In this document: piece after piece, positions 1 to 32,000 of the stretch | Layout: each line of letters begins with the position of its first letter | Position numbering within the stretch: the stretch's first letter is position 1 | From: Candidatus Saccharimonadota bacterium | GTDB lineage: Bacteria > Patescibacteriota > Gracilibacteria > Absconditabacterales > Absconditicoccaceae | DNA length: 32,000 nt | Direction: 5' to 3' | NCBI GenBank assembly: GCA_030429145.1 | Contig: JAUIDC010000001.1 | Location: 690,001-722,000 of the forward strand | Made by a program: the position numbers and the translations under genes | The notes under the pieces: model-generated | What the model was told of the DNA's origin: nothing | The model's database searches: none | The model's input: only the letters and a program-made list of their open reading frames with translations

Positions 1-1771
1 TTACCGATCCTGTTGTGTTCACGCTTCCTGTAGTAGCGTTGCTACCAGTAGATGTTGATGGATTGTTGTTCATGTATCCTGGTTGGAGAGGAATGATCTC
101 TTTGATAACATAGTATGGAGGAGTGCTTGGTCAAAGCGTATAGCTTGCTTTCCCGTCAGCAAATGGTCTGATAGTTCCTTCGATAACCGCGGTGTCATTG
201 ACCATGAAATTTGCAATACCCACTTTTCTCGTACCGTCGAGAGAGTAGATGTCTCCATACCAAACATATTGTTTGTCATAGTATTTATGTACAGTGTTCT
301 TTTCTATCTTATATGTAGTGCCAAAGACATCTATGAGGAAGTAGTCGTTGTTTTGGTCGAGAAGGTAGGTGTTCATAAGGATGTATCCTCTTGCCCAGTC
401 GCCAGTATTGACGATAAGGTTTTTATCGTTTCCTATCATGGTGATGAGTTGGTTTTTCATGATGTCACTATTTAGACTCTGTACAAGAGTGTTTTTCACT
501 CTGAGTCTGTACATAAGTGTCGCCATCTCATATCTCGTTACAGGTCTGTTAAAGTTCTCACTACTTGCTTCATTGATAAGTCCTAGTTCATTTGCTTTCG
601 TAAAGTAGTTTGACCATCGAGGTATGATGTTTTCATCTTGTGGTTGGTCGAACATCCTGAGAAGGACAGCAATAGCCTCAGCTCTTGAAAGAGATTTTGT
701 CGGAGCAAAATAACCATCACCTCACTTGAGGATATTGAGCTGACATGACTTTTTGATCCAGCCGCTGAGTGTCGCATCAGCATTGCCAATGTCGCTAAAT
801 GTACAACTATCTGGTGTTACAACCGTCTTGTTTGGAAACATAAGCTCTCTGTATTGTACAAGCATCTTTGCTGCTTGCTCTCTGGTGAGTACGTCAAATG
901 CACCAAATCCTGCTGCACCAGTAAACTTTGTTAACCCATTGTCATACATCCATCGAACAGCTTCTTTGAATTCGATGTCGTCAGTTGCGTTTGAGCCCTG
1001 TCCGATGAGATTGAGGACGCTGTTGTTGCTGCTACCAGTTGTTGACACCGAACCTGATGTGCCAATCTGTGACGCAGGCACTAGTGGTTCTACTGGCTCT
1101 CCGTCCGCATAGATCTTCTTAAATCTGTGGAGAATAAGCGCGAGCTCATATCTTGAAACAGGATTTCGGAAGTTTTCCATGTTGGTTTCTTTAGTCATAC
1201 CAAGCTGTTGAGCTTTGACGAAGTAGTTTGACCACCATGGTGTTACTGACTCGTTGAGCTGTCCATCGCTGAACATTCTAATGAGAGCAGCACTGAGCTC
1301 TGCTTTTGTGATAGTTCTGCCTGGAGCAAACAGTCCTTCTGACCCTTTGAAAATGCTGAACTGACAAGCGTCGAGAATATAGGGCTTCAGTGTTGGATCT
1401 GCATCTGTCGTGTCAGTAAACTGACAGTTGCTGATGTCTACTCTTGGAGGATTTTCCACATATGTTGTGAAGAACTGTGCGAGCATTTTTGCTGCCTGTT
1501 CTCTTGTCACCATATTAAATGGAGCATATGTCTCCTGTGTATTATATCTCGTGATTTGTGTGTTATACATCCATCCGAGTGCAGTGTCAAACTCGCTATC
1601 ATCTACAACAGTCTTTGTCTGTACTGTTCCAGATGTCGCCGTATATGTGTCTGCGATAGCGTTTTGTACGATATCTCCAATCGGAGCATTCACGTCATCT
1701 GCAAATACAGCACTACCTAAAACAAGTGCTGTTAATCCTGTAAATATACCAATTCTATAAAGAGATTTCAT
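1..1771 (-). CDS. Secreted surface protein with repeated SLH-like (S-layer homology) modules; C-terminus runs off the left edge
   Basis: The N-terminus MKSLYRIGIFTGLTALVLGSAVFADD looks like a signal peptide. Repeated modules fit the SLH pattern F-x-D...W/Y-I...G-I/F-x-K-G...F-x-P...T/S-R-A/E-E-x-A, e.g. FSDIGNADATLSGWIKKSCQLNILKGGDGYFAPTKSLSRAEAIAVLLRMF and FTDTTDADPTLKPYILDACQFSIFKGSEGLFAPGRTITKAELSAALIRMF. The track ORFs 722-1771 and 131-655 and the stretch 1-130 are in one frame, joined by TGA at 722-724 and 131-133. The tail at the window edge is Ser/Thr/Asn-rich. Confidence 0.65.
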
Positions 1772-1879
1772 GTCTCACCATGATAAAATAAAAATCAGTG
1801 TTAAAACTATACAATCCGTAGTGACTTGCAACAGTTTTGTACCATTTTTTTATGTTTTTATGATATAGTATACTAGGTC

Positions 1880-1907
1880 TTGAAACCTGAGAACCTATAT
1901 GTATACT
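1880..1907 (+). promoter_or_regulatory. Sigma-70-like promoter candidate upstream of hrcA
   Basis: TTGAAA (1880-1885), 16-nt spacer, TATACT (1902-1907), about 38 nt upstream of the hrcA ATG. Motif match by eye only. Confidence 0.4.
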
Positions 1908-1945
1908 GAGTACAAATATAAGGTTTATTCCATTTCGTTTTCTCT

Positions 1946-2632
1946 ATGGCTGAGGATAAACTGCTCAATCTTTTAGGTGTTGTCATCGACAACTATATCA
2001 ATAAGGGCGATCCAATTGGATCAAAGTTTTTGCATACGCTCGATACTTTAGAGTATGCACCTTCAACGCTCAGAAAATATCTCAATCTCTTAGAAAAAGA
2101 GGGTCTTGTCTATCAGCCCTATAATAGTTCTGGGCGTATCCCAACGGTGCAGGGACTGTCGCTGTATCTAGAAGATCATATGGGTGATAATGCAGAAGAG
2201 GTGATCGGGGAGCTCGCATTTGATGTGAACTACGCGCGTCAGGGTTTAAGATATATAGTGGAAACTCTCGGTAAAGTAGTTGATGGAGCAGTTGTAGGAT
2301 TTTTGAAAAATGATGAGTATTATTTTTTGGGGATTAATAATCTGCTACAAAATGCTCAGTTGACCGACATGGATACGACGAAATATATAGTACAATATAT
2401 TGAAGATAAGAAACTTGTATCAGCGTTAGACAGCAAACTCCTGAAAAAAGATAAAGTTTATTACACTTTTATAGAATCGGAAGAGTATATTATCTCGACG
2501 ATCTATGCGAAGATCAACGTTAATGGTTATGACGGAGTTGTGGCTATTCTTTGACCGACAAGGACAAACTACAAGCAAAATCTTGCTGTGCTAAAAAAAT
2601 TCCTTGCGAAGTTCAATGCGATGAATGGCTAA
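1946..2632 (+). CDS. hrcA: Heat-inducible transcription repressor HrcA (short form, 228 aa)
   Basis: The N-terminal winged-helix region LLNLLGVVIDNYINKGDPIGSKFL...STLRKYLNLLEKEGLVYQPYNSSGRIPTVQGLSLYL is collinear with the HrcA N-terminus. Reading TGA at 2552-2554 as Gly gives IL-G-PTRTNY, matching the conserved HrcA GPTRM(D/N)Y motif. Ends at TAA 2630-2632. Confidence 0.75.
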
Positions 2633-2662
2633 GAGTCTTTATTTGATAATCGGGATGTGACG

Positions 2663-3067
2663 ATGAATGAAAAGCTAGAAAGGGAGCATCATGACGATGA
2701 GTGACGTGAAGAGCTTGGCCGTCTGAAAGAGCAGCTAAACCAGCAAAACCATCTCGAAACATCTGATAATGATCCAGATAAAAAACAGCTTGATACAGTC
2801 TCTGCTAAAGAGGAGGAAGAAACGTCGGATAAACTCCGTGAATCTCAGGAGAATTTGGAGACCCTTACGACACGTAAAGAGATGTCGGATCTGCAAGCGG
2901 AGGTTGCGCAGCAGCCGACAGGGCAGAAACCGATTGATTATGAACAGATGAGTGAAGAAGAGATTGCTGATAGAGCGAATGTCGGGAGACAACAATCGGT
3001 GGATAGTGTACATAACATGGTCCAGTCTACTTCACGGATACCAGATATTATCAAAAAAAATGTCTAA
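2663..3067 (+). CDS. Hypothetical acidic, probably coiled-coil protein (~134 aa)
   Basis: The frame is open from the stop at 2630-2632. ATG at 2663 (GTG 2657 is an alternative start), one in-frame TGA at 2702-2704, and it ends at 3067. Glu/Asp/Gln-rich sequence with no recognisable motif. Confidence 0.45.
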
Positions 3068-3140
3068 CTTTATATTACCAATACACTGTTACTAGATGAA
3101 CGCAAATATTATACAAAGCGCATGAGGAATTGTCTACTAT

Positions 3141-3584
3141 ATGGCTGAAGATAAGAAGCCAAGATTTCTGCTTATCAAAAGACATGCGATGTCAGGGAAG
3201 ATAGAGTGGGTTGCGCCAAAGGGCAAGATGCAGAAAGGAGAGACGCCAGAGCAAGCAGCTGTAAGAGAGGTAAGCGAAGAGACCTCTTTGAAGACAGAAC
3301 ACCTGCTTGTTAGACAGAAAATAGGTTCGACAAGTCTGCGTAGTACAGAGACCCAAAAGGGTCGAATGGACAAGGATGTGACCTATTTTCTTATGTACTA
3401 TGACGGGTCGCCCGAAGCAGTTGAAATCCAGCCAGGCGAAGGATACTTAGGTATCCACAAGCGGGCGACCATCAACGAAGTGCTTGGGCTCATCTACTAT
3501 CAAAACATGAGAGAGCTGTTTATCGAAGCAGACAATGTGATTCGCTCACTTGCAGTGAAGGATAATTTCGTGAAAAATCTCTAA
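3141..3584 (+). CDS. Nudix hydrolase
   Basis: Nudix box GKMQKGETPEQAAVREVSEETSL fits Gx5Ex7REUxEExGU. Confidence 0.8.
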   Translation: MAEDKKPRFLLIKRHAMSGKIEWVAPKGKMQKGETPEQAAVREVSEETSLKTEHLLVRQKIGSTSLRSTETQKGRMDKDVTYFLMYYDGSPEAVEIQPGEGYLGIHKRATINEVLGLIYYQNMRELFIEADNVIRSLAVKDNFVKNL

Positions 3585-3632
3585 ACGAACTAATTAAAAA
3601 TTCTTATTTTATATTTTATACTTGCTTTGTAG

Positions 3633-4331
3633 ATGATGCACGTAGTTTGGCATGGACATAGTTTTGTAGAAATTGTTACCGATAAGGGGAGTATCCTTAT
3701 AGATCCGTTTATCACTGGAAATCCAAGGTGTGATGTGTCGCTTGAAGAGGTGCAACAAAAAGAGATTATTGCAATTTGTCTCACCCATGGACATGGCGAT
3801 CATATCGGTGATACTATGAGTTTGGTTAAAGAAAAAAACATTCCGGTTGTATGTGAATATGGTGTAGCAAACTATTTTGAAGAAGTGGAAAACTATGAAC
3901 ACTGTATCTATGGCGGTATCGGAGGAACGCTCCAAGTCAATGATGAGATACAGGTAAAACTTTTTGCAGCGACACACGGCGGAAGGATTATGAAAACGGA
4001 TATGTACTGTGCACCAGCAGGGATGCTTATCATGATTGGTGATAAGAAGGTTTACCATGCAGGAGATACGTCGCTCATGCTGGATATGCAAATGCTTGGA
4101 GACTACAAGATCGATGTAGCTGCATTGCCGATAGATGGCACTTATAATATGGATATGAGTGATGCAGCGAAGGCGGTGACATATATCAAGCCAACGACAG
4201 TTTTCCCTATCCATTTTGATACTTGGCCAAAACTCCGTGTCAATGCTGTAGATTTTGCGAGCAGTGTGATGGCTGATGGTGTGAGTGTGCCTAAAGTGCT
4301 GAAACCAGGCCAGTATGTTGTCATCGAGTAA
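3633..4331 (+). CDS. UPF0173-family metal-dependent hydrolase (MBL fold, YtkL-like)
   Basis: VVWHGHSFVEI...ILIDPFITGNP...ICLTHGHGDHIGD...FHAGDT...LPIDG.YNM is collinear with B. subtilis YtkL-type UPF0173 proteins. Confidence 0.85.
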   Translation: MMHVVWHGHSFVEIVTDKGSILIDPFITGNPRCDVSLEEVQQKEIIAICLTHGHGDHIGDTMSLVKEKNIPVVCEYGVANYFEEVENYEHCIYGGIGGTLQVNDEIQVKLFAATHGGRIMKTDMYCAPAGMLIMIGDKKVYHAGDTSLMLDMQMLGDYKIDVAALPIDGTYNMDMSDAAKAVTYIKPTTVFPIHFDTWPKLRVNAVDFASSVMADGVSVPKVLKPGQYVVIE

Positions 4332-4390
4332 TTTTTGATTGCAAACTTGTGTGTGTTTGCGTATAAGTGGACTAACTTTAACCGTGTAGC

Positions 4391-4852
4391 ATGCATATGG
4401 TAGATCACTGACTGAGTAAAGAAGAGAAGGCTTATTATAGAAAAAGACTGTGACGAAATATTGTACAGCTCTTTTTTGGTACGATTTTGCTTTTGTTTGC
4501 ATACTTCCAACTTCAGCAAAGTACTGCGGAAAAGATGAGTATCTCGTCAGGGGTAGAGGTGCTTTCACAGAAAGTGCAGCTTCGGTTTCACAATATCGTC
4601 AACAAAGACGGTAACGCATACCAAGAGAAACTTGGTATGGAGAAGAACTATGCCGAGGTGATAAATGTTGTACAGAACTCATCATGTAAGGAAAAAGTAG
4701 ATGCCCAGGCACTGGTAAATATGTACTCACAACTCAAAAATGATGATGTTCCGTCATTTGTGCAGAAGAAGACAGAGTACAATAATTTTCTTATAGATTT
4801 TTACAGACAAGTAAAAGAGGTCTGTAGCGAAGAGGTATACACACAACAATAA
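4391..4852 (+). CDS. Hypothetical small membrane-anchored protein (153 aa)
   Basis: The track ORF 4487-4852 extends upstream through TGA 4409-4411 and 4451-4453 to ATG 4391. The extension adds a hydrophobic segment, IVQLFFGTILLLFAYFQL. No family recognised and the start is uncertain. Confidence 0.45.
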
Positions 4853-4881
4853 ACTTCTTCTTATCACATTATTCTATTCTC

Positions 4882-6243
4882 ATGACTAACAAGCTTCATA
4901 TCTACAATACACTCACGCGCCAAAAAGAACAATTTCAACCTATCGATGAAAACGATATTCGCATCTACTCGTGTGGACCAACGGTCTATTCTGACCCACA
5001 TCTTGGTAACTTACGTTACTTCTTTTTTTGTGGTCTCCTTGGTGATGTACTTCGTATGATCTATGGAAGTGAGCATGTAACGCAGGTAATGAATATTACT
5101 GATGTTGGACATTTGACTGATGATGGGGATGCAGGGGAAGATAAGATGGAGAAATGAGCTCGTCGTGAAGGAGTCTCTGCGTGGGATATTGCGAAAAAGT
5201 ATGAAGATAATTTTAAAAGATATATAGAGCAGCTTCACATCCATTTTGATAAGCTCCCAAAAGCAACCGATCACATCGAAGAGCAAATAGCTATCGTGAA
5301 GATGTTGGAGGAGAAATGATATACCTATGAGATTGATCAGGATGGTATCTATATGAATACGAGTAAAATTGCTGACTATGGGAAGCTGATGTGACCGAAC
5401 TATGCAAAACATATTGAAGGTCTACAAGCCGGTGCGAGAGTAGATGTAGAAGGAAAAAAGAATGCGACTGACTTTGCGCTATGGAAGTTCTCGCCAGAGT
5501 GACAACAAAGACAGATGGAGTGGGAGAGCCCACGATGAAAAGGTTTTCCAGGTTGGCATATCGAGTGTAATGCGATGTCTCGTAAATATCTTGGCGATCA
5601 TTTTGATATTCACACTGGCGGCGTTGACCATATCCCAGTGCATCACTCTGATGAGATAGCGCAGGCTGAGTGTAGTTATGCTGAAGATAAACCTTGGGTG
5701 AACTACTGGATGCACGCACAATTTCTCAACATCGGTGGTGAAAAAGTAGCAAAATCAGCAGGTGATGATCTCAGTCTTCCTGCAATTATTGCGAAATGAT
5801 ATACTCCTGAAGACCTCAGGTATTTCTTCCTGCAAGCTCATTATAGAAGCTTCCAAGACTTTTCGTGGGAGGCTTTGGCCGCAGCGAAAAAGGGAAGACA
5901 GAAGTTGCAAATTATCTCTCCTGGTGATGAGGTGGAACTACTGGAGCAATTTAGAGAAGATCTTCTAGATGATCTCAATACGCCTGCATTGTTGGCTAAG
6001 CTTCATAAGTTTGGAGTGCCCAAATGGTTAGATGATACCATACGGAAACTAGGGATTGGTCAGGATAAAATAGAAGAAATTATAATTCCTGAAGAGATAA
6101 AAGCATTAGCAGAAAAGCGCTGGGAGGCAAAGCAGGCAAAAGATTATGCTATGGCAGATGAGCTAAGAGATGAATTGAAAGCTGCTGGTCGAGAGATGAG
6201 AGAGGGAAAAGATAACTATAGCGTTGTTCCCTTGGAGAAATAA
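4882..6243 (+). CDS. cysS: Cysteine--tRNA ligase
   Basis: Contains [17 protein letters not shown] (HIGH-type motif), [22 protein letters not shown] and [16 protein letters not shown], with TGA at 5536-5538 on the conserved Gly. Track fragments 4882-5157, 5575-5799 and 5875-6243 and the gaps between them are all in frame 1. They are joined only by TGA codons (5155, 5317, 5392, 5500, 5536, 5797). Confidence 0.95.
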
Positions 6244-6333
6244 TTTTTTGAAAAATGGTTGTATTTTTATTTGCATAGAGGTGAAAAAAACTTATAGAAA
6301 ATAAAGATATATAATGAATCTAAGTTTTGTTTT

Positions 6334-6939
6334 GTGAAAAATGCTTTTATGAGAGTTCATCATAGGAAAAGTTTTACCCTGATCGAAATGCTGATAGTAA
6401 TTGTCATTATTGGTATTTTGGCTGCTGCTCTCGTGCCAAGATTGACCTCTGTGCAAGGTAGGGCAAGAGATACAAAGAGAAAGGCTGACTTAAGACAGAT
6501 AGCGCAGGCGCTTGAAATATATAAGGGAGACAATAGCAAATACCCACTGCCGGCTGGGTGTACCTACTATGGAACAGGAGGAGGTCCTCCAAAGTGTTAT
6601 CAGTTCAGTTATAATGCGGGGCAACCTTATGCGCATTATATAGCTGGTATTACGGGCGTGTATATTTCTTCCCTGCCAACAGATCCGCGCAACACTGTTG
6701 ATTTAGTTTTGTGACAAGCCTTGTGGACAGGTCGATATATTTACTACTATGGAAATGTGTACGAGAGCAATATCCATAGTTATGATCTTGTTGCACTGCT
6801 GGAAAATAAAAATGATCCAGATAGATGTGAATTAAATAGTAGTGCTTACAAACGGAGGTACTGGTGACCAACGGTTTGACTGTGTGCTGGTTCGACTTGA
6901 CACCCCAATTTGTATGAACAGTTACCATATTCTAACTAA
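6334..6939 (+). CDS. Type IV pilin / type II secretion pseudopilin-like protein with N-terminal methylation motif
   Basis: The leader plus FTLIEMLIVIVIIGILAAALVP is the class III signal/N-methylation motif. A start at GTG 6334 or in-frame ATG 6349 (MRVHHRKS|FTLIEM) is possible. Four sense TGAs (6712, 6865, 6877, 6898) extend the track ORF to TAA 6937-6939. Cys residues in the C-terminal part are compatible with a disulfide-bonded D-region. Confidence 0.75.
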
Positions 6940-6941
6940 AG

Positions 6942-6972
6942 AAAAAATCTGCACTTGTTTGCAGATTTTTTT
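6942..6972. terminator. Bidirectional intrinsic terminator between convergent genes
   Basis: Perfect hairpin AAAAAATCTGCA-cttgtt-TGCAGATTTTTT, with an A-tract on one side and a T-tract on the other. It lies between the pilin stop (6939) and the beta-CASP gene stop (6989). Confidence 0.75.
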
Positions 6973-6988
6973 GTGATATCTATTTGTC

Positions 6989-8860
6989 TTACCAGTCGAG
7001 TTCAATGACTTCTCCATTTGTTTCTGGTACTTTGGTGGTGAGCTTTTTGTCAGCGTGTTGCTGCTTGAATGATTTTGCGATATCATCTGCAAGTACTTGT
7101 CTTTGGTCTCATCCATGCACCATACAAAGAGTGATATCGTCGCTCGGGTTGAGTGATAAGAAGTGGTTTTTGAGTTCTTCGTGGTCGGCGTGACCAGAGA
7201 ATACGTAGGTGGATATTTGTGCGTTGTTTGATGATATGGTTTTATTGTTGAGATAGACAGGCTTTGAGAAATCTCCATGGAGTATTTTATGTCCATTTGT
7301 ACCTGGTACTTGGAAGCCGGTAAGGATAATCTTTGCGTGTTTGTCTTCATTGATTTGGTCGATGTATTGCGTGACAGTACCTTTTTCTAGCATACCGCCT
7401 GAACAGACAACGATGCGTCTGCCACCTCTTTCAAGAAGCTCTACTACCTCTTCGGGTTCGGAGATCCATTGGAGAAGAGCATTGTCAGTAAGGCCTTTGT
7501 AGACTCATTTGGGATCATCAGCAATGTACTCTTTAGAAAGTGCTGTAGCAAGAGGTGAGTGACAGTAAATTTTTTCGCCTCTGCCGAGTTTGAGTTCACC
7601 ACGATATGCTGCTTCTACGAGCATGCAGATGATCTCTTGGAACCTTTGCAGTGCGAAACATGGGAGGAGTGTCATTGATTTGCTATGATTGATATCGTCA
7701 ATGAGCTTTGATGTCTCAGACATACGATCGTTGTGAATTCTACCAGCATAGGTTCCTTCTAGCATCATATATGAGATCTCTTCTGTCGGGATGTCTGGCT
7801 TTCCACAGAGTCCCGGTTGCTTGCTTCTTCCAAGGTCTCCAGAGAAAAGGAGGTTTTTCTTGTGTTCTTTGTCAGAGATAGTTAACAACACTTGCGTTGA
7901 GCCTTCAATATGTCCTGCACTGTAGAGGGTGGCGTCGAGGAGTCCATCGAAAATAGTTTGTGATGATCACATTGGTAGCGTTTTGATCTGGCCGAGAGCT
8001 TGCATAACATCATTGTCATTAAACTCCATGATTGCAAGATGTCTGTCGAGTTCTTTGATATCATCTTTTTCTTTGATGTTGTGCTGAGCGAGTTTCTCTT
8101 TGGCATTTTCATACTGGAGATCACTGAAATTTTCCTGTGAGTAGCTGATCTCTTTTTTGAGTTTGACAAACTCTGCGACAATATCTTCTTCGTCAAACTG
8201 ATTGTCCCAATTCACCTGGCGTAGGACGTTGGCGGTAGTTACATCATCATGCTTGCGGTTGTAGAGCGTTTCTCTGATAGTCTTTTCGAACTTCTTTCTT
8301 TTTACATTGAACTGCCACATGAGCTCATTGATGCGCTCATCAAAGAGATTTTTGATGCTGAAAAATCTATTGGAAATTTTATCGTGAGGATTTTTCATAT
8401 GACGAGTCTCTGGAGCTTGCATGCGTACACGTACAACGAACCAAGCTTCAGCAAGCTCTTCTTGGAGGTTTCTTACTTTTCTGTTATGTTCTGCAACGTC
8501 TTCCTTCTCGTGTTTGAGCATGTCATCGAAGATAACACGAGCAAGCTTCTTTGATTTTTCACTCATATAGATAGGTCACTTGTAGCCTGCCTTTACAAGA
8601 CGGATAAGACTTCCCACGTGATCTTGATGCACGTGTGAGATAAAGACTGCATCAAGGTTTTTAATGTCTATGTTAATAAGCGGGTTCTCTACGCTTTTGT
8701 CGAACATATTTGATGGACGAGCACCCATGTCGAGGAGGATGTGTTTTTTTTGTTCTCCATTGCTAATAACGATTGGATGGTGCGAAGCACCAATGTTGCT
8801 GCTACCTTTTTCTTCGATACCACCGGCAACCATGTGCTTGATAGAGATCTTCGAGCTCAT
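6989..8860 (-). CDS. Metallo-beta-lactamase / beta-CASP family nuclease (COG1236, CPSF73/RNase J-like) with a large internal insertion, 623 aa
   Basis: MBL motif 2 is FISHVHQDHVGSL, followed by YK-G-PIYMS. Motif 3 is YSAGHIEGST, and there is a beta-CASP-like CSGGMLEKG. Motifs B/C are FSGHADHEEL and CMVHG-G-D. Four track ORFs (8576-8860, 7967-8566, 7505-7891, 7109-7393) are co-framed and joined by TGA at 8576, 7967, 7505 and 7109. Ends at TAA (6989-6991 on the minus strand). Confidence 0.8.
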
Positions 8861-8997
8861 ATATCTGAGTCAATGATAAAAAACTTCTATCCTAATAATA
8901 CAGAAACCATTCTTTTTCACAATTTTTTACACACTCTTTCACATAATTTCATTGCAATGTAAAGCCAAAATCCTGACTTTCTGCTTTTCAACATTTA

Positions 8998-9025
8998 TTG
9001 ACTTATTCATTTAAATGTCTATAAT
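8998..9025 (+). promoter_or_regulatory. Near-consensus sigma-70-type promoter directly abutting the helicase start codon
   Basis: TTGACT (8998-9003), 16-nt spacer, TATAAT (9020-9025). The ATG at 9032 lies 7 nt after the -10 element, where transcription would be expected to start. Confidence 0.5.
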
Positions 9026-9031
9026 GCGTTT

Positions 9032-12000
9032 ATGAAAAATGCTATAAAAGCACCAGAGTTTGAAAAAAGGCCATATCAGTCAAAAGGGCGTGAAAGAATG
9101 AGGCGTTTCTTTTCCAAATGGATTAGACAAGAGTTAGAGGAAAAGCCAAATAAAGAATTGACTACAGCAATGCTGATTAATATGGCGACTTGATCGTGAA
9201 AGACTTTTACAGTTGGTAGTTTTTTGAATGATTTATATGAACTTAGAGAAAGATTCTATAAATTATATCCAAGTAAAGAATGGCTTACTATCAATGCATT
9301 AGTCTTTAATGATCGTATTAATCTTGTAAATCAATTGAGACAAGACTTTATTGAAGGTCGCAAAGCGAATAATAAGCCTCCTATTTTTAAACCAGAATTT
9401 ATCAAAAATATCGAAACTAAGACATATCACTCTAAGGCAGATGAACTTTTTGAGATCATGGATATGGATGAAGATCAGATTGAAGAGTACATGGAACAAG
9501 AACATGATGTTGGTAAAGTGACAGTTAAGACTTCCAATAAGAAGAGAAGAAATCAATATAAAGATTCTTTTAGTTTTGCTACTTTTCAAACTGCTCTAGA
9601 GTGACTCGACAATGTTGATCCATTTAATATTATCATTGTTGATGAGTGACATGTTTTGACGGGTTCAAAATATTTTGAGTCCTTTTTAAAGTACTATCAA
9701 CCTTTGCCGTCTGGTCACTATCCTTTAGTGATTGTGATGACAGCAACACCTACAAATAAGCTAAGGATCCTTACAGGTAAGGAAATCTTCAAGTATGGAC
9801 TTGCGGAATATATTATGAGTCCTAAATGTCCAAAGGTAAATTACAATATTGTAGGTATGAGTAAGCTCACTACTCAAGAGAAAATCGAAATATATAAGAC
9901 ACTTGATAGGATTAAGAACATAAGAGATGCAAGAGAGAAGAAAAGACAATTAAATGAGTTTGAAAAGTACCTACAGGAGGCACTGAGTAAGCATATTACT
10001 GTGAAGCAATTATGCTATGACTTTATGAATAGAGTAAAAAATAAAGATCATACGATTATATTTACTGCTTCTATTGATGAAGCAAATGAGGTTGTGAAAG
10101 AACTTAATAAGCAAGCTTGAGATGAAGAATTTGCGGTGGCATTACACTCGAAAGCTAAGAGGAAATGACAAGACATTATAGATGATTATAACAATGGGAA
10201 ACATAAGGTAATAGTAGCAGTAGATATGCTAAATCAGGGTATAGATATGCCTAAGACTAATAACATTGTATTCTGGCGTCATACTGATAGTGCGCTTATT
10301 TTCTTCCAGCAGCTTGGTAGAGGACTGAGAGGAGATGAAGTCAATATTTATGACTACATAGGTGGTATCAAAAACCTTGTATGGATTAATCAGGTTAATG
10401 ATGAAATAGACGACTTTGTAGAGATGAGACGTCAGAAATGAGAAGACATGGAAAAGAAAAAAATGGACATTTCAGTAAGTCATCTTACAACGAAACCAAT
10501 AGATAATACAAATGAGGAAGGTGGTTTTGATGCAGTTAAAATTGAGTATGTTGATGATGATGCTAAAGATGATGAAGAGCCCTATGAGATAAATCCCATG
10601 TTAAGTCTGCCGCCGATTGTAGATGAGGAGCTGGATCTTGATGATGAAGATCTATCTGAAGAAGATATGAATGAGGAGTCTGATGATGCGGACGACGATG
10701 TTGGTGTGTCCACACTTCCTGATTTTTCTAATGTCCCTGAAGAAAAAATGCCTGAACTGATTGAAAACTGGTTTAGTCTACAGGCAATTGTAGGTAATAT
10801 GAAGGAAATAGGTGAAGAAATTAAATTAACTAAAGAAGAAATAAAGACGGAATTTGATAAATTGGGAGGTTATAAAAAACTCATGCAGTACAGTCAAGAA
10901 CAAATTGCAAACATTGACATTAAGTGATACAAGATTCTTGCAATTTCAACCGCTTACTGATTTAGAAGTAAATATAATTCTTATAGACAAAGTCAAAGTT
11001 TCTTTCAGGAATTTATATCAAAAGTATATGAGAAAAAATTTCTCGGTACAAAAAAAAGTATCAAAGAAGAATTTGATAGATTATGAGGATATGATGCTTT
11101 AATGCAATATAGCTCAAGCCAAGTAAAACACTTAGAAATATCATGAAAGAAAATGAACGCTATTGCGGTTATATGTGGGTTTAGAAGTGAGTATGACCTT
11201 GATCCAAAAAACCTTGCAGGATTTCAAGAATTTCTTAGTTATATGTATTCAAAAGAATTTAATCCAGGTATAACAAAAGAACAAATCAAAGAGTATTTTG
11301 ATTTGCTAGGAGGTTATGAGTCGTTAAGTCAATATGCACAAACTGACATACCTTCAATAAAATTTGAATGAAAGATGCTTTGATGACTGGCTACCATATA
11401 TGGTTTTGTTTCAAGATATAATCTCAAAATTCATACTACTACAGGTCTTCTAGAGTTTCTATCCTTTATGTATGAGAAGGACTTTGAATATAAACCACTT
11501 GACCAGAAGATGATAAAAGAGGAATTAGATAGCCTATGAGGCTATAATGTTTTAATGAAATGGAAAACCCGTCAAATTAAGAAGTGGGAAATGTTTACAC
11601 ATAAAGTTAAATCTATATCTTTATCATATTGATTCGAAAGTAAATATTCGCTTAATATTGTTACTCCCATTGGGTTTCAAGAGTTCCTTAGTCATGTTTA
11701 TAATAAACCATTCATCATCAATGAGATAAAAGAAGATATTACAAAATCTCATATTAAGAAGCACTTTGATGACTTAGGCTGATATGAAGCACTTATTAGA
11801 TATACTCAGCCACAGATAACAGCACTTAGAATTGGCTGACATTGAGTGATACAGATAGCTAAAGTATATGGCTTTAAATCGAAATACTGAGCAAGCACTA
11901 AACTTACAAGATGATTTCAAGAATTTATATCAGCAATGTATTGACATGAGTTCCTCGGAACTAAAGAGGCTATTAGAAAGCAACTAGATGCATTATGATG

Positions 12001-13348
12001 ATATGATATTTTAATGAAATTTGGTACTCCTCAAATTAAGTGATTGGAAATTGGAGGAAATAAATTAGTCGCATTAGCCGGTATTTACTGATTTAAGTCC
12101 AAGCATAGTTTATCATTAAAGTCTGTAGATTGATTTCAAGAATTCATCTCTTTTATTTATCAAAAACCATTTTCGTATGAAATAATTACACCAGAAGGTA
12201 TCAAGAAAAGGTTTGATAATATGTGAGGATATGATCAATTGATGACATTTGATACTAATCAAATAAAAGATGTTGAAATTCAGAGGAATAAAATCATAGC
12301 TCTTGCTAATGTCTATGGATTTATTTCGAGCTATCAACTTGATATCACAACGATAAAAGGCTTTCAAGAATTCATTGCATTTGTCTACTGAAAAGAATTT
12401 ACTTATGAAGAAAAAACTAGTCTTACCAAGACAATAATTAAGCAAGAATTAGACAAATTAGGTGGCTATGATACGTTGATGAAATATAATCAAGTTGAGG
12501 TAACATCATTAAAGATCAATGGACATGCAATCACCTCTGTTGCTTCACAATATTGATTTAAAAGCGGGAGAGGTCTATTGTTGACTATAGTGAAGGGCTT
12601 TCAAGAATTTATCTCACATGTTTATTGAAAAGAGTTTAAATATGACTATCAAAAAAGACAGAAGCTGGATAAGATAATAATTAAAAAAGAATTAGACAAA
12701 TTGGGTGGTTATGAAAAACTAATAAAATACAATTCTTCCAATATTCGTAAAATAACCCTTAAAGGAAATAAAATACTATCAATTGCTAAATATTATAATT
12801 TCCAAAGTAATTACTCATTAGATGTATCCCTTCCCGCTGGCTTTCAAGAATTTATCTCACATGTTTATTGAAAAGAGTTTGCTTATGAGGAGAAATCCTC
12901 TCTTACCAAGACAATAATTAAGCAAGAATTAGATAAATTAGGCGGTTATGATGTTTTGATGAAATATACTTGATCTCAATTAAAAAAATTAGCCATTTAT
13001 AATAATAAAATTACTGCAATTGCAACTGCATTTGGTTTTAATAGTCAAAATAATTTGAACGTAGAGAGCATGAACTGATTTCAAGAATTTATCTCACATG
13101 TCTATTGAAAAGAATTCAGTAATTGAATTACAAAAGAGGAGATTAAGGCTTATCTAGATTCTCTTGGTTGATATGATACATTGCTGACATATACCTTAGA
13201 TCAAATTAAGTGAATTGAAGTTTCTGGGAAATGAGTTGTCGCACTTTCAAGTATATATGGGTTTAAGAGTGCTAGTAATACTCGTACAAGCAATGTAAGA
13301 GGTTTTCAAGAATTCATCTCATTTGTTTATGAAAAGCCTTATAAGTAA
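9032..13348 (+). CDS. SF2 (ResIII/DExH-type) helicase fused to an acidic linker and ~11.5 tandem 73-81-aa repeat modules; 1438 aa
   Basis: Hand-translated codon by codon in frame 2, with no TAA or TAG until 13346-13348. Helicase motifs are RPYQ (N-terminus), motif I MAT-G-S-G-KT (both Gly are TGA, 9191 and 9197), motif II IIIVDE-G-H (TGA 9647), motif III MTATP and motif VI QQLGRGLRG. An acidic segment follows (DDDAKDDEEP...DLDDEDLSEEDMNEESDDADDD), then the repeats. About 39 in-frame TGA codons. Confidence 0.85.
10751..13345 (+). repeat. In-frame tandem coding repeat, unit period 219-243 bp, ~11.5 units
   Basis: Unit consensus is (N/H)K(I/V)xx(I/L)AxxYGFxSxYxL-x5-6-GFQEF(I/L)SxVYxKEF-x6-14-IKxE(L/F)DxLGGY(D/E)xLMxYxxxQIxxLxIxG. 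Unit starts are at 10928, 11147, 11372, 11600, 11840, 12059, 12287, 12524, 12767, 13004 and 13229, and the last unit is truncated after GFQEFISFVYEKPYK. A partial unit precedes at 10751-10927. Confidence 0.85.
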
Positions 13349-13396
13349 GTTAGCTAATCTCCTTGTTTCTCCTGCCTAAATCCCTATACCTAACCC

Positions 13397-15412
13397 ATGA
13401 TACAAAACATACGTAATTTCTGCATTATTGCACATATTGATCATGGGAAATCGACGCTGGCTGATAGGATGCTAGAGATTACTGCTACAGTAAAAAAATT
13501 GAAGAACAGCCAGATGCTCGATCGTTTGGATATCGAGCAAGAGCGTGGTATTACTATCAAGCTGACACCTGCACGCATGCTTTGGAAAGACTATGAGTTC
13601 AATCTGATAGATACGCCGGGTCACGTCGACTTTGCTTATGAGGTTTCTCGTTCGCTTGCCGCGGTAGAGGGAGCTATTTTGCTTGTCGACGCGAGTCAGG
13701 GCGTGCAGGCACAAACATTGTCTGTGCTCTACCAGGCCATGGAACACGGGCTAGAAATTATTCCTGTACTCAACAAGATCGACCTGCCTGCAGCAAATCC
13801 TGAGAGGGTAGCTCAAGAGCTGGAGCATCTAATTGGTATTGATAAGGATGACATAATTAAGGTTTCTGGAAAAACAGGAGAAAATGTTGATCAAGTACTC
13901 GATGCTATCATTGAGCGTATTCCTAATCCTAAAACATTTCGCGAAGCTCATGTAGAGAAGTTCTTCACCGATAAGTCTATCACTGAGATAAATGGGAGCA
14001 GAGCGTTGATTTTTGATAGTGTCTACGATAAGTACCGTGGAGTAGTATGTTATGTGAAGGTTGTTGATGGTGAGATCTCTGTTGATGATACGCTACATCT
14101 TATCCACTCGGAAAAGAAGATAGAGCCACCAGAGATAGGTTACTTTGTGCCAAATTATGTCAAAGATAAAAAGCTCTCTGAGTGACAGATCGGGTATATT
14201 GTGACTGGTGGAAAATCGGTGAGAGATGCAAAGATTGGTGATACGATGATTGGCTGAGCTGATTTTCAAACAGTAAAAGACTACACGAAGCTACAGCCCT
14301 ATGCGATGCCAGGTTTTAGAAAGGTAAAACCGTATGTTTACGCAGGAGTTTATCCGGTAGATAGTAATGAGTTTGAGAAGATGCGTGATGGTTTTGAGCG
14401 CTTGTCGTTGAATGATAGTGCCATCGAGTTTGAGTATGAAAATAGTAAGGCGCTCGGATATGGTATGAGAGCAGGTTTCCTAGGGATGTTACATATGGAT
14501 ATTATCAGAGAGAGATTAGCACGTGAGCATGATATTGAAACTATTTTCACTATACCTAATGTGGTCTATCTGATGAAGATGAAGACTTTCAGTCATGAGA
14601 AGATTAAGACGGGGGCAAATGTGTTGGAGCTCGTCACTTCAGGATACTTCACTCATATCCTTTCTGATTTTACCGGGAAGTTGACAGAAGTAGACAAAGA
14701 AAATATAACCTATAAGACTGATCATGAGTTGGCAGAAATCTATGAAGATAAACTTCATGGGTGGCTACTTGTAAGGTCTGGTGCAGATATGCCAGAGCAG
14801 GGACAGATAGAAACTATCTATGAGCCGTATGCGGAAGTGGAGGTTGTAGGACCAAAAGACTATTCGGGAAACATTATGGAGCTCTCGCAAGAGTATAGAG
14901 GAGAGATGAAAAATATGGAATATATCGATGAGACAAGAGTGCTGTGGAGATACCTCATGCCACTTGGTGAAATTATTATCGACTTCTATGATAGACTCAA
15001 ATCTGCGACGAAATGATATGCAACCATGAACTATGAGTTTGCACGTTATAGAGCTTCTGATCTCGTGAAGCTTGATATGTTTATTAACGGTGAACAGGTC
15101 GAGGCATTCAGTATGATTTGTCATAGGGAGAAGGCATACGGTATGGGGAGAGAGATTGTGGAGAAACTCAAAGATCTCATTCCAAAACACATGTTTCCGA
15201 TCCCTCTTCAAGCTGGTATTGGAAGTAAGATGATTGCTCGTGAAACCATCCCTGCGATGAGAAAAGATGTGCTGGCAAAGTGTTATGGGTGAGATGTCTC
15301 TCGTAAAAGAAAACTACTTGAGAAGCAAAAAGAAGGTAAGAAACGTATGAAAGCCATGGGTAATGTGAATGTGCCAAATGACATCTTCATCAATCTGATG
15401 TCTAATAGATAG
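13397..15412 (+). CDS. lepA: Translation elongation factor 4 (LepA), 671 aa
   Basis: G-domain motifs are [26 protein letters not shown] and NKIDL. Further matches are [24 protein letters not shown] and the LepA C-terminal region [10 protein letters not shown]...DLVKLD...NGE.V.A.S...H. Track fragments 13397-14185, 14306-15016 and 15026-15292 are co-framed through TGA at 14183, 14255, 15014 and 15290. Ends at TAG 15410-15412. Confidence 0.95.
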
Positions 15413-15436
15413 AGCTTGAAGATATAATAATAGTGA

Positions 15437-15462
15437 GATCGGAGAATATCCGGTCTTTTTTT
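15437..15462 (+). terminator. Intrinsic terminator after lepA
   Basis: Hairpin GATCGGA-gaata-TCCGGTC (one G-U pair) followed by T7. Confidence 0.6.
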
Positions 15463-15506
15463 GTAGATCAACTTGTACAGACGATATAACTATCTATATC
15501 TCACTC

Positions 15507-16523
15507 ATGCAGACAAAAATAACACTTTTCATCCTTGCGCTTATCACTGCGACCCTCTCGATTCTCTTTTCAACATGAGGAGTGACATTGCAGATAGGAA
15601 GTAGTGAATATCATGCTCAACAAGAGCAGGTGTTTTCGGTATGACAGCTCATCAATTTGACAGGTCAGCTTCTTATGACGCCTGATGATGATACTCTAGA
15701 AGGTCGGCAAAGCACGATAGAGCAGACGCGTAGTATAGATTTTTGGCTATATGGATTTTCGTATCAGCCTTTACAAAAGCTCTTCCAGAAACTAGTGAAG
15801 GTTGGGGTAGACATCCGTTGAATTATGGAAAATGAGCCTTATGGATGAACAACAAAGGAGTTTCTCAAACTACAAAAAATATTTACTGGGCGTTCACATA
15901 TAGACATCGCTTCCGATGAAAAGCTAGGAACTAACTTTCAACATGCAAAAACATTTCTTACAGATAACGCTTTTATTATACAAACCGCAAACCTGAGTTA
16001 CTCATCCTTCTTTACCAATAGAGAGTTCTTTTTGATTAGTCATAATTCTATATTGCTTGAAAATCTTCAGCATCTTTTTGAGAAAGATTGGCAATGAAAA
16101 AAGCTTTTGGCAGAGGAAATCCACCCTAACTTATTAATCTGTCCTATCGATTGTAGATACAAAATTGAGACGCTTCTGTCGTGAGCGAAGCAATCTATTT
16201 GGATGTACCAGCAGTATATACAGGACGAAAGCGTTATGCATATTCTCATGCAGAAGTCCTGACTGGATCTAAAGTTCATTGTCGCAGATAATGACAGTAA
16301 ACAAGAACTTGTCGCCAGTCCACTGAGTCAATTTACACGCTTTATAAAGAAGCCCTATATTCATGCGAAGATGATTCTAATAGATGGTGTGTATTTGATA
16401 GTGAGTAGCATTAATATGTCAGCTAATTCGATGGATATGAATAGGGAGATAGGTGTGATTATTATTGATTCTTTTCTCATAGAGGAGTTTGATAAACGGT
16501 TTGAAAAGGATCGACAACGTTAA
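15507..16523 (+). CDS. Phospholipase D superfamily protein with two HKD motifs and an N-terminal hydrophobic segment (338 aa)
   Basis: Hand-translated in frame 0 with 8 sense TGAs and no TAA or TAG until 16521-16523. HKD motif 1 is FQHAKTFLTDNAFIIQTANLS (CAT GCA AAA at 15942-15950). HKD motif 2 is YIHAKMILIDGVYLIVSSINMSANS (CAT GCG AAG at 16362-16370). The N-terminus MQTKITLFILALITATLSILFS is hydrophobic. The gene is absent from the standard-code ORF track. Confidence 0.8.
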
Positions 16524-16587
16524 CTGTGCTTGCAATTTTGCTCTAAATCAGCTATATAACTATGACTTTACCATGATAATCTGATCA

Positions 16588-18144
16588 ATGAGCAAGAAGT
16601 TTTTCATCACGACGCCGATTTACTATTCGAATGACATACCGCATGTAGGACACATGTATTCGTCACTTATTTGTGATATCTTTTCACGCTACAAGAGGTT
16701 GTTCGGATATGATGTGAAGTTTAGCACCGGTGTTGATGAAAATAGTCAGAAAGTGGTGCAGAAGGCGATAGAACATGAGATGGATATCATGGACTATCTT
16801 GATATGTATGCGCAGAAGCATAAAGAAACATGGGACAACTTGGATATGTCATATACAGATTTTATTAGAACAACGAGCGAAAAACACAAAGCATTTGTAC
16901 AGCAGGTGCTGCAGAAGACATATGACCGTGGTGATATCTATCAGGGAGAGTATGAAGGTCTATACTGTGTTGGTTGTGAAAGCTTTAAAAAAGAGACAGA
17001 TCTTATTGAAAAAGATGGGAAGCTCGTTTGTCCAGATCATCTCAAAGAACCGGAGAGAATTAAAGAAAAGAACTGGTTTTTTAAGCTGAGTAAATATCAG
17101 GACCAACTGGTAAAGTTTTATGAGAATAATCCAGGGTTTATCTCACCACACTTCAGGTTTAATGAGGTGATAGCTTTTGTGAAGTGAGGACTTGAAGATT
17201 TTTCTATCTCTCGCGAGACCAACAAGTTTGGCATACCTCTCCCATTCGATGAGTCGCAAGTGACGTATGTTCGGTATGATGCATTGCTCAATTATCTCAC
17301 AGTATGTCAGGGTGGTGATGAAGAGTTTTGGCCAGGTATCCATGTACTGGGAAAAGATATTGCTCGCTTCCACGCTATCTATTGGCCTGCAATGCTTTTG
17401 AGTGCTGGCTACCAGCTGCCACAGAAGGAGATTGTGACAGGTTTCTTTACCGTCGATGGACAGAAGATGTCTAAATCTCTTGGCAATACAGTGAAGCCAT
17501 TGGAACTTGTTGAAAAGTATGGACGTGACGCAGCTGTCTTTTATCTTTTCTACGATCTCGTTATTGGTTCTGATGGAGACTTTTCGTATGCACGTTTAGA
17601 AGCATCTCGTGAGAGTATGCTATCAGCAGGTTGGGGAAACCTTGTCTCTCGTGTGAGTAAGCTAGCTGATAAGAACGATATTTCTCTAGGGAAAAAACAT
17701 CTTGAGTGCTTTGACCTTTGCAAGGACGATGAGGAAGAGTGCTTGCAGGATATTCTTTCACTGACTCCTGTTATGATAGAAGAGCTACTAGAAACGAAAT
17801 GAATCAATTATGTGCTGCAGCTTTGGTATAGAGGAGTACAAGCAGCAAATACCTACATGCAAAATCAAGAGCCATGGGTAAAGTTGAAGAGCCCTGAGAG
17901 TGCCCAGGAAGGCAGACAACATCTAGAATTTCTGCTATATGTTGTAAAGCAACTTGCACTTATATCGGCTCCATTCCTGACAGAGTGATTCGCTAAAATA
18001 CAAACTATTCTTGGTAATGACTTGATCGCTAAAGTCTCTACGAGAGAGACAAATGAACACTGGCGCCAAGCTTGGGATCTAGAAGAGTTCGATGTGACGC
18101 TTGCTCCAGATATTCTTTATCAGAAATTAGAACCGTCAGTATAA
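16588..18144 (+). CDS. metG: Methionine--tRNA ligase (518 aa)
   Basis: Contains TTPIYYSNDIPHVGH (HIGH region), a CVGCESF...CPDH knuckle, GQKMSKSLGN (KMSKS) and VK-G-GLEDFSISRE. Sense TGAs at 17185, 17800 and 17986. Ends at TAA 18142-18144. Confidence 0.95.
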
Positions 18145-18587
18145 TGCGTTTCGTAGTATCGGTAGTTGATAATGCATCGGTGAAAGTTGCAGAAAAAAAC
18201 TATGAGGCTTCTATCGGGAAGTGACTTTTGGTGTATGTCGGAATATCTCGTGATGATCTAGAAGATTATGAGAGTAAGATAGCAAAATTTGTCGATAAAA
18301 TATCGGTGTTAAAGTGTTTTCATGCTGACGGAAAGATACATGCTTCTCTTCAAGATGTTGATGGTGAGGTGTTGCTGATTAGCAATTTTACGCTCTATGG
18401 TAGAGCAGATAAGTGACAGAAGCTCGACTTTTCACAAAGTGCTGATTTTGAAAATGCAGAAAAGATTTACAATCTACTCATACAGAAGATGTCAGCATCT
18501 ATGCCCGTCAAAACAGGTGTTTTTGGTGCCTATATGGAGGTCTCTTCGGTCAATGGAGGACCGATTAATCTCGTGTTGGATTATTAG
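18144..18587 (+). CDS. dtd: D-aminoacyl-tRNA deacylase
   Basis: MRFVVSVVDNASVKV...IGK-G-LLVYVGI (TGA 18222), LLISNFTLYG...DK-G-QKLDFS (TGA 18414) and a C-terminal NGGPINLVLDY. The ATG overlaps the metG stop (TAATG at 18142-18146). Confidence 0.9.
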
Positions 18588-18647
18588 GTTATTAGGTGTT
18601 GATTTCTTTGATTGACGGATTATCATAGGAGTCCAATGTAAACAGAA

Positions 18648-18842
18648 TTGCTTATGACTCAAAAAGGTACAAAGGAGGTAGATGTGTCGACTGAATCTAC
18701 CTTGCAAATGAAAAAAAAACTGGAAAAGCGCAATCTTATATTGCAAAGTGCTTCTTCCAGTAATCCACCTGGTATAGGAGGTGGTTTCCACCCTAGTCAT
18801 CCAGGTTTCCCGAAAACTTTTGGGACAAGGATGATAAGATAG
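18648..18842 (+). other. Unassigned expressed-looking interval: candidate small ORF (44-64 aa depending on start) or ncRNA
   Basis: This is the only ~300-nt gap in the gene-dense part of the window, and it ends in a strong + strand terminator. The open frame has possible starts at TTG 18648, ATG 18654, GTG 18684 (preceded by AAAGGAGG) and ATG 18708. The product would be ...MKKKLEKRNLILQSASSSNPPGIGGGFHPSHPGFPKTFGTRMIR. No homology recognised. Confidence 0.25.
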
Positions 18843-18862
18843 TAATTTATTATTCACAAACC

Positions 18863-18885
18863 ACGGGCGCATCGCCCGTTTTTTC
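18863..18885 (+). terminator. Intrinsic terminator
   Basis: Hairpin ACGGGCG-cat-CGCCCGT followed by T6. It sits 3 nt from the stop of the convergent exonuclease gene. Confidence 0.7.
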
Positions 18886-18888
18886 TTA

Positions 18889-19773
18889 TCAAAAAAGTCC
18901 TGCTTGTTGAGGGAGGATATGTGCCTTTTTGAGGGCGTCAATCTGTTTTTCAAGAGAATGAAACTCGTACTTGTTGAGGAGCACTTCTTTTCGATGATTG
19001 AAATCTATATGGTTTTCTAGTCTTGCAGGGTCGATGTCTTCTCGTCCTGGTACAGACATTCGGTCGACAAGTTTCTTGCTTTGGAAGGCCATATCCTTGT
19101 CAGCAACGAGCTTATCTTTCACCGCACCAGTAATTTCATCTATGTGATCATAAATATTCTCGATAGTCAAATATTCCGTGATAAGCATCAACGCTGCCTT
19201 TGGCCCAATACCTTTGACTCCTGGAATGTTATCGCTGCTGTCTCCGACAAGTGCAAGATAGTCAGCAAAGTATTTAGGTTCAAATCCTCGTTCATTGATA
19301 AACGACTCCTTTGTGGTCAATGCATCTTTCATTGGATCACTACAGACGACACAATCATCGAGCAACACCTTAAGATCTTTATCGCTCGTCATGATCGATA
19401 CCTGCGAAAATTTCTTACATTGATCAGCAAGTGTTGCGATAATATCATCTGCTTCATAACCAGGAATCTCTGCACAGTTTATATTCAACTCTTTAATAAG
19501 TTCTTTTGTTTGTCTAATCTGCCATTTGAAATCATCGGGTAGTGGAGGTCTTTTTGCCTTGTAGTCTTCAAATGCCTCATGTCTGAGTGTTTTATGGGGA
19601 GCATCTCGTGCTATAAGAAAGTACTCAGGCTTTTGTGCTAATACTTTAAAAATCATTCTCAGAAAACCATAGATGGCGTGGACAGCATGTCCGTCTTTAT
19701 CTGTCAGTGCTGGAAGTCCATAATATGCTCTAAAAAGATACCCTGAACCGTCAATAATAAACAAACTTTTCAT
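18889..19773 (-). CDS. Stand-alone 5'-3' exonuclease (Pol I N-terminal / FEN-like domain, 294 aa)
   Basis: Contains MKSLFIIDGSGYLFRAYYGLP, FEDYKAKRPPLPDDF, GYEADDIIATLA, SDKDL and YLALVGDSSDNIPGVKGIGPKAA (H3TH). I place the start at the internal ATG 19773 rather than the track's 19875. No polymerase domain follows. Confidence 0.85.
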   Translation of the reverse strand: MKSLFIIDGSGYLFRAYYGLPALTDKDGHAVHAIYGFLRMIFKVLAQKPEYFLIARDAPHKTLRHEAFEDYKAKRPPLPDDFKWQIRQTKELIKELNINCAEIPGYEADDIIATLADQCKKFSQVSIMTSDKDLKVLLDDCVVCSDPMKDALTTKESFINERGFEPKYFADYLALVGDSSDNIPGVKGIGPKAALMLITEYLTIENIYDHIDEITGAVKDKLVADKDMAFQSKKLVDRMSVPGREDIDPARLENHIDFNHRKEVLLNKYEFHSLEKQIDALKKAHILPQQAGLF

Positions 19774-19849
19774 CAGAAAATAGATACACTTACCATTTAA
19801 AAAAGATTCAATTTTCATATAGTGACAATATTTACTTGTATAGAAAGCG

Positions 19850-20245
19850 ATGATTATTGCAACACCAGAGGCCATGGTAGCACTTGGTAAAGAGATCGGA
19901 GCATCTCATAATTTTGTTCTGCTTGAATGAGAACTCGGTGCAGGAAAGACACATTTTGTTAAAGGCTTTGCTGAAGCAAAGGGCATTGATCCTGAGAATG
20001 TCAAAAGTCCGACATATACGTATATCCACGAGCACGGCACTGATCTCCTTCATGTAGATATGTATAGGATGGATGACGAAAATGAACATTTTCTTATTGA
20101 AAAAGGGATACTGGAAAAAATACAAAACTATCCTGCGGTTATTATCGAGCGACCTAAATTCACCGATCAGTATGTAGACAACACTCGACAAACTATTTGT
20201 ATCACAAAAACATCTCCTACGGAGAGGGAGGTAACTATTCTTTAA
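19850..20245 (+). CDS. tsaE: tRNA threonylcarbamoyladenosine (t6A) biosynthesis ATPase TsaE
   Basis: Contains FVLLE-G-ELGAGKTHFVKG (P-loop, TGA at 19928), VKSPTYTY and HVDMYR. The track shows only the C-terminal fragment 20060-20245. Confidence 0.85.
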
Positions 20246-20258
20246 TCGTGTTATTGTT

Positions 20259-20915
20259 ATGAAAAAAAACGAGCGTATAGATTTTATCTTTCAAGAGCTA
20301 CAAAGGCGTTACGAAGGTTCAACAACAGAACTTCATTATGAAACGCCATTTCAGTTGTTGGCGTCTGTCATATTATCTGCTCAGTGTACTGATAAGCGTG
20401 TCAACATGGTGACGCCTCATCTTTTTGCTCAGTTTCCTGATGCTCAGACAATGAGTAAAGCATCTGTAGACGACATTTTTTCACTCATACAGTCTATCAG
20501 CTATCCAAACAGCAAAGCAAAAAATCTCTTGGGCATGGCAAAAAAACTACATGATCTTCATCATGGAGGAGTGCCTAATGATTTTAAAGCGCTTGTTGAG
20601 CTGCCTTGAGTGTGAGAAAAAACAGCAAAGGTAGTGCTTCATGTGCTCTATGATGAAAATGTGATAGCAGTAGATACGCATGTACATAGGATAGCAAATA
20701 GACTATGACTGGTGAAAACGAATAGTCCGCTACAAACCTCAAAGCAACTTGAAAAAGTAGTGCCGGAACACTATAAGTCTTTCGCTCATCATGGTATGAT
20801 ACTGTTTGGACGTTATCACTGTACGGCTATAAAACCTAGGTGTTCTGATTGTCCTTTTCAACAGATCTGTCCTCACTTTAAGAAAGTCTTGAGCAAAAAT
20901 GGTAAACATAAGTAA
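20259..20915 (+). CDS. nth: Endonuclease III (HhH-GPD DNA glycosylase with [4Fe-4S] cluster loop)
   Basis: Contains PFQLLASVILSAQCTDKRVN, LVELP-G-V-G-EKTAKVV (TGA 20607 and 20613), VDTHVHRIANRL-G-L (TGA 20706) and C-x6-C-x2-C-x5-C (CTAIKPRCSDCPFQQIC). Confidence 0.9.
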
Positions 20916-20944
20916 CTTTATTCGTTTCTTTGATCATAACAAAG

Positions 20945-21580
20945 ATGGTAGAACCAACTTGGGGTGTCGAGCTCCTACAGTCACTCAATACGTTTATTAG
21001 TCAATCAGAACTTTACTATACTGTAGCGTCTCTGTTCGCAGACGTTCCTGTTTTCTTACTTCCTGTCTTTCTGCTTTGGCTGTATATACGACACGGCATG
21101 GTGAGAAAACATATCTCTGCAAAGTATGGTGCATTGCTGATTTTCATGAGCGCTGTCTTAGCTGCTGCTATTAACTTATGATTGCAGGAGATTATTGTCA
21201 AAGCGAGACCAGAAACAGCGTTGACGGGAACAGGTCGTCTTATCATGAAGCACCTTCCGACAGCTTCGTTCCCTTCTGATCATGCGGCTGTTGCTATGGC
21301 GGTTGCACTTTCGAGTCTCGTCTGGGGAGGTAAACGTGGCAAAAAAACCGTAAAAATATGGTGACGAGTGCTTCTCGTCCTTACTATCTGCATGTCAATT
21401 GCCCGCGTGGCAGTTGGTGTGCACTGGCCGACTGATATCCTTGCAGGTTGGGGTGTCAGTCTACTAACAGTATTGATTATATTTACTCCAGTAGTGAAAA
21501 AATTTCTCAATCGTCACGTTATTCACTACCTGATAGCATTGGAACAGTCAATTTTTGGGAAAATCTATAAGAAATCGTAA
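20945..21580 (+). CDS. PAP2-family phosphatase (undecaprenyl-diphosphatase/BcrC-like)
   Basis: PAP2 motifs are KARPE (KxxxxxxRP region), PSDH and ARVAVGVHWPTD (SRxxxxxHxxxD). Multiple hydrophobic helices. TGAs at 21179 and 21362 join three track ORFs. The start is ATG 20945, or TTG 20930 as in the track. Confidence 0.8.
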
Positions 21581-21581
21581 C

Positions 21582-22313
21582 TTATTCTGCTCCATTCACG
21601 TTTGAAGCTTTACGCTCGACTCTCTCTTTTCTTCTCGCTATCCTGTTGATTTTTTTTGCTTCGTCCCATAGGTTGTTCATTTGTAGAGCGCCTCTTATTT
21701 GGCTAGCTCGTCCTATAGCAGCTCTTTGCTCTCATCTGGTTGGGTTGTCGCCAAATCTATATTCTGCGTACTTAGATGCGAGGTTTCTCATGAAATTTGT
21801 ACCATTCAAGTCACCCTCTGATAAGAACTCTATGAGAATTTGTATCTCTCTATCGGGAAACTGTCTTAATTCAGGTATCTTGTTTATACGGTCGATGAGT
21901 TCTTGTTGTCTTTGGTCTAATTTGCTATAGTCTGTGTTCAAATTTTCATAGCGACTAGTATCTTTTTCTCCTGACTGTGGCCACACGCTAATATTCCCTC
22001 CTGTTGTATACACGGTCACATTGAAAAGCTTTTCATAGAGCTCTTTTGCACCCTTGTAAGGGTTTTCATTTTCTCACGGGCGTTTTGTTGGGCGAATATC
22101 TCGTTGAGCTTCGAGTGTCACGATATTGAAGAGATTGTTTTTAATAGCATCTCCGATCTGTGCTTCACTTTGTTTCAGGTAGTTCACTGCTTCCTCTTTC
22201 TTTTTAGGATTGCTCAATACCTCTTGAGCTTCTTTTATCTCATTTTTATCTATACCAATTTCAATGCCATCGGCGAGGTTGTCTATTTGTTGTATCTGGC
22301 CATCAATACTCAT
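21582..22313 (-). CDS. Hypothetical protein (243 aa)
   Basis: Track ORFs 22074-22313 and 21732-22019 and the stretch down to TAA (21582-21584 on the minus strand) are in one frame, joined by TGA at 22074 and 21732. No family recognised. Basic C-terminal tail. Confidence 0.5.
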
Positions 22314-22319
22314 GATTTT

Positions 22320-22610
22320 TTATAAGTCTTGTAAAGCATTTTCTAACTCTTGTACGTCTACTTGATCTTGTAGACGTGATTCTCCCTCTATCTTTTGAAT
22401 ATCTTCTAGCAGTTTTATGCTTTGTTCCATCTTTTCTCTCGTTTCTGTCTTTTGTACTGTATGGATAGTTTGTTTCAGAATCTGTGTCAATTGCGTGATA
22501 GCTTCATTGTCAAATTTATCTAAAAGTAGAAATCTTTTGAGATCTTTTGCAAGTGGCCAGTCGTTTTCCAGCCCTTCTAGAATCATGAGAATATATTGCT
22601 TCTTAGTCAT
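22320..22610 (-). CDS. Hypothetical protein (96 aa)
   Basis: Start taken at the internal ATG 22610 (MTKKQYILMILEGLEND...). It lies 6 nt upstream of the next minus-strand gene, so the two probably form an operon. No family recognised. Confidence 0.45.
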   Translation of the reverse strand: MTKKQYILMILEGLENDWPLAKDLKRFLLLDKFDNEAITQLTQILKQTIHTVQKTETREKMEQSIKLLEDIQKIEGESRLQDQVDVQELENALQDL

Positions 22611-22758
22611 GCATATACCCAAGAAAAGTGTAAAGCTCACAACTCTTAGTATAATGATTTTATGAGTCAGAAATAATCTTAGCAGCATATGATAAGATTT
22701 GCAGTTATTTTATATGGACATATTTGCTTTTTTACATCATAATATGTGTCATTTCGCG

Positions 22759-22788
22759 TTGCATTTAACTAGGAAATCACTATATATT
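22759..22788 (+). promoter_or_regulatory. Sigma-70-like promoter candidate for the tRNA gene
   Basis: TTGCAT (22759-22764), 16-18 nt spacer, TATATA/TATATT (22781-22788), about 14 nt upstream of tRNA position 1. Confidence 0.45.
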
Positions 22789-22801
22789 TTGTGCTATGGA
22801 C

Positions 22802-22873
22802 GCCCTTGTAGTTCAACGGATAGAACAGGCCCGTCCTAAGGGTTAGATGTGGGTTCGATTCCTACCAAGGGTA
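22802..22873 (+). tRNA. tRNA-Arg (anticodon CCU)
   Basis: Hand-folded cloverleaf. Acceptor stem GCCCTTG/CAAGGGT (G1-U72). D arm GTTC-aacggata-GAAC. Anticodon arm GGCCC-gtCCTaa-GGGTT. 4-nt variable loop. T arm GTGGG-TTCGATT-CCTAC. Discriminator A, and no encoded CCA. Confidence 0.8.
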
Positions 22874-22980
22874 GGATCCTTATAACAAGGAGTCTATATG
22901 TATAAATGTAACCTGCTACAATGGGGTATATCTCTCCGAAGTGGGTACGATGATTTTATTTTATTATTTTATTTTTCATC

Positions 22981-23241
22981 ATGACAGACGACATTCTTAC
23001 AGTGGTAGAGCCGTTCAAAAGACATGACAATGACAACGGTTCACCGGAAGTACAAATTGCTATCCTTACACATGAAATTACTATGCTTCAGGGACACTTG
23101 AAGGAGCATGATAAGGATGTAGACGCAAAAAGATCTCTTCTGAAGAAAGTAGCAAGAAGAAGAAAATTTGTGAAGTATCTCAAAGAAAATGATCTAGAGA
23201 GATACAATCTCGTGTCAAAAAAACTAGGACTTAAAGCGTAA
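22981..23241 (+). CDS. rpsO: 30S ribosomal protein S15
   Basis: Contains GSPEVQIAILTHEITMLQGHLKEHDKDVDAKRSLLKKVARRRKFVKYL...RYNLVSKKLGLK. Confidence 0.95.
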   Translation: MTDDILTVVEPFKRHDNDNGSPEVQIAILTHEITMLQGHLKEHDKDVDAKRSLLKKVARRRKFVKYLKENDLERYNLVSKKLGLKA

Positions 23242-23320
23242 AGACATACACTATAACCAAGGTCCATGTGGACTATATGAATTTTATACATTTTTATTTG
23301 TTTAACATTTTAATTCATTA

Positions 23321-24577
23321 ATGGTTAAGGCAAAAAACGATCAAAATGATGCTGTTCTTGGTATGGATATTCCTGTAATCAAGAGTGGTGCTAAAATATC
23401 TGGTACTGTTTTAAAAGAAATTGAACAAGGTGTTCTTGTAAGTTGTGCTGGTGGCGCATTTACGGGTATTATCCTTTCAAAAGAGGTAAAAGATCTTAAG
23501 AGAAATAATTATGACCTTTCTATCGGAAAGGAGCTCGAAGCAGAGATTATGAATACTGATATCAGAAGTGATGAAGGATACTTCGTGATTTCTATCTCTA
23601 AGCTTATCCAGTACGATGTATGGAAGAATATCACGGCTAAGTTTAAAGAGGATGACATCATCACAGTTGTTCCTACAGAGGCAAATCTCGGTGGTCTTCT
23701 TATCGATATGCATGGTATTAAGGGATTCATCCCACTTTCACAGCTCGCTCCTGTTAACTATCCAAGAGTAGAGGATGGTGATCAAGAAAGAATCTTCGAA
23801 AAACTTCTCAATCTCGTTGGTAAGGAGTTCAAGGTTCGTATTATTAATATAGATGAAGAGAATAAACGTATCGTACTTTCTGAAAGAGAGGCTCTCAAAG
23901 AAGAAAGAGAAAAGATCCTTGAGACTATTAAAGTTGGAAATGAGTACGAAGGTACTGTTTCAGGTCTTTCATCATACGGTCTATTCGTGACTATCGGTGG
24001 TGGTATCGAAGGTCTCGTTCATATTTCTGAGATCACATACGGTCACGTTTCAAATGTAGACAGACTTGCAAAGGTAGGTGATGAGATGAAAGTAAAAGTA
24101 ATTGGTTATGAAGATGGAAAGATTTCACTTTCTGCTAAGCAGCTGAAGACTGACCCATGGAAAGTTATTCCTGAGAAGTTCCAAGTTGGTGATGTGATCG
24201 AAGGTGAAGTTATCAGATTTGTACCATATGGTGTGTTTATTCGTATCTACGATGACATCAATGGTCTTATCCACTTGAGTGAGATCTCAAATGACAATAT
24301 CAGTAGTCCAACTGACGCTGTGAAGCTTGGTCAGGTAGTAAGAGCTAAGATCATTGCTCTTGAACCACAAAATAGAAAGATTGGTCTTTCTATTAGAGCT
24401 CTCCAAGCTGATGGACAGACAGATGCTCCAAAGGCTGCAAAGAAGACAGCAAAAAAAGAGGAGTCTGATGATGCTGAAGCAAAAGCGGAGAAAGCAGCAC
24501 CAAAGAAAACTGTTGCGAAGAAAGCTCCAGCAAAAAAGACTGCTGCAAAGAAAACAGCAGATAAGGACGCAGAATAG
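23321..24577 (+). CDS. rpsA: 30S ribosomal protein S1 (four S1 domains) with a Lys/Ala-rich C-terminal tail
   Basis: Repeated S1/OB modules, e.g. G.V......G..V.....GFIP.S and EGTVSGLSSYGLFVTIGGGIEGLVHISEI, VIEGEVIRFVPYGVFIRIYDDINGLIHLSEIS. The tail is KAAKKTAKKEE...AAPKKTVAKKAPAKKTAAKKTADKDAE. Confidence 0.9.
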   Translation: MVKAKNDQNDAVLGMDIPVIKSGAKISGTVLKEIEQGVLVSCAGGAFTGIILSKEVKDLKRNNYDLSIGKELEAEIMNTDIRSDEGYFVISISKLIQYDVWKNITAKFKEDDIITVVPTEANLGGLLIDMHGIKGFIPLSQLAPVNYPRVEDGDQERIFEKLLNLVGKEFKVRIINIDEENKRIVLSEREALKEEREKILETIKVGNEYEGTVSGLSSYGLFVTIGGGIEGLVHISEITYGHVSNVDRLAKVGDEMKVKVIGYEDGKISLSAKQLKTDPWKVIPEKFQVGDVIEGEVIRFVPYGVFIRIYDDINGLIHLSEISNDNISSPTDAVKLGQVVRAKIIALEPQNRKIGLSIRALQADGQTDAPKAAKKTAKKEESDDAEAKAEKAAPKKTVAKKAPAKKTAAKKTADKDAE

Positions 24578-24597
24578 TCAGATATTCTCTCCTGTAG

Positions 24598-24630
24598 AAA
24601 AGCTATGTCATGAGTGACATAGCTTTTTTT
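24598..24630 (+). terminator. Intrinsic terminator after rpsA
   Basis: Perfect 12-13 bp hairpin AAAGCTATGTCA-tgag-TGACATAGCTTT followed by a T-run. Confidence 0.85.
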
Positions 24631-24692
24631 ATTTGTATTTTCTCTCTGTATCCGTAAACAAAGCGTAATCTTTATCCTTTTTATTTATACTT

Positions 24693-25196
24693 ATGGAACT
24701 CGTAAAAAAAACAAATCATCCATTTAATTACGTGATATTTATACAAGCGTTTATAGCTATGCTAGGGTCTCTCTATTTTTCAAACTTTGGTGACCCGGTG
24801 GCAAATGCTCAATCAGGTAGTATTTTCCCAGCTGATAGTGGTTTTCAACCATGTAGTCTTTGTCGATGGTCTCGTATACTAATGTATCCTCTTGCATGGT
24901 TTTCACTGTGGGGTCTCATGCGTAAGGATCGTAAAATAGTCTCTATATTTCAATGGGTGTCGCTCGCAGGTATTCTGCTTTCTGCGTATCACTATATACT
25001 ACAAAAAACAACTATTATCAAAACTTCAGCATTTTGTACTATGCAGAACCCTTGTGACGCATTGCAGGTCGACTATTTTGGTGTTGTTACTATCCCATTT
25101 ATGGCACTCGTAGCCTATATTATTATTTTCATCGCTTGTCTTATCGTAAAATCTGACACTCCAAAAGAGGTTGAGCTGGAGCATCATCACTTCTAA
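24693..25196 (+). CDS. Disulfide bond formation protein, DsbB/BdbC family
   Basis: AMLGSLYFS...PCSLCRWSRILMYP...YHYILQK...C....PC......FG.VTIPFMALVAYIIIF is collinear with B. subtilis BdbC, including both Cys pairs. Confidence 0.8.
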   Translation: MELVKKTNHPFNYVIFIQAFIAMLGSLYFSNFGDPVANAQSGSIFPADSGFQPCSLCRWSRILMYPLAWFSLWGLMRKDRKIVSIFQWVSLAGILLSAYHYILQKTTIIKTSAFCTMQNPCDALQVDYFGVVTIPFMALVAYIIIFIACLIVKSDTPKEVELEHHHF

Positions 25197-25221
25197 ACCC
25201 ATTTGTTATCAATAAGCTATT

Positions 25222-26028
25222 ATGGAGCCTATAGTACAGAAGTTATATCAAGGAGATTCCATGGAGCTCGTGCATGAGCTTCTTTCTGTCTATCAAAGAA
25301 ATGGTTTCGCTGTAGTAAACTTTCTCTATTTTGCCAATGCGATGCAGTTTCACCTTTTTGAGCAACGCTTGCAGAATATAAAAGATAGACAATATAGTGA
25401 GGCCTTACTCAAGGGAGATTTCTTGCTTCCTGATGGTATCGCTTTACAACTTTGGGCAAAACGAACTGAAAAAAAAACAACACACAATCTCAATGGCACT
25501 GACTTAACACCTCTCTTTTTACAATATCTTAATGATCACGAGAAGGCTTCTCTTTATATTTACTCTCTCTATGATCCTAAGATTGATAAGGGGCCAGAAT
25601 GGTTGTGAAAGGCGGTAGAAAAGCTACACGAGAGCTATCCACAGCTCAAGATAGTTTTTACTCACCAGTCTTTATATGCGCAAAGATGAGAGCAGTTTCC
25701 ACGGAGAAAACTCGAAGAATGTGTAGAGGAGGATGATAGTCATATGAAAGTATTTTTGCATTGTACGGGAACGCCTTTCCAAGAGCTTTGGGTAGAGGAG
25801 AATAGAGCTTTTTTTGAAAAAAATCACCTCTTGGTGATGAATGTGGGAGGATTTATCGATTTTGTAGCAGGATTTGAGATTCGTGCACCAAAATGGGTAG
25901 TGAAAGCAAGGATTTTAGAAACATTTTGGCGCATAGCGACAAACCCTCGTAAGAACCTCAAGAAATTCCTTGCAATGTTCGGAATATGGCGCATTCTTTT
26001 GCAGAAATTACGCTTGAAAAACTCGTAG
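25222..26028 (+). CDS. WecG/TagA/CpsF-family glycosyltransferase
   Basis: Contains LLPDGIALQLWAK, GTPFQELWVEEN and NVGGFIDFVAGFEIRAPKWVVKARILETFWRIATNPRKNLKKF. TGAs at 25606 and 25687 join the two track ORFs. Confidence 0.7.
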
Positions 26029-26074
26029 AATTCAGTATTCCTAATGAGTATTTTATCACAATTTGACAATTTTC

Positions 26075-28135
26075 ATGCAGCTTCAACATAGTGCTTTGAC
26101 ATATGGACCGGAACACTCACATGTTGCTATCCATAAAGAGGTAGGTAGCAACATTACTGTCCATGCTGATATCGTATTGCTCTCTGACAAATTTCTCGAA
26201 TATCAGAGGACCATACTTGACGAGTTTTTCGCGCAGCTTTTTGACCTTACTTATAGCGAGGATGTGCTCTTCGATGAGATCATCGATGGGTTTGAGATGC
26301 TTTTGCAGTCTCTCAATACCAAGTTAGAAACTTTCGCAAGCAAGATTACTGATGCGCCATTTTTTGATATCCGTGGAGCGATTCAGCTATTCCACCATCA
26401 AGATTATATTGCGTCGCTTATTGGTGATGTAACCCTTCTTGTTGCAAGAGAAGGCAAGATGCAATATACGCTTCATAACGATGTGATGACTAATCGTCCG
26501 ATAGCATTGTTTTCTGACTTTATCCAAGGTGATATCTATGCTGGTGATCAGATTTTCATCCTTGGTGGTGATACTACGCAGTATTTTGATCAGTATGAGC
26601 TTCAGGAGTTTGTTGACAGTCTAGACAACCAAGAAGATGTCGCATCGTACACACGCGACATGTTGAAGCAGAGATGTCCAGTAGAGGAGCTTGGTATCGT
26701 TTCTCACTATGGTCTGACACTTGCAAAGCCAAAGAGCGTTGCTACAAAGGCAGGAGGAAACTTGAAAAAGGTCATAGCATGAGTTGGTGCTGGTAAGATC
26801 TTTTCGAAGCTCAATATCCACATGGGTGATAGATGGATTATCTTTACGAGAAATGTGCGTGAGATGATGTCGCAGTATAGATACGCGATAGTGATAGGTT
26901 TGTTTAGTATTTTTTTATTGTACCTGCTCTATGGACTAGTAGCAAACTTCATCAGAAACAATACTACCAATACTATCAATTCTGATGGTACAGTAACGGC
27001 AAATCTCTCTATTGAGGATATCAAAAAGGAGCTTGTTAACTTCCAGAAACTTGATCCATCAACGGAGGAAAAGGTTATCAAATATAATGCACTCAAAGAC
27101 CAGCTTGATGCTCTAGAAAGGGAAGGAAAGCGAAAAAATGATGTTGCTCAACTCAAGACTATTCTCAATACCGAGTATTATAGAGGGTTTAATATCGTTC
27201 TCGTTGACAATCTCGTAGAGCAAAATGTCTATACATTCTCAAGTTTGGAGAAGAGCACAATGGGTATCCCTCTCAATATTTTCTATAACAGATCGTTCTA
27301 CGTTGCAGGTGATAAGGGAGCAGTGCTAGCAGGTATTAGCGATGATGTAAGAGGGAATAATATCACATATTCGCTTGGTCTCACCGCAGAGTCTTGTTCG
27401 TTGAATCTCCTTGGAGACGGTATTTACTGTGCCTCTACGGATAATAGAATCTTCAACACGACAAAAGCTGGTAGTGAGGATGTAAAGATTGAAGGAGGAA
27501 ATTTCCCTGAAGGGATTATTGGTCTTGGGACTTTTGGAAGCTCTAACTTCTACGCACTCCTTAAAAATAGTAGTTTAGCAGCCGATGGTATCTATGTTGC
27601 AAAGTATAGTAATCTATTGGGGTCTCAGACAGCATTTACGCCAGGGGTCTTCTTAGAGCTCAATGATACGTCTCTTCCAGAACAGATCCCAAATGGTTTC
27701 TCTGCTATGACTATTGATGGTACATTCCTTTTGTGGTCTCCAGACAACAAGGGCCTCTACCAGATGTATAGAAACTCAGCATGACAGCCCCTCAATCGAC
27801 GTCCTATTAGCCTCAATGGTGGAACAAACATCGGTGACGGCTACAGTGAAAACGTAAAACCTATCTCGTTTATAAATAGTAAATATGTGTACCTTTTTGA
27901 TAAAGTAAATCAGACATTTACCGTCTATACGAGTAGTCCTCTCAAAACAAACACGGCGTATACCGCTGGTTACTCACTTAACTATGTGATGAGAATTAAC
28001 TTTAGTGTGCCGAATAATACTATTATTGATGCTACCGTTGATGAGAGCGATGGGAAACAGACATTGTATATACTACACAATGAGGGTGTAGCGAAGATTG
28101 TGCTCACTGACTATATGCAAAACATGACACAATAG
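26075..28135 (+). CDS. Hypothetical single-pass membrane protein (~686 aa): ~250-aa cytoplasmic N-domain, one TM helix, ~430-aa external domain
   Basis: Track ORFs 26063-26782, 26822-27784 and 27887-28135 are co-framed through TGA at 26780 and 27782. The hydrophobic helix is YAIVIGLFSIFLLYLLYGLVANF. Start at ATG 26075 (TTG 26063 is an alternative). No family recognised. Confidence 0.6.
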
Positions 28136-28163
28136 TCCATAATTATAAGAAATCGTAGATTTG

Positions 28164-28189
28164 ACCACGCCTTTGGCGTGGTTTTTTTA
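28164..28189 (+). terminator. Intrinsic terminator
   Basis: Hairpin ACCACGCC-ttt-GGCGTGGT followed by T7. Confidence 0.85.
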
Positions 28190-28319
28190 TGTAAAACGAG
28201 AGAAGGATGTCAAGACGACTAGCATTGTAATTGGTAAAGCAAAGTGTATATATTATTTTGGTAACATTTTTAGTTACATTAAAGATCCTTACAATACAAT
28301 GATATTTACACCTCTCGTT

Positions 28320-29816
28320 TTGTATGCCGGTGTTTGAGCACTGGTCCTCGGAGGTATTATAGGGTATGCCCTCTATAGCCTTGTGTGGAAAAGAAAGAAA
28401 CAAGAACTACAAGCGAAACTGGATAAAGCAGATGACACAGCAGCTGATATTATAAAACGCGCAGAAGAAAGGTATAGGAAAGCAGAAAACATCAGCAAAG
28501 AACTTATAGAAAATGCGCAACGCGAATTTGATAAGCGCATGCAGAAAGCAGATCAGATCGAAGAGAGATTCCGTCAGAAAGAAGAAAAGATGGAACAAAG
28601 GATGGAGACTCTCGAAACGGAAAAACAAAAACTTATAGAAAAGCAGCAGAAGCTTGATGAGCTTGTGGCACAGGAAAAAGAAGTACTATCACAGATTGCA
28701 AGACTCTCTCCTGAGGAGGCAAAGGAGAAGCTTTTTGAGTTAGTAGAGCAACAGTATAGCCATGAGATCTCTACATTCGTAGAAAAGTTTAAGGCTTTGA
28801 AACAAGAAGAGGCAGATAAGGAAGCGACTGCTATCTTGACGAAAGTGATGCCTCGTGTCGCTGTCAATGCTGTCTCTGAATTCACTGTGTCTCTTGTAGA
28901 GATACCTAGTGAAGATACCAAAGGAAAGCTTATCTGACGTGAAGGAAGAAACGTCTCATACTTTGAAAAGATTACAGGTGTTGAGGTTATTATTGATGAT
29001 ACACCTTTGATAGTGAGACTCTCTTCATACGACAATGAAAAGCGTTTTCTTGCGACAGAAACATTGAAGCGTCTCATAAAAGATGGACGTATCAATCCTG
29101 TCTATATTGAAAAAGTATACAATGAAGTTGCTGGTTCTTTTGATCAGCTCTTGATGGACAAAGGAAAAGAAGCGCTTATGATGCTCAATATCCCTATGAT
29201 GAAGCCTGATGTGGTCAAGATGATTGGGCAGTTCCAGTTTAGGTACTCATACGGACAGAATTTGTGGATCCATTCGATCGAAGTGGCAAAGACTGCTGAA
29301 GCTATCGCACTGGAGATGGGTCTTGATGGTATGATGGCGAAAAAAGCAGGTCTTCTTCATGATATTGGAAAGATCGCAACCGCAAATGGTCAGTCACATA
29401 CGCAGGTCGGAGGAGACATCCTCAAGAAATACTGATTTGATGAGATCATCGTCAACACCGCTCAGGCACATCACTTTGATGTGCCACTGACATCTGCTAT
29501 CGGCCGAGTAGTGACGGCGGCAGACGCTATTTCTGCAGGACGTCCTGGTGCAAGATTCAATGCGAAAGAGGTCTTCATCGAAAAGATGTCTGAGCTGGAG
29601 AAGCTTATTTCTAGCGTCTCTGGTGTCGATAAGGTACACATCATGCAGGCTGGACGTGAGATTATGGTGTTTGTTGATCCTGCAGAAATCGATGATATTG
29701 GAGTACAGAAACTCATTAAAGATATCGGCTCAAAGGTGGAAGATCAGCTTGATTATCCTGGTATCATCCGTGTAGTAGCTATCAGAGAGACAAAGGTAGT
29801 TGACTACCTCCGTTAA
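28320..29816 (+). CDS. rny: Ribonuclease Y (N-terminal TM, coiled coil, KH and HD domains)
   Basis: The KH motif is [29 protein letters not shown] (TGA 28935). The HD domain is HSIEVA...AGLLHDIGK...HHFD (TGA 29433). The C-terminus is GREIMVFVDP...YPG.IRV..IRETK. The hydrophobic N-terminus YAGV-G-ALVLGGIIGYALYSLV lies upstream of the track start. I propose TTG 28320 as the start because there is no in-frame ATG; this start is uncertain. Confidence 0.88.
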
Positions 29817-29843
29817 GAATGTTTTTATCTTTTATTGGTATAC

Positions 29844-30638
29844 ATGTATCCGTTTTTAACCCTCTGGGGTGTGAAGGTATATATGACATGACTTGGTATA
29901 GTAGTAGGACTCTTTACTTTTTTAGTAGTAGCGTGGTTTCTCTGCAAGAAGTATAAGCTAGATTTCTGGAAACTATTTTATTGGTTCCCAACGCTACTTA
30001 TCATCACTTATCTCTTGGGATCGTACTCATATTTACTGATAGAAAGAGGTATCCGATTCCCTCTCAACAGCCTTACAAATCTCAAGGCGTGGCTTTCTCC
30101 TTATGGATACAAATTCCATTTTGTTGGTATACTTTTGGGTATTGTGTGGTCTCTTCGTAGATTTTTTAAGAAGATTGTAATCGGTTCAGAGAAGCGTAAA
30201 TGGATAGATCTTTTCTTCTTTGCTACAAGTACAGCATTGATCCCTATGGGTCTGTTCTTCGTGCTCGGTGACAATATTATCGGTAGGCCAGCTCCTTTCT
30301 CAGGTATAGGTGTGAGTGATCTGACTCCAGGTTGAGTGAGCGAGCTCAGTAAATATGGGAAGGTATTTCCGGTCTGAATCTTTTTGTCGCTTATCAGTAT
30401 GTTGGCATTTGGCCTGACGTTTGTCGGTAAAGCTATAACGAAAAAAGAGGGCTGGTGATTTATAGGCTTTGGTGTATTGCTCCTTCTCATCAATGTTGTG
30501 TTTAACTATCAACAGTATACAAGACACGGTGTTGTATCAGTTTTGGGCGGAACGCTGGATATTAAAAACATCTTGGCAATAGTAGTGTGAATTATTTGTT
30601 TGATAGTTGGTATGCGTATTATTAAGAGAAAAAGATAG
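29844..30638 (+). CDS. Polytopic membrane protein, distantly Lgt-like (prolipoprotein diacylglyceryl transferase family?)
   Basis: Hand-translated in frame 0 with 5 sense TGAs. Several hydrophobic helices. There is loose positional resemblance to Lgt blocks: LWGVKVY..G.G (vs HWYG), YGYKFHFVGILLG (vs GG.SFHGG..G), LGDNIIGRPAP (vs GR.GNF.NGE) and KVFPVGIF (vs RHP.QLYE). Canonical residues are not conserved. Confidence 0.4.
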
Positions 30639-30640
30639 TC

Positions 30641-32000
30641 ATGAAGCTGTTTTTTACGAGAGATGATAGCTTTTATAAGATATGTAAAACGATAGAGAAA
30701 CTCCCTAAAAATAAAAAAGTTTCTCTTTTTATGGAACCTCAAAATAGCTTCTTTCGTAATCCATGGCGATGAAAACAGGTAAAAAACATACTAGAAGAGA
30801 GAAATATTAGCTATGTATTTATATGTAAAAGTGAGAGAACAAGGCGCTACTGTGAAGAGGCAAAGCTTGCTTACAGTTATGATCAGCCAAATCATTTCCT
30901 CAGGGGGCTGAAGCTTGTCTATATGTTTTTTTTCCAAGCACAAAAATTCCATCTTTCTCTTTTCAATAAAAAAACAACCTTATCATATCTCTTTTTCATA
31001 GGGGAGATACTTATCATCGGACTGATTGCTTACCTTCTGTATCAATTTATCCTACCGAGTGCTACTATCTATGTGAAACCTTCGTATACGGTAGAGGATA
31101 TTGTCTACAATTTCCGTTATTATCCGTCGCGAAACCCAGAAGAGATCAAGGAGAGAGGCTTTATTAGTATCCCATACTATACGGGAAGTATGGACTATAC
31201 GTATATTCTCAAAACAAATACACAAAATATTAGCTTCATGCAAACTCCTGCGAGATGAACAGTAAGAGTACTCAATACTATGTACCAGTCATTTTCTTTG
31301 TTGCCTGATACCAAGTTAGTTACAGAAGATGGTATGCTCTTTACTATGCCAGAGTCCATCACTATCCCTGCTGCAACGAGATCTGGTCCTGGTGAGGTGA
31401 CAGCCACAGTGATCGCTATGGATAAGGATGAGGTAAATAGTATCATTGGAGAGAGGGGGAATATCCCAGTTGGGACGCAGCTGCTGATAAGAAATCTTCC
31501 TCAGAGTTACAACAATCAGCTCTTATATGCGGTTGCCTCGAGTGATTTCACAGGCTGAGAGACAAGGCAAAAATGAGCTATAACTCAAGCAGATCTTGAG
31601 AACATCAGGCAACGTATGTGAAACTATGTTCGTGCGAATAAGAAACAAATAGTGCTAGAGGAGTTTGCTAAGTGAGAAGATAAATACCCACTCATGTTTC
31701 AAAATCTCATTGATGTACAGGTAAATGATGTTACTTTTGATGCACAGGTTGGTGATGAACAAACTGACGTAGAAGGAAGGATCGATATAACTTATATTGT
31801 GAGATATTTTACCCGGGATAATTTAAAAGAAGCACTCAACGAGTATCTGGGTCAGCGTCCCTCACAAACATTGGATATCATTAGTATGCAGAAGAGTAGT
31901 CTGACCTTTTTCCCGGACACAAGCACGCTTGTCACAGGAGATACAGTGATCGTGATGCCAACGAAGATGAGTGTAATCTGGTGATATGACTTCAATAAAG
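30641..32000 (+). CDS. Membrane-anchored protein with baseplate J/gp47-like region; 3' end runs off the window
   Basis: Track ORFs 30923-31258, 31280-31558 and 31694-31984 and the upstream stretch from ATG 30641 are all in frame 2. They are joined by TGAs at 30770, 31256, 31556, 31574, 31619, 31673 and 31982. The TM helix is LSYLFFIGEILIIGLIAYLLYQFIL. The segment G-TVRVLN...LLPDTKLVTEDGMLFTMPESITIPAATRSGPGEVTATVIAMDKDEVNSIIGERGNIPVGTQLLI resembles the Baseplate_J pattern from memory only. Confidence 0.4.

Follow-up and report, generated by a model that had tools for sequence, protein, structure and literature searches.

The window, the whole stretch of 32,000 nucleotides that was analysed, encodes on its forward strand a protein in which a helicase core is followed by an acidic linker and by a tandem array of small modules (Table 1). 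The frame at 9032-13348 comprises 1,438 sense codons, with 39 in-frame TGA codons and neither TAA nor TAG before the stop, and the chance of its staying open, given the gene's own base composition, is about 6e-43. The sequence-only reading, which had described a single code-25 frame that chance was very unlikely to produce, is thus borne out. Translation with table 25 leaves the frame open and places TGA on catalytic and repeat glycines. Both Walker A glycines and the glycine of DEGH are TGA codons, and TGA alternates with GGN at invariant glycines of the repeats; it follows that TGA specifies glycine. In five repeat columns with conserved glycine, the units without TGA carry glycine in 32 of 36 cases and tryptophan in none. 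In-frame TGA stands at positions that are glycine, rather than tryptophan, in homologues and paralogues. Every long gene of the window stays open solely under TGA readthrough, and the only tRNA in the window is tRNA-Arg(CCT). The same protein is listed in a public collection as P0001 (NCBI record; contig of 936,577 bp), there in a code 4 translation with W for TGA. The promoter-like site upstream ends its -10 box 6 nt from the ATG, which suggests that the transcript may be leaderless or near-leaderless.

Table 1. Features of the helicase-array gene, with residue and nucleotide positions in the window.
Feature	Residues (aa)	Nucleotides	Strand	Basis or remark
Promoter-like TTGACT-16 nt-TATAAT		8998..9025	+	consensus scan, 11/12 matches; consensus match alone
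Helicase-array CDS		9032..13348	+	1,438 aa under code 25; TAA stop 13346-13348; 39 TGA = Gly
Predicted SF2 helicase/translocase core	10-459	9059..10408	+	Pfam, PHROG_16, 40% identity to syntenic orthologue core
ResIII (PF04851)	10-241	9059-9754	+	Pfam 55.5 bits vs cut-off 22.5
RPYQ motif	13-16	9068..9079	+	motif scan
Motif I / Walker A GSGKT	54-58	9191..9205	+	both Gly = TGA
Motif II DEGH	204-207	9641..9652	+	Gly = TGA
Motif III TATP	237-240	9740..9751	+	motif scan
Helicase_C (PF00271)	330-433	10019-10330	+	Pfam 45 bits vs cut-off 23.5
Motif VI QQLGRGLR	426-433	10307..10330	+	motif scan
Acidic linker	471-598	10442..10825	+	net charge -34, pI 4.05
Module unit 1	599-671	10826..11044	+	unit alignment/profile
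Module unit 2	672-746	11045..11269	+	unit alignment/profile
Module unit 3	747-822	11270..11497	+	GFQEF block is GLLEF here
Module unit 4	823-902	11498..11737	+	unit alignment/profile
Module unit 5	903-975	11738..11956	+	unit alignment/profile
Module unit 6	976-1051	11957..12184	+	unit alignment/profile
Module unit 7	1052-1130	12185..12421	+	in 3-unit model
Module unit 8	1131-1211	12422..12664	+	in 3-unit model
Module unit 9	1212-1290	12665..12901	+	modelled twice, including 3-unit model
Module unit 10	1291-1365	12902..13126	+	unit alignment/profile
Module unit 11	1366-1438	13127..13345	+	protein terminus directly after GFQEFISFVYEKPYK helix

The N-terminal part belongs to superfamily SF2. ResIII and Helicase_C both match above their gathering thresholds, motifs I, II, III and VI are intact, and RPYQ, GSGKT, DEGH, TATP and QQLGRGLR are each found exactly once in the protein, as expected from the complete motif set that had been reported for this region. 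PHROG_16 'DNA helicase' matches aa 8-500 at 2.8e-35, while NCBIfam-type matches of the core are HsdR, RadD, EcoAI and Hef, accompanied by PbeA and type IV restriction enzyme profiles. Among PDB sequences, the matches are 7clg, Hef, XPB, HsdR and RadD; the 'putative helicase' 7clg is presumably SauUSI. Judged by these comparisons, the core appears to be a ResIII/DExH-type SF2 motor whose best profile matches are DNA enzymes. Its best sequence matches are motors of type I and IV restriction enzymes (HsdR, 7clg) and Mrr_cat-helicase fusions. In contrast to restriction motors, the protein has no nuclease domain in Pfam and NCBIfam scans of aa 1-598 and the array, with the same Pfam library detecting Mrr_cat in relatives of the core, and no HsdM, HsdS or other partner genes lie nearby. 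Assignment as a restriction enzyme equivalog fails by a wide margin, the NCBIfam models scoring 60.2 bits for HsdR (cut-off 729) and 52 for EcoAI (cut-off 550). The poly-acidic segment described earlier does follow the core; it is densest at aa 495-575 (nt 10514-10756), and the syntenic orthologue in the related genome L035 lacks it.

The array occupies aa 599-1438 (840 aa) and consists of 11 units anchored on LGGY, with a spacing of 73-81 aa. An earlier count of about 11.5 tandem copies was right as to the repeats, their spacing and their motif blocks, and too high as to the number: with all filters off, the unit HMM finds no half copy before unit 1 in aa 521-600. The units share 33-59% of their amino acids in pairwise comparison and 45-67% of their DNA. 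The net charge of the array is +24; three units are neutral or acidic. In every array examined, it is the loop from YGFxS to GFQEF that varies most, so that the units may be non-equivalent, and variation extends over that loop plus several other unit positions. The invariant polar positions are partly acidic (D11 and E62).

It is extremely improbable that the array is an assembly artefact, that the gene is a decaying pseudogene, or that translation ends at the first TGA. Long repeat arrays assemble badly, and units 8-10 have identical stretches of 23-30 nt in common, yet the DNA of the units is divergent and Tandem Repeats Finder detects no DNA-level repeat in the array, so that reads map to it uniquely. 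Moreover, the same fusion of helicase and array occurs on independent contigs from other samples. The codon pattern of the array is that of purifying selection, with invariant residues spelled by several synonymous codons (five for S48 and five for L19) and between-unit identity of 52.5%, 65.9% and 43.1% at codon positions 1, 2 and 3. This pattern argues against a pseudogene and, together with the DNA divergence of the units, against an artefact. The first TGAs sit within the Walker A motif, which argues against a stop there.

The AlphaFold targets and the large profile search used the public code-4 translation with W at TGA, and the modelled sequences thus contain 2-5 Trp-for-Gly substitutions. 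For three units (7-9), mean pLDDT is 92.6 and pTM 0.44, with inter-module linkers at pLDDT 65-69. The topology H1-H2-H3-hairpin-H4-loop-H5 is found in all three modelled units, and the predicted domain runs from (L/I)TK to YGKEF over about 65 aa. These models suggest that the modules are independently folded domains arranged as beads on a string, the module fold being predicted with confidence and the inter-module geometry being uncertain. The modules had been called helical; helices are indeed predicted, and with them a beta-hairpin, so that they are not purely so.

Profile scans recognise the core and find no family for the units. The module has no match in Pfam, NCBIfam, PHROGs or PADLOC, nor among PDB sequences, and its model has no Foldseek match in PDB or BFVD, in agreement with the view that it lies outside recognised families. 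This invisibility to curated libraries is due in part to public translations, which put Trp at TGA or break the genes. A hint of an AraC/MarA-type HTH was obtained at E 0.9 and 0.008. AraC-type HTH_18 (PF12833) stayed at 16.9 bits, below its cut-off of 33.6, and was absent among single units, and the MarA match (E 0.9 with an 11-unit profile) was gone with a broader 30-unit profile.

Relatives of the module are found elsewhere. An HMM built from the units and searched for their distribution, as had been proposed, gave about 40 relatives among 1.84 billion protein representatives, with E down to 1e-110 and several fusion partners. They came from the exhaustive profile search; a word-indexed search with the array and a 55-unit alignment returned the protein itself and one fragment. 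Most relatives come from TGA-recoded genomes, and their arrays hold 1-7 module copies. The fusion partners, N- or C-terminal to the module, are four: two ResIII helicase types, an SNF2-related ATPase joined at its N-terminus, and a class-B domain of about 290 aa. Three of the four are SF2 ATPases, and the N-terminal class-B domain has no Pfam or PDB-sequence match. The SNF2 family consists of double-stranded DNA translocases. A DNA pattern scan of a genome collection without the source genome yielded 57 loci, 55 of them chance matches and two real (L033 and L035); altogether, the module family is present at L033, L035, L062, L064, L066, L076 and L079. This LGGY...YGFxS...GFQEF family is marked by significant matches to the unit profile and by tandem occurrence, with one predicted topology in all three modelled units. 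The module thus seems to define a new, well-defined and lineage-restricted domain family. A phage origin found no support: there was no real match in IMG/VR, either with a pattern or with back-translated motifs, or in GenBank phages with tblastn, searches that could miss phages with TGA=Gly. A full-text literature search returned nothing relevant on Gracilibacteria helicases with tandem repeats.

With somewhat less than even confidence, the protein may be regarded as a translocase of DNA whose tail is a new multivalent binder of nucleic acid. In such a protein, an ATP-driven ResIII/DExH motor, whose closest characterised relatives work on double-stranded DNA, would be followed by a probably disordered acidic linker of about 130 residues and then by eleven modules on short flexible linkers. 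The basic array would serve as a multivalent tether for nucleic acid, most likely DNA, and many weak module contacts could sum to keep the motor on its substrate or direct it there, in the manner of the (HhH)2 array of topoisomerase V. The acidic linker could be a simple spacer, or an autoinhibitor folding back onto the basic array. The sequence-only reading had ventured that the array is a modular scaffold binding nucleic acid or protein. This idea is better grounded now, given the four fusion partners with their three SF2 ATPases, the basic array and the beads-on-a-string model. In favour of nucleic acid as the ligand, which we infer, are the DNA-enzyme matches of the core, the basic charge, the SF2 fusions and the analogous arrays on relatives. 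Against it count the lack of a module match to any nucleic-acid-binding fold, the invariant D11 and E62, which are atypical of a DNA-contact surface, the three neutral or acidic units, fast evolution and variable copy number, which would fit protein recognition too, and a class-B partner domain that is uninformative on function.

The analogous arrays are those of more distant core relatives, which carry, at the equivalent position, six INT_rpt, two or three HNH_repeat, two zinc ribbons, HTH domains or an Mrr nuclease. They agree with the earlier remark that the architecture recalls helicases with multiple copies of an accessory domain. Arrays of HA, INT_rpt and HNH_repeat domains are thought to hold or target related helicases on their substrate. 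As here, the helicases with INT_rpt (PF14882) or HNH_repeat (PF18780) join an SF2 motor to small head-to-tail modules, and the cores of P0063 (6 INT_rpt) and P0071/P0108 (2-3 HNH_repeat) are related to the present one at E 1e-11 to 1e-15 and about 26-31% identity. Their units, however, are 54-55 aa long and recognised by Pfam, whereas the present module has a period of 73-81 aa and a predicted beta-hairpin. No Pfam match to either family was obtained on the array or on 30 single units, and hhalign against shallow unit alignments showed no profile-profile similarity, with probabilities of 0.3% for P0063 and 0.1% for P0071/P0108. The HA domain (PF03457), of about 65-70 aa, likewise occurs in several copies on helicases. 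According to work cited in PMC12191111 (Mills et al. 2013), it reportedly binds DNA. The module motifs had been said to differ from those of HA, and they do: PF03457 has no match at E<=1 with the 840-aa array or a 2-unit piece, or at E<=10 with 30 single units, and Foldseek matches no PDB chain, in a library assumed to contain the HA NMR structure.

The gene is chromosomal and stand-alone, in a bacterium with TGA=Gly of the Gracilibacteria type. Its neighbours include genes for HrcA, NUDIX, CysRS, pilin, beta-CASP, LepA, PLD, MetRS and Dtd; the same window also encodes an S1 protein, RNase Y and Nth. The beta-CASP metallo-beta-lactamase gene (6989-8860, minus strand) is divergent to the helicase gene and matches the RMMBL RNA-specificity domain, and the order beta-CASP, helicase, LepA is also kept in L035. 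DExH motors include RNA helicases, and an RNA helicase with an RNA-binding array, working with the divergent beta-CASP nuclease in RNA processing or decay, would accord with this conserved order, with the RMMBL match and with the S1 and RNase Y genes. Such a role is nevertheless quite unlikely: the synteny is limited to two close relatives (LepA 85% identical), other family members lie in unrelated contexts (SmpB/pilins; EF-G; FtsZ/FtsA), the core resembles DNA enzymes best, and one module partner is an SNF2-related ATPase.

Evolution is much quicker in the helicase-array gene than in the genes around it. Between the window and L035, the syntenic helicase cores are 40% identical and the adjacent LepA proteins 85%, and the helicase orthologue in L035 has 4 module units against 11 here. 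GC content is 31.6% for the gene and 42-44% for the flanks, in both genomes. The array could instead be a surface for protein recognition or sensing (of phage, prey or host proteins, or for complex assembly), with the helicase as effector or remodeller of a conflict system. This is unlikely, even if fast evolution, differing unit number, deviating GC content, a loop that concentrates variation in every array and a core resembling defence helicases (PbeA, type IV and type I restriction enzymes, Mrr fusions) would all suit it. Neither a nuclease nor another effector domain is found in the protein by Pfam or NCBIfam, the module has no PADLOC match, and the four contexts examined contain housekeeping neighbours with no defence island, mobile-element genes or conserved partner. 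The fusion partners, moreover, are DNA motors, which points to a substrate rather than a protein sensor.

If the DNA translocase reading is true, TGA-recoded candidate-phyla bacteria would have invented an accessory domain of their own to steer DNA motors, and a new small fold would be added to the modules that bind nucleic acids. Genes that evolve fast and may be related to conflict would also become more accessible in organisms not yet cultured alone. Were the units to prove individually specific, they would provide a new scaffold for engineering DNA or RNA recognition. A far bolder extension, which we hold to be very unlikely, is that each bead of the new fold uses its hypervariable loop to read a short feature of DNA or RNA, that 1-11 beads spell an address steering two ResIII types, SNF2 and the class-B partner, and that the system evolves fast since it is aimed at DNA of foreign origin or of prey. 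It would then be the equivalent, specific to Gracilibacteria, of TALE, PUF and zinc-finger arrays. Those arrays also combine a tandem conserved scaffold with focused variation, but they have no sequence or fold relation to the module. The array described here is predicted to form globular beads on flexible linkers instead of a continuous solenoid, and it varies over a loop and several positions, unlike the one or two residues that vary there.

Another DNA enzyme with a long array is topoisomerase V of Methanopyrus kandleri, in which a catalytic domain is followed by 12 tandem (HhH)2 domains that contact DNA (PMC9489208, PMC4838376). Both proteins carry an 11-12-copy array of small, independently folded domains, and they differ in the catalytic partner, a topoisomerase there and a helicase here. 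The module has no Pfam HHH-family match and no Foldseek match to (HhH)2, with the library detecting HHH in the Nth protein of the window. By eye alone, the QIKxLEIxGxKIxAIA segment of the module resembles a helix-hairpin-helix.

The window gene encodes a new member of a known helicase superfamily, and architectures that combine a motor with an array of tandem accessory units are known. The repeated module itself, recognised by its LGGY, YGFxS and GFQEF blocks, appears to represent a new, lineage-restricted domain family. The sequence-only reading had proposed a single code-25 frame, a full SF2 motif set and an acidic segment, all of which were recovered. The frame consists of 1,438 sense codons closed by TAA, with 39 in-frame TGA and zero TAA or TAG, and an open frame of this length is, as had been argued, not expected by chance (p ~6e-43 at the gene composition of A 38%, T 30%). 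All five motifs named for the core are present, one copy each, and the Pfam matches to ResIII and Helicase_C lie far over the cut-offs. The linker is acidic (net -34, pI 4.05) and the array is basic (net +24, pI 9.2). The estimate of about 11.5 copies stood in part: the period of 73-81 aa holds for 11 units, and the extra half unit was undetectable. A near-consensus sigma-70-like promoter ends 6 nt 5' of the ATG at 9032, and no Shine-Dalgarno sequence was seen by eye upstream of this ATG; the transcript may be leaderless.

Reading TGA as a sense codon is needed for all long window genes to be open. In the window gene it specifies glycine, not tryptophan: the two glycines of Walker A (GSGKT) and the one in DEGH are TGA codons, and of the 36 residues that units without TGA place in the five glycine-conserved repeat columns, 32 are G and none is W. 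A gene for tRNA-Gly(UCA) is absent within the window.

The units share 33-59% identity at the protein level and only 45-67% at the DNA level, and Tandem Repeats Finder reported no array in the DNA. Several synonymous codons are used for invariant residues, and the identity between units at codon positions 1, 2 and 3 is 52.5, 65.9 and 43.1%, the third being the least conserved. This low DNA identity and codon pattern make a collapsed or inflated assembly very unlikely. The array is old and is maintained by protein-level selection; fusions of helicase and array also occur on independent contigs of other samples.

The module had been described as unrecognised, and searches of Pfam, NCBIfam, PADLOC, PHROGs, PDB sequences and PDB and BFVD structures bore this out. 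The array had no match in Pfam or NCBIfam at E<=1, the module had none in PADLOC or PHROGs, and profile searches of PDB sequences with the units gave none. When 30 Gly-corrected single units were compared with Pfam at E<=10, no family was matched by more than one unit. Foldseek against PDB returned 0 matches at E<=10 for one unit; for three units the best E was 4.4 with TM below 0.2, and none was counted as a match. BFVD likewise held no structural match to the module. A faint likeness to the AraC/MarA HTH was lost once a broader profile was used, and profile-profile comparison with the units of INT_rpt and HNH_repeat gave probabilities below 1%.

Module structure was modelled with AlphaFold in two runs, with internal repeats as the alignment input of the first and family members as that of the second; the modelled sequences were public code-4 translations, in which a few Trp stand where the cell makes Gly. 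When unit 9 was flanked on both sides by a GFQEF helix, the C-terminal helix lay in the domain (pLDDT about 90) and the preceding helix with its linker remained undocked (pLDDT 41-54). The domain is therefore taken to span from (L/I)TK to YGKEF. Its predicted topology is H1-H2-H3-beta hairpin-H4-long loop-H5, and variation in all arrays examined is concentrated in the YGFxS-to-GFQEF loop, around H2-H3 and beside the hairpin. A three-unit model (units 7-9) reached a mean pLDDT of 92.6 with a pTM of just 0.44 and linkers at pLDDT 65-69. In these models the beads each fold confidently and are predicted to have no fixed mutual orientation.

An exhaustive unit-profile search of 1.84 billion representatives returned 42 proteins at E<=1e-3, two of which, eukaryote-like LRR and zinc-finger proteins, were evident false positives. 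Viral collections held no real match, and relatives with a named source come from Candidatus Gracilibacteria and from MAGs labelled 'Patescibacteria group'. Most true matches are Trp-rich exactly at the expected glycines (WFQEF 56 times vs GFQEF 24 times), and others are short pieces ending at TGA. Judged from these sequences, both features mark genomes with recoded TGA to which a wrong translation table was applied. P0039 and P0042 are pieces of the syntenic orthologue at locus L035, and the fragments P0015, P0020, P0021, P0033 and P0037 carry no recoding signature. Public translations of the family genomes (P0001, which is the window protein, P0002-P0044 and L035) follow code 4, with Trp at TGA, or code 11, under which genes break into short fragments such as P0039 and P0042; word-based homology searches were thus defeated, and the window protein found only itself. 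Wrong-table translations probably hide many Gracilibacteria-specific families.

The module is at least partly tandem throughout, with 1-7 copies elsewhere, and the window array is the longest seen. Four fusion partners were found. The partner N-domain had no match in Pfam or PDB sequences; it precedes module arrays and has the core motif R(K/Q)xSY...KT(L/I)L(I/L)N(N/D)(Q/E)YG(E/Q)G.F. The contigs of L062 and L058 have about 22% GC, and their protein carries the units, the ATPase and a long C-terminal region in that order, with a possible PD-(D/E)xK-like motif (GTDF...LLDLKT) seen by eye at its C-terminal end, for which Pfam gave no supporting match.

Locations of window features and of the fusion partners of the module (P, proteins of public collections; L, genomic loci with relatives)
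Feature	Location	Strand	Details
Helicase-array gene	window 9032-13348	+	ResIII aa 10-241; Helicase_C aa 330-433; acidic linker aa 471-598; array aa 599-1438
Promoter-like sequence	window 8998-9031		TTGACT-16-TATAAT
Beta-CASP nuclease	window 6989-8860	-	623 aa; Lactamase_B aa 37-131; Beta-Casp 408-526; RMMBL 546-594
SLH-repeat protein	window 2-1771	-	590 aa
tRNA-Arg (anticodon CCT)	window 22802-22873	+	sole RNA gene detected within the window
243-aa protein	window 21582-22313	-	
686-aa protein	window 26075-28135	+	
Partner 1, helicase type of window gene			P0022, P0031, P0045, P0046, L035, L076
Partner 2, second ResIII helicase type			P0007, P0009, P0014, L033
Partner 3, SNF2-related ATPase	L062 451-6120	-	six N-terminal units; 1,889-aa protein
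Partner 3, SNF2-related ATPase	L058 2-4402	+	
Partner 4, ~290-aa N-domain	L066 1509-3293	-	also P0002, P0004, P0008, P0012, P0016, P0018, P0043

The best matches of the helicase core are DNA enzymes, namely PHROG_16 DNA helicase, HsdR, RadD, EcoAI and Hef, with further such matches to PbeA, a type IV restriction enzyme, PDB 7clg and XPB. The nearest helicases outside the immediate clade carry an Mrr nuclease, tandem arrays of INT_rpt, HNH_repeat or zinc-ribbon units, or HTH domains, and the module sits where this lineage habitually bears targeting or DNA-handling accessories. It is fused to three kinds of SF2 ATPase, SNF2 type among them, and the HA domains of helicases and the 12 (HhH)2 domains of topoisomerase V are precedents for an accessory tail. 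Because of these fusions and precedents, the basic charge of the array and its flexible bead-on-string geometry, the most likely role of the tandem array, held with somewhat less than even confidence, would be to tether a DNA translocase to nucleic acid through multivalent contacts or to give it an address label. The acidic linker could provide a spacer or compete intramolecularly for the basic array. Recognition of nucleic acid unit by unit is very improbable. Conserved acidic residues of the module (D11, E62) speak against a simple DNA-binding surface; an array serving protein recognition or conflict is unlikely, and the window contains no defence or mobile-element genes.

The beta-CASP metallo-beta-lactamase nuclease is divergent from the window gene, and a charged stretch of ~270 aa separates its Lactamase_B and Beta-Casp matches. 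The nuclease and the helicase are also syntenic in L035, and a functional link between them may exist. A joint role of the array and this adjacent nuclease on RNA is, beside the DNA-enzyme matches of the core, quite unlikely.

The window is ordinary chromosome, with the SLH protein, HrcA, NUDIX, CysRS, pilin and the nuclease on the upstream side and LepA, a PLD-family protein, MetRS, Dtd, 5'-3' exonuclease, Nth, S1, RNase Y and others after the gene. The related MAG of L035 retains the order beta-CASP, helicase, LepA, with LepA 85% identical; its helicase core is just 40% identical and its units about 42%, and this orthologue lacks the acidic linker and carries 4 units. Remaining family members lie in unrelated neighbourhoods. 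From this context and the L035 comparison, the gene stands alone, is kept by vertical descent over short distances and evolves fast in both sequence and copy number. Window units share a mean identity of 45% among themselves vs 42% to those of the orthologue, and are thus equally diverged; in L076 and L079 the units within one protein are 66-71% alike.

The GC content of the gene is 31.6% vs 42-44% in the flanks, in the window and L035 alike (whole window about 40%). TGA makes up 38% of its glycine codons vs 12% in 25 neighbouring genes (Fisher p = 1.5e-9), and the orthologue has 24 TGA in 809 codons. The TGA excess and GC dip may stem from AT drift of a gene that evolves fast, from low expression, or from a foreign origin in another code-25 genome.

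Elsewhere in the window, the 243-aa and 686-aa proteins had no Pfam match at E<=1e-4, and the latter has a transmembrane-looking segment in its middle. The secreted-looking protein with S-layer-homology (SLH) repeats consists of two similar halves of ~200 aa together with serine/threonine/glycine-rich spacers.
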